DNA of 64,000 nucleotides from a virus. Location: positions 36,190 through 100,189 of the IMG/VR virus record IMGVR_UViG_3300028197_000962; one strand, given 5' to 3'. The notes under the pieces are model-generated. The model saw only the letters and a list, made by a program, of their open reading frames with translations, made no database searches and was not told the origin of the DNA. The position numbers and the translations under genes were made by a program. This document shows, piece by piece, positions 1 through 64,000 of this stretch; position 1 is the first letter of the stretch, and each line of letters opens with the position of its first letter.

Positions 1-231
1 AATTGTAAGAACCCTATCAAAATTAATTACGAACATATCATCAGAAGATGTTTTTAACCATGGTTCTACTTTGTATCCAACAGTTCCCCATTTTTTTAAT
101 TTAACTTCTTCAAGTGTAACTGGATTTGATAACACTAATAAAGTTCTATCATCTTCTTCGCAGACAGAAACCTTAGAGAATATTTCTTCTCCTGAAATTA
201 ATTTTACTGATGCAAAAAAGTCGTCTTCCAT
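1..231 (-). CDS. Sm/LSm-like protein downstream of uvsW (3' end outside window)
   Basis: Manually translated open frame MEDDFFASVKLISGEEIFSKV...GYKVEPWLKTSSDDMFVINFDRVLTI; KLxSGEEI motif and position after uvsW match the cyanomyophage Sm-like gene. Confidence 0.7.
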   Translation of the reverse strand, partial: MEDDFFASVKLISGEEIFSKVSVCEEDDRTLLVLSNPVTLEEVKLKKWGTVGYKVEPWLKTSSDDMFVINFDRVLTI

Positions 232-233
232 AA

Positions 234-1697
234 TTATTTTAAGTTAACTGTGATAATTTCATAATTAAAATTTTCTTCGTTATAGATTTTAATTCTTTCA
301 ATTAGGTGATTTAAAGTATAGTTTTTTTGTGATCTGTAAGTGCAATCATCAGCGATATCAAAGAGAACTGCTTTCACTTTGTTATTCCCCTTTCTAAGAA
401 CTCGTCCAATGCTTTGTAAGTTTCTGATCCTAGACTTACTTGGAGAGGCGAAGATAACATTATGGAGATTTTTAATATTGATACCAGTAGAAAAAGTTCC
501 ATAAGAGGCAACGATGATAGCGTTGTTTTCTTGTTCTGTAATTTCCCTAACTAGTTCACGCTCAGAGGCATTTACTCCGCCATGGACAAAGAATACCTTT
601 CTGTTTTCACTTGTTTTTTTATTATTTATTTTATCATAAAGGACTGCTCCGTGGGACTCAACTCTTGAATATAAGATAAGAGTATTTCCTTTTAGATCCA
701 AAGCAAGATTAGTAACAAAGTTATTTCTTTGTTCATGAGTAATAATATATTGAACTTCGTCTTCAAATGTCTCAAATTTTTGTGGAGAATGTTTTAAGAG
801 AACACAATTAATATCTAACTTAGAAAGATAACCTTTCTCCATCAATTCTTCTGTTCTGATAATTTTATATGAAGGTCCAAACAATCCCTCTAACACCCAT
901 TTATGCGTCTGTGTGCCGTCAAGTGTTCCAGTAAATCCAAATCTATGCTTGGCAGTATGCATCTTAGTCATGATCTGAACCAGTGACTTTGATTTAAATA
1001 GATGTGCTTCGTCACCGATTACAACTTCAAATCTTTCAAACCATTTACGATCTAATTTATAAATAGATTGCCACGTGGTAATTACAATTGGCCGACTATC
1101 CGTCTTTTCGCGCCCAGAGTAGATGCGGTGACAATAAGTCTCTGCCTCCCACCCATATTCCTCAAAGTCCTTATACATCTGCTCTACCAGACTGGTCGTG
1201 GGAACAACTACCAGAATATTTTTCTTGTGCTCTACATAATACCTACAAAGAGAATAAATCATCAGAGATTTGCCTGATGCAGTGGGAGATATCAATAGTC
1301 TTCGGTTGTGTCTTAGAGCATCGTATACTCCCTCGACTTGGTGTGGTCGTGGCTCGTAGACCGCGATCGACTTGATATAATCTTTTACACCCTCATATGA
1401 GATAGTCTCATTCACTTCAAAGGGTGTACCAAAAAATTTATTATCAACAAACTTATATTCATATCCGTAGCGTTTGCAAAATGATATAAGTTTGTCTAAC
1501 AATCCAACGTAGATTTCTCCTGTTGCCGTAGAGAATAAACGAATTTTTCCATCCCAATACTTGTTCCTGTATTGTGGCATGAATTTTGCACCAGGAACCT
1601 CAAAAGTAAACTCATCAGAGAGTTCCTGATATACATGAGGATCTGCTTGTATTCTTAAAAATACTTCGTTCTTTTTTTCAATACTAAGTTCAACCAT
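234..1697 (-). CDS. uvsW: UvsW SF2 RNA-DNA/DNA-DNA helicase
   Basis: SPTASGKS, DEAH, TGT, QSIGRVLR motifs; N-terminal WDGKIRLF; start placed at ATG 1697 (MVELSIEKKNEV), overlapping the uvsY stop. Confidence 0.95.
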   Translation of the reverse strand: MVELSIEKKNEVFLRIQADPHVYQELSDEFTFEVPGAKFMPQYRNKYWDGKIRLFSTATGEIYVGLLDKLISFCKRYGYEYKFVDNKFFGTPFEVNETISYEGVKDYIKSIAVYEPRPHQVEGVYDALRHNRRLLISPTASGKSLMIYSLCRYYVEHKKNILVVVPTTSLVEQMYKDFEEYGWEAETYCHRIYSGREKTDSRPIVITTWQSIYKLDRKWFERFEVVIGDEAHLFKSKSLVQIMTKMHTAKHRFGFTGTLDGTQTHKWVLEGLFGPSYKIIRTEELMEKGYLSKLDINCVLLKHSPQKFETFEDEVQYIITHEQRNNFVTNLALDLKGNTLILYSRVESHGAVLYDKINNKKTSENRKVFFVHGGVNASERELVREITEQENNAIIVASYGTFSTGINIKNLHNVIFASPSKSRIRNLQSIGRVLRKGNNKVKAVLFDIADDCTYRSQKNYTLNHLIERIKIYNEENFNYEIITVNLK

Positions 1698-2121
1698 AAC
1701 CAGCGATGAATTTTTGCCATTCAATCGCATTCTTAATTTGGTAAGTTCTATTGTTTATCTGTTTAAGAATGCTCTCAATATAATTTAGTTGAGTTTCATA
1801 GTAGTCAATTTTGAGATTGATCTGACTTAATTTTTCATCAGCATCCATATATTTTTGCATCGTATCTTTGTCACGTATCTTTTTTGGAAAGGGATTCTCT
1901 ACATAGACCTCAGGGTCTGACTTTCCAGAAAAGTATTCATACCGTTCGTGACGAATATTTTTTCTCTGTTGCTCTGCCTTCTTCATCAATAAAAGAGTGT
2001 TGTTAAACAACTCATGATACTTCGCATGAAGAGAAGGAATTTTCAAAGATTCATCGTGTAAGTTATCTTTATCAAGTTGTGAGTCTTTTTCCCACATGCA
2101 TTGTATAGTTTCTAAATTCAT
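1690..2121 (-). CDS. uvsY: UvsY recombination mediator
   Basis: 143 aa, ESLKIPSLHAKY and C-terminal RTYQIKNAIEWQKF; synteny gp3-uvsY-uvsW. Confidence 0.92.
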   Translation of the reverse strand: MNLETIQCMWEKDSQLDKDNLHDESLKIPSLHAKYHELFNNTLLLMKKAEQQRKNIRHERYEYFSGKSDPEVYVENPFPKKIRDKDTMQKYMDADEKLSQINLKIDYYETQLNYIESILKQINNRTYQIKNAIEWQKFIAGYG

Positions 2122-2681
2122 AAAGGATTGCCAGCTAAGTCAGTGATATTATAGACAGTATACTTGAAAGTGACCTCTGCTGTAAAGTAGTCAACGTCAG
2201 TCGGGGTAGCATCAAAGTCAAGAGTTGTCAAGGATGTTGGAAACATTCCACTAAACTTAACTAGAAACTGAGGATTCAATGTGCTGTTAAGAACTTCTAA
2301 CGTTGCATCAGAGTAAAAAAGTTCTTCTCCACTAAACTCTCCCTTATATAATTCTCTTGCTCGTGAACCTTCGTTATAAATTTCTTGAAGACTCTCTGGA
2401 AATCCAAGACCTCTCATCCAGTTTTGAATCTGCATGTAATTTTTTAGATCTTCATCAATCAAAAATCTAAGAGTAAAATCAGAGAAATTTAATTTATCTC
2501 CTGGTCTTGGAATATCATTTAGATAATTGGGTTGTATAGCAACACCAAGATCAATACCTGGAATTTGTGCAGAGTTGGAAAAGAAACTTACCTTTGGACA
2601 ACGTTGGATTGTAAAATTAAATCCAGTTGGTGATAAGTAGTTTCTATTCTCAATCTGTTTATCATAGATGGAACGTGCCAT
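2118..2681 (-). CDS. gp3: Tail tube terminator/completion protein gp3
   Basis: NYLSPTGFNF, FLIDEDLKNY, FPTSLTTLDF motifs; start at 2681 by TAATG overlap with upstream stop. Confidence 0.88.
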   Translation of the reverse strand: MARSIYDKQIENRNYLSPTGFNFTIQRCPKVSFFSNSAQIPGIDLGVAIQPNYLNDIPRPGDKLNFSDFTLRFLIDEDLKNYMQIQNWMRGLGFPESLQEIYNEGSRARELYKGEFSGEELFYSDATLEVLNSTLNPQFLVKFSGMFPTSLTTLDFDATPTDVDYFTAEVTFKYTVYNITDLAGNPL

Positions 2682-3004
2682 TAATCTCTTTGTCTCCAAT
2701 CATCTGTTTTTTCGTGTGTAAACCAATCCGCTATATCATCAGCACTACTAAATCCCGTTTTATGATTGGATGGGTCGGGATCACCTAATCCCATCCTATT
2801 CAGAAAATCATCTGCACTACCTTCTTCGATACTTTGAGATGCTTGGCGTCTTGCCATTTTTATCATCTCATTGGCAGTTGTATTTGCTTTTGCTAGTTTG
2901 TTTGCCCAAATCATATCATCCAAACTAACATCTTCATCACTAATAATTTTTTCACAGATTGATTCTAGCCGAAGGCGATAAGCAGTCGATAGCATATCAT
3001 TCAT
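2681..3004 (-). CDS. Hypothetical protein between gp23 and gp3
   Basis: 107-aa ORF with a late promoter just upstream and a TAATG junction to gp3. Confidence 0.75.
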   Translation of the reverse strand: MNDMLSTAYRLRLESICEKIISDEDVSLDDMIWANKLAKANTTANEMIKMARRQASQSIEEGSADDFLNRMGLGDPDPSNHKTGFSSADDIADWFTHEKTDDWRQRD

Positions 3005-3014
3005 TCATACAACT

Positions 3015-3021
3015 TATTTAG
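3015..3021 (-). promoter_or_regulatory. T4-type late promoter (CTAAATA)
   Basis: TAAATA core just downstream of the gp23 terminator and ~10 nt before the next start. Confidence 0.65.
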
Positions 3022-3023
3022 AC

Positions 3024-3048
3024 AAAAAAAGGGGGTCCGAAGACCCCC
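3024..3048 (-). terminator. Rho-independent terminator of gp23 with C(UUCG)G tetraloop
   Basis: Minus strand GGGGGTC-TTCG-GACCCCC-TTTTTTT. Confidence 0.93.
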
Positions 3049-3078
3049 TCTTGCACTTCCTTCACACGGAAGTATATA

Positions 3079-4497
3079 TCACATCAGGTTCGTGACCTTG
3101 ACGCGACGATAGTAGCGGTTAGCAGAAGGATTAAGGTTACCGAGACCCTGGTTTGTTCCCTCAGCGAATGGGTTAGCAACGAGACCATAACGGGTCTTGA
3201 AGCCAATCTTGGGCTGGAAGGAGTTCTCACCAACGGCGCGAACCATTTGGAGAGGAACGTAAGGACAGTAGAACAGACCAGCGTCATAAGGGGAAGAACC
3301 CTTGTAACCTACGACGTAATACTGGTTAGCAGCAACGTTAGCAGCATAGGGGTCAATGTAGACTCTATACTTACCATTGATGGTGCCAGCAAAGGTGTTG
3401 CCGGTATCATCAACGTTGAGGTTTGCGTTGAGCGCAGGGGTGTAATCAAGCACACCAGCCATGGTCAGAGCAGACGCAACGTCGGCACTGGTCATGATGA
3501 TGTTGCCCTTTCCGCGACGAGTTCTTTGTGCGATTGCGTTAGCATCACGCTCGATTTGGAAGAGAAGACCCTTGAACTTCTCAACAGACCAACGACCATT
3601 GGAGTCAACATCAAGGTTGAACTCACCAGCGGTTGCGGTGTTGACGGTTGCACCCACTTCTGCGACCTTGTAGATCGAGCGGATGACTTCACGGTTGATC
3701 TCAGCAAGAATCTCAGTGGAGAGAATGTTGGCGAGTTCAGCCTCGGCGTTAAGACCATGAATTGCTTTAAGGTCTTGTGCCAGTTCCAAGGAATACTCTG
3801 CTTTCAGAGCACGTGACTTGGCGGTTACGGTGACTTTCTCGATCGAGAATGCCATTTCGTTGAAAGCCTCAGCACCAGCCTTGGTGTTAAGTGCTTCTGC
3901 ATCGGCGGTGCCCATGCCCTGACCAACGTTGTAACTAGCGGAAGAACCGGCAGATACAGGGTTAAGAGCAGAAGGGTTGGGTCCAGACTGTGAAGTAGTA
4001 CCGAAACCGGCGGCTACGTCAGAGAAGTAGTCTTGGTTACCGAAGCCATGATTCTGACCGGAGAATGCGGTATCAGCTTCGTCATAGAATGCTTCCTTAC
4101 CACTCATTCCTGGGGTGCCAGGAGCGGCGTAGCGGGAGCGCATTGCGAAGATCAGTCCAGTAGGACCGTTCATCGGTTGAACGCCTGCAAGGTCATATGC
4201 GACCAAGTTAGGCATTGCGCGTCTGATCAAGGAGATCAGAACGGGGTCGAAACCAGCAACAGGACCAGTGGCGGCAGCGTCTGCGCTAAAACCGGCAGCT
4301 GTGGTGCTGCTGTTGGTGTTGATTGATGGGGTTTCCATCAGGGACGTGCCTGACGAGAACGCTGCTTCCTCTTTGAGGAATTTTTCTTGGTTTTCGAGCA
4401 GAATTGCGGTTACAGATCTTCTGTGATTGTCGGTGATACCACCGTCATGATCCAGAAGGGGCTTCCACTTTTCTACCAGATGCTCAGATTGGAACAT
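3079..4497 (-). CDS. gp23: Major capsid protein gp23
   Basis: GVQPMNGPTGLIFAMRSRY, KSRALKAEYSLELAQDLKAIHGL, FQPKIGFKTRYG. Confidence 0.99.
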   Translation of the reverse strand: MFQSEHLVEKWKPLLDHDGGITDNHRRSVTAILLENQEKFLKEEAAFSSGTSLMETPSINTNSSTTAAGFSADAAATGPVAGFDPVLISLIRRAMPNLVAYDLAGVQPMNGPTGLIFAMRSRYAAPGTPGMSGKEAFYDEADTAFSGQNHGFGNQDYFSDVAAGFGTTSQSGPNPSALNPVSAGSSASYNVGQGMGTADAEALNTKAGAEAFNEMAFSIEKVTVTAKSRALKAEYSLELAQDLKAIHGLNAEAELANILSTEILAEINREVIRSIYKVAEVGATVNTATAGEFNLDVDSNGRWSVEKFKGLLFQIERDANAIAQRTRRGKGNIIMTSADVASALTMAGVLDYTPALNANLNVDDTGNTFAGTINGKYRVYIDPYAANVAANQYYVVGYKGSSPYDAGLFYCPYVPLQMVRAVGENSFQPKIGFKTRYGLVANPFAEGTNQGLGNLNPSANRYYRRVKVTNLM

Positions 4498-4538
4498 TGG
4501 ATTTACCTAAAAGTTAAAAGTTTAAATTAATGTTAAAT

Positions 4539-5624
4539 TCACTTAGTATTCATCTTGCTGAGAATATCCATATAAGATGTCATACCACCAGCACTAGGTG
4601 CCTCGGTGTGATCAACACCCTCAGAAATTGTATCAGCGGATGATTGAGGTACTGACTTAGTTTCAGAGAAATACGATTCTCTCAGGGTGGTCAGTTTCTC
4701 TTTGAACGATTCTTCACTTTCAAACTCTACACCTTCGGCAAGTGAGGCAAGCTTTTCTTTCTGGGTCTGTGCAAGACCTTCGGATACATCGCCAAGGATA
4801 CTGGTTGCAACAGACTCACCGAGTCTCTTGTTTAAACCAATGTTCTTTTCGATTTGCTCGTTGAGTTTAGTCTCCATGTCATCTAACTTGTCTGTCATTG
4901 CAGACAAGACATCATATTTTTCTTCAGGGATTGATACATAATGTTCTTCAAATAGTGACTTCATACCTTCCATGAAGGATTCAGTCATTTCAGTTTTAAG
5001 GCCACGTTCAACAGCCAGTTCATTTTCTTGGAGCCACTCATCAGCGACATATTCCAAGTATGAATCAACACGCTCTTGAAGTTCAACCTTCATTTCTTCG
5101 ACTTCTTCTTCAAGTGCAACAGAATACTGTGCTTCTAGTTGCTCTTTAACGTCAGAAATTTTTGATTTAAGTGCGGCTTCAAAGATGGTCTTTGCCTTTT
5201 CTCTGAATTCCTCGGAAAGTTCTTCACCACCAAGGAGAGCATTAACGTCTTCTTCAACGTCAATGGTATCTTCCTCAACAACAACTTCATCAGAGACTTC
5301 TTGGTTCTCTTCAATAGTTGCTTCGGTGTCGAGTTCTTCTTCTTCTTTTTTCATTGCGGGAGTAGAGTCTGCTTTACCAGCACCTTTGTTTACAACATCG
5401 GTTACTTGTTTTAAGCTGCCACCGGGAGTTTTCAGCTTTGCTGAATCATCATCTGGTCTGTAATTATCCGGAGTAGGACCTCCAAGATCTTCCACACCTG
5501 CTAATGCGGTGCCGGGATCTGCCATTTTTGGCATAGAATCACCCGCTTTTGCGCCTGAATTAACAGCGGTGCGGGATTGCTGTGTCTTTACTTCCATTTC
5601 TTGTAGTGATTTTCCACGTGACAT
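4539..5624 (-). CDS. gp22: Prohead core scaffolding protein gp22
   Basis: Acidic coiled coil, LSEEFREKAKTIFEAA, VDSYLEYV; between gp21 and gp23. Confidence 0.95.
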   Translation of the reverse strand: MSRGKSLQEMEVKTQQSRTAVNSGAKAGDSMPKMADPGTALAGVEDLGGPTPDNYRPDDDSAKLKTPGGSLKQVTDVVNKGAGKADSTPAMKKEEEELDTEATIEENQEVSDEVVVEEDTIDVEEDVNALLGGEELSEEFREKAKTIFEAALKSKISDVKEQLEAQYSVALEEEVEEMKVELQERVDSYLEYVADEWLQENELAVERGLKTEMTESFMEGMKSLFEEHYVSIPEEKYDVLSAMTDKLDDMETKLNEQIEKNIGLNKRLGESVATSILGDVSEGLAQTQKEKLASLAEGVEFESEESFKEKLTTLRESYFSETKSVPQSSADTISEGVDHTEAPSAGGMTSYMDILSKMNTK

Positions 5625-5668
5625 TTGTAGCTACTCCGTAATAAACCTGTATTGGTATTATCTTTATT

Positions 5669-5676
5669 TATTTATA
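5669..5676 (-). promoter_or_regulatory. Late promoter TATAAATA for gp22-gp23
   Basis: Exact T4 gp55 consensus in the intergenic gap. Confidence 0.85.
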
Positions 5677-5677
5677 T

Positions 5678-6328
5678 TTAAATGTTTTGCAAGAACTCGT
5701 TGAATAAATTTAATTTATTCTCATCGAGTTTTTTCTGATCAACTAAGGTGTTAATCGTTGCATACGTTTTTTGAGCATACTTCTCACGAAGAATGCTACC
5801 ATCCCATACCCAATCCTTTCCTTCCATAATACCCTCAACAAAAGCATCGGGTGCAGAAGGATCGGCAACAATGTCAGCAGCAGTTGCTAACATAAAATCA
5901 TCGCCAACAATATTGATGCCTTCACGTGTCATTTTTAGAGACCCAATTCCCCGAGAAGAAACACCGAGTTTGACACCTTCTTCTACCAGCGATGCAGCAA
6001 TCTTACCCATTGGGGTATTGAGGATTTTTGCCTTACCGATAAAGTTAGATCCATTTTCTCTAAGAGAAATAATCTTATGAGATACTCTATCAAGGTTTAC
6101 AGTAGGACCTTCGGGATGACCTAGTTCACCAAGGGCTCTACCTTTGGCAACATGATTCTCATTATATCTACCAACTTCACGACGGAGTGTCTCCATAGGA
6201 TACATTCTGCCATTACGGTTTTTGATGTTTCCTTGGAGGAATACACCTTCAATATACATGGATTTCTTGCCACCTCTCGATTCAACAAGAAACTCAACTG
6301 ATTCAATTTCTTCTGTGATGAGTTTCAT
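5678..6328 (-). CDS. gp21: Prohead protease gp21
   Basis: NRNGRMYP, ALGELGHP, GVSSRGIGS, DIVADPSAPDA. Confidence 0.97.
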   Translation of the reverse strand: MKLITEEIESVEFLVESRGGKKSMYIEGVFLQGNIKNRNGRMYPMETLRREVGRYNENHVAKGRALGELGHPEGPTVNLDRVSHKIISLRENGSNFIGKAKILNTPMGKIAASLVEEGVKLGVSSRGIGSLKMTREGINIVGDDFMLATAADIVADPSAPDAFVEGIMEGKDWVWDGSILREKYAQKTYATINTLVDQKKLDENKLNLFNEFLQNI

Positions 6329-6909
6329 TAGGATCCGCCTCCGGCTGCTTGAATTTGAATAAAGTTAACAGTAGAACCAGTACCATCAGAGAAGATGTTG
6401 GCTTTTACAGAATTTCTAACCATACCACCATTAAATGTCGCAGTGCTAGCACCACCAACAGTAGATGCACTACTGTTATTAGTAATAACAGCACGGGTAG
6501 AGAAGACTCCTTCGGCTGCCGATGAAGCGTTAACTAATATACGCTCAACTGGTTTATGTGTAAAATTTAAGGAGGAAGGAGTAAGTCCAGTAACAGAAAC
6601 AGTGTCACCAACATTAAAAGCACAACCAGTCCCTTCTGGAAAATGAAGAGTGGTTGCTGTTCCGGTAGTGATGCCAATAACTGGTTGAGATTTGGGAGTA
6701 AGACTCAGAATCTCCGTTTCCTGTTTAGAAACGCTGTAATCATTTGCAGTCGCTGTTGGATTTGTTCCAATAGCTACTGTGACATTTTTAGTGCCGTTAT
6801 TAGTGATTCTCAAAGAATCAGTTTTAACTGCCATCGCACTAGATTGTGACGATGCACCACTTGCACTTGCTAATGTAGTTCCACTATCTGTGATTGGATT
6901 GTGAGCCAT
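6328..6909 (-). CDS. Hypothetical protein (Ser/Thr-rich, probably virion associated)
   Basis: 193-aa ORF with TAATG junctions on both sides inside the head operon. Confidence 0.75.
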   Translation of the reverse strand: MAHNPITDSGTTLASASGASSQSSAMAVKTDSLRITNNGTKNVTVAIGTNPTATANDYSVSKQETEILSLTPKSQPVIGITTGTATTLHFPEGTGCAFNVGDTVSVTGLTPSSLNFTHKPVERILVNASSAAEGVFSTRAVITNNSSASTVGGASTATFNGGMVRNSVKANIFSDGTGSTVNFIQIQAAGGGS

Positions 6910-7106
6910 TACTCGTCTTCCTCTGTTTCCGTGTCAATTGTGTCTTCAATGTCTTCAACTTCTTCATCATCGAAGAGACCTGCCGATGCATTGGGTTTGA
7001 GATTCTCAACTCGTTCTGCTGCTTTTGCATACAGAATTTCTTTGATTTTATCCGAAACCTCAGAACTAGATTCACCAGTCACCATAAGATCCATTAATTC
7101 TTCCAT
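6909..7106 (-). CDS. Small acidic prohead core protein (gp67-like position)
   Basis: 65 aa, very acidic C-terminus, directly after gp20. Confidence 0.65.
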   Translation of the reverse strand: MEELMDLMVTGESSSEVSDKIKEILYAKAAERVENLKPNASAGLFDDEEVEDIEDTIDTETEEDE

Positions 7107-7134
7107 TGTTTAGTAATATACTAAGACTATAAGT

Positions 7135-7142
7135 TATTTATA
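7135..7142 (-). promoter_or_regulatory. Late promoter TATAAATA overlapping the gp20 stop codon
   Basis: Exact consensus. Confidence 0.8.
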
Positions 7143-8808
7143 TTTCTCCACCTTCGGGTGCTTCGGTTTTCTTACCTTGCTTCTCTAAATCCGGTTCCAT
7201 GGGTGTTGCACCCAATGCCGGACTACTAGAAACAGCACCTTCTTGTGGTTGACCAGGTTCCATACCATCAACGGCCATTGCTGCCTCTAATGGGTCAACA
7301 ATAATACCGTCTTTGATTTCTTGATCGATCTTTGCATCCTCTTCGAGAATGTCAGCATCAGTTTGACGAATGATCTTACGTCTTACATAATCTTGTGAAT
7401 AGTATTTGCCAACATAAGGTTCTGCCAGAGTTGCCAAATTGATTCTGTTCTCCATGAGTTCTGCTTCTTTGAGTTCAGAGAAGTGGTTATCATAGAGGAA
7501 GTCAAACTGAATATGCTCACTCATCATCTCCCAATCTTCGGGAGTGATAACGTTTTTGAGTAACAGTTGAGTTTTCAGCATGTCCAAGAACATTGCTGAG
7601 AATCTTTTTCTAAGACGACCAACAAACTTACTAAATTTGAGTTCGTCTCTTAGAATCTCAGAAGAACGACCAAGGTTAAATCCACCATCACCCTCAATAC
7701 GAGAGATGGGAACGTTAAGTGCCTTATAGAGTTTCTTCTTGAAATATTCAATATCGGTAATCTCTCCTAGGTTTTGACCACCTGGAAGAGTTGTGATCTC
7801 AGTACCACGACCACCTTCACGACGAGGTAACCAGAAGTCCTCCATCATCGACATCATCTTTTTATCATCACGAATCTCACCAGTATCAGCATTGTATACT
7901 AACTTGTTACGATAACGTGACATAACGTCACGCAGATACTGTTCTGCCTTTACCTTAGGAAGATTGCCAACATCAATATAGAAAATTCTACGTTCTGGTG
8001 CTCTTGACAGTCTGTAAATAACAAGACTATCTTCAATCATTCTAAGTTGATTGAGTGCTTTAATTGATTTGTGAAGGTATGATAGAGTTGATCCCTTATT
8101 TCTATCAACTAATCCTGAGGTGCAATAGGTGATAGAATCTTTTGAAAATTTTACACCCTTTTGATCACTAGATGCTCCCATGTTAGACATGGGTTGATTT
8201 AATTTTGGTGTATAAACAAAGTATTCTTCTAATTCTGGAAATGCCATATCAACAGAAGACAGTTCCTGCTTCCTGACACCTAGTTCTTTATTCTGTTGCT
8301 TTGCATGACGAACAAATTTCATCTTTGCTGCGTCAATATAACGAAGTTCTTTGATTCCTTCGTTTGGTGACTTTAAATCAATAACTTTATGGTAATATAA
8401 TCTACCGTCAATATACCAGTTACGATAAATCTCGTGAGATTTTTTATCAAAATCTAAAAGATCTTTAATATTTTTAAATTCTTGTCTAATAGTTTTCTTA
8501 ATTCCGTCCGAAGCATTGAGGTTTGATAGTTCAATTTCAACGGGACTATCATTAAGGTCGCTTACAACAGCTTCGTTTACAATATCTTCAATCGCACTAT
8601 CCACCTCAGGGTGAAGAGCCATCTCTCTGTAACGACGAATTAAATCAATTTCAGTCTTAAATGTTCCTTCAATATCAACGTAGGATCCAAAAAATCCAGA
8701 CGTGACGTAGTGGTCATTCCCATCCTCCTGTGCGGGAGGAACGGGACTGACCACTGATTTAGATTCCTTTTCAGAATCTTCAATAGAAAAACCAAACAGT
8801 TTTGCCAT
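7138..8808 (-). CDS. gp20: Portal protein gp20
   Basis: YRLSRAPERRIFYIDVGNLP, EDFWLPRREGGRGTEITTLPGG. Confidence 0.99.
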   Translation of the reverse strand: MAKLFGFSIEDSEKESKSVVSPVPPAQEDGNDHYVTSGFFGSYVDIEGTFKTEIDLIRRYREMALHPEVDSAIEDIVNEAVVSDLNDSPVEIELSNLNASDGIKKTIRQEFKNIKDLLDFDKKSHEIYRNWYIDGRLYYHKVIDLKSPNEGIKELRYIDAAKMKFVRHAKQQNKELGVRKQELSSVDMAFPELEEYFVYTPKLNQPMSNMGASSDQKGVKFSKDSITYCTSGLVDRNKGSTLSYLHKSIKALNQLRMIEDSLVIYRLSRAPERRIFYIDVGNLPKVKAEQYLRDVMSRYRNKLVYNADTGEIRDDKKMMSMMEDFWLPRREGGRGTEITTLPGGQNLGEITDIEYFKKKLYKALNVPISRIEGDGGFNLGRSSEILRDELKFSKFVGRLRKRFSAMFLDMLKTQLLLKNVITPEDWEMMSEHIQFDFLYDNHFSELKEAELMENRINLATLAEPYVGKYYSQDYVRRKIIRQTDADILEEDAKIDQEIKDGIIVDPLEAAMAVDGMEPGQPQEGAVSSSPALGATPMEPDLEKQGKKTEAPEGGEI

Positions 8809-8835
8809 TATAATGTTCGTTGACTAGTATATAGT

Positions 8836-8842
8836 TATTTAG
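8836..8842 (-). promoter_or_regulatory. Late promoter CTAAATA overlapping the gp19 stop
   Basis: TAAATA core ~28 nt upstream of the gp20 start. Confidence 0.65.
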
Positions 8843-9471
8843 TTAAGTGCGCCAGGACCACCAGCGATTTCAAAGAATTGAACTTGGAATTCAACAGTAA
8901 ATTCTTCGATCGTGTTCTCAGTGTCATATCCAAGAGCAATCTCAGATACAGCAGTTGGGAAGATATCGTAGAAACGATATGATCTCAGAACGTTTGCTTT
9001 GGTTGTTTGAATTCTGCCTGCACCTGCATCAGGAACAGCAGTCGTGGTTTCAATCTGACCAGACGAACCTCTACCTAACTGATAGACATAAGCGTCTCTC
9101 ATGTAAGCAGCAGGGTTGGATGCACCAGTGTTGTTGGAGAGTTTGCTGAAACCATTCATCCACATTTCCATTGCATGGCGAATCTTGAAGTCCTCATCAT
9201 TGATAATGGTGAGGGTCCAAGGATCGAACGTTCTATCGCCAGCAACTTTCAGAGTGCGACCTCTGAAAGGAACATCGATAGATGCAACGTTAGATGCGGG
9301 AAGGTTTGCTGCCTTACACATGAAGGAAAGGTCTTTCAACATCTCACCATCTTTGGTGACATATGAGGGAAACTCGGGAATAGTTACCTCAAACAGATTA
9401 GGGCGTGCGCCGCCCCCTTTAAGATTAGACTTAAAATTTGATAGAGTCTTAATCGTTGGTGATTCAGCCAT
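8839..9471 (-). CDS. gp19: Tail tube protein gp19
   Basis: GGARPNLFEV, VPFRGRTLKVAGDRTFDPW, IEEFTVEF. Confidence 0.97.
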   Translation of the reverse strand: MAESPTIKTLSNFKSNLKGGGARPNLFEVTIPEFPSYVTKDGEMLKDLSFMCKAANLPASNVASIDVPFRGRTLKVAGDRTFDPWTLTIINDEDFKIRHAMEMWMNGFSKLSNNTGASNPAAYMRDAYVYQLGRGSSGQIETTTAVPDAGAGRIQTTKANVLRSYRFYDIFPTAVSEIALGYDTENTIEEFTVEFQVQFFEIAGGPGALN

Positions 9472-9514
9472 TTGTTATGCTCCTAGAAATCTTCGTTAAG
9501 TGAGGGATTTAAGA

Positions 9515-11752
9515 TCAGACTCTACCAGCGACTTCCTCGAAGCTGACACCAGTTCTGGTGGCAACGAAGGTGAGGGAGACGTAGTTGATAGACTTGGCGG
9601 GTTTCAGGAAGATGTCCGCTCTGAACTCGTTGTTGTCAATGATGTCAGGAGTGTTATTTGTTTCGTCACAAATAACGAGGAAGTCATAGATTCCTCTCTT
9701 TGCCTGAACGTCACGTAGATAAGGTTCGACAATGTTTACGAAGTTTGCTCTCGTAATTTCATCGTTGAGTTCAAATAGTTGAGCTTTCGCAGCTCCCTCT
9801 AAGGCTTGCTCCACAGTGAGGAACAGACGCCTAACGTTGATTCTATCGAACGCGGAGGCATAACCAAGGGCAGTCTTATCACCAAAGAGAAGAATACCAA
9901 TACCAGGTTGGAATGAAATCGGGTTCACACGTGCCTGATAAAGTTCGTCTCTCTGATTTTGATTAGGATTGAATGCCAGTTTAACAGCATTGTTTAGTAC
10001 ACCACGCTGTTGACCAGCAGGTGAGAACCAAGGGAATGCTCTAATATTAGTACGGGTCATGAGACCAGCAACGTCACCATTAGTTGGAATATAACGGAAG
10101 ACGTTATTAAAGCGGTCATAAGTGTACTTATAACCAGAATCAATGATGCCGTAGGAGGAAGACTTAACTCCGTTGGCAAATTTCAAGATGTTTGAAGTTT
10201 GAGTGTCATCATCGATAACACCAACAACACCAGATCTGTGAGGAGAAACAACTGCGACACAATCCTGTCTTTGCTCGGCAATCGAGATGAGTCTGTTTGC
10301 CTTAGCTTGGGACTCTTCAACGCCGTTGATTGATGGACCCATGATGATATAATCAACTTCCAACTCTTCCTTATTCTTGAAGAGGTTGTATGAAGTAATT
10401 AGATCACCCAACGTTGCTTTATGTCCACCAGTTGCACTGTAATCAGAACCACCACTGAATGCGTAACCAACGTTACCCAAAGCAGCGTAAGTAATGCCCT
10501 GAGCGTTCTGACCCCAGAGACCTTCGCCAGTCGAAAGAGGCGTGAAGTGTGTAGCGAAACCAGTTGCTCTGGGAACAGTACCCCAGAAAGAATCTTCGTC
10601 ACTGGATGGGTTGTAACCAGCGTATGCATATCCAGAGAAATCAGCAAGGAAGTCCTTGTACCAGATTTTCTGAGGAGCATTTACAGAGGAAACACTATCA
10701 AGTGCTTTGGACAGTGAAGAGAACTTCTCAACAATGTTACCTTGAATACCAGTTACGGCACCGTCATCATCAACGATACAGATATTCATACCATCATTGT
10801 AACCTTGACGCTCAGAAACGTAGTTGTTGGTTACAGGACGTGGAGAAATCGACTTCCAGAACACCGTTCCATTATCGATTGGAAGTTGTTGCTGATCATA
10901 CCAGTCAACTGCTGTCTTGGCATCAATACCAGTAGCATAGATGGTGGAGTTTGCAACAGCACCAGTTGCGTTATTAAAGAAGAGATTGTCGTCTGATTGA
11001 ACAGTGCTGCCAACGGAGAGAGATGCTGCTGGATCGTTCTTAGCGTATGCAATCCTAACTGAGGTAGATCCAACACCAACAGCGTTAATTCTATCTGTCC
11101 ACTTAACGTCGAAGGAAGAGTTGCTACCAGTAGAATCGGTCTTAACACCAGTAACGATACCTTTCAGGTAACCAGTGGTGACTGTGGAAAGCGTACCAGC
11201 AGTAGAATTAGGAACAACTAGGTTCGTAAGACCAACAGTAACACCATAACCAACGGTGATACCCATACCAGCAAGACTGGTAGTAGTAACACCAACAGTT
11301 TGGTCTGCAAGGTCATCAATGAAACAAAGTTTCAGACCATTTGCCCATCTACCAGGAGTTTTAGCAGCGTAGTTCCAACCAGTGTCTGTCTGATAGTTCT
11401 CACTATAATCATCATAATTTTTAATTTTTAAACTTGTATCCGCATATACATCATTACCAGCGTTAGCGTTGTTAAGAGTTGCGCCATCAGTTCTTACAAC
11501 TTTAAGGACACCGCCGTAAGTAAGGAAGGAACTAGCAGTCATCCAATATTCATATTGGGCATCGGTGCTGATCGGCTTACCATATACTTCAATTAACTCT
11601 TGCTCGGTCTCAACGGTATAGCACTCATCAACAGGACCCTTTGTAAAAGGTCCGCAAATGCCACCAATATTATCTAAAACGTTCTCGGCTCTACCAACAG
11701 TGAGGTCAACCTCTCTAATTAGTACACCAGGAGACAATAATGCTACTGCCAT
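9515..11752 (-). CDS. gp18: Tail sheath protein gp18
   Basis: LSPGVLIREVDLT, PWFSPAG, FDRINVRRLF, KPAKSINY. Confidence 0.98.
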   Translation of the reverse strand: MAVALLSPGVLIREVDLTVGRAENVLDNIGGICGPFTKGPVDECYTVETEQELIEVYGKPISTDAQYEYWMTASSFLTYGGVLKVVRTDGATLNNANAGNDVYADTSLKIKNYDDYSENYQTDTGWNYAAKTPGRWANGLKLCFIDDLADQTVGVTTTSLAGMGITVGYGVTVGLTNLVVPNSTAGTLSTVTTGYLKGIVTGVKTDSTGSNSSFDVKWTDRINAVGVGSTSVRIAYAKNDPAASLSVGSTVQSDDNLFFNNATGAVANSTIYATGIDAKTAVDWYDQQQLPIDNGTVFWKSISPRPVTNNYVSERQGYNDGMNICIVDDDGAVTGIQGNIVEKFSSLSKALDSVSSVNAPQKIWYKDFLADFSGYAYAGYNPSSDEDSFWGTVPRATGFATHFTPLSTGEGLWGQNAQGITYAALGNVGYAFSGGSDYSATGGHKATLGDLITSYNLFKNKEELEVDYIIMGPSINGVEESQAKANRLISIAEQRQDCVAVVSPHRSGVVGVIDDDTQTSNILKFANGVKSSSYGIIDSGYKYTYDRFNNVFRYIPTNGDVAGLMTRTNIRAFPWFSPAGQQRGVLNNAVKLAFNPNQNQRDELYQARVNPISFQPGIGILLFGDKTALGYASAFDRINVRRLFLTVEQALEGAAKAQLFELNDEITRANFVNIVEPYLRDVQAKRGIYDFLVICDETNNTPDIIDNNEFRADIFLKPAKSINYVSLTFVATRTGVSFEEVAGRV

Positions 11753-11786
11753 TGTTTACTCCGTTAGGTCCATATTTGTCTAAGAA

Positions 11787-11794
11787 TATTTATT
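11787..11794 (-). promoter_or_regulatory. Late promoter AATAAATA for gp18
   Basis: ATAAATA core ~35 nt upstream of gp18. Confidence 0.7.
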
Positions 11795-11834
11795 GTTTTA
11801 AATGTTTTGACGGGGGGAACTGGGACGTGAATAC

Positions 11835-12065
11835 CTACCAATCAGGATATTTCCACTCTTTGAAGTAGTTTTGATTCATCCTATGCTTTAAAACTCTCTT
11901 TTTTGTACACTCCTTACATTCATATGCATATGATGATGGAACAGGACCTTTATCCTTTCTAGTTCTGTAAAATTCCTCAACTAAATTTTTTGTTTCTCCG
12001 CAAATTTTACAAGTTCTATCATTAAGAAGAAAATGCCCAAGACTAATTTGATCGTCTAAGTCCAT
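11835..12065 (-). CDS. Small CxxC...CxxC zinc-binding protein
   Basis: CKIC...CKEC; start at 12065 via TAATG overlap with the gp17 stop. Confidence 0.75.
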   Translation of the reverse strand: MDLDDQISLGHFLLNDRTCKICGETKNLVEEFYRTRKDKGPVPSSYAYECKECTKKRVLKHRMNQNYFKEWKYPDW

Positions 12066-13729
12066 TACAGATAGTTCCACATATAATCAGCACCACCTTG
12101 TGCATCACCATAGGTGCCATCAAGATGCCATCTTTCACCATCACTATCAACAAAACTAGATTCATCATTTATACCATCATCTAAGAATCCAAATGGTGCC
12201 ATGTCTTGTTCAATCTGATTCTTCTGTTCTTCGTAAAGTCTTTTACGAACATCTTGGTCAGTTAGTTCTTTGAAGTAATCCTGTGCTACTAACCAAGCGT
12301 AAATAACCAAACACATAGCAAGGTCATCATTGCATCCATCTTCTGCTTCAAAAGAATTGCTCTTTGAGATAAAAGTAGTTAGTTCACTAATAACATTGTA
12401 GTCTTTAAAAAGAATTTTATCTGCTTCAATCATGGTCTTCAAATTAAGAGACCCAATCTTTTTAACAGTCTTGGACATCTTGACTCCTAACTGAGTCTTG
12501 CTTCCAGAAAACCCTTGTCCAACAACCTGACCAGCTCTACCTCTCATAGAACACATCAGTAAATTTTGATATTCCAGATCATATTGCAAAATACTTGCTA
12601 CCTGATCTCCAATGTCATTTACCTCAGTAAGAATAAACGCTTCATTATATGCCTTAGCTGTTGAGTAGATAATATTAGGAAACAACATTGGTTTGATATG
12701 ATTATCTCTATACTTTGCCACAACTTTATGTGGGAAAGATGTAATATCTACAATGATGAATGCAGAATAGTCCTCTCCAACACCTCTTGCTACGTCAACT
12801 GTGCAAACATAGTCATGATCCTTTTCCGGATCGGCATATACGTCTAAACTATTGTTTGAAGTCTTAGGGGCCTCATATGCCAAACTTCTTAATTTTGCTG
12901 GATCAATTAATGTATCAACAGATCCTAGAAACTCACACTCAAACTCAACTTTAAACTGTTGTTCTGATGTGTTTTTGACTGTTTGCTCACGCCACTTGGC
13001 ATCTCTACCTGGTACTTCTGACCAGTGAACCTGAGTAGGAACATATTCATTCTGCTCTCTTTCCGCATCATGCCACATACGGTAGAAGTGGTTCATACCC
13101 TTAGGGGTAGATACGATAATAATCTTGGTAGACTTACCAGATGAAATCGTAGGATAAACTGAACTAAAAAAGTCGTCAGCAATATGGTTTGGAACAAACG
13201 CAAATTCGTCCAAGAAGATAATGTTGAACGACATACCACGAACGGCAGCAGCAGATGTAGATGCTGCAAGAATTTTACTACCGTTCTCTAATTCTAAACT
13301 ACCTTTATTCCATGCAAGGATGCCCTGTTGCATCCACTTGGGAAGATTCTCATATGCTGTCTGCAATCTACCCAGAAGATCTCTTGCCGTAGATGCTTTG
13401 TTTGCTAGAATACCAATGTTTACATTATTATTGAACACTGCATAATGCAACAAATAAGAAACCGACGTGGTAGACTTACCAGTCTGTCGTGGCATCATGC
13501 AGATGTTGAATCGATTCTCATGAAATCGATTGATTAGTTTCTCTTGAAATGGCCACATCTCAAAAGGAACAAGACCCTCATCAACGTTGACGATCTTTAC
13601 ATATTTTTTTGCAAAGTAGACAGGATCAGCCTGACACTTGATCATCTCCTGGACTTGATTCTCAGTATACTCAATCTGAGTATTTGCTTTTTTTAGATTG
13701 GGATTACCAAGATAGATTCCATTATCCAT
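12065..13729 (-). CDS. gp17: Terminase large subunit gp17
   Basis: YLGNPNLK, PRQTGKST (Walker A), LDEFAF (Walker B), VDVARG, NDDLAM; start at ATG 13729. Confidence 0.98.
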   Translation of the reverse strand: MDNGIYLGNPNLKKANTQIEYTENQVQEMIKCQADPVYFAKKYVKIVNVDEGLVPFEMWPFQEKLINRFHENRFNICMMPRQTGKSTTSVSYLLHYAVFNNNVNIGILANKASTARDLLGRLQTAYENLPKWMQQGILAWNKGSLELENGSKILAASTSAAAVRGMSFNIIFLDEFAFVPNHIADDFFSSVYPTISSGKSTKIIIVSTPKGMNHFYRMWHDAEREQNEYVPTQVHWSEVPGRDAKWREQTVKNTSEQQFKVEFECEFLGSVDTLIDPAKLRSLAYEAPKTSNNSLDVYADPEKDHDYVCTVDVARGVGEDYSAFIIVDITSFPHKVVAKYRDNHIKPMLFPNIIYSTAKAYNEAFILTEVNDIGDQVASILQYDLEYQNLLMCSMRGRAGQVVGQGFSGSKTQLGVKMSKTVKKIGSLNLKTMIEADKILFKDYNVISELTTFISKSNSFEAEDGCNDDLAMCLVIYAWLVAQDYFKELTDQDVRKRLYEEQKNQIEQDMAPFGFLDDGINDESSFVDSDGERWHLDGTYGDAQGGADYMWNYL

Positions 13730-13730
13730 G

Positions 13731-13889
13731 TCAAGTCCACTTAGGGGGATTATGTGGGCACCTTGCAAATGGAAATTTTGTTTTAATTTCCATAAAACAA
13801 TTGCAAATAGCGCACCTCTTATATTTACCCTTTAAATATTCACAGGATTCACAGATCTTCAATCTCTCCTGAGGAGTCATCCTTTCCAT
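13731..13889 (-). CDS. Small Cys-rich protein (DUF6171-like), below ORF-track cutoff
   Basis: Manual translation MERMTPQERLKICESCEYLKGKYKRCAICNCFMEIKTKFPFARCPHNPPKWT; fills the gap before gp17. Confidence 0.75.
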   Translation of the reverse strand: MERMTPQERLKICESCEYLKGKYKRCAICNCFMEIKTKFPFARCPHNPPKWT

Positions 13890-14088
13890 ACTTTCTCAAA
13901 CTAACTAATCGTTTTTCCCAAGTGTCTCCGATTTCTGATCCGACCATTGGATTGACGCATGTTTCATCGCCAAGATTATTGCACACCAATCCAGCTAAAT
14001 CAACTTCGCTGCCAATTTTACCAGTGAACCAATAGTGTTGACCATCTACCCATGTTGCCCCACATTTGGGGCAGGATTTCGTGTCCAT
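13849..14088 (-). CDS. Hypothetical protein (CPKC motif)
   Basis: 79-aa ORF preceded by a late promoter. Confidence 0.72.
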   Translation of the reverse strand: MDTKSCPKCGATWVDGQHYWFTGKIGSEVDLAGLVCNNLGDETCVNPMVGSEIGDTWEKRLVSLRKYGKDDSSGEIEDL

Positions 14089-14120
14089 ATGAACTATGAA
14101 AATTTAGTATAATTCCTATT

Positions 14121-14128
14121 TATTTATA
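14121..14128 (-). promoter_or_regulatory. Late promoter TATAAATA
   Basis: Exact consensus ~33 nt upstream of ORF 14088, heading the gp17 unit. Confidence 0.8.
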
Positions 14129-14162
14129 TGTTGGTATCAATTGGTATCAAAATGATACAATA

Positions 14163-15572
14163 TCAGCATTTCCACTTTCTCAATGCAAGTGCTTTACGGG
14201 TTGGACGACCCTTCTCATCCTTCATTGGTCCCTTCATTCCACCCATGCGGGCACAGAAAGATCTTTTTCTAGGACCACCCTCAGGTTGAGGTGCTTTTAA
14301 ATCAGAACCAGGATTCTCTCGCTCATAAGACTTACGACCCTTTTCATTGAGACCGCCTTCTTTGTTCTTACCCGCTTTACGTTGCCATGCAGCACTCTTT
14401 GCTTCTGTCTGAACGTTCATGTCAGTCTTTTTATTTGACTTCAATGCTTTTTGTTGAAGTTGAAGTTTCTGACGATTGAGAACAAGTTGTTTACGCTGAA
14501 TCATTTGATCTCTACGATCTAGCGAATCATTCTTTCCATCGTTCTGCTCCTCAGCAACTCTGATCAATGGTTGAGTTGGATCAGGACTGGATGGAGAATA
14601 CTTAGTAACGCGAGCATCCGGGTATACCTTTTGAACAGCGTCTGTAATCTCTGCTTTACTAGGAACTCTCAGCGATGGGAAGAACAATTGAGTCATATAG
14701 AACTTACCTCGGAAGGTGAGGAAGATTCTCATGACTTGACCATTCTGACGAGGAATGGTAGCTGCTTCTTGTACTTCAAATTCTTCTTTCTTCGTCTTCT
14801 TGACACAGTTTGGATATCTTTTTCCAAACATAGTCTTCATACCTTTTTTCTCATATCCTTTCCAACATGCTTCACCAAGTTTGTTTGTCTCAACAAAACC
14901 ATTTGCTTCAAGAGCAGCAATTTGAGAAGGTGAGAATCCTTCTTTCTTAGTGCTATTACCCCAATTAGCAGCACCCTTCTTACGGCACTTTACAAGGGCA
15001 CCAGAAGCGTATGCAGAAGGCCATACAGAGTAACGAGATTTTACTTTATGATAGCAGGCATCTTTTGTCCCACTACCCTTACCTTTCTTATCTGCTTCTG
15101 AAAATACTTCTTCTTTCATTTTCTTTTTATCAGTAGAAACGTAAGTTGGTTTGGCAGCACTAGATTTTGATTGTTGTCCTGGATCTGCTTTCTTTTTGCG
15201 ACGAGATGCAGAAAGTCTTTCGGACTTGCTCATGCTCGCTCGTTTTGATGATGAGACACATTTAGGTGTCCCCTCTCCTGGTTTATCACTGGCGCAAGTC
15301 CCACCTGTGACAACGTTGACCCAACCACCCTTACCATCCTTTGACTTGGATCCTTTGAACCACTTGTTGAGGGAACCTTCGCTAACCCCACCATTAGAGC
15401 CCCCATTCCCATTTCCATTCCCATTCTTAGTCTCATCATCTACACTATGTCCATTTTCTTTACCTAGCATACCAGACCGGCCAACTATTTTAAATCCTTT
15501 GGGGATAGGTTTACACTTTTTATCAGTGTAGCAATAGTATTGTCCCTCAGGACAGCGACCGTTCTTTTTCAT
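14163..15572 (-). CDS. Modular basic protein (DUF5872/DUF6321-like modules), candidate internal head protein
   Basis: Lys/Cys-rich modules (DACYHKVKSRYSVWPSAYASG; AAWQRKAGKNKEGGLNEKGRKSY) separated by acidic linkers; late promoter ATAAATA at 15596-15602. Confidence 0.75.
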   Translation of the reverse strand: MKKNGRCPEGQYYCYTDKKCKPIPKGFKIVGRSGMLGKENGHSVDDETKNGNGNGNGGSNGGVSEGSLNKWFKGSKSKDGKGGWVNVVTGGTCASDKPGEGTPKCVSSSKRASMSKSERLSASRRKKKADPGQQSKSSAAKPTYVSTDKKKMKEEVFSEADKKGKGSGTKDACYHKVKSRYSVWPSAYASGALVKCRKKGAANWGNSTKKEGFSPSQIAALEANGFVETNKLGEACWKGYEKKGMKTMFGKRYPNCVKKTKKEEFEVQEAATIPRQNGQVMRIFLTFRGKFYMTQLFFPSLRVPSKAEITDAVQKVYPDARVTKYSPSSPDPTQPLIRVAEEQNDGKNDSLDRRDQMIQRKQLVLNRQKLQLQQKALKSNKKTDMNVQTEAKSAAWQRKAGKNKEGGLNEKGRKSYERENPGSDLKAPQPEGGPRKRSFCARMGGMKGPMKDEKGRPTRKALALRKWKC

Positions 15573-15601
15573 TCAAGAGAGTAATTACTCGTTATTATTT
15601 A

Positions 15602-17554
15602 TCATCCATCAAGTGCCACACTAAGACCAATAGTCATACCAGGTAGTGACTGCCAAGAAGTCCCATCATAAAATTCGAGTTTTAATGATGTTGTATTAAA
15701 GATGATAGCACCTTGTGAGAAAGATCCAGCATCCCTAGCAGTTGTTGTATATAGAGGTGGATAGAATGCAGTAGAAGCTTTTAAAGTAGCAGCAGTAATA
15801 ATACCAGTAGTATTAATAGAAACTGTTGTACCAATACCAACAGATGCTTCTCTTCCTTGACTATCACTAAAAGCAATTTCTCCTGAGGCATTTTGATGTA
15901 TTCTAACAGTGGTTCCTGTACCAATAATTATTTCATCAATACCTTCAATTTTTTTAGCAGTTGGATCTAAGGTAATTGATCCTTGACCAATCGTAAGAAT
16001 GCCTGTGACTCTTGCATCACCATTAACAAGAAGAGCCGTTGTAGCAGTGCCTGTGTTAACAATTAAACCGCTTCTAAACGTACCGATGCCAAGAGAATCT
16101 ACATGCTTGACATCATCATATGTGATTGTTCCTCCAACATTAACATTACCAGTTGCTTCAATATCACCAACAACAAATAATGATGTTCCTGCCTTTGCCT
16201 GAGTAGTATTGATACCAACAATTCTTGTTGTTGATACACCTACATTATTGGAGAACCAAGTTCCACCAACACCAGTTCCACTGTTAGGAACTGTCAACCA
16301 CTTTGAACTTGCAGAATCATATTGTAAAATATATTCATCGTCGAGACCAGTGATATCAACATCATCAAGATCTTTAATAAATCCTGCGCCGCCGCCGCCC
16401 ATTGTGGACATCTGGGTTTGGATTCTATTGATAAAAATTCTATAATGAGATGCAAGATCACTTAGAGTTGCAAACTTTTGATCTAATGGGGTAAGTGGAT
16501 CTTGTCCAGAACCAATATTCTCTGCTTCATCCGGAGGTTCAGTAAGAAGATAATTTTCCTGTAAGTCCTCTACCTTTTCTTGTCTTACTTGAATTTGCTC
16601 AACAATCTCTCTCAGGCTCTCAAAGTTTTTGAGTTCCTTTTTGATTTTTTTGAGTTCTTCTTCGTAATATTTTGGTTTGGGTAAACCACTAAGTTTTGTT
16701 TTTAATGATTCTACTTCTTTATCTAATTTATTTCCAACAAACTCAAACTTTTCATTCAATGAAGTCTGAATACGTTTTACAGTTTCCTCAGTAACTTCTT
16801 GTAAATGATCTACTTTATTATCTACTTGATCTGAGAATGAAATCTCAAACTCTTTTTGATTTTCTTTAAGTTTCTTTTGGAGTTTCCAAACAATGTCAGA
16901 CTGTTCCTTTAACTGACCATAAATTTGTTCTTTGAGAGAATCTACCCTATTATGTACGTTTTTAAAATCTGTTTTTGATTCAAAAGCAGAAGTATCTTTC
17001 TCATCTTGAATCCTATTTAATTCTATTTCAACCTGATCTGATAAAGTTTGTACACAATCTTTTATTGAATTAAATCTTTCGTCAACAGTATTAAAAGTTT
17101 GTCCTACCCAAGTAAAATCTGGAACCTCTGATACCTTTTCAATCCATACAGGAAGAGTTGGAATAGATTCTTTTACAGATTGAACCGTCTCCTTAATTGC
17201 TTCTAGTTCTTCTTCGTAATATCTTACTTCTGGAACAACAGGGATGGATTCTCTTACATCATCAATAACTTCACAGAGTGCTTCTAATTCTTTATCATAT
17301 GATTTAATTTCTGGAACTTCTGGAATACTTTCTTTAACATCATTGATCAGACGGAGAAGTTCTCCCCATTCTGGTGCCTGAACAAGGTCAGTTACTTCAA
17401 TACTTGCATTTCCATCAGCATCATCAATTATCTGTGTTTCTTCTTCTAATTCTTCTACCTCAATAAAATCTTCAACAGAAGGAAGTTCACCCTGCCCTAC
17501 GACATCCTCAATGGATGGTAACTCGTTAATATGCTCTTCGGGCATTTCGGTCAC
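15602..17554 (-). CDS. Coiled-coil protein with fibre-like C-terminus
   Basis: ~390-aa acidic coiled coil with PEVxxY repeats, then GGGG linker and Gly/Thr-rich beta region ending FYDGTSW. Confidence 0.75.
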   Translation of the reverse strand: MTEMPEEHINELPSIEDVVGQGELPSVEDFIEVEELEEETQIIDDADGNASIEVTDLVQAPEWGELLRLINDVKESIPEVPEIKSYDKELEALCEVIDDVRESIPVVPEVRYYEEELEAIKETVQSVKESIPTLPVWIEKVSEVPDFTWVGQTFNTVDERFNSIKDCVQTLSDQVEIELNRIQDEKDTSAFESKTDFKNVHNRVDSLKEQIYGQLKEQSDIVWKLQKKLKENQKEFEISFSDQVDNKVDHLQEVTEETVKRIQTSLNEKFEFVGNKLDKEVESLKTKLSGLPKPKYYEEELKKIKKELKNFESLREIVEQIQVRQEKVEDLQENYLLTEPPDEAENIGSGQDPLTPLDQKFATLSDLASHYRIFINRIQTQMSTMGGGGAGFIKDLDDVDITGLDDEYILQYDSASSKWLTVPNSGTGVGGTWFSNNVGVSTTRIVGINTTQAKAGTSLFVVGDIEATGNVNVGGTITYDDVKHVDSLGIGTFRSGLIVNTGTATTALLVNGDARVTGILTIGQGSITLDPTAKKIEGIDEIIIGTGTTVRIHQNASGEIAFSDSQGREASVGIGTTVSINTTGIITAATLKASTAFYPPLYTTTARDAGSFSQGAIIFNTTSLKLEFYDGTSWQSLPGMTIGLSVALDG

Positions 17555-17565
17555 AACTTTTTTAC

Positions 17566-17982
17566 CTATTTATTTTGGGACTTTTGGGCATCTTTTAGCA
17601 TCTTAGTTAAATCAGCAGTTGACCCAACAAAAAGAGCATTGGTGACATTGGTAGGACCTTTTTGTGTGTCCTCCTCAACATCTTTCAATTTCTTTTGCAA
17701 GTCCATTAACTTGTCAGTTGCATCAGAAACGCTTTTGATTAATTGACCAGCAACTTCATATGCTCTTGGCATTTCACTTTCCTGAGCCAATTCAAGAATA
17801 CCATTAATTGCTTCTTGACCTTTCTCAATTATACTATAAAGATTACCTCTCGTATACTCATAATCTTTTTTGACATCTGTCTTTTCTCTATCAAGAGGGG
17901 GTTTCATTACCTTAACCTCTTTTGTTGCTTCGACAATATCGCTTGCAACATCAAATGTATCTTCTAGGTTATCAAACTTCAT
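17566..17982 (-). CDS. gp16: Terminase small subunit gp16
   Basis: DYEYTRGNLY, PRAYEVAGQLIK, NALFVGSTADL. Confidence 0.95.
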   Translation of the reverse strand: MKFDNLEDTFDVASDIVEATKEVKVMKPPLDREKTDVKKDYEYTRGNLYSIIEKGQEAINGILELAQESEMPRAYEVAGQLIKSVSDATDKLMDLQKKLKDVEEDTQKGPTNVTNALFVGSTADLTKMLKDAQKSQNK

Positions 17983-19007
17983 GACATGTCCGTGCTAAAA
18001 TCTTGATAGAATGAAGTTGTCTCATTGAAACCAAAGTCATCTCCGATTTCAATGAGAGCATCATCAGCAGTATTCAAGATATTAACACCAGAACCTTGAA
18101 CATGATCCACAGCGATTGTTCCATCTTGACCTCTTCTTACTTTCAGATTATTGCCAGTGATAGATTCAATAAAGAGTTCTTCACTATTGATAGTTACATA
18201 GGTTTCTTCACTAAACGGTGTTGTTGTAGTGAGAGTGAGAATAGTCTCTGTGGATTCGATGTCTTCGTCTAAGTATGCAGATGCATCTCCAACGTAGTTT
18301 TTGGTTGCTCTTGGCGTAACAGTGTAGCGAAGTTCCCTTCTGGGATTCTTCACATCTATGTTCGTCATGTAATTGAGAGTAGCCTTCTTGATAATACCAG
18401 TGGTCTGATCTGGTGTAGGACCGAACAGATAAGTTTTAGCAGTAAATCTTAGAGTATAGATCAGTGCTCTTCTAGAAGAGAAGTCACCTTCATAATCATC
18501 AGTAAAGTTTACTGAATCTAGAATGATTGGAATATCTCTCTTCTCATTAATCTCACCAACCATCTGAATGGTAACATTATATGATGGTTGAAAATATGGT
18601 AAAATTTGTTCAATAATTTGAAGAGCATCATCATTCAACTTAGTCATGATGCTCAACTCAAATGCCATGTTATAAGGAACTGGCATGTATGCTTTTTTGA
18701 TAGTCGAAGTTGAATCGACTTTTTTAGATAAGAATGTTTGAGTTTGAGAAACTTTTCTACTGGGATCATAAGTCAAACCAGTAAACTCAAATGACATCCT
18801 TGGTAAAGTAATGGATGTTGGTTTATTGAGTTGAGGTGTTTGCTCAATTCTTGCTAAGAACTTCTGTGTTGGTCCATATGCCAATGGAACCTTCATAACA
18901 CTTACAATGGATCCACTGTCAAAATGTTTGATGGTAATGTCATTGAATAGCGTGCCGAACCCAATAACGGTTCTTCTCAACACCTCATTGTAAAAGTATT
19001 CAAACAT
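17979..19007 (-). CDS. gp15: Tail sheath stabiliser/completion protein gp15
   Basis: FGTLFNDI, VPLAYGPTQKF, LPRMSFE, EQILPYFQP. Confidence 0.95.
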   Translation of the reverse strand: MFEYFYNEVLRRTVIGFGTLFNDITIKHFDSGSIVSVMKVPLAYGPTQKFLARIEQTPQLNKPTSITLPRMSFEFTGLTYDPSRKVSQTQTFLSKKVDSTSTIKKAYMPVPYNMAFELSIMTKLNDDALQIIEQILPYFQPSYNVTIQMVGEINEKRDIPIILDSVNFTDDYEGDFSSRRALIYTLRFTAKTYLFGPTPDQTTGIIKKATLNYMTNIDVKNPRRELRYTVTPRATKNYVGDASAYLDEDIESTETILTLTTTTPFSEETYVTINSEELFIESITGNNLKVRRGQDGTIAVDHVQGSGVNILNTADDALIEIGDDFGFNETTSFYQDFSTDMS

Positions 19008-19032
19008 TTTTACAGTCCATTGTTATAGTTAT

Positions 19033-20397
19033 TTAGACTTCTCCGAATGGATTCCTTTGAGTAAAGTCTAAAATACCATCAGCTTCTGTCTGAATATTGT
19101 CATTATCTGCATATGCATCGATAAGATCATCTGTATTAACTATTGATAACGTTCTTATAGCACCAGAATCTTGACCTGTAATTGTTTCACCGGAAGTAAA
19201 TGTTCCATTGGCAATGGATACTCTAAGTTCTCCGGTAGAAGAGATCCACTTCTTAACTCTTGCCTTAGTTCCAGTTGTTCCACCAGTAACGATTTCGTTA
19301 TAAATGTAGTCTCCACTACCAACTAGTGAAGGATTACCGATTGTAAGTATCGGAGAAACAGTGTATCCATAACCAGCATTTGAAATACGAATAGCAGTTA
19401 CAGTTCCATCAGAATTTATTACTGCTTTACCAATAGCAGTTACACCAGTTCCGGGAGAACTAAACGTGACAGTTGGAGTAGTTGAATATCCATTTCCACC
19501 ATTAGTTAGAGTTACTATACCAACACCACCAGTTGTAGCAATACCAACCGTTGTAGCAGCACCAGCACCACCACCACCAACAAGAACCACAGATGGTGGA
19601 ACTGTATATCCAGCACCTGGATTAGTTAGTAAGATTTCTTTTACAGATGATGCTGTACTAAATCCAGTTGCTGACGTTGTAATAGCAACAGCAGTTGCTT
19701 GAATACCTGGTGAAGATGATATAGCAACTTGTGGAGTAGAAGTATAACCCTGCCCCTGATTTGTTAAATTGATGAATCCTATACCACCATTTACAAAAGT
19801 CGCTGTGGCGGTTGCAGTCTGTCCAACTCCAAGAAGAGTAAGTGTCTCTGCATATCCAGCATCTGCCATGCTGTCATCAATATCTTCAATTCCAGTATCA
19901 ATTACTTCATCTTCATAACGGAAGACTTCACATCTCAGTTCATATGTATAGAGATCTTGTAACTGATAGAAAGGGTCAGCATATTCTACAAACTTAATCT
20001 CATACAATCTATCATCAAGAGGAAAATAGATTAAGTCTCCGCCCTTTGGTCTGGATGCTAATTTAATATCTTTTTCGTTTTGAATTAGTGGTTGAATATA
20101 TGTTTCCCATCTCTCCCTTGAAATAATTAATGTGACATCATCTTGTTGTTGCACACCAAATTTTGACATGAGGATACCAGCACCCTCATATGAATCCGAT
20201 TTTACATATGCTTCAATTGGGTAAGCATCATCAAATTTAGACTGAATTACTTCTTTAATTACAGTATTTGATGTTAGATATTTTCTGGGAATATAATGAA
20301 CATCAACTCCATATGTACGAAGTTGCTCATTGATCAGATCTTGTACAAGACTCTGCTCACCACGTGTTCCCTGAGTAAAATATGGATTAAGTGCCAT
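19033..20397 (-). CDS. gp14: Neck protein gp14 with inserted GxGYTxxP repeats
   Basis: MALNPYF, GDLIYFPL, PFYQL, C-terminal NPFGEV; three GxGY(T/S)xxPxV repeats plus a fourth variant. Confidence 0.93.
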   Translation of the reverse strand: MALNPYFTQGTRGEQSLVQDLINEQLRTYGVDVHYIPRKYLTSNTVIKEVIQSKFDDAYPIEAYVKSDSYEGAGILMSKFGVQQQDDVTLIISRERWETYIQPLIQNEKDIKLASRPKGGDLIYFPLDDRLYEIKFVEYADPFYQLQDLYTYELRCEVFRYEDEVIDTGIEDIDDSMADAGYAETLTLLGVGQTATATATFVNGGIGFINLTNQGQGYTSTPQVAISSSPGIQATAVAITTSATGFSTASSVKEILLTNPGAGYTVPPSVVLVGGGGAGAATTVGIATTGGVGIVTLTNGGNGYSTTPTVTFSSPGTGVTAIGKAVINSDGTVTAIRISNAGYGYTVSPILTIGNPSLVGSGDYIYNEIVTGGTTGTKARVKKWISSTGELRVSIANGTFTSGETITGQDSGAIRTLSIVNTDDLIDAYADNDNIQTEADGILDFTQRNPFGEV

Positions 20398-21236
20398 TAT
20401 CCGATGAGATCAAGAGGTGGAATTTCGTATGTAGACATCATTTGATCGTTAATATCCTTCAACTCTTGTAATGCATCGTCATAGATTTGTCTACCATTGA
20501 GTTCAATTCCACCAGGAAGTTTGACTCCTTGAAACTTAATCAAATTCATACCCCACTGTTTTTTCATGATAGCAGTTAAGTATTTTTTGATAAACCTATC
20601 ATTATAAACTTTGCTAGTATCATTTGGATCAAGAGCTCTCCAACAATCAATAATGATGTAATCACCCTCTGTAAAATCATTCCAATCACAATCTAGATAT
20701 AACTTTCCTTCTCTAATATTGTATCGAATTTGTTTTAGTGGATTTAATAAGAAATCGATAGTTTCCAATTTACTCTTTACCATAGAGTAAGTTAATAATT
20801 CTAATGAACTATAATTGTAAAGATCGTTCAACATCAATTGATATTTGATATTGAACATTCCAGATCCCATTGTTTGAGAACCATGGACCCTATAAATTTT
20901 ATTGACTCCAATGATAGAGTCGGGTAATGGAATATAGTTACTATTCTCTAAGTATTTAAATGTACTGGCAGCACCAACTGTTTCTGATACAGTAGATGTT
21001 GTAATACCAGAAAATCCACCGGCCGGTGCCTTACCCCTAGCAATATCATCAGCTCGCATCTGATATTTCAGAGGCGTTTGTACGACACCATCATAGTGTC
21101 TCTCTTGAAAATATTGAATAGCATCGTCAACCAGATCATCGATCTGTTCATCAGCAATATTAATTTCTAATACAGGAGCACCAAGTTGCCTGAGGCAATA
21201 ATCGATTAGACCTTGGCGATTAGACGGTTTAGACAT
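20397..21236 (-). CDS. gp13: Neck protein gp13
   Basis: YCLRQLGAPVLEIN, QWGMNLIKFQGVKLPGG. Confidence 0.95.
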   Translation of the reverse strand: MSKPSNRQGLIDYCLRQLGAPVLEINIADEQIDDLVDDAIQYFQERHYDGVVQTPLKYQMRADDIARGKAPAGGFSGITTSTVSETVGAASTFKYLENSNYIPLPDSIIGVNKIYRVHGSQTMGSGMFNIKYQLMLNDLYNYSSLELLTYSMVKSKLETIDFLLNPLKQIRYNIREGKLYLDCDWNDFTEGDYIIIDCWRALDPNDTSKVYNDRFIKKYLTAIMKKQWGMNLIKFQGVKLPGGIELNGRQIYDDALQELKDINDQMMSTYEIPPLDLIG

Positions 21237-21258
21237 ATTAGGAATCCTCCTATGTTAT

Positions 21259-21639
21259 TTAGACAGAGGATGTAACTCCCGCTCGAACCATCACGTCTCC
21301 TTCTACAATTCTATACACAGTGGTTCCACTACTTACTAAAACATCATATTTATATCTACCATCTCTAAGACCCTTTGTTGCAGTTGCTCCCATACCAAGA
21401 TTGATTACTCCTGTCAGAGTATTGATTCCAACAGCAAAAGTTCTTAACGCATGTAAAGAGGATCCAATACTAACTGATTTAATAAGACTAGCTGCACCAC
21501 TGTAACCATCCAGGTTAAAAGCAGTTCCTCCAATAGTTGTTACAGAGTAAGCTGCTGCAAAACTAGCACCAGTGGAGATTGTTTGATTAACTGCTTGTGC
21601 GACCCCTGAGGATGGGTCAAAAGTAAAACTAGCGTCCAT
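21259..21639 (-). CDS. Hypothetical beta-rich virion protein
   Basis: 126 aa, GRYKYDVLV...RIVEG; coupled to neighbours. Confidence 0.72.
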   Translation of the reverse strand: MDASFTFDPSSGVAQAVNQTISTGASFAAAYSVTTIGGTAFNLDGYSGAASLIKSVSIGSSLHALRTFAVGINTLTGVINLGMGATATKGLRDGRYKYDVLVSSGTTVYRIVEGDVMVRAGVTSSV

Positions 21640-21851
21640 TATTTTTCTGCAAGTTTAAGTAAAAGTTCTTTGATCGATGATATATCTTCTTTCAATGAAT
21701 TGATATCATTTTTCATGGTATCAAATTCTTCACTTTCTTTTGAGTTTTTATTTCTAAGATGGAGATAATTTTGATAGGCGTTGTGATTAGTATTAACCAC
21801 AGCGCCTGTATTATCATTCCTTCGAAGATTTGGGTGTCCTTCGACTTTCAT
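21639..21851 (-). CDS. Small hypothetical protein with C-terminal coiled coil
   Basis: KVEGHPNLRR...GAVVN; 70 aa, directly after the DUF4815 gene. Confidence 0.75.
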   Translation of the reverse strand: MKVEGHPNLRRNDNTGAVVNTNHNAYQNYLHLRNKNSKESEEFDTMKNDINSLKEDISSIKELLLKLAEK

Positions 21852-21852
21852 A

Positions 21853-24800
21853 TTATTTTACTGCAATAGCGCGAAGGTTTTTAACAATAGGTGGTTTTGC
21901 TTGATTTGTACCTGACAGTACAATCTTCAATTGGAATCCAACAAAATCAGGAAGGTCATCAACAGAGAATTCATAATCTTTAAATTGATTTCTTCTTGCA
22001 CTTGGAGGAACAAACACATTTGATCTGCCATTGTTGTTAGCAACATCAATAACGTTACCTAAATCATCGATGTTTTCATATCCTGGGAATAAGTTATATG
22101 GAGTAGAATCAATATCTGAATCATCAGTAAAGATCTTGTAAAGAACTCTGATTTCAGCACTTTGATCCCTATAACATTCAAGAAGAACTCTGATTGAATT
22201 GGCAGGATTTGCCAATTCAACTTTCTTAGTAATGTAGATAGCAGCGTTTGGATCTTCACCAGTTACACTAACTCTCTTATCAGCAGCAAAATCAGTAACT
22301 GCATTATTTAATCTATTAGAAGTAAGAACCATATTGACTCTATCTAGGTCAACCACTGGTGATATGAAGGAATTTGTAGAAGAGAATTCCATATCAAGAG
22401 TCAGTGACTTATTACCAGGGAGATCTGATAGTAAGGTGCCCTCGTTTGTAGCAGAGGCTAGAATTCTTGGAGTCTCTAAGTTATTTGGAGATCCAATAGT
22501 AATTGATTCATATCCCTCATCAAGGAATGAAATTTCATTGCCATCAATACTAGTGCCTGAAACTGTTCTAATGCTTGCATTTAAAGAAGTTCCTGGCAGA
22601 ATCATTGTCTGAACATTCGGTGTGATAGTTTCAAACTGAATGTTGTTGCCACCACTTACTGTATCGCCACCAACTTTCTTAGTGGAATTAAATCCAAGTT
22701 TAGGGAATGAAGTATTAGCAGATCTATTAATGCCATCTGCCGACATATCAATCTTAATTGCATAGGAATCAAGAGTTCTTGGTCTAGTAGTGGAAGCATC
22801 ACTAAGCACATGATCACGGTTGATTCTTCTTAGAGAAACACCATTGAGTTCATACTTGGCAATTAAATCACTAGTGTTGTGTGCAAAGGTTCCTTTCGCA
22901 TCGATATTTCTAGTGATGCCAGTAAGAGTGCTTCCATTCACTCCAGTGTAAGCAATCAATTCATTTCCAATAATCGCATATCCAGGATTGGTTGTTCCAA
23001 CTCCGACGTTTTCAAATGTATCAAATTTAGAAGTATCTGCAAGTCCGATGTTTCCGGATGAAGTAGCACTAATATCCGCAATCAAACTAGTAGGACGCAT
23101 ATCAGGTTTAACATTGTTAATAGAAACAGTGTTAGTTCCAGAATTCATTGCATGATTTCTATGTCTTACATTGAGATGGATTCCATCAAAATTAGCATTG
23201 CTTGTTGTAGCATCGGCATTAACTCCTGTTAATACTCCAACAGCACCAGTTTCTTGAACAACATATGTCATTGTTCCGGCAACGCCAGTTATAAATTGTC
23301 CTTGAACATTATCAAGAACAACAGAATTAATTGCAGAGATAATACCAACACTAAATCTTGCATTCCTTCCTAAGGTAGTGCTGCCAAGAGTTGTAATTCC
23401 AAGTTCATCGCCAACACCATATCCAGTACCACCATTTGTAACGAAGCAAGAAGTAATGCCACCAGAACTTACAGTAACTTTGCCAACCGCACCAGAACCA
23501 GATCCAGAAAGAGTGGTTAAGTTTGTCGTATAAGTTCCAAAACCAATGGACGGTGTATATCCAATACCAGAGTTAATAACATCAACAGAATTACCAATAC
23601 CAATTGATCCAAGAGTGTTGATTACTACACCAGTTGCTGTTGGATTGTTAACTTGAGAAAGGTTAACGCCAGGAATAATTACAAGTTCCTGAGACGCAGC
23701 AAGTGTAGATCCTAGTCCAACAGTAGACTTTTTGGAGACAGTCTGAACTGGATTTGCACCAAGTTTAGTGATACCACCATTAGAAACACCCATATCTGGG
23801 TTATAGAAAGTGACATTACCACTAGTACCAGTGGTAAATTGTGCTCTAAACATCGTAAACTTAATATCTTCAAACTGACTTGGATCCCAAGTAGAACCGT
23901 TTTGTGACTTAAAGCATGATCCAAGTAAAGGTTGTTGGGAAATAACAGCTCTTGTAGCATCGCTTGATGTCAAAGAATTAGTAATATCTGTTTCACCCAT
24001 TCTAGAAATCCAGGCACCATATTGAGGGGTATCTGATAGGAGAACAAATGCATACTCCTGACCACCTTTAAGGAATACCGGGGATGGGAAAATAAATCTA
24101 GTTGGAACTGATGCATCATCACTAATGTTAACTTGTGATGGCAAAAGATCGAGTTCAGCAAATGGTAGAACAGTTGTAGTTGGAATACCATCTCTCATTG
24201 TTCTGATCTGAATCGTCACTGGTAATGTAGTGTCCTTAGTTTGGAAGTAACATTCAATAGCAGTAACAAACATACCATCGGCAGAAGTAACAAAGAATGA
24301 TTGTGCCAAAGGATCTCTTCCTCTCGCACATTTAGACGTGGAAGCTGTTGTTGTGCTACCAAGATTAGCAGTCGCAATTAAATTACCACTTCTATCAAAG
24401 TTGTAAGATCTTCCTCCGCCTCCTCCACCGGAACGACCTCCTCCACTACGTCGTGAACTAGGAGCCCGATTAAAACTACGACTGCCGCCTCTGTTGCTAC
24501 GGCCAAGATTTCTACCGGTGTATGATCTGTTCGATGTTCCAGCATTTCTATCAGAAGTGTAAGTTGCTCTTCTGCCAGAATTGAGCCTTCCTGTTGAAAT
24601 CAACACACCATTCTGGTCGAAATGCCACGTTCTTCCACTTCTTCTGCTTCTAGATCTACTAGATCTTCCGCTTCTCCTTTGGGGTGCTGATCTTGCTTGG
24701 CGACGACTACTTCTTCCGCCGCCACCACAAGAACTAGGAGCACCTGGACGTGTCAAAAGAACAGCAGTATTATAGATTAAATTTTTCTCGTAATCACCAA

Positions 24801-27800
24801 CAGCACGTGCATATGCAGTGTACGAACCATAACCATTATTAACAGCAGTGGTGTATGCAACATAACGAGCATCACAGTTACCAGATGGTCTCCCCCCACT
24901 AGCTGGTTGAACTTGCCTTACGTTTCTTAGAATAGTGTCCGCAGAATTTTCACTAATAACATTGCTGGTTGCACCAAGAATATTTTCAGCAGTGGTATTC
25001 TCTTGGAACACTGTTTTGTGTAAAGCAGTTGCTCTTACAGAAATAACACTTTCTTCTGTAAACTCTAATAAACCATTTGCTTGGAAAGTTGCTTCCGCAG
25101 ATGTTTGATTTAGTGAAGAAATAAATGATGTCTGAGGAATTGAAGTAAGTTTAACAATCTTAGTTCCAGTAATGAATTGAGGATTGCCTGGTTTAGATGG
25201 ATCTGGGATGTAAATACAACCAATGACACCACCTACTTCATCAGTTACCAATCTAATATCAGAAACTGTTGCTTGTGCTCCACTTGTCAACCCTTTGAGA
25301 ATCATTCTTCTACGAGGATGTCCAAAGAAGTCTCCACTAGTTTGTGCTGCCAAAGAAGTAGTATCAATGTTCAATACTGATGATACAGATGAGTAGTCAT
25401 CCGGTAGAGTTTCATCGTTATTGTATGGGTTTAATGTAAATGTAGAACTAGGATCATCATAAGCGCCAGATTTGTGATTTGCGGTTGCAAGTCTAAATTT
25501 AAAAGTTCCAGTTGCTTCATTTGGAAGTGGATTGATTTGAGTATTACTCTGTGCCATCGATCCAATTACAGTTTCACCAACAGTAAACGTACCAGCAGTC
25601 ATGGAAATTTCCAATAACTTAGGTGCCATATAATCAACCATATTCTGATTATCCAGAATAGGATAGACCTGAGTTCTGGGTCTTAATCTAGTTCCTGTAA
25701 ATTCAATATTACGAGATCTCATGTAGAGAATGCTGGATCTATTCAGAACTCGGCTACCAACAGTTTGTTTTTTGATATGAGGTGATTTTCTGATTGCAAC
25801 CCCATCTCTTGTCTTACTGAGAAGTTGAACATCAGTTGTTGTTCTTACAACCTTAGTTGTTGTTGTAGTAACATCATCTGTCGCATTAAGTTGTTTTGTT
25901 GAAGATGATGTTGATGTGACATCAACTGGTCTTGCTTCTCTACCAATAACTGTGTCTACCCAAGATCCCCACTCAATCTCAGCAAATCCTTTTGCCTCAT
26001 CAATTCCAATTGTTTGTGTTGATGCCATAAAATCTGGACCATTGACATCAAATTCAGATGTTTTGATTACTTTTTGATCAACCCAAATATCAGAGGATGG
26101 GTAAAGATGTAATGTTCCTGTCCAGTTAGTGACTAAAAATGGGTTTACAGACTCAACACGTGATGCAAAAATATTTTGCATGTAAACCAGATCTGCGTAG
26201 TTAAGAGTAACTAAATCACCAGTCTTTCTAACATTTGGATCTGTAAGTTGATCGTTGAAACGTTGATCTAGTGTAGATGGTGCAGATACACCAATACCAC
26301 TAATTGCAGCAGTTGCAAGTACCATGTCAATTGACGTGGTATAGTGGGATGGTCTCATTTCACCATTATAGGTATCAATAGAACAACTAAAATCCTCGTT
26401 GCTTTGATCTTGAATTTGATGAGTTTTAAAATTATCAACAAAGAAACCACTCTTAAATCTATCAAGACCCTTAGCATCTTGAATTGTGAGTGCCTCAGTT
26501 TCTTTCTCTAATAAAGAGAGAGCTGTATAATATTCTAGACTAGTGATCCTAGTATCAAGATCACCAATATCTTTCATAGTATATCTCTTATGCTCTATCC
26601 TTTGAATAGATGCACTATCAAGAGAGAATAAGTATGGAGGAAGATTAATTGTTGCAACTTCCAAACTACCATCTAATCCATTAGGTAGTTCTGGATTTTC
26701 AGAAGGAACGCCATTGACAATATTAAAATTACCAACAGAATCTAAGAATACTCTATCAATTCTACCAAGATAATATTCATAATTAAGAACCAAATTTTCA
26801 TTTGATACTAAGATATTTGAGGTTGACTGTCCACTTTGAGTAAAGTTTCTAGTTGCAAAATCAAATGGAGATAATGTGGAGGTTGAATCGTAATCACCAA
26901 CCCTTGGTCTGATATCAATTATATCAGTATTTCTTATACCATTGAAAGATGGAATGTCATTTGAATATAGTTCATTTTCATAACTTTCTGACGTAAATAC
27001 ATCTCCACTATCAGCCGCAGCAACAACAAAATTTTGGAAGATAATTCTTAGTTTTCTTCCTGCACTTTCTCTACCTTTTCTTCTCTTAATTCTTCCATAA
27101 TCATAGAAAGAATTTCTTTGACCATTATCAACAAGGTAATCCCCAGTGACATTTTTATCTGCTTGACCTAATGTTGTAACTGTTGCAGCAGTATTGGATG
27201 TTTGCCCAATAACTCTTTCGTCAAAGGCAAATTCTTTCCCATTTAAGTAAACAAGTTCTACAATTGTTCCCGAAACTGCCGAGACGAATCTAGCAACTGC
27301 TTTGGTATCCTCACCAATAATTTTTTCTCCAACAATAAAATCAGATGTAGACTGATTAGGACCACTAATGGAGGTTAAAGTTGCAGTAGGAAGATTGGGA
27401 TCATTTTGATCGTCAGATTCAAATACACCAAGAACTCTAAGAACATCTGGTTTGTTTAGAGAAATCTCTTTGTCTTGTACCCTGGTTCCATATACATTAC
27501 TATACGTCAATCCATCATTAAGAGTGGTTGAACCAATTCCAGAAGATGTATCACTAGATCGAGTAATTACAACAGAGGAGACGTTATTAAGGGATTTTTG
27601 TTTCTGAACAACTTTGTTTTTATTAAGAGTTACAGCAACTCTAATATTTGTTTCTTCTTCTCTTGCCAGACCACTAATAGTAACTGTTTTTGAATTAATG
27701 GCTGGTACAACCATATCATCTGTTAAAGGTTGGATCGTGCCATCTCTATAAGCAACATGATATCTCTCCTCATCAAACGGGAGATAGAATTCATTATCAG

Positions 27801-29964
27801 CAGCTGTTGGTAATGTAAGTGTACTAGAAGCAGATGAAACGTTAGTAAAAACTTTCTTGATTATAATTTGTGCAGCTCCAAGATCGACACTGTCAATGTT
27901 AGTCGCACCTAGTTCTGTATATAATGTGTTGTCGTCTACATTAATTAAATCACCGCTCACAACCTCTAAATCAGTGATTTGTTGTACGTTGGCAGGCGGA
28001 GCACCATCAAACAGATTAGAGACGGTCTGAATGCCTGCTAGGGTCATCTCAGACCCTGTGTTGTTAATGTTATGAACTCTAAGTAGAACTGGGTCAGAAA
28101 TAGTATTGTCAGTTGAGATAAACCTAACAAGATCGTTTGTAGTAACAATACCAACAAACGTACCTCTTTCCGCAGTAATCGTACTAAAACCAGCAGGAGT
28201 AGCAGCTGCATTGCTGCCACCTCTACCCGTGATAGTAAAGGAAGTTCCAAACTTTCTTGTTGTTGAAAGTTTTAAATCAGCATTAAACGTCTGAATTCCT
28301 ACTGACGTTCCTTGATATACTGATTTTACTTTTGAAATATCATAGCTTGTAGTAATAGCAACAGTAGTGGTAAAATCTACACCATCAACAGAGATTCTTT
28401 CCCCTTTATGGAAAACTCCTTTTACTTGTCTAAGACTGAGAGTGGAAATTCCAGTAGCGTTAGAATCAATGTCAACAACGAATCCAGATGCACCGCTATT
28501 TTGTCCTGATAGGAAAGCACCAGAACGTAACGAAGTAAAAGGTTGTGTGGTCTCTAATTTTGTATATGGAGAAATATCAAATAGTCTCAGCGTATACTCT
28601 GATTGAGGACCTTCAAAAACTTGGGATTCTAAATTATAATCATAAATTCTACACTCACCAATTGCTTGACCTGCTGGTAAAGTAGAACCTACACCAACTC
28701 TTGAATCTCTGAGCGATGCTGCAATAGTGGTCCCAAAACCAACGACAGGTGAACCATGGACATTATTAATTACAATTTTTGGTCCGATTGAGATAGGTAC
28801 AGCTTCTTGAAATACTCTTCTGGTACTTCTAGGTTTTTCAACATCAATAACTGTATCAGTTTGCTTATCAATCTCAAATCCACTTACATATGCTTTGCCT
28901 GAGGAAAATACATACTCCATCAAAGCATCAGAAGGAGCATTTGCTTGATATGTTAATTCATCAGCGTTATATAATCCATCATTTCCAAGATAGTTGTTTA
29001 AAGTATTTTTGATTGACAGTTCAAAAGGTTTAATATAGTAATTACCAGACTCGTCATGAGTTCTTCTAGCAAATTCTGCTTTGACAAAATTGTATTCACT
29101 ATTTCTTACAAAAGTTTCAATTTCTCCATTTTGAATTCTCATCAATTCAACAAAAGTTGGATCATCATTATCGATGATTAACTTTGAAGACAATACGGCT
29201 GAGATTTTTAATCTGTCTGCACCTGGTGCCGAATAGTTGCTAAACCCCTGTGCATTATCATTAAGAGATTGATCTTCATCAGCATTGATAATTTCCTCAA
29301 CAACAGTCAAACCAACCTTCAAGGTTGGCATGGAATCATACTGTTGGAGAAGAATTGTCTGAGGATTAACGGTTACAAAATTTCCTCTTAAAAAATATAC
29401 TCCTTCTTGAATATTTGCAGCAGATCCAGTAATATTTGCTTCAACTGAGACAGCTTTGGCAAATCCTTGATTGGCAGAAATTGCAGTATTTCCATAGGAA
29501 ATAGATTCTAGGAGAATTAAATTTTCTCCTTCTGTGAAGTTACCATTCTCAAAGTTTGATCCACTCTTAATAATTGTAAAATATAAGGTGTCTAAACTTA
29601 GTTCCGAATTTGATGAATCTAAAACAAAGTCAATTCTTGCTTCAATTCCAGATTCTTCTCCCCTGAATTTCTTACCAACAAGTTGTTCTATATAAAAACT
29701 AATCGGAATACCGGCAAAATTCGGATCTATGCATACACCAGTAAAGACATCTTGATAAGAAAGTTGTCCAGGAATTACTTTGGAACCTTCTTTAAAAAAG
29801 TGTGTTCCAAATTTTTCAATCTGATCTTGAAGAATAGATTGTAATCCAGTTAGTTCCCTAGCCTGAACCGGAGTTCCTGGTTTAAATAGAACTTTGTGAA
29901 AATTATTCGCAGCATCAAAATCGTCATAATAAGGGGTGATGTTTAGATTAGTTTCCTGGGGCAT
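21853..29964 (-). CDS. Large virion structural protein (DUF4815/VrlC-like), 2703 aa
   Basis: PYYDDFD...VLFKPGTPVQARELT, APGADRLKI, RFKSGFFVDNF, DPLAQSF motifs; position after gp8. Confidence 0.88.
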   Translation of the reverse strand: MPQETNLNITPYYDDFDAANNFHKVLFKPGTPVQARELTGLQSILQDQIEKFGTHFFKEGSKVIPGQLSYQDVFTGVCIDPNFAGIPISFYIEQLVGKKFRGEESGIEARIDFVLDSSNSELSLDTLYFTIIKSGSNFENGNFTEGENLILLESISYGNTAISANQGFAKAVSVEANITGSAANIQEGVYFLRGNFVTVNPQTILLQQYDSMPTLKVGLTVVEEIINADEDQSLNDNAQGFSNYSAPGADRLKISAVLSSKLIIDNDDPTFVELMRIQNGEIETFVRNSEYNFVKAEFARRTHDESGNYYIKPFELSIKNTLNNYLGNDGLYNADELTYQANAPSDALMEYVFSSGKAYVSGFEIDKQTDTVIDVEKPRSTRRVFQEAVPISIGPKIVINNVHGSPVVGFGTTIAASLRDSRVGVGSTLPAGQAIGECRIYDYNLESQVFEGPQSEYTLRLFDISPYTKLETTQPFTSLRSGAFLSGQNSGASGFVVDIDSNATGISTLSLRQVKGVFHKGERISVDGVDFTTTVAITTSYDISKVKSVYQGTSVGIQTFNADLKLSTTRKFGTSFTITGRGGSNAAATPAGFSTITAERGTFVGIVTTNDLVRFISTDNTISDPVLLRVHNINNTGSEMTLAGIQTVSNLFDGAPPANVQQITDLEVVSGDLINVDDNTLYTELGATNIDSVDLGAAQIIIKKVFTNVSSASSTLTLPTAADNEFYLPFDEERYHVAYRDGTIQPLTDDMVVPAINSKTVTISGLAREEETNIRVAVTLNKNKVVQKQKSLNNVSSVVITRSSDTSSGIGSTTLNDGLTYSNVYGTRVQDKEISLNKPDVLRVLGVFESDDQNDPNLPTATLTSISGPNQSTSDFIVGEKIIGEDTKAVARFVSAVSGTIVELVYLNGKEFAFDERVIGQTSNTAATVTTLGQADKNVTGDYLVDNGQRNSFYDYGRIKRRKGRESAGRKLRIIFQNFVVAAADSGDVFTSESYENELYSNDIPSFNGIRNTDIIDIRPRVGDYDSTSTLSPFDFATRNFTQSGQSTSNILVSNENLVLNYEYYLGRIDRVFLDSVGNFNIVNGVPSENPELPNGLDGSLEVATINLPPYLFSLDSASIQRIEHKRYTMKDIGDLDTRITSLEYYTALSLLEKETEALTIQDAKGLDRFKSGFFVDNFKTHQIQDQSNEDFSCSIDTYNGEMRPSHYTTSIDMVLATAAISGIGVSAPSTLDQRFNDQLTDPNVRKTGDLVTLNYADLVYMQNIFASRVESVNPFLVTNWTGTLHLYPSSDIWVDQKVIKTSEFDVNGPDFMASTQTIGIDEAKGFAEIEWGSWVDTVIGREARPVDVTSTSSSTKQLNATDDVTTTTTKVVRTTTDVQLLSKTRDGVAIRKSPHIKKQTVGSRVLNRSSILYMRSRNIEFTGTRLRPRTQVYPILDNQNMVDYMAPKLLEISMTAGTFTVGETVIGSMAQSNTQINPLPNEATGTFKFRLATANHKSGAYDDPSSTFTLNPYNNDETLPDDYSSVSSVLNIDTTSLAAQTSGDFFGHPRRRMILKGLTSGAQATVSDIRLVTDEVGGVIGCIYIPDPSKPGNPQFITGTKIVKLTSIPQTSFISSLNQTSAEATFQANGLLEFTEESVISVRATALHKTVFQENTTAENILGATSNVISENSADTILRNVRQVQPASGGRPSGNCDARYVAYTTAVNNGYGSYTAYARAVGDYEKNLIYNTAVLLTRPGAPSSCGGGGRSSRRQARSAPQRRSGRSSRSRSRRSGRTWHFDQNGVLISTGRLNSGRRATYTSDRNAGTSNRSYTGRNLGRSNRGGSRSFNRAPSSRRSGGGRSGGGGGGRSYNFDRSGNLIATANLGSTTTASTSKCARGRDPLAQSFFVTSADGMFVTAIECYFQTKDTTLPVTIQIRTMRDGIPTTTVLPFAELDLLPSQVNISDDASVPTRFIFPSPVFLKGGQEYAFVLLSDTPQYGAWISRMGETDITNSLTSSDATRAVISQQPLLGSCFKSQNGSTWDPSQFEDIKFTMFRAQFTTGTSGNVTFYNPDMGVSNGGITKLGANPVQTVSKKSTVGLGSTLAASQELVIIPGVNLSQVNNPTATGVVINTLGSIGIGNSVDVINSGIGYTPSIGFGTYTTNLTTLSGSGSGAVGKVTVSSGGITSCFVTNGGTGYGVGDELGITTLGSTTLGRNARFSVGIISAINSVVLDNVQGQFITGVAGTMTYVVQETGAVGVLTGVNADATTSNANFDGIHLNVRHRNHAMNSGTNTVSINNVKPDMRPTSLIADISATSSGNIGLADTSKFDTFENVGVGTTNPGYAIIGNELIAYTGVNGSTLTGITRNIDAKGTFAHNTSDLIAKYELNGVSLRRINRDHVLSDASTTRPRTLDSYAIKIDMSADGINRSANTSFPKLGFNSTKKVGGDTVSGGNNIQFETITPNVQTMILPGTSLNASIRTVSGTSIDGNEISFLDEGYESITIGSPNNLETPRILASATNEGTLLSDLPGNKSLTLDMEFSSTNSFISPVVDLDRVNMVLTSNRLNNAVTDFAADKRVSVTGEDPNAAIYITKKVELANPANSIRVLLECYRDQSAEIRVLYKIFTDDSDIDSTPYNLFPGYENIDDLGNVIDVANNNGRSNVFVPPSARRNQFKDYEFSVDDLPDFVGFQLKIVLSGTNQAKPPIVKNLRAIAVK

Positions 29965-29968
29965 TTTC

Positions 29969-31516
29969 TTAGAATTCTAAAACGATTTTGATGTCTTCTT
30001 TTTGGTTTGACGATCTCAAAACAGATGGTCTGTTATCAATGTAGATTATTTGCCCACTCTGGGGATTAACCTCAGGATTTGAAGTTCCTTTGTCAAACGT
30101 CTGGCCTAGGAAGTAGGTCCTATTATTTAGAACGGTAGAGATACCCGAGAAAGATGTGTCAATAGCAACAGTGGCATTACCACCATTAATATTAAAGGAA
30201 CCACCGTTTGTAAGTGAATTTTGGAATCTTAGTTGTTTATATCCATAGAGTGGATTGACACCAGCAGTAGACGATGTTGCTACTTGACTATCTTGCCAAT
30301 ACTTCAAAACACCAGTAGTATTATCAAAAGAAACAACTCTACCGATTGCAGTTGATCCAACTCCGACATTTTGTGTAATTACATCATCCTCAATAAATGA
30401 GACTTGATTCAATTGACTAGAAGTAACTTTCACTGCATAAACAGTGCTTGCCTTTTCTGATGAAACTCTACTACTTGATCCGTAAATAAGTGGATCTTTA
30501 ACAACACCAATTCTGGCAAATTCATTTCCAGTAATAAAATCGGGGTTAGTGGCATCATTTTCAAGTCTTGAATAGATCATGACTTTACGGGCACCAAGTT
30601 CATTGTAAATATTGGATCCATGACCACCATCTGGTGGAATAATTACATTAGTAACTGCATCCACATTACCTGCAGGATTGACAATACCTGCACCATCCAA
30701 GTCAAGAGTTCCGAATGAATATCCTGATCCACCGGTAGAAACGTCAACAGTTTGAATTTTACCGTCAGCATTAACAGTTACACTTGCCTTTGCGCCTTCA
30801 CCATCACCAAAAATATCTACATTACTATAAGTTAATGCAGTTCCATAACCAACACCTCTATTAGCAACTGTTACAATTTTTATTTGACCACTAGTAGAAG
30901 AATTATCCCTAACTGCTCCAGTATCAGTATTTGAACTCCAATCATTTGGAACAGGAATAAAATTAGTAGAATCAAATCTAAGGATGTCTGATGGAGTTAA
31001 AGTATAGAGATACTTCCAAACATAATCATCTCCACTACTACCAGCTGATCTTGGTTCTAAATCAGTAAACAAAGGTTGATCAAGAGATGGTTTTCCAGTT
31101 GGGTTATCCGGAGAAATACCATTATGCAAACAAATATAAACTCTATAATCTTTATTGATTATATAATATTTTGAATTATATAACGTCGTTGATTTTGAAA
31201 CTGGGGCAAGATTATTTCTACTATAGTCATTTCTATACATGTCATACTTTTCACCGGATGCCCATGTATATTTTTCTACAACTCTTTTCACATCAGAAGA
31301 ATTAATCTTCTTCATAGCTAGCATTGTATCCCAATAACGATTCTCTTCATTAATAGAATCTATTGGAGATGGAGGGTTAGTATTCCAATTAGCGTCAAGA
31401 TTGACGGCATTTGGTAAACCAACCCATGTATAGTAGGAACTACCAGTAGATGATATCCCAGAAACGAAATTATTCGCACTAAGGATACGAAACTGTTCAG
31501 TTATAATCGCAGCCAT
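29969..31516 (-). CDS. gp8: Baseplate wedge subunit gp8
   Basis: MAAIITEQFRI, VYICLHNG, DDYVWKYLYT, QKEDIKIVLEF. Confidence 0.9.
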   Translation of the reverse strand: MAAIITEQFRILSANNFVSGISSTGSSYYTWVGLPNAVNLDANWNTNPPSPIDSINEENRYWDTMLAMKKINSSDVKRVVEKYTWASGEKYDMYRNDYSRNNLAPVSKSTTLYNSKYYIINKDYRVYICLHNGISPDNPTGKPSLDQPLFTDLEPRSAGSSGDDYVWKYLYTLTPSDILRFDSTNFIPVPNDWSSNTDTGAVRDNSSTSGQIKIVTVANRGVGYGTALTYSNVDIFGDGEGAKASVTVNADGKIQTVDVSTGGSGYSFGTLDLDGAGIVNPAGNVDAVTNVIIPPDGGHGSNIYNELGARKVMIYSRLENDATNPDFITGNEFARIGVVKDPLIYGSSSRVSSEKASTVYAVKVTSSQLNQVSFIEDDVITQNVGVGSTAIGRVVSFDNTTGVLKYWQDSQVATSSTAGVNPLYGYKQLRFQNSLTNGGSFNINGGNATVAIDTSFSGISTVLNNRTYFLGQTFDKGTSNPEVNPQSGQIIYIDNRPSVLRSSNQKEDIKIVLEF

Positions 31517-31533
31517 TTTAACTTTTTTCTAGT

Positions 31534-31540
31534 TATTTAT
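31534..31540 (-). promoter_or_regulatory. Late promoter ATAAATA overlapping the gp7 stop
   Basis: Core motif ~18 nt upstream of the gp8 start. Confidence 0.7.
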
Positions 31541-34500
31541 GTTAGATAACCAACTGATTTTAGGGGTAGACTCCTTAAAATCAATGGTCCGGTGGATATG
31601 CCAGTAAATCCATTACTTAGTGAAGGTGTAAATGTTTTCGCAATACCAGATCTAGTGAACGATTTAAGTTGACCCCAACTATATCTACCGAAGAATTGAC
31701 TATGACCAATTCCTGTTATACCGTTGAGACTATCAACATTTACTGTAACCTTAACAACATGGGTTGTTCCGATTCCAACTGCTTCCGTTGTTGCAATAGA
31801 AACAGATGCTGCCTCATACACATTGTCTAAACAAGTTGTTCCAATTCCAAGAACGGAACCACCAAGATCAAGCGATGTAACTCCTTGACCAATATTGGAA
31901 TCAAATACAACAAATGGATATCCACTTGCAATATTCGGAATTGTTCTTGCAGCACCAGGACCCATAAATGCGGTGCTTCTCAAAATAGAATTCGATGGAA
32001 TAAGAAGATCAAATACAAGTTTTGTAGGAGATGCTGTAGAAACTCCACTAATAACTCCATAATCACCTGCATAGTTTACACTCTTAATTTCTTCTACTTC
32101 AAAGTTTGGAGGAGTAAGCAGAATGACAGGTGGATTGCTGAATGTATATCCAGCACCAGCGTTACTTACATTGATTGAAGTAACTGCTGTTCCAGTTATG
32201 GACGCAATAGCAGTTGCTCTGGTTGCAGAACCAAGACCAACACTATTGGCAATAGAAACTAATGGTGCCGTCGTGTATCCAAGACCAGAGTTTGTGATAC
32301 TGATTGAAGCAACAGTACCAAAACCAGATATAATAGCGGTAGCTGCTGCTCCAATTTTAAGATCTTGATTTATAATTCTTACTGTTTGTAAGTCACTTCT
32401 CAAAGATTCTGGATAACTATCAAATGCAGCAACACTATCCACCCAGATTTCAGTAGAACCTAAACCAACTGGTTTAATAATATGTGTTTCTGGGAAAATT
32501 CTTGCAGCATAAAGGTCTCTATCTTTTGTTACAGCATTTCCATCTAAGAATAAATCTTCCTGTTGTTTGCACCACATCATTGGTCTTTGAAGTGTTGCAT
32601 CAGTTCTTAAACCGGGCCCTTGATATGGAGATGTAGCGAAAGCATCAGCAGTTGTGATACCAGATACAAATCTTGTATCCTGAATAAACTCGAATGAATT
32701 CTGATCTTTACCTGCAGTAATTCTAACGGTATCTCCGGTTTTAATTGTTTCAATAATATCTTTACTAATAACATCAACACCACCAGTTCCGCGATAGAAC
32801 ATAATCGAACATGTGTCACCAACTTTTGGTGCTTCTATAAATGTAATGTTTGAACCACCATTAAATCGATATGCAACTCCTGGTTCTTGTAAAATGTCAT
32901 TCAAGAATACTAAGATAGTTTGTTCAACATCAATTAAAGATCCTTTTTGTGCTCTAATGGAAGTTGTTGCTTCTCCCTTTTTCAAAGTGAAGACCTTAGA
33001 TTCTCCATCGAAGAAGGAATCAAGTTTATCAAATACATCTAAATCACCAAATCTCCATCCTGTAAATTTGTCAGAAGAAATTCTACTTAAATTAATTCTA
33101 AAATCATTTACCCCAGCACCAACGAATCTATGGATGTATGAAGAACCTGATTGAGCAGGACCAACATCGAAAGTAATTGAATCAGAGGAAATTGAAGTAA
33201 CTGTGCGACCAGTTCCCGATGCAGGATCAGTTGGTCTTGGATAACCAATCTGTTGTTTGAATTGATCACTATCACAAGAGAAGATTAACGACTCATCAAC
33301 CAAAGTAATTTGATCAGTTACCACAATAGTGTGAATACCAATAGTTGCAGTAATAACACCAGAAACAGCATCGTATGCTGCAAACTCAACTTTATAGTTA
33401 TTAGTACCAAATCCAATAGGAGTAGTAGAAATACTATAAGTTGGTATACCAGTAACTCCACCTTTTGGAACTGTTAAAATTTCTCCGGCTTTAAATCCAT
33501 ATCCACTATTAATAATATCAAAACCAGATACATTAGAGTTTTGTGAAACTTTTATGTCAATATAAGCATTTGTTCCAATTTTAGATCCAGGAGAATCTGG
33601 ATGATAAATTAATGGAATACGTGTATATGGAATTGGGTCATCAAAGACAACAATCGGAGGATTGCTGAATGTATACCCTGTACCAGGATTTGTAATGGTA
33701 ACACTAGTGATGTTGCCATTTGATACAATTGCCGTACCAATAGATGTTACATTAACAGTGTCAATGTCACTAGTTCTAAGACCAACATTATAATCCAATT
33801 CAAGAACAACTCCATTAAGAGTTGCAATTCCCGATCTATATCCAGAACCACTATTACCAATACTAATAGAGGTTATAGTTCCAAATCCACTAACATTAGC
33901 AGTTCCGCCAGCAGCCACTAATGGTTGATAACCATAACCTTGACTAGAACCAACTGAAATAATGACACCACCAACAGGAATACTACCGGTGTTTACATCA
34001 TTTGTGACAGATGCCGCGAATCCACTGAATACGACAGATGTGATACCAGCGTTTTCAGTAAACTCGAAATCATTAATTCTAGAACCCTGAGATGGAATTT
34101 GTACAATATCGTTAATTAGAATAAGACCATGAGTGGTGCTAAATGCCTCAACGTTAACTCCATCTTGTCTGAGAGTGAAAGTTTTGCCAACACCAGTCAA
34201 TTCTGTTGATATGGAATCAAATAAGTAATTGGTTGCATAAGTATGTGTAGAAGTTCCAACTAAACCACTTCTTATGAAAGATCTTCCTTGGAAAGTGGAT
34301 GTGGTTTGAATTCCAGTATAATCAATATCATCTGGGTCAGTTCCTTCTTTTGGAACTAATCCATTAGGAGCAGTGTAAAAATTAATAGTATTTTGAACAA
34401 TATTATAACTACCTTCATATTTTTCTACTTTGGCACCAAGAGCGTGAGTAGCAAACCCAGTTCCCATCCATCCTCTTTGAACTACTAACACGTTAGTGCT

Positions 34501-37500
34501 TCCAAATCCAACTTGATTGATTTTCACAAATTCGCCATCAACTTTTAGTAAGTCTCCACCAATGAATGAAGTTATACCAGAAAGTCTCATAAATTCTCCA
34601 CCAAAAGACATTTCCTCAACCAAAGCGTGCTCAACGTTGCCAGGAATAACGGGATCTTGAATATTGTTGTCAAGAGCAACAATACACTTGGTGTTTTGAT
34701 CTTGTGATAAGAATTGATGTATGGTTCCAATACCAGAAGTTGTTAGATTTAAATAATTTCCAACCGTCGATGAAAGTGCTTTTGATGGTGTTTCAGCAAG
34801 ACGAATTGATTTGTCATCAACTTTAATAGCGTACACATACTCAGGAAGTTTATCAGTGCTTCCATATCCAGCAATCGTTGTGGTTTTAATTCCAATTGAT
34901 GATGTCGTTCCAGAACCAGTTGGGTTATACTGCAATCTTTCACCAGATGCAAAGAAGTGATTTGGCAGTAAAATTAAATCTTCATCGGTATCAACAACCA
35001 AAGGATTACTGGCATCAAAGTCCTTACCAAAGATGCTAAATCCATCATGAGTTAACTCAAATGCTCTCTTAACATCTGCTTGTGTATTTGTATAAGATCC
35101 TCTAAAACTTTCAACTTTGGTGTCAAAAAGATTTAATTGGAAAAGATCATCAACACCACCCTTGGTTTCAGAAGCAGAAGTAATAAGAGTTTTGACTCTT
35201 ACATTTGTAAGAGGTGGCGCAACATAAATTACGTTATAGTTATTGCCATCAACAATAGCGGTAATAGTGCCAATACCTGAATTTTCAAGAATATTATCAT
35301 CCTCAATATTACCATATTGTGATTCATAGATGATTTTAGAACTATCGATCATGTAGATACCTTCAAGTAACTCATATCGATCATTAGTAACATCATGAAT
35401 GTTAATAAGGATATGAGCAGCTTCTGATTTATCAGTGCTATTACCAAAAGTGGCAATAGTAGTAATACCAGGAGATCCTGCTGATGGAATATCTGAATAT
35501 TGTGCTTGAAGATCACCAGTGGTTAGGTTGATTGTACCAATACCAAGAGTAGATACTCCACCTAAGAATTGTTGAGTAAAGATATTAAAACTAATACCAG
35601 TTCCAACTACACCTGCCTGAGGAGTTGCATTGAGATAATAAACACCACCAGAAACGTAAGAACTAAACGTTGCAATACCATTAATATCTGCTGCTACGGT
35701 GCTTTTATCTATATTTGACATATTGGCATACTCAATACCATATGTTAAATTATTATTGTGAAGTGAGTTGATGTTTAAAACTTCATAGTTAGACCCAGCA
35801 CTCATCTGCACTTGGAACTTATGACCAGCATCATATTGCGAAACTGGAATAGAGAGAATATTAACTGCTGTCGTAACACCAGGGTTAATCTTACTTCCTT
35901 TTGAAGCTACCTCAACAATATCACCAACAGTGTGAATACCAACCAATGTAGAAATACCAACAGCATGATGAATATCTCTGTCTACATTATAGACTAGTCC
36001 ACGAAGTTCAAAATCATTTGTGCCATAATCATTTGGATAAAATAACAGTTGACCTTCACTACCATTAACAACAAAATCAAAATATCCATTTAAGTCTTTT
36101 ATGCCATCCGTTATAGCATACTCTTGGATATATCCATTACCACCATCATCGACCATAAGTTCGACGATTTCCATTCTTCTAGTATCGATAAATTGCTTAT
36201 CGTTGGTTAAGATAAAATACTTTCTAAAACGAGTTCCTGAAAGTGCAAAAGTATCGACAATTTCAAATCTGGTTGCTCTTGGAATATTATTAAATTGATC
36301 AGATATGTTGTCAATTTTTAACACTCTATTGCCAACAGACTCTTCAAAATCTGCAATTGGAATGTTTCTTGTTATAATTTCATCAGAAAGGAAAGACCCG
36401 GAGATAAGTTTTGAATTTTCAGAAACAAAATCAAAGTCGTATCTACAATATGTTTCTAATTGAGTAATTAAGTCTACAAATAACTCAAGACCACTACTAG
36501 ATACCGATGCCTTATTGAAAGTTTCATCCCTAGATTCAATTTGTAAATCAGCAAATTTCTTAAATCCACCAGTATGATTCATGGAAGAAACAATATCATT
36601 CCAAGTATCATATGCAATTTGTGATTTTAGAGAATATGAGAAATATTGATAATAATCACTATCAATTATTCTTTGAGAATTTACACTTGGTTTACCAGTA
36701 TTTTTCTGCCACCCCAAAATAAGTTCTTCGACACCAACAATATCATAGAAAGAATTTACGTTAATCTTTTCAGACACTTTACCTATTGTCCCAGAACCAA
36801 GACCTCTTACAATATCACCAACAAGAACTTCTTTGATAACATTAACTTTTAGAATTTTATTGGAATTGTCCCAAGATGATACTTTTCCATTTTTTGATTC
36901 TAAGACATTTGTAATTACAATATCTTCATTGATAGAGAAGTTGTTTTTTACGAGATTTGGGGCAAAAATTGGGAAATCTTCAAAGGGAATAATTCTTCCA
37001 GAAGATTTCGTAGTTACATATGTTCCGGGATTGGTTACAGTAGAATCTAACTTATAAGTTACAGATCCAATACCACCAATATTCTCATCGACATTAGTAA
37101 CCTCAAAGAACTTGAAATTATAATCTGGAGAGTTATAACCACTTCCTTCTGATGAAATACCAATACCTTCAATGAATACTTTTTTACCAACTGAGAATGG
37201 GAAAGATGTAGATGTTGAGAATCCAATATTTAATTGAATAGTAACTTCTTTTGTAACTGTATTGAATCCAACAGTATTGATACCAACACCATTGGAGTTA
37301 TTGACAGTAATGATATTAGGAGCAACATCAGAAAGATTCTTAGCATTTTCCCTGATATTAATCTTGGAAATAGAACCGTTTTTAACTTCTGCTTGAAGAG
37401 ATACATTCTCAACTTTTTTGTTGGTGAATGCATCAATAACAACTAAATTAGGTTCAATATTATATCCATTGCCACCAGAAGAAATTCCAATACTACCAAA

Positions 37501-40500
37501 AGAATTTAATTCTTCAATTCTAAGAATTTCAGGAGTATTAGTAATTACTTTAAGAGTTGGATCTGATGGATAGTTATAACCAGTGCTCTTCTTACGAGTT
37601 TTGACGATAGATCCCATATCACCATTAATTCTAATCAATCCACCAGAACCAGTAGTAGATCCGATGGAAGTTACTCCTGGCAATTCCTTATAGTTTATAT
37701 TATTAGTTTTAATGTTAACGGAATCGATTGCTCCTGCTGCATTGAGTGATTTATGGGTATAATAAAAAGTACCATCAGTTATTGAAGTATAAGAAGATGT
37801 TTCTGGTTCTGAATTTAGATTAAATTTAAATTCAGTTGTAGTAATACCAGTCGGATACTCATTAACCTGATATGCACTATTAACAACGTTAATGGTATTA
37901 GCAAAATTTTGTTCAGTATCTTCAAATATCTCAGTTTTTGATGTTGGAGAAAGATCAACATTAATTGGAGTAAATTTGTAATATAATACTTCCGGAATAA
38001 ATGTACTGGTTTTTAAATTTACAGCAGATGAAGTTGTTACTCCAATAGTTCCAATTCCTTGAACTTCAAAAGTTTTTGATTCTTTTGTAGTAATAAATTT
38101 ATTCTTATATTTGGGATCCTCGAAGAAGTCAAGATCAAAGGCAGATATTTTCGTACCAGAAACACGAATTGCTAACGAAGAATCTGTCGTAGCAAATGAT
38201 ACAACATTACCACGTGTAACATTGACTTTGGGATTAATTGAAGATACAAAATGTTCACCTGAACCAGTGCTACCTAATGGAACTGGTGTTGGGTTTGAAC
38301 CCACTGCATCAACTTTATTTTGTGCTAATTTTAAATTATTTGAGTCAAGTATAATAGCATAATACATGCTTTGATCGGAAAGTCCGACAGGTGCATTTCC
38401 AGTAGTTGTATAGATTACTTTATCACCATTATTCAAATTATGATTTGGAACATTAATTGTATTAGTGAAAGAACTGACGCCTGTTGGTTCAAATTTCTTC
38501 CTATCAAATACTATTCTACGATTATAATCGTTGTATTGAACAAATACATTTTTCTGTATATTTGGTAGAGAAACAATTTGAATATTATCGTTAAACGATA
38601 ATCCATGTGCTTCTTTTGTTGTTAAGACAGCTTCATAGATATTGGCATTTCCTGTAATAGGATTAGTTTCTGCTTTGAAACTATGAGTTACTCCGACACC
38701 AGAAACTGTAAATGCCAATTGAATCGCAGTTGATCCAAGACCAACAAAAGATCCAGTAGAACCTAATCCAACCTTTGTGGTTGAGATTCCAAGTAAATTA
38801 CTAGACTCTTTGATTGCATATACGGTGGATTGATCAGCAAGGACAAATGTACCGATACCATCAGAAACTTCGACCGAAGTTCCACCACCATTAGAATAAG
38901 TTAACGTATCACCAGTGTTAAATGAGTGATTGGGGATGAAAACAGTCTTGATAGGAATAATTCTACTTGTATAAGCAGTTCCTGGTTGATAATCAGCATT
39001 TCCTTGTAAATGAGGAGGTGCAATATTGTTATGTGTCTGATATACAATTGTTGTACCAATACCAACAACAGAAGCTGTTATTCCAAGACCAACTACTTGT
39101 GATGGATCAAAATATCTTTGGAATGTTGGTGGATTACTTATGAATGTAGTAAACCCAACATCAAATGTAAACTTGTTACGGATATCAAGAGCAATCGTTC
39201 CAGAAGAATATGCGTATCCAACTGTTCCATTATAATTTCTTTGAACTCTCATTACAGAGTTTAGTGGATCAACATTAAGAACTTTTAATTGTTCAAGATT
39301 TTCAACAGACTGTCCAATACCAATGATTGAGTTTTCTCTAACGTAGAGGGGGTCATATGGTCCGTTAAGGTGGATGTTAGTGGTTAAACCAGTATTGGTA
39401 GGGGAATCAAGGAATTCGTTCAGAATCCAAATTCTTTGAAGGTTGCTTATATTTTGAGTGCCCTTCAAATTTGCATAAGAATGCGTTGATAATCCTGAAA
39501 TGACTGCACGGTTCTTGTTCTCAAAATTATGAGGTGAAGTGCAATATCCAACTGCTAATCCACCACCAACAAATAATTCAAAGTTTTCGGAAGTAATAAT
39601 TGAAGAACCAATTGATACAATATCTTTACCAACAATTCTATCAACACTTACTCTTGCACCTCTACCAAAAAGAGGTTGTTTTGATAGATTAATTGGATCC
39701 CCACTTTTATAACTGGTTCCAGCAGAAACAATGTTGTAATCAGTAATTCCACCTTTCCTAGTAGATTCGATGACAGACTCTTGTCTGATATCTCTTGTAC
39801 TATCATTCAAATACTCATTATATCCATAAAGTTCACTGGTTTTTGTTGGTTTGGTGTTTCTAAACAAATCATTATATTGAAAATCAATTTGATTATTTTT
39901 TCTATTGAAATTGAATTCAGATGGCACTGAATGATATGAATCACCAAGCAAATATGGGAATGCAGGTTCTTTAAAGTTTTTAAATGGACCATCTCCATTA
40001 GGTCTGCCACTGTTTATTGTCGCAAAATATGCATAGGTTCCATTCGGGAAATCAGGAGTTTTGCAGAATCTTCCATTGTGCTCATCTAAGTTCCCACTAT
40101 TTTGGAAAGAATAGTCTTCAATAAAGAATCCAACAGGGAATGCACTTGGTCTATCAATACTAGGATTAAGTTCATACCCAGATTTGACTGCTGTAATAGC
40201 TCCACCGTTAATATTGCTATATGCATATGGACCGTAGATTGGATGCCCATCGTTTGCCCATCCAATAATTGGAGAGTGACTTACAGATGGAACTTCAAGT
40301 CCATCCTGTTTTATCAAATCAAAAGTGTTTGCACCAAATGCATCTGTTCCATCCTCATTCTTTGCATATGTGATTTCTCTTAATGCTCTGGGAGCACTCA
40401 TTGAAACATAAGTTCCCTTTGAGTATTCATTGCTACTAGTAGCAATTAGAGAATCATCTACACCCAACAGACTTTTTTTCTGTTCAAATTGGTTAACGTT

Positions 40501-43500
40501 CCAATATTTAATTTTTGCAGCTGCCTTAGCATTCTGGCCATTTGGAATAACATCAACAAAAGTTGTGTTGGTACTAAAACCAGATCCACCATTATTAATT
40601 TTAACAGAAATGATTTTCCCTTTTGTTAAAATTGGAGTTAATTCAGCATTTTTTCCTAAACCAGATACAGTCAACTCAGGAGAGGAATTATATCCCTCTC
40701 CTCCATTAAGCACAAAAACTTCTTTAATTGCTGATCCCTCGATCACTGCTTTTAGTTGAGCTCCACTACCATTTTCAAAACTAATTGATGGTTGACGTTC
40801 AAAATTAATAGACTCAGAAGAACCATATGCAATACCACCACGTTCTAAATTAATTTTAGAAATTGATCCTCTAAATTTTGGTTTTAGTTTTGATTTAAAT
40901 GTAAGACTATTTGTTGTTGCAATACCAATATTGCCCCTAATACTAACATTAATTTCAGGGTAATTGAAAATATGAGTGCTAGCAGATCCAACAGATGTAA
41001 AATCAACAAATATTTTATTGTCAAAATTATAAGATGAGAATTGAGTTCCAATTCCAGCTGATGATAATTTGAATAGATCATCATCTACACGTGTAACCAA
41101 ATATTGTTGATCTGTGGTCAATCCAGAAATAGATGATCCTTCAAATCTGTATTGAATTTTTTCACCAGTATTGAATCCATGACCAATAAAAGATATTTGA
41201 TCTGTGCTAGTATTGATTCCAGTTGGTGATACTTTAATTATATTGTTACTATACCCTTCACCACCAGACACTACCGTAATAGATGATAGGATTTTTTTCT
41301 CATTTACCGTAGTAAAGTATTGGTTGCCTTCTCCAAAACTGGTAATACTAATTGTACTAACACCAGCAAGAGCGGCGCTTCTAAGACCATGTAGGGTTAC
41401 CTCATTAAGAGATCTGACATTTACATAGTAAATTGAATTATTAACTAAATTTCCAAGGGGAGTTAATGAATTGGCATTATAAACAACAGCATCTGCATTT
41501 CTAAAACGATGATATGTAGTAAATCCAATTGTATTATCAGTTAGTGAAATATTTCCACCGCCAGCACTTACATTAGTAAAAGCAACTGTTTTTTCTGATT
41601 TAAGATTTGCCTTGGCTTTTGCTCCTCTTCCATTACCACCAGAAATGTCAATAACTGGTTCATCTAAAAAGTCATAACCACTATCATCTACTTCAATTTC
41701 TTCTAGACCACCAACAACTGTGGCTGTTGCTGTTGCACCAGATCCAATATTGTCAGAAATAACTAAATTTGGCGGATTAATAACATCATAGTTAGATCCA
41801 CCTACTAAAACGCTGATACCGGTTAAATTGCCATAAAAACAATAATCTTCTGATTTGTATGAGTGTGCATCAACACCATTAATTAAAACTCCAATTTTAC
41901 CAGGAACAATACCAATTTTTTTATCAGGGACTTCAATAAACCTAGGAATTTTTGTAATTCCATAGGAACTGTCTATTTGATTATTATAAGATTTGATGGG
42001 GAAGATAATTTGATTGCTAGCGATTCCAGTAACATCAACAAATTTGTTAGCAATAATATTTGCTCTGGATTCTGCTAATTTAAAACTATCAGCATCGATT
42101 CTCTTAATAAAATATTTTCCTTCTAACAAACTACCAAGAGTTCTTTCAGTAGTAATTGCAATCGGTTCTCCATAATCGGTTACAAGTTCTACGAATTTGT
42201 CTGGACGATAATATACCTCATCTCCATTAAAAAATCCATGTTCACTGTAATCAATTGTATCCCCACTTATGATGAGAGGAGCAGTTGAGCTCTTACCATT
42301 ATCGGTTAATATGACATTACCTGTTTTAGTATCAGTAGGATTGCTATATTTTGGTAATGAGTGTGATACAATATAAACCGAATCGTTAGAATCGTAGAAA
42401 GATTTAAGAACGTTAGCGGGTAAAGTATTGACAACACTATTTTGAGAATTAACCTTTGATATCAATCTTCTTACTTCACCACCTCTATCAGGATCAAATC
42501 CAGACAATCCAGAAACATCAAAGGTGAATTCTGTGACAATGTTATTGACTACACCACTTGTTTCTAATCCAGTAGTAGTAATAACTTGAATTGAATCTCC
42601 AATACTCAGACCATGTGGTTGTTTACTCTCAATCTGATATAGAGAAATAATATTTGGATTTTGACCTAACTGGTTTTGGTTAAGAATTCTTGCAAGTTTG
42701 ATATCAAATCTAGATGTTTCATTTGATAATAAAGAATCCGTTACAATATTAATCTTTGAATATCCCAAAGATTGGTTTTTGATTACATCTCCCGCTACAA
42801 AATAAGGAGTTGCCAGATCTGGTGCCTTAATTCTGAAAGTGCCAAGAGATCCTTTAATCCTGAATTCAAATTCACTACCATCAGATAAAATACCATATGA
42901 TTTGATATTTTGAAAGACTTCTTGCTTATCTAAGACACCATTAACTATCCCGTCAAGATTCAAGAATTGAGTTATATTTTTTGAGGTATATGAAACAATA
43001 CCAATGTCATTGTTTGAAAATAAGACTTGAAGTTCTCCCTCAGAAGGAAAACCAATGGTGGATTCAACGTCAATAAATGTAGATGCAACAGAAACGTTAC
43101 CAATTACTTTTGTTTGGGGGGTAATTTTAAAATTACCGAAAATTGACCCTACAACATTAATATCTTTTGGTTCTGAATAATCTAAATCAATTTGGAAAAA
43201 CTGTTTACCATCTACAACAAATCTTTCGGATTTAACAACAGATCCGGAAGCAATAACTTCACCTTTATCATTTTCTTGAAAAACGTTCTTAGTAACGAAT
43301 CCTGTTAAGTATGCTTCGGTGGTATCAATTGATTGATCTGTTGGCTCTACATTTAGTCTAAGAATTTTGCGATATTCTGCATTTGAGGGAGCAAATAAAT
43401 CATCTTGTGGTTTTAATACTTCTACCTTTTCATTATATAAAGCTTTGAACAGAATTTCAAACGCATCAGAAGTTCCTTTTGATCTATAAAAATCACTACC

Positions 43501-44070
43501 TTGAATAAGGTAATTTGTTGCATTTAATTCATCATCTAATTTAGTTTCACTTAAACCAGGTAAATATTGAGTTTTTAATTTTTTGTAAAACTCTTTTAAG
43601 AACAAAGACGAAATATTTTCAACTTGATCCGCACTTACATGCTCTTCTGCCTCAGTATCTTCAAAAATCAGTTCATCTGGACCATTATTTCCACGATAAC
43701 TGGTAATACCACTGAAACCTCTGATACAACCCGTAAAAGTGGTATTTGTTTTTCCTGTATATGAAATAATTTCATCATTAATTTTTAATAATCCGTATTT
43801 TTCTGGCCATCCAAAAGTATTACCTACATTAATTGTAGAATCTTCAACGTTAATATCAGAAGTTACAGTTGTAACTCCAACAATAGATGTATAAGTTCCA
43901 ACTTTTCTATATTGGTCAATATTTTCAAGAATATCTATTGGACCTCCTTGATATTCTACCGATTTATAATAAGTCTTTAAAAAATCACTAGCACCTTCCA
44001 ATTCAGCACCAAGAAAAATGGGTAGTTGATTTTCAACTACGGACTGGATTTTTACTCTTTTTTCTAACAT
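31537..44070 (-). CDS. gp7: Baseplate wedge initiator gp7-like giant protein, 4177 aa
   Basis: NQLP...FLKTYY, FYRSKGT, DSDYYQYFSYSLKS, HTGGFKKFAD; many GxGY..P and HxFxxGDxxxY repeats; between gp6 and gp8. Confidence 0.85.
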   Translation of the reverse strand: MLEKRVKIQSVVENQLPIFLGAELEGASDFLKTYYKSVEYQGGPIDILENIDQYRKVGTYTSIVGVTTVTSDINVEDSTINVGNTFGWPEKYGLLKINDEIISYTGKTNTTFTGCIRGFSGITSYRGNNGPDELIFEDTEAEEHVSADQVENISSLFLKEFYKKLKTQYLPGLSETKLDDELNATNYLIQGSDFYRSKGTSDAFEILFKALYNEKVEVLKPQDDLFAPSNAEYRKILRLNVEPTDQSIDTTEAYLTGFVTKNVFQENDKGEVIASGSVVKSERFVVDGKQFFQIDLDYSEPKDINVVGSIFGNFKITPQTKVIGNVSVASTFIDVESTIGFPSEGELQVLFSNNDIGIVSYTSKNITQFLNLDGIVNGVLDKQEVFQNIKSYGILSDGSEFEFRIKGSLGTFRIKAPDLATPYFVAGDVIKNQSLGYSKINIVTDSLLSNETSRFDIKLARILNQNQLGQNPNIISLYQIESKQPHGLSIGDSIQVITTTGLETSGVVNNIVTEFTFDVSGLSGFDPDRGGEVRRLISKVNSQNSVVNTLPANVLKSFYDSNDSVYIVSHSLPKYSNPTDTKTGNVILTDNGKSSTAPLIISGDTIDYSEHGFFNGDEVYYRPDKFVELVTDYGEPIAITTERTLGSLLEGKYFIKRIDADSFKLAESRANIIANKFVDVTGIASNQIIFPIKSYNNQIDSSYGITKIPRFIEVPDKKIGIVPGKIGVLINGVDAHSYKSEDYCFYGNLTGISVLVGGSNYDVINPPNLVISDNIGSGATATATVVGGLEEIEVDDSGYDFLDEPVIDISGGNGRGAKAKANLKSEKTVAFTNVSAGGGNISLTDNTIGFTTYHRFRNADAVVYNANSLTPLGNLVNNSIYYVNVRSLNEVTLHGLRSAALAGVSTISITSFGEGNQYFTTVNEKKILSSITVVSGGEGYSNNIIKVSPTGINTSTDQISFIGHGFNTGEKIQYRFEGSSISGLTTDQQYLVTRVDDDLFKLSSAGIGTQFSSYNFDNKIFVDFTSVGSASTHIFNYPEINVSIRGNIGIATTNSLTFKSKLKPKFRGSISKINLERGGIAYGSSESINFERQPSISFENGSGAQLKAVIEGSAIKEVFVLNGGEGYNSSPELTVSGLGKNAELTPILTKGKIISVKINNGGSGFSTNTTFVDVIPNGQNAKAAAKIKYWNVNQFEQKKSLLGVDDSLIATSSNEYSKGTYVSMSAPRALREITYAKNEDGTDAFGANTFDLIKQDGLEVPSVSHSPIIGWANDGHPIYGPYAYSNINGGAITAVKSGYELNPSIDRPSAFPVGFFIEDYSFQNSGNLDEHNGRFCKTPDFPNGTYAYFATINSGRPNGDGPFKNFKEPAFPYLLGDSYHSVPSEFNFNRKNNQIDFQYNDLFRNTKPTKTSELYGYNEYLNDSTRDIRQESVIESTRKGGITDYNIVSAGTSYKSGDPINLSKQPLFGRGARVSVDRIVGKDIVSIGSSIITSENFELFVGGGLAVGYCTSPHNFENKNRAVISGLSTHSYANLKGTQNISNLQRIWILNEFLDSPTNTGLTTNIHLNGPYDPLYVRENSIIGIGQSVENLEQLKVLNVDPLNSVMRVQRNYNGTVGYAYSSGTIALDIRNKFTFDVGFTTFISNPPTFQRYFDPSQVVGLGITASVVGIGTTIVYQTHNNIAPPHLQGNADYQPGTAYTSRIIPIKTVFIPNHSFNTGDTLTYSNGGGTSVEVSDGIGTFVLADQSTVYAIKESSNLLGISTTKVGLGSTGSFVGLGSTAIQLAFTVSGVGVTHSFKAETNPITGNANIYEAVLTTKEAHGLSFNDNIQIVSLPNIQKNVFVQYNDYNRRIVFDRKKFEPTGVSSFTNTINVPNHNLNNGDKVIYTTTGNAPVGLSDQSMYYAIILDSNNLKLAQNKVDAVGSNPTPVPLGSTGSGEHFVSSINPKVNVTRGNVVSFATTDSSLAIRVSGTKISAFDLDFFEDPKYKNKFITTKESKTFEVQGIGTIGVTTSSAVNLKTSTFIPEVLYYKFTPINVDLSPTSKTEIFEDTEQNFANTINVVNSAYQVNEYPTGITTTEFKFNLNSEPETSSYTSITDGTFYYTHKSLNAAGAIDSVNIKTNNINYKELPGVTSIGSTTGSGGLIRINGDMGSIVKTRKKSTGYNYPSDPTLKVITNTPEILRIEELNSFGSIGISSGGNGYNIEPNLVVIDAFTNKKVENVSLQAEVKNGSISKINIRENAKNLSDVAPNIITVNNSNGVGINTVGFNTVTKEVTIQLNIGFSTSTSFPFSVGKKVFIEGIGISSEGSGYNSPDYNFKFFEVTNVDENIGGIGSVTYKLDSTVTNPGTYVTTKSSGRIIPFEDFPIFAPNLVKNNFSINEDIVITNVLESKNGKVSSWDNSNKILKVNVIKEVLVGDIVRGLGSGTIGKVSEKINVNSFYDIVGVEELILGWQKNTGKPSVNSQRIIDSDYYQYFSYSLKSQIAYDTWNDIVSSMNHTGGFKKFADLQIESRDETFNKASVSSSGLELFVDLITQLETYCRYDFDFVSENSKLISGSFLSDEIITRNIPIADFEESVGNRVLKIDNISDQFNNIPRATRFEIVDTFALSGTRFRKYFILTNDKQFIDTRRMEIVELMVDDGGNGYIQEYAITDGIKDLNGYFDFVVNGSEGQLLFYPNDYGTNDFELRGLVYNVDRDIHHAVGISTLVGIHTVGDIVEVASKGSKINPGVTTAVNILSIPVSQYDAGHKFQVQMSAGSNYEVLNINSLHNNNLTYGIEYANMSNIDKSTVAADINGIATFSSYVSGGVYYLNATPQAGVVGTGISFNIFTQQFLGGVSTLGIGTINLTTGDLQAQYSDIPSAGSPGITTIATFGNSTDKSEAAHILINIHDVTNDRYELLEGIYMIDSSKIIYESQYGNIEDDNILENSGIGTITAIVDGNNYNVIYVAPPLTNVRVKTLITSASETKGGVDDLFQLNLFDTKVESFRGSYTNTQADVKRAFELTHDGFSIFGKDFDASNPLVVDTDEDLILLPNHFFASGERLQYNPTGSGTTSSIGIKTTTIAGYGSTDKLPEYVYAIKVDDKSIRLAETPSKALSSTVGNYLNLTTSGIGTIHQFLSQDQNTKCIVALDNNIQDPVIPGNVEHALVEEMSFGGEFMRLSGITSFIGGDLLKVDGEFVKINQVGFGSTNVLVVQRGWMGTGFATHALGAKVEKYEGSYNIVQNTINFYTAPNGLVPKEGTDPDDIDYTGIQTTSTFQGRSFIRSGLVGTSTHTYATNYLFDSISTELTGVGKTFTLRQDGVNVEAFSTTHGLILINDIVQIPSQGSRINDFEFTENAGITSVVFSGFAASVTNDVNTGSIPVGGVIISVGSSQGYGYQPLVAAGGTANVSGFGTITSISIGNSGSGYRSGIATLNGVVLELDYNVGLRTSDIDTVNVTSIGTAIVSNGNITSVTITNPGTGYTFSNPPIVVFDDPIPYTRIPLIYHPDSPGSKIGTNAYIDIKVSQNSNVSGFDIINSGYGFKAGEILTVPKGGVTGIPTYSISTTPIGFGTNNYKVEFAAYDAVSGVITATIGIHTIVVTDQITLVDESLIFSCDSDQFKQQIGYPRPTDPASGTGRTVTSISSDSITFDVGPAQSGSSYIHRFVGAGVNDFRINLSRISSDKFTGWRFGDLDVFDKLDSFFDGESKVFTLKKGEATTSIRAQKGSLIDVEQTILVFLNDILQEPGVAYRFNGGSNITFIEAPKVGDTCSIMFYRGTGGVDVISKDIIETIKTGDTVRITAGKDQNSFEFIQDTRFVSGITTADAFATSPYQGPGLRTDATLQRPMMWCKQQEDLFLDGNAVTKDRDLYAARIFPETHIIKPVGLGSTEIWVDSVAAFDSYPESLRSDLQTVRIINQDLKIGAAATAIISGFGTVASISITNSGLGYTTAPLVSIANSVGLGSATRATAIASITGTAVTSINVSNAGAGYTFSNPPVILLTPPNFEVEEIKSVNYAGDYGVISGVSTASPTKLVFDLLIPSNSILRSTAFMGPGAARTIPNIASGYPFVVFDSNIGQGVTSLDLGGSVLGIGTTCLDNVYEAASVSIATTEAVGIGTTHVVKVTVNVDSLNGITGIGHSQFFGRYSWGQLKSFTRSGIAKTFTPSLSNGFTGISTGPLILRSLPLKSVGYLT

Positions 44071-45968
44071 TATCGCGTGATGTTATCGTTGATAAAACTG
44101 GAAGACACTGTATATCTTGATCCTGAGATGTCTGCACCATTAGATATGGTGTCAGGGATTACAGTAACGTTACTCTTACTTATATCTAGTTGCAAAAATA
44201 GATCCTGTAATCCGATAATGTCATTTGAATACGGATTTGCCTCAATTTCAATAATTGGGAACTCAGATTCCATTTTAGAGGTATTAATAATCTTGATAGG
44301 ACTCAAAAGAATCTCACCTTTGATATAATCAATAGTTCCAACATTTTTTCTAAGAACTTGTTTTTCGGATGGAGAAATTAATCTAATCAAATCAATACTT
44401 CCGGTTTTTCCGTCAGAATATGGGACATCTGATAAGAATACTTCTCCAGAGTAACCTTCAACTAAAAATCCACTTGTTCTAATGTTTGGACCATCCGAAA
44501 CATGGAATCTATTTCCAAAACAAATCTCATATTCTGCAAATTCGTTGACAGATGGTCTCATATCTCTTCTCATACGCACCGTAGTAATGTTTGAAGTGAT
44601 CGCAGAGTTAGTACCATCAATTATTGCTAAAAGTTTACTATATTTTAATCTAGCTCCATAAGCATTCAGTTCGGATGTCTTAGAATATGCTTCTAACGAT
44701 TCAAAAATGTTTGTTTTCAGACCTTCTGAGGATGGAAACAAATTTGTGTTATAATACGCATTCGTATCAACCTCAACATACAAATATTTAAGGTCAATAA
44801 TTTGTGGTACGATACCAGCAACAGTAAAATTCTTCAAATCCGAAATAATTGAAGATTTTACGAAATTTGAAAGATAATTTCCACCTGTTGGTTTAATTGC
44901 AATAAAAACTTTGCCATATTGAGGGGGATCAAGGTCTTCTCCACCAAAAACAGACACAGATTCAGTATCTGGGAATATTTGCTTGGTCATAACCTCATAA
45001 TCTTGGGTAGTAACTGCTCTATTTTGTGCAGCGTACTTCAGAGGAGCATATTTACGAATAGAAGAGACAGTTTCAATGTCTCCACCACCAATAGATCTGT
45101 TATTTACCGAAATTGCGGAAACACCCGTATTTACTACTCGATTATTATTGTCAACTAGTCTTCCAGAGAAGGTAAAGTTGGATACACCGTTAGCAATATC
45201 ACCATTAGTGATCACATAGGACATTGTGATGACATTTCCGTCTACTAGACGCTTACCAAATATGTTATCACCGAAAAGAAGTTCATATTTTTCGTCAGTA
45301 ATCTCTTGAAGTAAGAAAATTTTAGATGTGCCTGATATATCAATGATACTTTGTGCTAACTCATACTTAACTGAAGCAAGATCAAAGGAACTTTCCTTGA
45401 CTTCCACAGATAAAGTTGAAGTATCTGCATTTGAATTGGGAATTACAAATTGTTGATCAATATCTGAGTCGTCTACTGTATATTCTTTCGATATAAACGT
45501 TCCTTCATAGATTTCAATTTCATTAAAAAAGGCAAGATCCTCAATTACTTGAACAGTAATCGATTCTGGTACACAGAAAGTAAAATTAGACCCACCAAAA
45601 CTATCTGAGACTGCTACCAGACCCGCTCTAAGGGTCATTGTCGTAGGATTGGTAGTCAGAGTGCTTGTATCAACAAAGAAGCTTACAGTCGCTTTTGATG
45701 CCTTCTTAGAAGACGGTAAATATCCAATGTTTCTTGCAAGAGAAACCACATTTTCTCTCAATGTGGCACTATCAATGAAAACTTCGTTTGCCACCATGTT
45801 GGCATTATACGAAGAAATGTAAGTATTATATGCTAACGTATCAATTAAGACCGAAAAGTTAGATCCTTCGAAGTCAAAATCGGTAAAATTAGAATTTGCG
45901 CGCAAATAATTCTTTATTTGCACTTTAATTTGATCAAAATCTAGATCTGAGAATTTTGTAAGTGGCAT
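44070..45968 (-). CDS. gp6: Baseplate wedge subunit gp6
   Basis: LDFDQIK, DFDFEGSN, DSATLRENVVSLARNIGY, QNRAVTTQDY. Confidence 0.95.
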   Translation of the reverse strand: MPLTKFSDLDFDQIKVQIKNYLRANSNFTDFDFEGSNFSVLIDTLAYNTYISSYNANMVANEVFIDSATLRENVVSLARNIGYLPSSKKASKATVSFFVDTSTLTTNPTTMTLRAGLVAVSDSFGGSNFTFCVPESITVQVIEDLAFFNEIEIYEGTFISKEYTVDDSDIDQQFVIPNSNADTSTLSVEVKESSFDLASVKYELAQSIIDISGTSKIFLLQEITDEKYELLFGDNIFGKRLVDGNVITMSYVITNGDIANGVSNFTFSGRLVDNNNRVVNTGVSAISVNNRSIGGGDIETVSSIRKYAPLKYAAQNRAVTTQDYEVMTKQIFPDTESVSVFGGEDLDPPQYGKVFIAIKPTGGNYLSNFVKSSIISDLKNFTVAGIVPQIIDLKYLYVEVDTNAYYNTNLFPSSEGLKTNIFESLEAYSKTSELNAYGARLKYSKLLAIIDGTNSAITSNITTVRMRRDMRPSVNEFAEYEICFGNRFHVSDGPNIRTSGFLVEGYSGEVFLSDVPYSDGKTGSIDLIRLISPSEKQVLRKNVGTIDYIKGEILLSPIKIINTSKMESEFPIIEIEANPYSNDIIGLQDLFLQLDISKSNVTVIPDTISNGADISGSRYTVSSSFINDNITR

Positions 45969-46366
45969 TATCTTGTTGCTTGAAGGATAAACTCTAATTG
46001 TACCGGGGTTCTAGGTTGCCCAACGATAAAATATGAGACCAATACGTTATATCCGTTTTGATCGTACTGAGGTCTCACTTCAATAGTGTTGATTTCCACT
46101 CTTGGTTCAAAATTTTTAATTGTAACTTCAATATCTTTTTGAATTACGGACGCTGTACCATAATCTAACAGTTCAAAAAGACTTCTAGAAATTTGAGATC
46201 CTAATCTTGGTTGAAAAGGACGCTCTCCTAGGGCAGTAAGCACCAGATTCCTAATAGAACGAGAAATAGCACGCTCATTTGACAGCGCAATTAGATCCCG
46301 AGTGATCGGGTGCTTCATGAAAGACAAGGAAATGTCTTTAAATGCCCGTGAGACTGGTTGTGGCAC
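45968..46366 (-). CDS. gp25: Baseplate wedge subunit gp25
   Basis: GERPFQPRLGS, FEPRV; late promoter CTAAATA at 46391-46397. Confidence 0.93.
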   Translation of the reverse strand: MPQPVSRAFKDISLSFMKHPITRDLIALSNERAISRSIRNLVLTALGERPFQPRLGSQISRSLFELLDYGTASVIQKDIEVTIKNFEPRVEINTIEVRPQYDQNGYNVLVSYFIVGQPRTPVQLEFILQATR

Positions 46367-46458
46367 CGGTTATCGATAAGACTTCTGTCTTATTTAGAGC
46401 CGAATTTTCAACATTACCAAAGAAACCATATCCTTGGGTAAAATGAGAGGGTCCACAC

Positions 46459-47136
46459 TCAAATATTGGTGCTTCCAATGCCGCTATTTCGTGATTCAGA
46501 AGGAGTTTCCCAAAAATACTCATCGGTATCTCCGAGTCTACCCCATCGGATTCCATTTTCAACTTGATAATATTCCGTGGAGACCTTGAAATCGGGTGTA
46601 AGCGGCGTTTCCGGGGTGATTGATAGGTCATAAATTCTTGTTCTATTGTTTGGATATAATGCATACTGCCCATTTTCTAATTCAATGCAGTTATGTGACT
46701 TGTGTTCTTGTGGAATCTCACTTACATTGGTATCAATTATATCGTGATCAGGGTGGTAGTTGTCCAAAGTAAACAAATACTCACCTTTCAAGTTACCAAA
46801 GTGTCGTGTGCGGACTTCAAAGTCCATAGATCCGATAAATTGCTTCTCAATACAGCGGACTCCATAGTCCATACAATTCCAAAATTGTAAATTTGGTAGA
46901 TCTAAATCGGGATCTGGTGTCTTTGGTTCTGATACAAAGGCACTGATGGGCAACTTATCAAACATTGCACCATATTCGGGTAGGTAGGTCTCAAAATAAA
47001 AAGCGCGTCCGGGGATGCTTTTAGCAGTCACCCAAACGCCCTCTACAAACTCACCATACCCGTCCTTCAAATCCCTTAGATATTCTTTGCGAACCCACAC
47101 TTTCTGTGCAGGGAGATTGATGACGAGTTGACTCAT
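46459..47136 (-). CDS. Hypothetical protein
   Basis: 225-aa ORF (VWVRKEYL, FDKLPISAF, YPNNR) with TAATG junction to the upstream small gene. Confidence 0.8.
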   Translation of the reverse strand: MSQLVINLPAQKVWVRKEYLRDLKDGYGEFVEGVWVTAKSIPGRAFYFETYLPEYGAMFDKLPISAFVSEPKTPDPDLDLPNLQFWNCMDYGVRCIEKQFIGSMDFEVRTRHFGNLKGEYLFTLDNYHPDHDIIDTNVSEIPQEHKSHNCIELENGQYALYPNNRTRIYDLSITPETPLTPDFKVSTEYYQVENGIRWGRLGDTDEYFWETPSESRNSGIGSTNI

Positions 47137-47282
47137 TATCTTCCTTGTCCTCTGTAACGTTTACGAGCCGAGTTACGCGAGCTCGCTGCATATTTAGTAT
47201 GCTTCCCAGTTCCCTGACGAGTTTTCTTCGGACTAGACTCAATCATATTCCCCCCAGTGAGGGACTGCTTCATCTTTGCCAT
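47136..47282 (-). CDS. Small highly basic protein, below ORF-track cutoff
   Basis: Manual translation MAKMKQSLTGGNMIESSPKKTRQGTGKHTKYAASSRNSARKRYRGQGR; fills the gap exactly, TAATG overlap downstream. Confidence 0.78.
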   Translation of the reverse strand: MAKMKQSLTGGNMIESSPKKTRQGTGKHTKYAASSRNSARKRYRGQGR

Positions 47283-47283
47283 A

Positions 47284-48060
47284 TCAAATTACCCGTGTTT
47301 TTTCATGACCAACGCGAATCCTTGGATCCACCCAGATATCAAAACCTGCTGCAATTGCATCGAGACAGAATGATACATCCTCTCCACACATGTCTTGCAC
47401 TTCACCAGATTCAAACTCTTGCATCTTTGGTGCAAACCATGGATACTTCATCTCTCCGTGCTCAAACACACCCTTCTTGATCAAACACCAACCGAAACCA
47501 ATGTAGTCAACTGTGAACGGTTTGCGGCGCTTTGAGATGGATTCCAGAGTCTCATGGTTCATGACACCACCACTCTTACGGAAGTCCTCTTCCTCCAACC
47601 AGTGAGCACAAGAAGTGGTCTTCCCATCTTCTGTGCAATACCAACCAGAAACAATCTCTTTCTCTGTGCCATCCTCAGCTAGCGCCATATCGCACAATTG
47701 CCAGAACTTTGATGTGTCAAATACAATGTCACTATCAATCCATAACTGATAGTCATACTGCAACTTACCATCCCAGGGAAGCTGGTTCGGTCCACGCAAC
47801 ACATTTGCTCCGAGACACTTGCACCGTGCAAAGTTCACCATCGAAGAGTAATCCTGACTAATCTGAATACTCATTCCATTCTGAACCATGTCGAAACATA
47901 GTTGAACAAAGTTCTTCAAGAAGATATATGAGACGCCGCGACCTGGAAGACAGAACACAATGCTCTTGCCTTTCATCCGAGCTTTAATCCCATCAATGTC
48001 AAACTCCTCCTTCTTTTGTACCGGAGGGGTCTTTGCTTTAACTGTAAATCCTTTTGCCAT
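47284..48060 (-). CDS. GT-A fold glycosyltransferase-like protein
   Basis: WIDSD (DxD), IGFGWCLIK, GEDVSFC, VGHEK; start at MAKGFTV, downstream of a consensus promoter. Confidence 0.8.
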   Translation of the reverse strand: MAKGFTVKAKTPPVQKKEEFDIDGIKARMKGKSIVFCLPGRGVSYIFLKNFVQLCFDMVQNGMSIQISQDYSSMVNFARCKCLGANVLRGPNQLPWDGKLQYDYQLWIDSDIVFDTSKFWQLCDMALAEDGTEKEIVSGWYCTEDGKTTSCAHWLEEEDFRKSGGVMNHETLESISKRRKPFTVDYIGFGWCLIKKGVFEHGEMKYPWFAPKMQEFESGEVQDMCGEDVSFCLDAIAAGFDIWVDPRIRVGHEKTRVI

Positions 48061-48083
48061 AAGTTCGAATAACCTACATTTCA

Positions 48084-48112
48084 ATTCTACCAGTGTATCT
48101 ATGATATGTCAA
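48084..48112 (-). promoter_or_regulatory. Sigma70-type promoter TTGACA-17-TAGAAT
   Basis: Exact -35, 17-nt spacer, TGn extension; 24 nt upstream of the GT start. Confidence 0.8.
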
Positions 48113-48306
48113 TACGAAGACTCTTCCGAGTATTTCATTAATTTGACTTTCTCATAATTCAAATCAGACTCTTCATAGTCTGTTTTCATGAGACCCACCA
48201 TGCCTTTCAGCGTTTCCCAGGTCTCCTCAAACTCTTCATTTGTTAGACTCGAATAAAGACATTTATCCTTAGCGTAAATGTGAAATCTATACTCGTTTGT
48301 AATCAT
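48109..48306 (-). CDS. Hypothetical protein
   Basis: 65-aa ORF overlapping the cupin gene end. Confidence 0.68.
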   Translation of the reverse strand: MITNEYRFHIYAKDKCLYSSLTNEEFEETWETLKGMVGLMKTDYEESDLNYEKVKLMKYSEESSY

Positions 48307-48640
48307 CTTTTAATCTTACAATGTCCTCTTCATTACATTGAGATCCTAACTGAACCTCTATAATAGTTATGCCGTTCTCACCTCCCTTCAACCGATGTTG
48401 CTGTCTAGCATCTATTTTGTAGTGACTGTGAGGTGTGGCATGATAACACCCTTCCCCAATAGTAACATAACCACTCCCCTCTACACAGGTCCAATACTCT
48501 GCGCGATGAAAGTGGTATTGTAGTGATAGTTGTTGATCTGGATTGACTACAAGCCTCTTTACCTTGTAACCTTTCTCTTCTAGGAGATTCTCATAATAAC
48601 CCCATGGGCGTTCAAATTTCTCCGCGAAATTTTTTTCCAT
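48287..48640 (-). CDS. Mannose-6-phosphate isomerase type II (cupin) domain protein
   Basis: RPWGYY, VKRLVVNP, LSLQYHFHRAEYW, IIEVQLG, EEDIVRLKDDY. Confidence 0.88.
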   Translation of the reverse strand: MEKNFAEKFERPWGYYENLLEEKGYKVKRLVVNPDQQLSLQYHFHRAEYWTCVEGSGYVTIGEGCYHATPHSHYKIDARQQHRLKGGENGITIIEVQLGSQCNEEDIVRLKDDYKRV

Positions 48641-48827
48641 CTCTGAACCTAATAGGACCTTTCTAAATCTCAGAATTTTTTTGAGATGAAGTATATTTAG
48701 TTCGCGATCTGGGTTCGTTGTAGGTTAGGGTAGTTAGCGTTTTTATATACGCCCCTACGCGCCACGACGCGATATCATCAACCGCGCCCTAACTGCTGTC
48801 TCTAAGTGTCAATGAGTGACACTGTGT

Positions 48828-48856
48828 ATTATAACATTTTTCAGAGAATCTGTCAA
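48828..48856 (-). promoter_or_regulatory. Perfect sigma70 promoter TTGACA-17-TATAAT
   Basis: Exact consensus hexamers and spacing; no ORF for ~180 nt downstream. Confidence 0.85.
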
Positions 48857-48860
48857 TCGA

Positions 48861-49049
48861 TTAGAGATATGCTGCTTCCCAGAGTTCTTCTACATTTTCT
48901 GACAAATCTTCCACAGTCACTGTCAAGTTCTCTCCGCCACCAATATCAAAGACCTTCTGAAAGTCTATCTGATGAACATCAAAGTCCGCAAAGACTTCGA
49001 AGTCTAATGTGACACGGATCTGCTGCTTTTCTGCGTGGCTAGTGTTCAT
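48861..49049 (-). CDS. Small acidic hypothetical protein
   Basis: 62 aa, 25 nt downstream of a perfect promoter. Confidence 0.65.
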   Translation of the reverse strand: MNTSHAEKQQIRVTLDFEVFADFDVHQIDFQKVFDIGGGENLTVTVEDLSENVEELWEAAYL

Positions 49050-49073
49050 CGGACTGGTGATGGGTTCCTCTGT

Positions 49074-49102
49074 ATTATATAATAAATTTCCAATACTGTC
49101 AA
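49074..49102 (-). promoter_or_regulatory. Perfect sigma70 promoter TTGACA-17-TATAAT
   Basis: Exact consensus hexamers and spacing. Confidence 0.88.
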
Positions 49103-49141
49103 GTGGTTTGTGTGGGTCTCAGGAAAAAATCGGCGGTGGTG

Positions 49142-49170
49142 TTGACAAAACTCTCTCCTCATGATACGCT
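49142..49170 (+). promoter_or_regulatory. Plus-strand sigma70-like promoter TTGACA-17-(TGn)TACGCT
   Basis: Exact -35, 17-nt spacer, extended -10; points into the DnaA-box cluster with no ORF. Confidence 0.55.
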
Positions 49171-49213
49171 CGCTAAGATCACAACACCTCAGCACATTTA
49201 CAAGGCATTAATA

Positions 49214-49261
49214 ACACTTTTCCACACCTATTAGACACTTTTCCACAACGATTGTGGATAA
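49214..49261. promoter_or_regulatory. Cluster of three DnaA-box sequences
   Basis: TTTTCCACA at 49218-49226 and 49239-49247 (within a 13-bp direct repeat ACACTTTTCCACA, 21-bp period); inverted TTATCCACA at 49253-49261. Confidence 0.7.
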
Positions 49262-49324
49262 CTTATAAAACAGCGACATATATTTATAATACCATTTAAA
49301 ACGTTATTTTAAGGTAAAACAGCA

Positions 49325-49513
49325 CTAAAACGCCAAATATACGTCATAATTGTTCTTATCTGGCACCATAGTCTTGATAACATGTAGTGCAGCATCTTCC
49401 CCAATCACAGTAACCTCTTGACGGGAAACATAACCACGTTTCTTATGCTTCTTCCATACGATTGTATAACGATTCTTTGTCTGTGTCATGGACGGATTTG
49501 CGAGACTTGACAT
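49325..49513 (-). CDS. Hypothetical protein
   Basis: Small ORF in the early cluster; start uncertain (possibly MTQTKNRY). Confidence 0.55.
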   Translation of the reverse strand: MSSLANPSMTQTKNRYTIVWKKHKKRGYVSRQEVTVIGEDAALHVIKTMVPDKNNYDVYLAF

Positions 49514-49715
49514 AAGTGAGTTCAGACCATTGATGAGGATAACAGAGTAATAAGCAATGAATATTCTTATGACGTTCTCTCTTCGTATAGGTACACTTTG
49601 GTTTAGGTTTTACATATAGTTCAATCGTTATGTATTGACTATCGACAAAATATATCCACCCTTTAAACTGTTTCCATATTACATAATCATTGACCTGTGG
49701 TTGATACTTAGCCAT
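49443..49715 (-). CDS. Hypothetical protein
   Basis: YQPQVNDYVIW...GWIYF; overlaps neighbours. Confidence 0.7.
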   Translation of the reverse strand: MAKYQPQVNDYVIWKQFKGWIYFVDSQYITIELYVKPKPKCTYTKRERHKNIHCLLLCYPHQWSELTYVKSRKSVHDTDKESLYNRMEEA

Positions 49716-50001
49716 ACAGCAATCGTTCTAATGCATTAAGATTTAGCACCATACTAGTATAGCACCTAGTATCCTTTATGTCTACCTTATTTCCTTGCTT
49801 GGTGGCATTGATAGGCGCATAGTAGCATTTCTTTTTTCTATCATAGAACCCCCAGATTGTCCTTGGAACTTTACTGGTATAAGAAAAGAAAGCATGATTA
49901 AGCAACCAGATACTAGAAAGATTACGCTTGAACTGTTGTACTTCATAAGAGAAACCTTTGGGGGCAATGTGATGGAAATCAGGTGGTAGTTCTAGTTCCA
50001 T
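49708..50001 (-). CDS. Hypothetical protein
   Basis: 97 aa, APKGFSYEV...RTIWGFY; coupled. Confidence 0.72.
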   Translation of the reverse strand: MELELPPDFHHIAPKGFSYEVQQFKRNLSSIWLLNHAFFSYTSKVPRTIWGFYDRKKKCYYAPINATKQGNKVDIKDTRCYTSMVLNLNALERLLYG

Positions 50002-50252
50002 CCAGTAGACTCATCAGGTGGAAACATCTTATAAAAAAGATCATCATCAGCATCATCTATCATATCACGTTGCTTAACGAGAAACTGAATTGAGGCATTG
50101 TAGTTGTCAATCTGTTTCTGTAATTCTTCTTTCTTAAAGTTCAACTCCATAATAGACTTATTGATCTCGACTCTATCCATGTCTTCTTTGATTGGGGTCA
50201 GTGATGTCATTTTAGAAAGTGCAGATTTAACGTTCAAAATGGTGCGCTCCAT
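49992..50252 (-). CDS. Hypothetical coiled-coil protein
   Basis: 86-aa ORF; start uncertain. Confidence 0.6.
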   Translation of the reverse strand: MERTILNVKSALSKMTSLTPIKEDMDRVEINKSIMELNFKKEELQKQIDNYNASIQFLVKQRDMIDDADDDLFYKMFPPDESTGWN

Positions 50253-50416
50253 GACTCATATTTCTTCATGGTGATATAACCTTCTTTGCAAAGATCATCA
50301 GTGAATATACCCCATGCTTCTCTCTTTGCATGAATGTTATCAACCACTGGATTTTGCTTGATTGCAACTTTCCAATTGTAGCGAAATTGTGCGACTGCTT
50401 GTGATTTAGTAATCAT
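50234..50416 (-). CDS. Hypothetical protein (probable paralogue of 51240-51407)
   Basis: C-terminal FTDDLCKEGYIT...W..PF. Confidence 0.7.
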   Translation of the reverse strand: MITKSQAVAQFRYNWKVAIKQNPVVDNIHAKREAWGIFTDDLCKEGYITMKKYESWSAPF

Positions 50417-50421
50417 GAGTT

Positions 50422-50628
50422 TCAGTTACCTGCTGTGTCGAATGATTCGTTGTAGACATCATAAAAGAGGTCAAATGCTGCTAAGTCATTTACAAACGGG
50501 GCAGACATTTCGCAGACCCAATCATATGCCATATCCAGGTCAGCATCGGTGCTGAGTAGGAAGGCAGGCAGGTCCCGCAGTGCTTGGATGAAGGCAGGAT
50601 CGGTGAGACGGAAATTTGTTTTGTTCAT
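50422..50628 (-). CDS. Hypothetical acidic protein, probably leaderless
   Basis: Start MNKTNFRL at 50628, 6 nt after a -10 box; longer track start lies inside the promoter. Confidence 0.68.
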   Translation of the reverse strand: MNKTNFRLTDPAFIQALRDLPAFLLSTDADLDMAYDWVCEMSAPFVNDLAAFDLFYDVYNESFDTAGN

Positions 50629-50634
50629 ACTGAT

Positions 50635-50694
50635 AGTATGGCAGATCTGAGGGAGAATTGCAAGCGATAGTGGACACTCTCCCAACTGGTTCAC
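50635..50694 (-). promoter_or_regulatory. Early promoter with upstream palindrome (copy 1)
   Basis: GTGAACCAGTTGGGAGAGTGTCCAC-6nt-TTGCAA-17-CATACT. Confidence 0.8.
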
Positions 50695-50942
50695 TTACCG
50701 ATTCCCATGGGATCATCTGCGCTATACTCCAAAGCAGAGAATGATGTTACGTTCTCATCTAAACATATGCCTGGATAATATCCTTCTGCTTCCTCAATTA
50801 GTTTATCAATTGTATACTCATCATACAATGAATTGAAGTAACTGAATAACACGTATCTCATTGTTTTGAGATCCATGTCATCAATCTGATTCATGATTAA
50901 TTGCTCTTGTAGTGCATCACGATCAACGATGTTGTCTTTCAT
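50691..50942 (-). CDS. Hypothetical protein
   Basis: 83-aa acidic ORF, ATGA overlap. Confidence 0.68.
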   Translation of the reverse strand: MKDNIVDRDALQEQLIMNQIDDMDLKTMRYVLFSYFNSLYDEYTIDKLIEEAEGYYPGICLDENVTSFSALEYSADDPMGIGK

Positions 50943-51088
50943 AGTGAAGTGAACTCCTCAACGTAATAGCGGGCAGAGATCTTTAATTGCTCTGCTTTTG
51001 TCATGATTTCATCGATCTGATCTTCTGATAGATCTTCGATGACCCATGTTAGATAGTGCAGATCTTCTTCGATAGTAGTTTCCATCAT
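50939..51088 (-). CDS. Hypothetical protein
   Basis: MMETTIEE...ISARYYVEEF; ATGA overlap with upstream stop. Confidence 0.62.
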   Translation of the reverse strand: MMETTIEEDLHYLTWVIEDLSEDQIDEIMTKAEQLKISARYYVEEFTSL

Positions 51089-51240
51089 ACTGTGAATTGC
51101 TCCTGACTGAATTCGTCGCATTTGATGTTCATTGTGTCAACGTCGTTGAAGAATTCCTCAACTTGTTGTTCATCCCACTTCTCATAAAGTGACATTAACT
51201 CTTGATCGCTTTCGAGTGCCATAGTGCAAGGATCTGTCAT
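51085..51240 (-). CDS. Small acidic hypothetical protein, below cutoff
   Basis: Manual translation MTDPCTMALESDQELMSLYEKWDEQQVEEFFNDVDTMNIKCDEFSQEQFTV; TAATG and ATGA junctions. Confidence 0.62.
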   Translation of the reverse strand: MTDPCTMALESDQELMSLYEKWDEQQVEEFFNDVDTMNIKCDEFSQEQFTV

Positions 51241-51407
51241 TAGAAAATGTGTGTCCATGATGAATGTTGTGCTTTGGTGATTCTACCGTCTTTGAGCATA
51301 CCGTCGCAAACTTGACAGAAAACGCTGAACTTTTCGAGTCTTGTGAGGTTTGAATCTATCTCGTTGGAGGTTTCACCAACGACACGAATGAGAGTCTTTT
51401 TAAGCAT
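51240..51407 (-). CDS. Small hypothetical protein, below cutoff
   Basis: Manual translation MLKKTLIRVVGETSNEIDSNLTRLEKFSVFCQVCDGMLKDGRITKAQHSSWTHIF. Confidence 0.68.
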   Translation of the reverse strand: MLKKTLIRVVGETSNEIDSNLTRLEKFSVFCQVCDGMLKDGRITKAQHSSWTHIF

Positions 51408-51415
51408 CGTAAGAA

Positions 51416-51763
51416 TCAGGCAAAGATGAATCCGTTGGTGAAATCGTAGGTATTGAAGACTTTGCTTTGTCCTGCCATTCCTACGAACTTGTCAACATAC
51501 CACTGAAAGTTCTTCTGATAGACACACTCTCCATCAATGCAGAATTCTTCGCAAAGTGCATTGAGGCGTGATTTTGTGGTGGTAGACTGCCAACCACCGT
51601 CGAAGATTGTCATGGTGTCGTCTGAAACTTCTGCAATCTTGTTACCATGAAGACGAACGACGCTGACGCCTGAGGTCTCATCAAAATAAACTGCCGTGTT
51701 TCCTGACTGCCAATTGGCGTTGGATTGGATAGCGGCGTTCATCTGGGTTTCGATCTTGCGCAT
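51416..51763 (-). CDS. Hypothetical early protein
   Basis: MRKIETQM, LHGNKIA, TTKSRLNAL; first gene after early promoter copy 2. Confidence 0.8.
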   Translation of the reverse strand: MRKIETQMNAAIQSNANWQSGNTAVYFDETSGVSVVRLHGNKIAEVSDDTMTIFDGGWQSTTTKSRLNALCEEFCIDGECVYQKNFQWYVDKFVGMAGQSKVFNTYDFTNGFIFA

Positions 51764-51796
51764 GAGTGGTTTGAGTGGTGTTCCTTTGACTCTTTA

Positions 51797-51855
51797 ATAA
51801 TACACGATTTTGGGCGTCACGCAACGGGGCTTAGACCTCTTTGGCGACTGTCACA
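51797..51855 (-). promoter_or_regulatory. Early promoter with upstream palindrome (copy 2)
   Basis: TGTGACAGTCGCCAAAGAGGTCTAA-6nt-TTGCGT-16-TATTAT; shares a 26-nt block with copy 3. Confidence 0.68.
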
Positions 51856-52170
51856 CCAACGGTCGTAAAGTATACTCTCCATGTGATATGCTTGATCTTC
51901 TCTCACTCTTTCAGTCAAAATGCCTGACTCGTTTTGTATTACATGCACTAATTCATGCAATAAAGTAGTAATATAGTCCGATTCGTTCAAGTTTTTATCA
52001 ATCTGTATAAATTGCTCATTTCCATTTGTTTCGGTGAACCCTAGGGCGTTTTCGGAACTAAGATCGGTGTGAAATACCTCAACATCACTTTGGATGGGAA
52101 ATTGCGATGTGAAGAAGTCAAAAACGTCCTGTGTAGGATAGTTCATTGATCTGCCGGAAGTGAATAACAT
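51817..52170 (-). CDS. Small zincin-like (HExxH) protein
   Basis: TTLLHELVHVIQ with downstream EDQAY. Confidence 0.7.
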   Translation of the reverse strand: MLFTSGRSMNYPTQDVFDFFTSQFPIQSDVEVFHTDLSSENALGFTETNGNEQFIQIDKNLNESDYITTLLHELVHVIQNESGILTERVREDQAYHMESILYDRWCDSRQRGLSPVA

Positions 52171-52340
52171 CAGTTTGCGGGTTCTGGGAACTTGATTGCT
52201 TTAAGAATGTCCTGATAGTCTCTAACCTCGATCTCATCAAAGTCATATTCCTGTTGCTCTAAGCAATAGGTGATCAGATCGATTTGATCGGGTGAGAGTG
52301 TAACTTTGAGCATTGATCTCGATAGGGTTGACTTCATCAT
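52170..52340 (-). CDS. Hypothetical protein
   Basis: Small ORF with overlapping junctions; start uncertain. Confidence 0.55.
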   Translation of the reverse strand: MMKSTLSRSMLKVTLSPDQIDLITYCLEQQEYDFDEIEVRDYQDILKAIKFPEPAN

Positions 52341-52537
52341 TTTAGCATAGATTTCTCTTTTTTGCATATTGCACGGATGTAAGTCCATGCCGTTGAGTGA
52401 TTACGAAATCTCCTCATCTCGTTCTTTGTTCCTAACTCTGTCAGAGCAACATACATCGCTTTTTTGATAGGCATCGCGACATGATTGCCGCATTTGCATA
52501 CTATCGGGGGATGTGGGTCCAGGATTTGAGGGTTCAA
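52337..52537 (-). CDS. Hypothetical protein
   Basis: 66-aa ORF filling the gap; start uncertain. Confidence 0.5.
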   Translation of the reverse strand: MNPQILDPHPPIVCKCGNHVAMPIKKAMYVALTELGTKNEMRRFRNHSTAWTYIRAICKKEKSMLK

Positions 52538-52557
52538 GGAGATTGTAGAGATATTGT

Positions 52558-52737
52558 TTAATTAGTGACATATGTTTGCTTGATTGCATCGGTCTTGAAT
52601 CGTCTGCATAACTTGAATAGGAGTTTCAAGTCATCCTCAATCACATATCGAAACGAGTCAGATTCGATGATGAACTTACCATCTTCCATCCAGATTTGTG
52701 GGAGTTGTTTCTTGTAGATTGGGAAGTCAGTTGGCAT
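52558..52737 (-). CDS. Small hypothetical protein, below cutoff
   Basis: Manual translation MPTDFPIYKKQLPQIWMEDGKFIIESDSFRYVIEDDLKLLFKLCRRFKTDAIKQTYVTN. Confidence 0.65.
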   Translation of the reverse strand: MPTDFPIYKKQLPQIWMEDGKFIIESDSFRYVIEDDLKLLFKLCRRFKTDAIKQTYVTN

Positions 52738-52741
52738 GATG

Positions 52742-52849
52742 TTAGTTAGTGTGGGGTGAGTTGATAACTGTAACCCAGTTAGTTGGGGGTGATAGTTTGT
52801 TCGATACTTTCACCCAACGACCTTTGAAACGAACGAGAGTAAATTTCAT
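52742..52849 (-). CDS. 35-aa hypothetical protein
   Basis: Manual translation MKFTLVRFKGRWVKVSNKLSPPTNWVTVINSPHTN; fits the gap with 3-4 nt spacers. Confidence 0.5.
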   Translation of the reverse strand: MKFTLVRFKGRWVKVSNKLSPPTNWVTVINSPHTN

Positions 52850-52852
52850 TAA

Positions 52853-53125
52853 TCAACCCACACATGCCATGGGAGCATACTCAGAGCGAGGCATCTTGTC
52901 AACGTTGAAACCAGTAACCTCAGCACCTTTGGCAATACGTGAAGCAATCTCATGTTTGAAGTCAATAGCACCAATAGTGCTGTATGAGTTCTGATTACTG
53001 CCACGGAAATAAACACGTTTGACGAAACGACGAACGGTAACTTTCATTCCTTTGATGTCATCAGACTCAGCGATGAATGCCTCAGGGAAGAAATCAACGA
53101 CGACGGCAGAGTTTGAAATTTGCAT
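52853..53125 (-). CDS. Hypothetical early protein
   Basis: 90 aa, first gene after early promoter copy 3. Confidence 0.75.
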   Translation of the reverse strand: MQISNSAVVVDFFPEAFIAESDDIKGMKVTVRRFVKRVYFRGSNQNSYSTIGAIDFKHEIASRIAKGAEVTGFNVDKMPRSEYAPMACVG

Positions 53126-53149
53126 GTGGTGTTTTCCTTTGACTCTTTA

Positions 53150-53208
53150 ATAATACACGGTTTTGACCCCTGTGGGGGGATCAGTGGACACTTTGACCAA
53201 CTGTCCAC
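53150..53208 (-). promoter_or_regulatory. Early promoter with upstream palindrome (copy 3)
   Basis: GTGGACA-N11-TGTCCAC perfect outer dyad, -10 TATTAT, no clear -35. Confidence 0.72.
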
Positions 53209-53220
53209 CAGCGGTGGCAA

Positions 53221-53311
53221 GGGATCTGGGGATGATGTAAACTGATTTTTCGATATTTTCGTTTGAAACGGGTGTTACGTCATCCCCGTAACTCCCGATA
53301 TGGAAAAATCA
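53221..53311. ncRNA. Candidate structured non-coding element (nested stems plus pseudoknot)
   Basis: Three long complementary pairs found by hand in a gene-free gap (see findings); strand unresolved. Confidence 0.55.
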
Positions 53312-53321
53312 CTAAATGATG

Positions 53322-53468
53322 CTAACTTCCCACGATTGGATTGACTCCTATCACCTTTGCAGTAGGATTTCGTGCCAAAGCTGTCTCTCTGGCATCCTTA
53401 TGACTAGTAGCATGTACTTCCTCTTTGAAAATTGTGCCACCAACATACAACTTGACTTCCCATTTCAT
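53322..53468 (-). CDS. Small hypothetical protein, below cutoff
   Basis: Manual translation MKWEVKLYVGGTIFKEEVHATSHKDARETALARNPTAKVIGVNPIVGS; ATGA overlap. Confidence 0.72.
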   Translation of the reverse strand: MKWEVKLYVGGTIFKEEVHATSHKDARETALARNPTAKVIGVNPIVGS

Positions 53469-53683
53469 AGAGGTGAAAACAATTTAGTAGATGAGATGAT
53501 TAATAAGAAAGAGAGCATGATTACCACGTCCCACGATTTTGTTCTGATGAAGAATGGCACTGAGATAGCATCACCAATGAACTGCATAATCACTCCCAAT
53601 GATAGATTCACATGGAGAATGATGAAATATGCAGTGACCACAAGAAACGATCCTATGATTCTGCCAGCAATGTCAATCTTCAT
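53465..53683 (-). CDS. Small membrane protein
   Basis: 72 aa with about three hydrophobic segments. Confidence 0.7.
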   Translation of the reverse strand: MKIDIAGRIIGSFLVVTAYFIILHVNLSLGVIMQFIGDAISVPFFIRTKSWDVVIMLSFLLIISSTKLFSPL

Positions 53684-53685
53684 TA

Positions 53686-54588
53686 CTAAACATTTGCAAA
53701 CTTTTCGTTATTGAAGTTAGCACGAGAGAATTGAAAGCGATCAACGAGTTTAAACACACCAAACTGATTGATCATGACATAACCCTCGCCACGACATTGG
53801 CGTCCGTCAACATATGCTCTGGGACCATTGTTGCGACATAGCATCAGCATATCCATTTTGATTGATGCTACTAACTGCCACAAACGCAGCGTATTTACAT
53901 CGACTTGATTTGCATATGCAAGGGCATCAAGTGTAATGTCGTCGATGTTAAGACCTGATCGAATGATGCCATTGAATTGTTTTTGAAGCGATGCAGAATC
54001 CTTAGACTCCAAGAACTCACACGTGGTAGACATTTGACGTGCGAATGCAATCTTCTGACTGAAATCAGCATCAGTTACCCAACACTTAGGATGGACCCAT
54101 TTGACCTGATCGCTGTCTTTGTATGGAAGATATTGAAGAGGGTGAGCAACAGCATCACGCAGATCTTTGTCTGCTGTGTAGATTGTATGCGGTGCAATAA
54201 TGATAGTCTGATCGATTATCTCATCAAAAACATATGTAATAGTGTTAGGGGTATAAGTGTCATCACCTCCAATGCCAATGAAATCACCTTGAAGAATGCG
54301 ATTTGTTCGTGGAAGATTAGCAAAACAAGCATGGAGAATGATTGCTACCTCACCAGAATGATTCTGTTCGATCTCATCGTGCGAGTGATTGATCTTGATC
54401 TTGACTTTGTTGAACACAGACTTTGTGCCAACAAAGAATTTACCATTAGCAGGATTAGTACCCCAAACGATAGCGGGAGCTCCGTCAATCTTGACTGATA
54501 AGTGTGATTCTGCTGTGAACCAATCTAGAACTGAGAGATCACCCGTCAGGATGGAGTCTTCCGCGTGTTGGAGGTGTGTGTTTTTCAT
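53686..54588 (-). CDS. DUF6267-like protein with ATP-dependent ligase/nucleotidyltransferase motifs
   Basis: KIDG (motif I), QGDF, GEGYV, FKLV; KNTHLQHAED N-terminus. Confidence 0.8.
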   Translation of the reverse strand: MKNTHLQHAEDSILTGDLSVLDWFTAESHLSVKIDGAPAIVWGTNPANGKFFVGTKSVFNKVKIKINHSHDEIEQNHSGEVAIILHACFANLPRTNRILQGDFIGIGGDDTYTPNTITYVFDEIIDQTIIIAPHTIYTADKDLRDAVAHPLQYLPYKDSDQVKWVHPKCWVTDADFSQKIAFARQMSTTCEFLESKDSASLQKQFNGIIRSGLNIDDITLDALAYANQVDVNTLRLWQLVASIKMDMLMLCRNNGPRAYVDGRQCRGEGYVMINQFGVFKLVDRFQFSRANFNNEKFANV

Positions 54589-54594
54589 ACTATT

Positions 54595-54654
54595 AGTATG
54601 CCATGGAATGGGGTGAAAGTCAAGTGGTAGTGGACAGTTGTAGAACTGGTATCA
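54595..54654 (-). promoter_or_regulatory. Early promoter with upstream palindrome (copy 4)
   Basis: TGATACCAGTTCTACAACTGTCCAC-6nt-TTGACT-17-CATACT. Confidence 0.82.
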
Positions 54655-55434
54655 ATTCATTGCATTTAAGAGAGGATTATTGGTAGTCTTGTTAATCCAT
54701 TCATCTGCTTTTTCATAGTATTCTGCACTATTTTCAATGCCAATGTATTGACGATTTGTATTGATACACGCAATGCAAGTAGAACCAGATCCCATGCAAT
54801 TATCCATCACAACATCACCCTCATTGCTATATGTTTTAATGAAGTATTCAATCATTTCAACTGGTTTCTGTGTTGGATGAAACTTCAAAGGATTGTCATT
54901 GTTGACGACAGAAAACTTCAAAATGTCACGAGGGTAACGTATAGTTCTACCATCAGAATTGCCGAGTCTCTTATCAACGTGATTATAATTGCGTTTTTTA
55001 TCTGGTGCAGGCATGTTATCACGTGGCAGCACTGCATTCATCGGTTTATGACCTGTTGTCATCTGAGGATTGTAAGTTGGCAACTTACGATAAAATATCA
55101 GCACGTTTTCATGGGCTTTCATTGGCATTTTCTTCGCATTAAGATGCCCTGTTGCTTTATTCTTTTCCCAGATCCATTCATACTTAAAATATTTCAAATT
55201 AGAACATGCAAGAATCTTATCGAACGGTGGTTGTGCAGTAAGAACAATCGCACCATTTTCTTTCACGATACGATTATATTGTGCCCACAATTCATCAAAT
55301 GAAATCAAGCAGTCCCAATCGTTTTGTGTTGTTCCATATGGAAGATCACAAAAAATCATATCTACACAACCATCAGGAAGTGTAGACATAACATCCAAAC
55401 ATTTTCCTTTGAAAATTCTATTCATACTGCTCAA
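54652..55434 (-). CDS. N6-adenine/N4-cytosine DNA methyltransferase, beta class
   Basis: Catalytic DLPY precedes HPTQKP and the SAM motif DNCMGSGST. Confidence 0.93.
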   Translation of the reverse strand: MSSMNRIFKGKCLDVMSTLPDGCVDMIFCDLPYGTTQNDWDCLISFDELWAQYNRIVKENGAIVLTAQPPFDKILACSNLKYFKYEWIWEKNKATGHLNAKKMPMKAHENVLIFYRKLPTYNPQMTTGHKPMNAVLPRDNMPAPDKKRNYNHVDKRLGNSDGRTIRYPRDILKFSVVNNDNPLKFHPTQKPVEMIEYFIKTYSNEGDVVMDNCMGSGSTCIACINTNRQYIGIENSAEYYEKADEWINKTTNNPLLNAMN

Positions 55435-56018
55435 ACAACTGGCATAGGGGTAAGGTTGATCGGGTTGATTGTATTATAATCCGTTTGGTTCTTCATTTCA
55501 GTGACATTTTCAATATCATAATATAGATCAATGACATTAACTTTATCACCATATTGATCCTGTAAAACGTTTTCAATCTTAGTGCGATTCTTAGATCTCA
55601 CCACATTATCAAATCCTTTAACATTTCCTGTTTTTGTAAACATAGGTGCTAAACGAGGCATAACACTCACAAACAAGATTTTATCAAGTTTATTACAATC
55701 AGAGGCATAACAGAGTCGTGCTGACTCACCAATCGTAGTATTTGCATAATTCTTCATATTTTTATTAACACTGCTTTGATATGCTTTATCAAGAATTACA
55801 ATTCTTATGATATCATCAGTATCAAATCCTACCATATCAACCTGAAACGTTCCACCAAAAGCGTCATTGATCTTATATTCAAACTCCCAACGATATTCTG
55901 CCATCTCAGGATTAACGTTGAGAATCTCATTTAACAATGCTTTGTGCAGTTCATCAGTGCGATCCTTGCTGCGAACATTCTGGAATGAAGTAGTCAGGAA
56001 CTCGGAGAGGAATGGCAT
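55431..56018 (-). CDS. Putative PD-(D/E)xK restriction endonuclease
   Basis: EYKI...QVDMVG...ILDK followed by SSVNKNMKNY..TTIGE; ATGA-coupled to the methyltransferase; start placed at MPFLSEF. Confidence 0.5.
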   Translation of the reverse strand: MPFLSEFLTTSFQNVRSKDRTDELHKALLNEILNVNPEMAEYRWEFEYKINDAFGGTFQVDMVGFDTDDIIRIVILDKAYQSSVNKNMKNYANTTIGESARLCYASDCNKLDKILFVSVMPRLAPMFTKTGNVKGFDNVVRSKNRTKIENVLQDQYGDKVNVIDLYYDIENVTEMKNQTDYNTINPINLTPMPVV

Positions 56019-56040
56019 CGGTGTTTTGTTTGTTGATACA

Positions 56041-56100
56041 ATCATAGCAGACCCTTAGGCGTGTTGTGTGGATGAGTAGACCGGTTTGCGAGGTGGCACA
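56041..56100 (-). promoter_or_regulatory. Early promoter with upstream palindrome (copy 5)
   Basis: TGTGCCACCTCGCAAACCGGTCTAC, 29 nt upstream of -10 TATGAT (with TGn); no -35. Confidence 0.65.
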
Positions 56101-56104
56101 GTCA

Positions 56105-56233
56105 TCATGACCAGGAAGCGGGTTTTATTCTATTCCTATGATAAGTTTCCAAAGTTTCATCAAAACTATCATCCAACTTATCTTCTGTCAGTTTCAGAAG
56201 ATATTCAAGAATCATACGATTAGTAATTTTCAT
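56105..56233 (-). CDS. 42-aa hypothetical protein
   Basis: MKITNRMILEYLLKLTEDKLDDSFDETLETYHRNRIKPASWS; ATGA overlap with the helicase stop. Confidence 0.45.
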   Translation of the reverse strand: MKITNRMILEYLLKLTEDKLDDSFDETLETYHRNRIKPASWS

Positions 56234-57432
56234 CGGCGCACCACACTATCTAACATCTCACCCTTCTCGAAGACGGTATCAACAACCGACTGCAATGCTC
56301 GCTCGGTAGCAACACCAACCTGAGAGTATACAGGCACGACACACAAACCAAACGCCTTAGATTGGTTGCCTGTACGCAATACACGACCGATAGTCTGTGT
56401 CATCTCAATCACATCCATGTTGCGAAGGAAGATGACAGTTTCCAGTTCGCTGACGTTGATACCCTCAGAGAGAATAGAACGATGTAGAACAACAAACTTT
56501 TTCTCAGGATCGCGACCCCAAGCATTCAACGTCTCGAAGAATACCTCACGATTGACTTTCTTACCATCGATGACTGCACCCGTCTTCGATGTGATATAGA
56601 GGCATGAATAACCACGGATACCAAGATCTTTGGCAAAGTCAGTGTGTGCCATCAAGTTGATGAGTTGACGTGAAGTCTTGACACATACTAGAATCTTCTT
56701 TGTGTTAGTCTCATCAATTGTATCCATCACATTTTCTGAATCAGTCTCACACGAAATCATCCGTGAGTTCTTGTGAATATCAAACATCTTTGCTTGAATA
56801 CGAGGAGGGATGATGTATCCACCTTCTACCAACTCAGGAGCAGAAACACGGGCAATGATTTGACCATAGACTGCCTCATCATTCATGCCTGGTTTATTGA
56901 TAGTGATTGAAGTCTTGCGCGTAGCTGTGAAGAAGTAGCAACGATCTGCCTCATAAGAGAAGAACTCAGTGGGAGGGAAGAAGTTACGCTTAACGCTGTT
57001 ATGTGCCTCGTCAAAGTATATTGTGTTGACCTCAATGTCTGCCTCCATGATACGATGGAGAGAATTGTAGGTAGTGAAGATGATGACGTTCTCACCCATA
57101 CTACGGGCGCAACCTGCATACAGATGAATCTTATCTGCCTTAGTGGTGCTAGTGTAGCGTGTTTCACCACTGTGAACGTGCATCACATGCAGATATGGGT
57201 CACTGTTGTTAGGATCAATGATCTCCATAAACTCGCTGCAAAGTTGTTCTGCCAGCAGAATACGAGGAGCAACAACAACTGTGGTGGTGCCGTTGTTGAT
57301 ACTATCTAGACGATTCTTGGTGTCTGTGATCATGCACATTGTCTTACCACCGCCAGTGGGGACAATCACCTGCCCTTTGTCATAGGAACCCATACGATCG
57401 ACAATCCGTTGCTGATGGGGACGCAGTTGCAT
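56230..57432 (-). CDS. SF2 DEAH helicase (ResIII-like)
   Basis: LRPHQ (Q motif), PTGGGKT, DEAH, TAT, LSEGIN, QTIGRVLR; start at MQLRPHQ after the promoter. Confidence 0.92.
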   Translation of the reverse strand: MQLRPHQQRIVDRMGSYDKGQVIVPTGGGKTMCMITDTKNRLDSINNGTTTVVVAPRILLAEQLCSEFMEIIDPNNSDPYLHVMHVHSGETRYTSTTKADKIHLYAGCARSMGENVIIFTTYNSLHRIMEADIEVNTIYFDEAHNSVKRNFFPPTEFFSYEADRCYFFTATRKTSITINKPGMNDEAVYGQIIARVSAPELVEGGYIIPPRIQAKMFDIHKNSRMISCETDSENVMDTIDETNTKKILVCVKTSRQLINLMAHTDFAKDLGIRGYSCLYITSKTGAVIDGKKVNREVFFETLNAWGRDPEKKFVVLHRSILSEGINVSELETVIFLRNMDVIEMTQTIGRVLRTGNQSKAFGLCVVPVYSQVGVATERALQSVVDTVFEKGEMLDSVVRR

Positions 57433-57453
57433 GAAGATCTCTGATATGAATAT

Positions 57454-57512
57454 ATTATGGCATAAAAAAAGCACCCTGTCAAGGGTGCCCGACCAGTTCA
57501 TCAGCTGTCACA
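57454..57512 (-). promoter_or_regulatory. Early promoter with upstream palindrome (copy 6), -35 embedded in a hairpin
   Basis: TGTGACAGCTGATGAACTGGTCGG then TTGACA-17-CATAAT. Confidence 0.82.
57464..57488 (-). terminator. Rho-independent terminator overlapping the helicase promoter
   Basis: GCACCCT-TGAC-AGGGTGC-TTTTTTT. Confidence 0.8.
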
Positions 57513-57672
57513 TCATTGCTAACGTCTCTTGTTGTTTTAAATATAACTTAACCCAACATCGTGCCATATTCTTTACAAGTTCAATATCTTCCATCTTTTC
57601 AATATCACGTGAGATCTTTTCATATTGAAAACTCTTAGATGGTTTATCTAAGGTAATATCATCGGGATTCAT
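57508..57672 (-). CDS. Small hypothetical protein
   Basis: MNPDDITLDKPSKSFQYEKISRDIE...YLKQQETL. Confidence 0.68.
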   Translation of the reverse strand: MNPDDITLDKPSKSFQYEKISRDIEKMEDIELVKNMARCWVKLYLKQQETLAMM

Positions 57673-57694
57673 TAAATTAGTCCTCTGTTCATAA

Positions 57695-57862
57695 TTATGT
57701 ATCCTCCTTCTTACTGTAATCATATATAATCTCAATTTTCTTCCATTTGTGTGTTTTATTAGATGCAGTCATGCGTTTAACATCACCATTAAGAATGGTT
57801 GCAATGTTACTCAGTTGCATATCTGCGATCATCGATGATGTTTCTTGATCAAGTTTTTTCAT
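57695..57862 (-). CDS. Small hypothetical protein, below cutoff
   Basis: Manual translation MKKLDQETSSMIADMQLSNIATILNGDVKRMTASNKTHKWKKIEIIYDYSKKEDT. Confidence 0.6.
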   Translation of the reverse strand: MKKLDQETSSMIADMQLSNIATILNGDVKRMTASNKTHKWKKIEIIYDYSKKEDT

Positions 57863-58043
57863 TGTATTCTTTGTTAGTTTTGTAGTATAGTTTATAATAT
57901 GTTTTTTTCATACTATTGATGGTGTCCATGTCTTCTTGGAATCCCATATATTTAAGGAGTTGAGAAGATCCTTCTAACTCACTGATGAGTCTCAGGATGT
58001 TAGTAGGGTGACGTTCTAGCCCTCCAAAATCATAGTTACTCAT
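57849..58043 (-). CDS. Hypothetical protein
   Basis: 64 aa, downstream of promoter 58071-58099. Confidence 0.72.
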   Translation of the reverse strand: MSNYDFGGLERHPTNILRLISELEGSSQLLKYMGFQEDMDTINSMKKTYYKLYYKTNKEYNEKT

Positions 58044-58070
58044 AGGAGTCTCATCACCCTCAACAAACAG

Positions 58071-58099
58071 AGTCTACACATAAATTAGAATCTTGTCAA
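58071..58099 (-). promoter_or_regulatory. Sigma70-type promoter TTGACA-17-TAGACT
   Basis: Exact -35 and 17-nt spacing. Confidence 0.72.
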
Positions 58100-58181
58100 G
58101 TAGCAAGGAAGTTACACGAACTCCCCAGTTCATAAATGCCATGAACGACACAATAAACAATAGTTTTTGATTTACAGTCAA
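58074..58181 (-). CDS. Small hydrophobic protein (TTG start, tentative)
   Basis: (M)TVNQKLLFIVSFMAFMNWGVRVTSLLLDKILIYV; first ORF after promoter copy 7. Confidence 0.4.
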   Translation of the reverse strand: MTVNQKLLFIVSFMAFMNWGVRVTSLLLDKILIYV

Positions 58182-58204
58182 AGAGGTGATTATGTACTCC
58201 ACAC

Positions 58205-58264
58205 AGTATAAGACCCCACACAGGCGATCTGAGCGGGGTCTGGTACAGTTATTTGATTGTCACA
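58205..58264 (-). promoter_or_regulatory. Early promoter with upstream palindrome (copy 7)
   Basis: TGTGACAATCAAATAACTGTACCA, AGACCCC...GGGGTCT hairpin, -10 TATACT. Confidence 0.68.
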
Positions 58265-59929
58265 TCAGGCGATGTTAATTACTCCACCCATATTGGCGTG
58301 AGCAGTACATTGATAGTATAAAGTATTAGGAGTTACGAATGGAACTTCAAAGATTAATACACCATTTGATACATCATTATTGGTAACTCCGACGTTCCAT
58401 GCTGTACCAGCAGAACCATTTGCAGTGCTCTGAATACGGAATGGATGTGCTCCCATCTTATTCTCAAACATATAAGTTTGTCCACGTTTGAGATACAATG
58501 CAGGATCATTTTGTGTTGAGTGACCTAAACCAGGACCGGTGAAAGTATAATGATTAGATCCATCTGCACCTAATACCCAACGTCCAGCAGCAGAATATGA
58601 ACTATCGCCATAATAAGTTACAATGCCAGAGTTAACATGAGTTGATGCAGTAACAATACCAGCAAGATTTACGCCAGTGCTAGTTGCACTGACTCTTGGT
58701 GATGATTGATAATAAAGGATACCCGCACCATTGCTGTCTGCTGCGACTGCTATGTTACCTGTACCTTGCCACAGTGATGCTCCTTGGCGGCCCTGAATGT
58801 TGATGCTTCCACCACCACCAGAACCATCAGTGTTTCTAAAATAAGTTTCATTAGAACCACCAAATATCTTTAACTTCTGTGATCCTATGTTAAGATGAAT
58901 GCCTTTAGTTGTTCCATTATCTCCTGCAAATGTGGCGATACCAGTCGTTACTTCCAGATTTGCTAGGTTTGTTTGACCTGCAACAGTAGCAATACCACTA
59001 GAAACATTTAGGTTTGATAATGTACTTTGCCCTGTTACACTTAAACCAGTAGCAGTTGCAATACCAGTGATGATTACACCACCTGCATCAGTTTCAAGTT
59101 TCTTAGAGTTGTTATAATAAAGTTCTACATCACCATCCGCATTTGCAATGATTCCTGCTTCTCCGGCAGCAGGTTCTATATTGATTGAAGTTCCTGAACT
59201 AGATCTTAAATATACATTACCCGTGTCATTTTGTAAAAAGGCATGAGTCCCACTATGATATATTTCTAGATCATTATCAGCACCAAATTTAATATTATTG
59301 GTATTACTATCATCACCATCGCCAAGTCTAATGGCACTGAATGTAGAAAAACCAGAGAATGTTGCACCAGCAAGAGTGGAGATACCAGCAACAACTAATC
59401 CGCTGGTGCTTACATCAGCAGTGCTACCTGCACCTGCACCACTAGCAGAAACAGATCCATCTGCCATCAAATATTGACTTGATGTTCCACCAGATTTAAT
59501 AAATGATGTTGAAGTAACAACACCAGTAACACTTAAGTTACCAGCACTTACTTGTCCACTTAAAGTAGAAACGCCAGCAACTACCAAAGATGATGATCTT
59601 GGATTCGCAGTAGTTACACCAGATGTAACAGTAGATAAACCTGACGCGGGATCGGTTATACCAAACGTATTATCAAAGTTTAGTTTAGTGATAGCACCAA
59701 GGGAGTTATTGGATCTAAACACCGTTAAACCAGCACCAACAGCACCTAAACCAGTAAGACCAGATGCGTTACCAATAAAGTTTGTTGCAGTAATAACACC
59801 AGTTACATTTACATGACTGGCAACATCTAATTGAGTACCTTTCGCGATAGATCCTGTTCTTATGTCAACACCGTCTATGCCAATAGCATCAGTATTGCCA
59901 AGTTTTGCTAATTCTCTTGCTCTTGACAT
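58265..59929 (-). CDS. Tail fibre-like virion protein with C-terminal cupredoxin-like domain
   Basis: MSRARELAKLG start, Gly/Thr repeats, DNDLEIYH and VELYYNNSKKLET fibre motifs, C-terminal HPF...YYQCTAHANM; late promoter upstream. Confidence 0.8.
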   Translation of the reverse strand: MSRARELAKLGNTDAIGIDGVDIRTGSIAKGTQLDVASHVNVTGVITATNFIGNASGLTGLGAVGAGLTVFRSNNSLGAITKLNFDNTFGITDPASGLSTVTSGVTTANPRSSSLVVAGVSTLSGQVSAGNLSVTGVVTSTSFIKSGGTSSQYLMADGSVSASGAGAGSTADVSTSGLVVAGISTLAGATFSGFSTFSAIRLGDGDDSNTNNIKFGADNDLEIYHSGTHAFLQNDTGNVYLRSSSGTSINIEPAAGEAGIIANADGDVELYYNNSKKLETDAGGVIITGIATATGLSVTGQSTLSNLNVSSGIATVAGQTNLANLEVTTGIATFAGDNGTTKGIHLNIGSQKLKIFGGSNETYFRNTDGSGGGGSINIQGRQGASLWQGTGNIAVAADSNGAGILYYQSSPRVSATSTGVNLAGIVTASTHVNSGIVTYYGDSSYSAAGRWVLGADGSNHYTFTGPGLGHSTQNDPALYLKRGQTYMFENKMGAHPFRIQSTANGSAGTAWNVGVTNNDVSNGVLIFEVPFVTPNTLYYQCTAHANMGGVINIA

Positions 59930-59945
59930 CGCACACAATTAGTTT

Positions 59946-60401
59946 CTAGTTATTTATAGATGGCAACACTGCTCCACATTGTTCCATCAACATATAGAAT
60001 TGCCACAGCGTTTCTACTTCAAACTCATGAAACGTGTTCTTGTTAATTACTACTGTGGGTACACATATATGCCTCTTTGGTGCAAATATAAAAGCATGTT
60101 TATTCTCTAATCCTTTTGCAATAGGAGAATCTATCCTGGTTGTGATACCAATCAGAAGATCTGCCTTTGAACCATACATATCAATCCATTTTTTATGCCA
60201 TCCATCATCACCACCAAGTGCAGTCATATGAACACATTCAGGTGCAAAACAAAACTTATCTAAGTGACGTGTCATATCACTAGCTGCATGTTTTGCAATG
60301 GCAAGATTGCCACCGTTACCAATCACTGCAATCGATGATGCAGACTTTACGGCATCAATTATTGTTGAAGAAATCATCACTGTGGATTGCTTTGTCATCA
60401 A
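59946..60401 (-). CDS. SIS-domain sugar-phosphate isomerase (GmhA-like)
   Basis: VIGNGGNLAIAKHAASD resembles GmhA CGNGGSAADAQH; MTALGGD; DLLIGITT; start uncertain. Confidence 0.68.
   Translation of the reverse strand: MMTKQSTVMISSTIIDAVKSASSIAVIGNGGNLAIAKHAASDMTRHLDKFCFAPECVHMTALGGDDGWHKKWIDMYGSKADLLIGITTRIDSPIAKGLENKHAFIFAPKRHICVPTVVINKNTFHEFEVETLWQFYMLMEQCGAVLPSINN
59951..59958 (-). promoter_or_regulatory. Late promoter TATAAATA for the fibre gene
   Basis: Exact consensus 22 nt upstream of ATG 59929. Confidence 0.8.
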
Positions 60402-60705
60402 TGTACATGTCTCCTGAATATTTACCTAGGAACAGTTTGGTGTATTTACACCCCCACTCTTCCAACTGAGTTTCTGTCAGTCTACCATACTTTTGTCTTG
60501 CACGGTTCATTGATTCTTCATCAAAGTTTCCTTCTGGGTTATTCTTTGTACCCATACCTCTTGCAGTCATGTATACAATTTCATGACCCTCATCATACAG
60601 TTTGTTTATCTTTTCAATGCGATCATAATATACTTGACCTGATCCAAAGTTTGGACCATTAAAATGTTCGCAAATTGTACCGTCAATATCAACGACGTAT
60701 CTCAT
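60355..60705 (-). CDS. HAD-family phosphatase (capsule-biosynthesis type)
   Basis: VVDIDGTIC, MTARG, GK, YIDDKA. Confidence 0.85.
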   Translation of the reverse strand: MRYVVDIDGTICEHFNGPNFGSGQVYYDRIEKINKLYDEGHEIVYMTARGMGTKNNPEGNFDEESMNRARQKYGRLTETQLEEWGCKYTKLFLGKYSGDMYIDDKAIHSDDFFNNN

Positions 60706-61396
60706 GTTTAACAATCTCAATGTCAGATGGGCGATCAACAGCATGTGTTCTCATGCCGATATTAAATGGAGTCACAGGTATTCTACCAATGAAACCTAGG
60801 GTGTCAAGACTAGCACAATCCTCAACCATTTTCAAATCATATGATCTAAAATTTGCAATAGTATCATAGTCATAGACATATAACCCAGAAATTCCAAAGA
60901 TGTGACGATTAATAATCCACTCTGGTTCTGGTGTGCGAGTAATCCAAATTACATTATCATTATTAATAACTGCTTTGACACAATCTTCATCATCAACATC
61001 AATTTGATTAATATTATAGACTGCTTGCAACATCTGAGTCTGATGTGACATTGCATGACCAATCATGTCATCAATTGATTCTGGATTCATCACAGGTTCA
61101 TCTCCTTGGAGATTAACAACCCAACGTGGTTTATGTTCTAGTAATCGAACAGCATCAGATACTCTATGAGTGCATGTAGTACAAGAGTCTGTAATTATAG
61201 CATCACAGTTATATTGTTTTACTACGTTATAAATTTCTTCATCAGGTGTGGCGACAACAATATTATCAATATACTTACATTCCATTGCACGATCAATGAC
61301 ATGCAGAATCATTTCTTTTCCATTGATTTTATACAACGGTTTACCAGGAAATCTTGTAGACCCCAATCTCGACGGGATAACACATGTAACAGTCAT
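60689..61396 (-). CDS. kdsB: CMP-Kdo synthetase-like cytidylyltransferase
   Basis: IPSRLGSTRFPGKPL, VVNLQGDEP, GLYVY, AVDRPSD. Confidence 0.85.
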   Translation of the reverse strand: MTVTCVIPSRLGSTRFPGKPLYKINGKEMILHVIDRAMECKYIDNIVVATPDEEIYNVVKQYNCDAIITDSCTTCTHRVSDAVRLLEHKPRWVVNLQGDEPVMNPESIDDMIGHAMSHQTQMLQAVYNINQIDVDDEDCVKAVINNDNVIWITRTPEPEWIINRHIFGISGLYVYDYDTIANFRSYDLKMVEDCASLDTLGFIGRIPVTPFNIGMRTHAVDRPSDIEIVKHEIRR

Positions 61397-62388
61397 AACT
61401 CAGAGATTAACTTTCTTACAGAAGGATGATACTCCATTGTATCATAGATTTTGCATTTTGCGTTCAATTTGTCTAATGCTTTATCTTTGGAATACAATTC
61501 CAATGGTACAGCATCAGTTATGATATTTCCAGTAGAGTTGCCATAGAACCAATCATCCCAATGTCTACCATGTTTTTCAGTCATCATATTTGATCTGAAA
61601 TTGAGCATATACAACGATTCTAATAATTCATCAGGTGTTTGTCTCTTATGTGGACACAGGAACAACTTAATCATACTCATGATGACACTGCGATCATCGC
61701 ACCTGTCTATCCATAAGTTCTCAAACTTACTATGAATATTTTCTAACTTAGCATAGCTATCGACTGAACTTGTTGTAGTCTCATAGTAAATATCCCCTGC
61801 ATCATAGTAACGAACATGAGCACCGCTATAATATGCATACATGGTCGCAGATGTGAACATTGAAAAGTAAAATGCCTGAAATCTTCCCATTGCAACAGCA
61901 AGACCCAACTGCCACTCTTCTACACCAGGATCATCAAAGATACTCATGACATGTAAGTCTGTTAGTCCCTCATGTGCAAAGGCATAATACCAATCTTGCT
62001 TTTGTTCTGCCGGAGCCATTGCAACAACAGGTTTAGGTGCATTTTCTACTAATGTTCTGAGAGCGTCATAATTTACCTGATTAAAATCAACACCAGTTGC
62101 AACATCAATCTTGGGTAGAAAAATACATGTTCCCTGTCTTTCTTGTCTTGGCACAAGTGCATCAGCATATAGGAATGGACATGCACCTAGATGAACATAC
62201 TTATCGTGCTTAACAAGTTTATTGGGAAGATACTCACTCCATGCATACACATTAGAACACATGAAGTCAGCATAAAATTCCTGCCGTCCCATTGTTTCTG
62301 TCTGGACACCAGGAATAAAATTATAATCTAGATATTGATCTGTCCCTGCCCAATAATTAAGGATCTCTTTTGTTCCAAAACGACTCAT
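61393..62388 (-). CDS. Hypothetical protein, possible GT-B glycosyltransferase
   Basis: 331 aa, ATGA-coupled to kdsB; FTSATMYAYYSGAHVRYY loosely resembles the S..(E/Y)A...G.PV motif of KpsS/sialyltransferase-like enzymes. Confidence 0.5.
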   Translation of the reverse strand: MSRFGTKEILNYWAGTDQYLDYNFIPGVQTETMGRQEFYADFMCSNVYAWSEYLPNKLVKHDKYVHLGACPFLYADALVPRQERQGTCIFLPKIDVATGVDFNQVNYDALRTLVENAPKPVVAMAPAEQKQDWYYAFAHEGLTDLHVMSIFDDPGVEEWQLGLAVAMGRFQAFYFSMFTSATMYAYYSGAHVRYYDAGDIYYETTTSSVDSYAKLENIHSKFENLWIDRCDDRSVIMSMIKLFLCPHKRQTPDELLESLYMLNFRSNMMTEKHGRHWDDWFYGNSTGNIITDAVPLELYSKDKALDKLNAKCKIYDTMEYHPSVRKLISEL

Positions 62389-62744
62389 AATGTCTTTTCG
62401 TCTGTGTTGAACAGGTCAAGCATCTCTTTCTTCGTTAAGATCTTCTTACGATAGAATACTTTCAACATCTTATTCAATTTTCTATTCAGATTCTTTTGTA
62501 ATTGCATATCTTCACCATCCCAATCAGGATTGAAACGCCACCCATCTTCTGGATTAAACTTATATTTTTTCTGATACCAATTCTTTGGTTCTTCTACATT
62601 TTCATGCAACACATAGTAGTGTGGCAACTCAGAAATCATCTCATCTTTAATCCACCACTGCCCCATATCGTCATCAAAACGAATGGGGATAAAGTCTGGA
62701 AAAAGATATACGCTCTCTTCTAACTCGTTGCACAGCGTTTTCAT
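62385..62744 (-). CDS. Hypothetical protein
   Basis: First ORF after promoter 62767-62795; ATG at 62744. Confidence 0.68.
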   Translation of the reverse strand: MKTLCNELEESVYLFPDFIPIRFDDDMGQWWIKDEMISELPHYYVLHENVEEPKNWYQKKYKFNPEDGWRFNPDWDGEDMQLQKNLNRKLNKMLKVFYRKKILTKKEMLDLFNTDEKTL

Positions 62745-62766
62745 ATTCACCAACAATGATGTGTCT

Positions 62767-62795
62767 AGTATATATCAGTCAGACGCTTATGTCAA
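62767..62795 (-). promoter_or_regulatory. Sigma70-type promoter TTGACA-17-TATACT for the sugar cassette
   Basis: Near-perfect consensus immediately after the upstream stop codon. Confidence 0.82.
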
Positions 62796-62796
62796 G

Positions 62797-64000
62797 TTAG
62801 CGGGCATTAGACTGTCCACCAAACAAGTTAACTGTTGGTGTTTCTGCCCATGCACAATAGAGATATGTATTAGTGCCATTGTTTATATCTCCACTGTTAG
62901 TTCTACATTTAAATCCATTAGATAAAATATCAATTGTAGTCCCAACTTGATCTGTTTCATTGGTGGATAGATTTAATGATAATCTTTTTGTGGTCACATT
63001 GAAAGTATCTCTCTTAACATCAATAACTGTCCAATTTCCAGTTCTTGATGATGGCTTCAACCAAATTAATGCAGGACGGAAACTTAACTCTACGAATGGC
63101 CCATCTGCGTTATCATTTGCTACATAACTACCAAATTTCTGCAATCCAGGGACATCACACCACAAATATGCGACTGCTGATTGACCAGTATCACTAATAC
63201 TATTATTTGTACCCAAAGTCCACAAATTATCACCATCATTTAAATGTGAATTAAACAAAGTCGCATCAGTATCTTCTGCTGCTGCTGAATTTAATATCAA
63301 ATACTTAGTAGTGACAATAGATTTGTGCCAAACCACCCAAGAATTTCCACCTGTTGATTTTTTCTTACAAATCATGAAATCTGGTTTTGCTCCCAATCTA
63401 TGGGGCAGCGTCTCATTAGTAGAACCATGGCCATTCCAGGTATAAATTCCAAACTTACTTTTAGTATTAACAGAACAACCAGTAGGAGCAATTGATGGAG
63501 CATTAGGAGCTGATAACCCGTTATCAATAAGCCTTTGATCGTCAAATTTCCACCCATACAACAGCAACCCAGCTGCCGCAGTGCTGGTTCTTTTGACTGT
63601 TATTTTATTAACAAGACCATTAACAGGTATAACAGTTGAATCGGTAAATGCAGGGTTTACCGTTGCACATAGTGATAAACCAAATGTCGGACCATCGTTA
63701 ATCTGAATAGTACCAGCGTTGTAAGAAGTAAGTCCTCCAAATAGAGTAATACTTTTATTGACTTGAATAGGTGGATTAATAGTAAGTGTAACAGTAACAG
63801 CTAATCCATCACCATTACAATGTGCGTAATTAGTAAAGTCAGTATCAAACATAGCTGTTTTAGCTATGAAATTTCCACTGTTTCCTGTGGTGGTAATATT
63901 ATTACTCCAAGTTTGAGTTTGGTTATAAACAGAAGAGTTTAAAGAACCAACACTCATATTAACATCAGAAGCACTTGCATAACCTACATCATCAACATTA
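62797..64000 (-). CDS. Tail fibre/virion protein, C-terminal part (5' end outside window)
   Basis: Frame is open to the window edge (NVDDVGYASASDVNM...); PHRLGAKPDF, WVVWH, KFGSY, IDILSNGFK, YLYCAWAE motifs typical of cyanophage fibre tips. Confidence 0.78.
   Translation of the reverse strand, partial: NVDDVGYASASDVNMSVGSLNSSVYNQTQTWSNNITTTGNSGNFIAKTAMFDTDFTNYAHCNGDGLAVTVTLTINPPIQVNKSITLFGGLTSYNAGTIQINDGPTFGLSLCATVNPAFTDSTVIPVNGLVNKITVKRTSTAAAGLLLYGWKFDDQRLIDNGLSAPNAPSIAPTGCSVNTKSKFGIYTWNGHGSTNETLPHRLGAKPDFMICKKKSTGGNSWVVWHKSIVTTKYLILNSAAAEDTDATLFNSHLNDGDNLWTLGTNNSISDTGQSAVAYLWCDVPGLQKFGSYVANDNADGPFVELSFRPALIWLKPSSRTGNWTVIDVKRDTFNVTTKRLSLNLSTNETDQVGTTIDILSNGFKCRTNSGDINNGTNTYLYCAWAETPTVNLFGGQSNAR

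Follow-up and report, generated by a model that had tools for sequence, protein, structure and literature searches.

A palindromic cassette with a promoter-like core recurs in intergenic regions of T4-like cyanomyoviruses

The 35–150-nt imperfect palindromes known as ERIC/IRU, Neisseria Correia and REP/BIME elements occupy transcribed intergenic regions in either orientation, where they are co-transcribed as hairpins, and some of them carry promoter elements. Among T4-type phages, promoter-early stem-loops (PeSLs) have been described in RB49/phi1, PST and nt-1 (Arbiol et al. 2010, PMC2839356; Comeau et al. 2014, PMC4122927), and in their anatomy a sigma70 promoter preceded by an AT-rich tract is overlapped by a GGGG...CCCC stem-loop, with indels that arise by recombination (PMC2839356). 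A search for PeSLs in the cyanophage S-PM2 returned few candidate sites, which were considered an unlikely source of gene gain in that phage (PMC4503421), and on a described cyanophage element of such kind we found the PeSL papers only. Here, we analyzed an intergenic cyanophage element for which PeSLs appear, by analogy, to be the closest known kind.

Throughout, the window denotes the whole 64,000-nt stretch of DNA that was analyzed, which spans positions 36,190 to 100,189 of IMGVR_UViG_3300028197_000962, a 100-kb IMG/VR contig of a T4-like cyanomyovirus. The genes around the element all lie on the minus strand, and the element occupies most of a ~196-nt gap between the stop codon of a 48-aa ORF, for which no Pfam match was found, and the ATG (53125) of a 90-aa ORF (Table 1). 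The original prediction had placed a structured element in this gap (a non-coding RNA, a nuclease-blocking 3' end, a switch or an ssDNA signal), with an outer stem (stem B) enclosing a hairpin (hairpin C) whose loop pairs with a tail outside the stem, either as a pseudoknot or, through a longer helix that excludes hairpin C, as one of two states. All of these pairings were recovered by an inverted-repeat search: stem B over 14 nt (93%), hairpin C between 53269-53279 and 53287-53297 (11 nt, 91%), and the long alternative helix between 53228-53240 and 53275-53287 (13 nt, 92%). The 7-nt loop of hairpin C is complementary to 53229-53235, and the upstream stop codon (53322) and the absence of a U-tail had also been read correctly. 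The single G-U pair ascribed to the long helix holds on the plus strand, as described, but on the gene-bearing minus strand an A.C mismatch takes its place.

This arrangement is far from random. In 1000 dinucleotide shuffles of 53215-53321, in which 11-nt inverted repeats with at most one mismatch were counted, a mean of 0.04 repeats was expected versus the 3 seen; two or more arose with P = 0.001, and three were reached in 0/1000. In minus-strand RNA, stem B together with hairpin C amounts to -22.2 kcal/mol, and the minimum-energy fold, which is built on the long loop–tail helix, to -24.1 kcal/mol. As these values are nearly equal, the two exclusive states are energetically real. Moderate fold z-scores were obtained for the window's element, both over its 74-nt core (-3.3) and over the full ~200-nt gap (-2.9). 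A search with the Rfam 15 covariance models, which had been suggested along with the prediction, gave no family match (none relevant at E ≤ 10 for the window region and none at E ≤ 1 for four relatives). The element is real, non-random, non-coding, conserved and absent from Rfam.

BLAST of the gap against relatives revealed partial homologues of the element at other positions. A first search pattern, built from the eight first copies and with 21 positions fixed as invariant, matched 35 loci in IMG/VR and 51 in metagenomes. To offset the bias of that pattern, a second search specified the arms alone and left the interior unconstrained; it returned the same family, core and spacing again, along with more divergent interiors, and the span was always 63 nt. 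In total, the family comprises more than 55 distinct copies from IMG/VR, metagenomes and isolates, all of them in T4-like cyanomyoviruses, and the homologues anticipated in cyanophage and marine virome contigs thus exist. The family is present in 75 isolate records (Syn33, S-RIM12, ACG-2014a/b/g, S-MbCM100 and S-CAM8), where it usually sits immediately downstream of the UvsW-like helicase gene. The corresponding gap of the window (56046-56229; helicase gene at 56230-57501, minus strand) is devoid of the element, which is separated from the helicase gene by five others, among them those for a DNA methylase and a DUF6267 protein. Each genome carries one or two copies, and the 100-kb record that holds the window carries one. 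No family copy was found in 185,579 bacterial and archaeal genomes, which speaks against a host origin, and a covariance-model search of Syn9, S-SM2 and Bellamy, phages with published transcriptomes, likewise yielded none.

Read in the direction of the window's minus strand, family members consist of a short leader, a left arm, a 43-nt interior, a right arm and a tail. The arms, which form stem B and define the family (TTTTTCCATA and TATGGAAAAA), are inverted repeats of 10–14 nt with a fixed 63-nt span, in which a T-run plus CCATA on the left faces TATGG plus an A-run on the right. The spacing is strict despite widely differing interiors, whose only constant part is a 15–16-nt core with the consensus ATGAC(C/G)-N-AACAC(A)CC. 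In the right arm, the window has ATC for the ATG of its relatives, which produces a C.C mismatch in stem B. At L155:5108-5170 and L158:4314-4376, the arms again span 63 nt but enclose an unrelated interior; here, an array of TTGACT, 16 nt and TATAAT overlaps the left arm.

The tails fall into two types, type A of ~95 nt, which is highly conserved, and type B of ~38 nt, which is the window's form. A GG(N)ATGAC box forms a direct repeat in type-A tails and is inverted in the window's tail, where TTGCCA (53220-53215, minus strand) is a remnant of a -35 hexamer like the -35 of the neighboring cassettes. The type-A tail (…CAGGTCTTTGCTCTAGTGGTGGCAAGGGTTCTCAAG…CAGCATACCACC) is more conserved than the adjoining genes at L064:1590-1690 (Syn33), L065, L066, L071 and other type-A loci, and part of it is annotated as the 21-aa ORF Syn33_062, whose frame is not conserved; we regard this ~95-nt tail as a candidate small non-coding transcript. 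Beyond the window's tail lies a multi-copy promoter cassette that is separate from the element and contains a palindrome (53184-53208) and a -10 hexamer (TATTAT, 53155-53150), followed by a ribosome-binding site before the ATG of the 90-aa ORF. Its 40-nt promoter and ribosome-binding region (53126-53165) recurs 1.35 kb downstream, at 51775-51812, with 93% identity, and palindrome-plus-promoter cassettes of this sort occur in many cyanophages, often two or three per genome.

Table 1. Features of the element and its neighbors in the window, followed by the loci at which the core is flipped
Feature	Position	Strand	Remarks
Upstream ORF P0002, 48 aa	53322..53468	-	stop TAG at 53324-53322; conserved in relatives L004, L067 and L070
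122-nt unit (leader, palindrome and tail)	53206..53327	-	exactly missing from close relative L004
Boundaries of the 122-nt unit	53206..53327	-	short similar repeats CGTGGGAAG and GGTGGACAG
Stem B 5' arm, family left arm	53298..53311	-	T-run + CCATA
Hairpin C, CGGGAGTTACG / loop GGGATGA / CGTAACACCCG	53269..53297	-	window's clade only
Family core ATGACGTAACACCCG	53269..53283	-	conserved
Core in relatives, ATGACC-N-AACACACC			either orientation between the arms
-35-like hexamer ATGACG	53278..53283	-	4/6 match to TTGACA
-10-like hexamer GAAAAT	53255..53260	-	17 nt past the -35-like hexamer; 4/6 match; weak in this copy alone
Stem B 3' arm, family right arm	53243..53256	-	ATATGGAAAAA in relatives
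Tail B	53206..53242	-	contains an inverted copy of the GGGGATGA box (53228-53240), the predicted pseudoknot partner
Adjacent multi-copy promoter cassette	53126..53214	-	separate from the element; conserved in many cyanophages
Downstream ORF P0001, 90 aa	52853..53125	-	conserved in 60 IMG/VR loci
Flip loci after the UvsW-like helicase gene, one core orientation	L186:6395-6550, L172:4655-4810, L182:6700-6830		
Flip loci after the UvsW-like helicase gene, opposite core orientation	L080:5310-5465, L073:2492-2650		

Several other identities were tried and rejected. ARAGORN found no tRNA or tmRNA in the window, which disposes of these identities and of the idea that the ...ACCA tail is a degenerate tRNA-like sequence; the tRNAs that it did report were only neighbors of the element in two relatives, namely a tRNA-Leu(taa) ~105 nt downstream of the element start (L088:10019-10209) and a tRNA-Asp(gtc) that ends 13 nt upstream of the element (L082:394-545). 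A small ORF from the right-arm ATG (MEKTGLCSS... / MEKSVYDIP...) ranges from 6 to 108 aa, with one early stop and mostly first-codon-position changes, and an opposite-strand ORF is open in some copies and stop-interrupted in others. No site resembling an intrinsic (Rho-independent) terminator was present on either strand of 52700-53800; in relatives, a run of 3–5 U starts 4–5 nt past stem B. The cyanobacterial DnaA box has the consensus TTTTCCACA, which the arms match, in a comparison by eye, at 8/9 positions without the critical CACA; judged in the same manner, neither the arms nor the core contain a convincing NtcA box, Pho box or IHF site. An origin as a MITE or other transposon-derived repeat was also rejected, as inverted repeats are present but target-site duplications are not, and each genome holds only 1–2 copies. 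Moreover, the boundaries of the indel relative to L004 lie outside the element's inverted repeats, at sequence resembling a promoter-cassette palindrome arm, and hence nothing points to transposition.

Comparison across the family revealed that the predicted fold is conserved only in part. In a 30-sequence alignment, stem B was paired in 88% of cells and hairpin C in 47%. In a 52-sequence alignment, stem B was 89% paired, with 8 pairs invariant and 3 edge pairs changed on both sides, and its two central CC/GG pairs showed 26 unpaired cells and 0 compensatory changes. Covariation across the family is weak; RNAalifold returned no consensus fold for either the core or the 156-nt type-A region, and under relaxed RIBOSUM settings a fold appears whose inner pairs are weak and invariant. 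The inner helices vary from clade to clade and are either invariant or mismatched. Loop–tail complementarity exceeds that of shuffled tails in the window's clade only (z -1.7 to -3.0), with z ~0 in the other tail-B clades and no such pairing in type-A members. Hairpin C and the loop–tail pairing are both restricted to the window's own clade, in which wobble pairing on the minus strand survives three substitutions (two in hairpin C, A to G and C to U, and one in the tail, C to U), and a G to A change in one member disrupts hairpin C. Core fold z-scores are about -2 to -5 across the family and negative on both strands (-2.15 and -3.15); in the L073 and L080 clades, the family strand folds no better than shuffled sequence, and the evidence for a strand preference from G.U versus A.C pairs is mixed. 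Compensatory changes among homologues, chosen beforehand as the test of the fold, are largely missing, and the switch or pseudoknot reading thus largely fails: across 30–52 homologues only stem B is kept, mainly via invariant sequence, and hairpin C with its loop–tail pairing is a clade-specific by-product rather than a conserved mechanism. What survives of the predicted structured RNA is a real non-coding element outside Rfam, but not conserved nested stems, a pseudoknot or a two-state RNA.

The interior of the element reads as a weak sigma70-type promoter, with a signal that rises above shuffled controls family-wide and not in the window copy alone. Nearly all members carry ATGAC(C/G), then 16–17 nt, then an nAnAAT-like hexamer, at one fixed position on the family strand. 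The -10-like variants (TAGAAT, CAGAAT, GAAAAT, AAAAAT and CAGGAT) have an A at position 2 and a T at position 6, both of which are retained in the window's GAAAAT. The mean promoter score of the family was 7.84, versus 5.29 ± 2.07 for shuffled interiors and 1.93 for the other strand, in a comparison of related members whose samples are not independent. The window copy reaches 8/12 matches, below the scan threshold, and promoter matches of 9/12 occur at chance level in the window (68 found versus 66 expected). The conserved AACAC(A)CC would belong to the spacer of such a promoter, and a plain sigma70 promoter offers no reason for its conservation; L080b, L186b and L172b retain the core without a -10-like hexamer, and in the F variants the spacer is 19 nt long. 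In L088, the tRNA-Leu begins ~45 nt after the predicted start site, and the putative promoter of L073 and L080 faces the helicase gene, which it would read in antisense.

Close relatives further revealed that the element recombines. L004 is ~90% identical to the window here and lacks exactly the 122-nt unit, so that its 48-aa ORF is joined directly to the promoter palindrome, with the junction at the similar short repeats listed in Table 1. The ORF ends in ...PIVGS* in the window (53322-53330) and in ...PIV* in L004 (1415-1423); as the junction gives a different stop codon, the cassette boundary extends into the last codons of the upstream gene. At other loci, several unrelated upstream genes end in ...GTGTGA just before the element. 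Several relatives hold two copies each, and in L067 (3189-3272 and 4664-4747) the 5' halves of the two are identical while the 3' halves and tails differ, which indicates gene conversion within the genome. In addition, the 16-nt core ATGACCTAACACACCT is oriented oppositely in L186, L172 and L182 versus L080 and L073, between the same flanks and the same asymmetric arms, and both core orientations are common in IMG/VR. A core that persists whichever way it faces relative to transcription cannot be explained by a sequence-specific role as a cis-acting RNA, and the flips, together with the exact presence or absence of the unit, argue for a recombining regulatory DNA cassette rather than an RNA switch. 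Such flips recall invertons (fimS and the Bacteroides promoter invertons), in which inverted repeats also flank a promoter-like segment found in both orientations at one locus in related genomes. The cyanophage case likewise involves an opposite core between identical arms and flanks in related phages, but its interior of only 43 bp lacks the length that a recombinase needs for looping, flipped variants also differ elsewhere in the interior, and the arm asymmetries stay with the flanks.

We tentatively favor the reading that the element represents a single copy of a mobile, PeSL-like regulatory cassette, promoter plus stem-loop, specific to T4-like cyanomyoviruses, which we consider quite possible though short of probable. 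On the gene strand, the cassette would provide a weak sigma70-type early promoter, and transcripts would be expected to begin in the right-arm A-run. When transcription reads through from the gene upstream, a hairpin could form from the arms and from the G-run/C-run that surrounds the -35-like hexamer, and it may attenuate or insulate this read-through; both the promoter and the attenuator activity are inferred. A repeated palindromic cassette would also be a substrate for phage recombination, and being both repeated and palindromic would explain the exact indel, the gene conversion, the mosaic interiors and the core flips.

The likeness to PeSLs extends over several features. Both are ~100-nt intergenic cassettes of the hyperplastic region of the T4-like genome, with sigma70-like -35 and -10 hexamers, putative ones in the cyanophage case, overlapped by a stem-loop with G-run/C-run pairing and with an AT-rich tract upstream. 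In the window, stem B encloses the promoter-like interior, the -35-like hexamer is framed in hairpin C by CGGG paired with CCCG, and the relatives possess other G-run/C-run inner helices. Both are also repeated, conserved at the DNA level, located at indel boundaries of close relatives and found as recombinant chimeras; here, the 122-nt presence or absence relative to L004 and the paired copies of several relatives correspond to this feature. The cyanophage cassette differs in that the whole putative promoter lies within its arms, whose span is constant at 63 nt, and in that its 16-nt core reaches into the spacer and is conserved in either orientation. PeSLs are typically dense, whereas the cyanophage element occurs once or twice per genome and once in the 100-kb record; promoter and terminator activity has been measured for PeSLs as a kind. 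A Shine-Dalgarno sequence plus start codon at the 3' end of the element was found in helicase-adjacent relatives only (e.g. L186 and L182); in the window, the next start, at 53125, is ~120 nt off, behind the second promoter cassette.

The structured, cis-acting minus-strand RNA of the original prediction, in which stem B plus hairpin C alternates with the long loop–tail helix and which may, in such a model, act on the 3' end of the upstream mRNA or on expression of the downstream gene, appears very unlikely. The nearly equal energies of the two folds, the highly non-random inverted repeats and, within the window's clade, the three wobble-keeping substitutions and the loop–tail duplex scores all speak for it, but hairpin C is paired in less than half of the family cells, the loop–tail score vanishes in the other tail-B clades and the pairing is absent in type-A members, no consensus fold was obtained, and the G to A change breaks hairpin C in one member of the very clade that has it. 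Moreover, L004 manages without the element, and the core occurs in both orientations relative to transcription. A co-transcribed palindromic repeat acting only as an RNA hairpin, like ERIC, Correia or REP, is unlikely; its stem B may be a putative RNase III/E site or an mRNA-decay barrier between cistrons, or may display the core loop to a trans RNA or protein. Because the arms are inverted repeats, this hairpin forms whichever way the element points, which agrees with the negative fold scores on both strands, the high pairing of stem B and the edge pairs changed on both sides. The short gap at helicase-adjacent loci, where the element lies 34–44 nt after the stop and 9 nt before the next ATG, and the copies adjoining tRNA genes, which are processed transcripts, also suit a hairpin of this type. 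As with ERIC, Correia and REP elements, we observe a palindromic intergenic repeat that occurs in either orientation, with promoter elements in some, but the cyanophage element is phage-specific, of low copy number and without target-site duplication. The central pairs of stem B show zero compensatory changes, shuffled sequence folds as well as the family strand of the L073 and L080 clades, and a flipped core gives the complementary RNA, so that a sequence-specific RNA role of the core cannot hold both ways.

At the DNA level, the element could be a putative protein-binding site, that is, an operator or a recombination- or replication-related site for a phage or host factor, with arm half-sites six helical turns apart (63-bp span, ~53 bp centre to centre) and the asymmetric 16-bp core between them, which we judge distinctly unlikely. 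Such a site is consistent with the strict 43-nt spacing of widely differing interiors, with a core conserved in both orientations relative to flanks and transcription, with the GG(N)ATGAC box that is direct in type-A tails and inverted in the window tail, and with central arm pairs that lack pairing-driven covariation. The edge pairs of stem B that do covary argue against it, however, as do the missing tie of the element to an origin and the critical C positions that are variable or absent in the 8/9 match of the arms to the DnaA consensus. It is also very unlikely that the element is a functionless, decaying remnant of promoter-cassette recombination, possibly the former start of the small MEK... 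ORF minus its ATG, with a conservation that merely reflects recent spread. The ATC of the window in place of the relatives' ATG, a frame that runs into the next promoter, the dispensability of the element in L004 and the gapless alignments expected of young copies would fit a remnant, and the first search pattern did force 21 invariant positions; yet the arms-only search with a free interior again yielded the same core and spacing, the MEK... ORF is not conserved in length or codon pattern, and core and arms persist in both orientations across clades with unrelated flanks.

The PeSL-like cassette is the reading that we prefer. The conserved unit is palindromic DNA around a promoter-like core, and it resembles a regulatory module of promoter and hairpin more than a conserved RNA pseudoknot or switch. 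For the original prediction, the value of this finding is corrective, in that the pseudoknot or switch is not a conserved RNA device. It is conceivable, though on the unlikely side, that the arms and core together form a self-contained, orientation-independent device peculiar to cyanomyoviruses, either an exchangeable or invertible promoter cassette or a putative site for a phage factor, and that at type-A loci it also drives a highly conserved ~95-nt non-coding transcript. In the form of a promoter cassette, near-identical phages would differ in the direction of transcription, sense toward the next gene versus antisense into the UvsW-like helicase gene; in the form of a binding site, a phage factor would recognize ATGACC-N-AACACACC, for example as a box for a middle-mode activator, located near -30.

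A large share of the picocyanobacteria in the ocean is killed by T4-like cyanophages, and, to our knowledge, both the post-early gene regulation of these phages and the gene shuffling of their hyperplastic regions are poorly understood. The family described here points to a candidate box for promoter function or factor binding and, among relatives, to a candidate conserved non-coding transcript, and may extend the PeSL idea from coliphages to cyanophages. A conserved, recombining cassette with a two-orientation core thereby offers a concrete handle on post-early regulation and gene shuffling in these phages.
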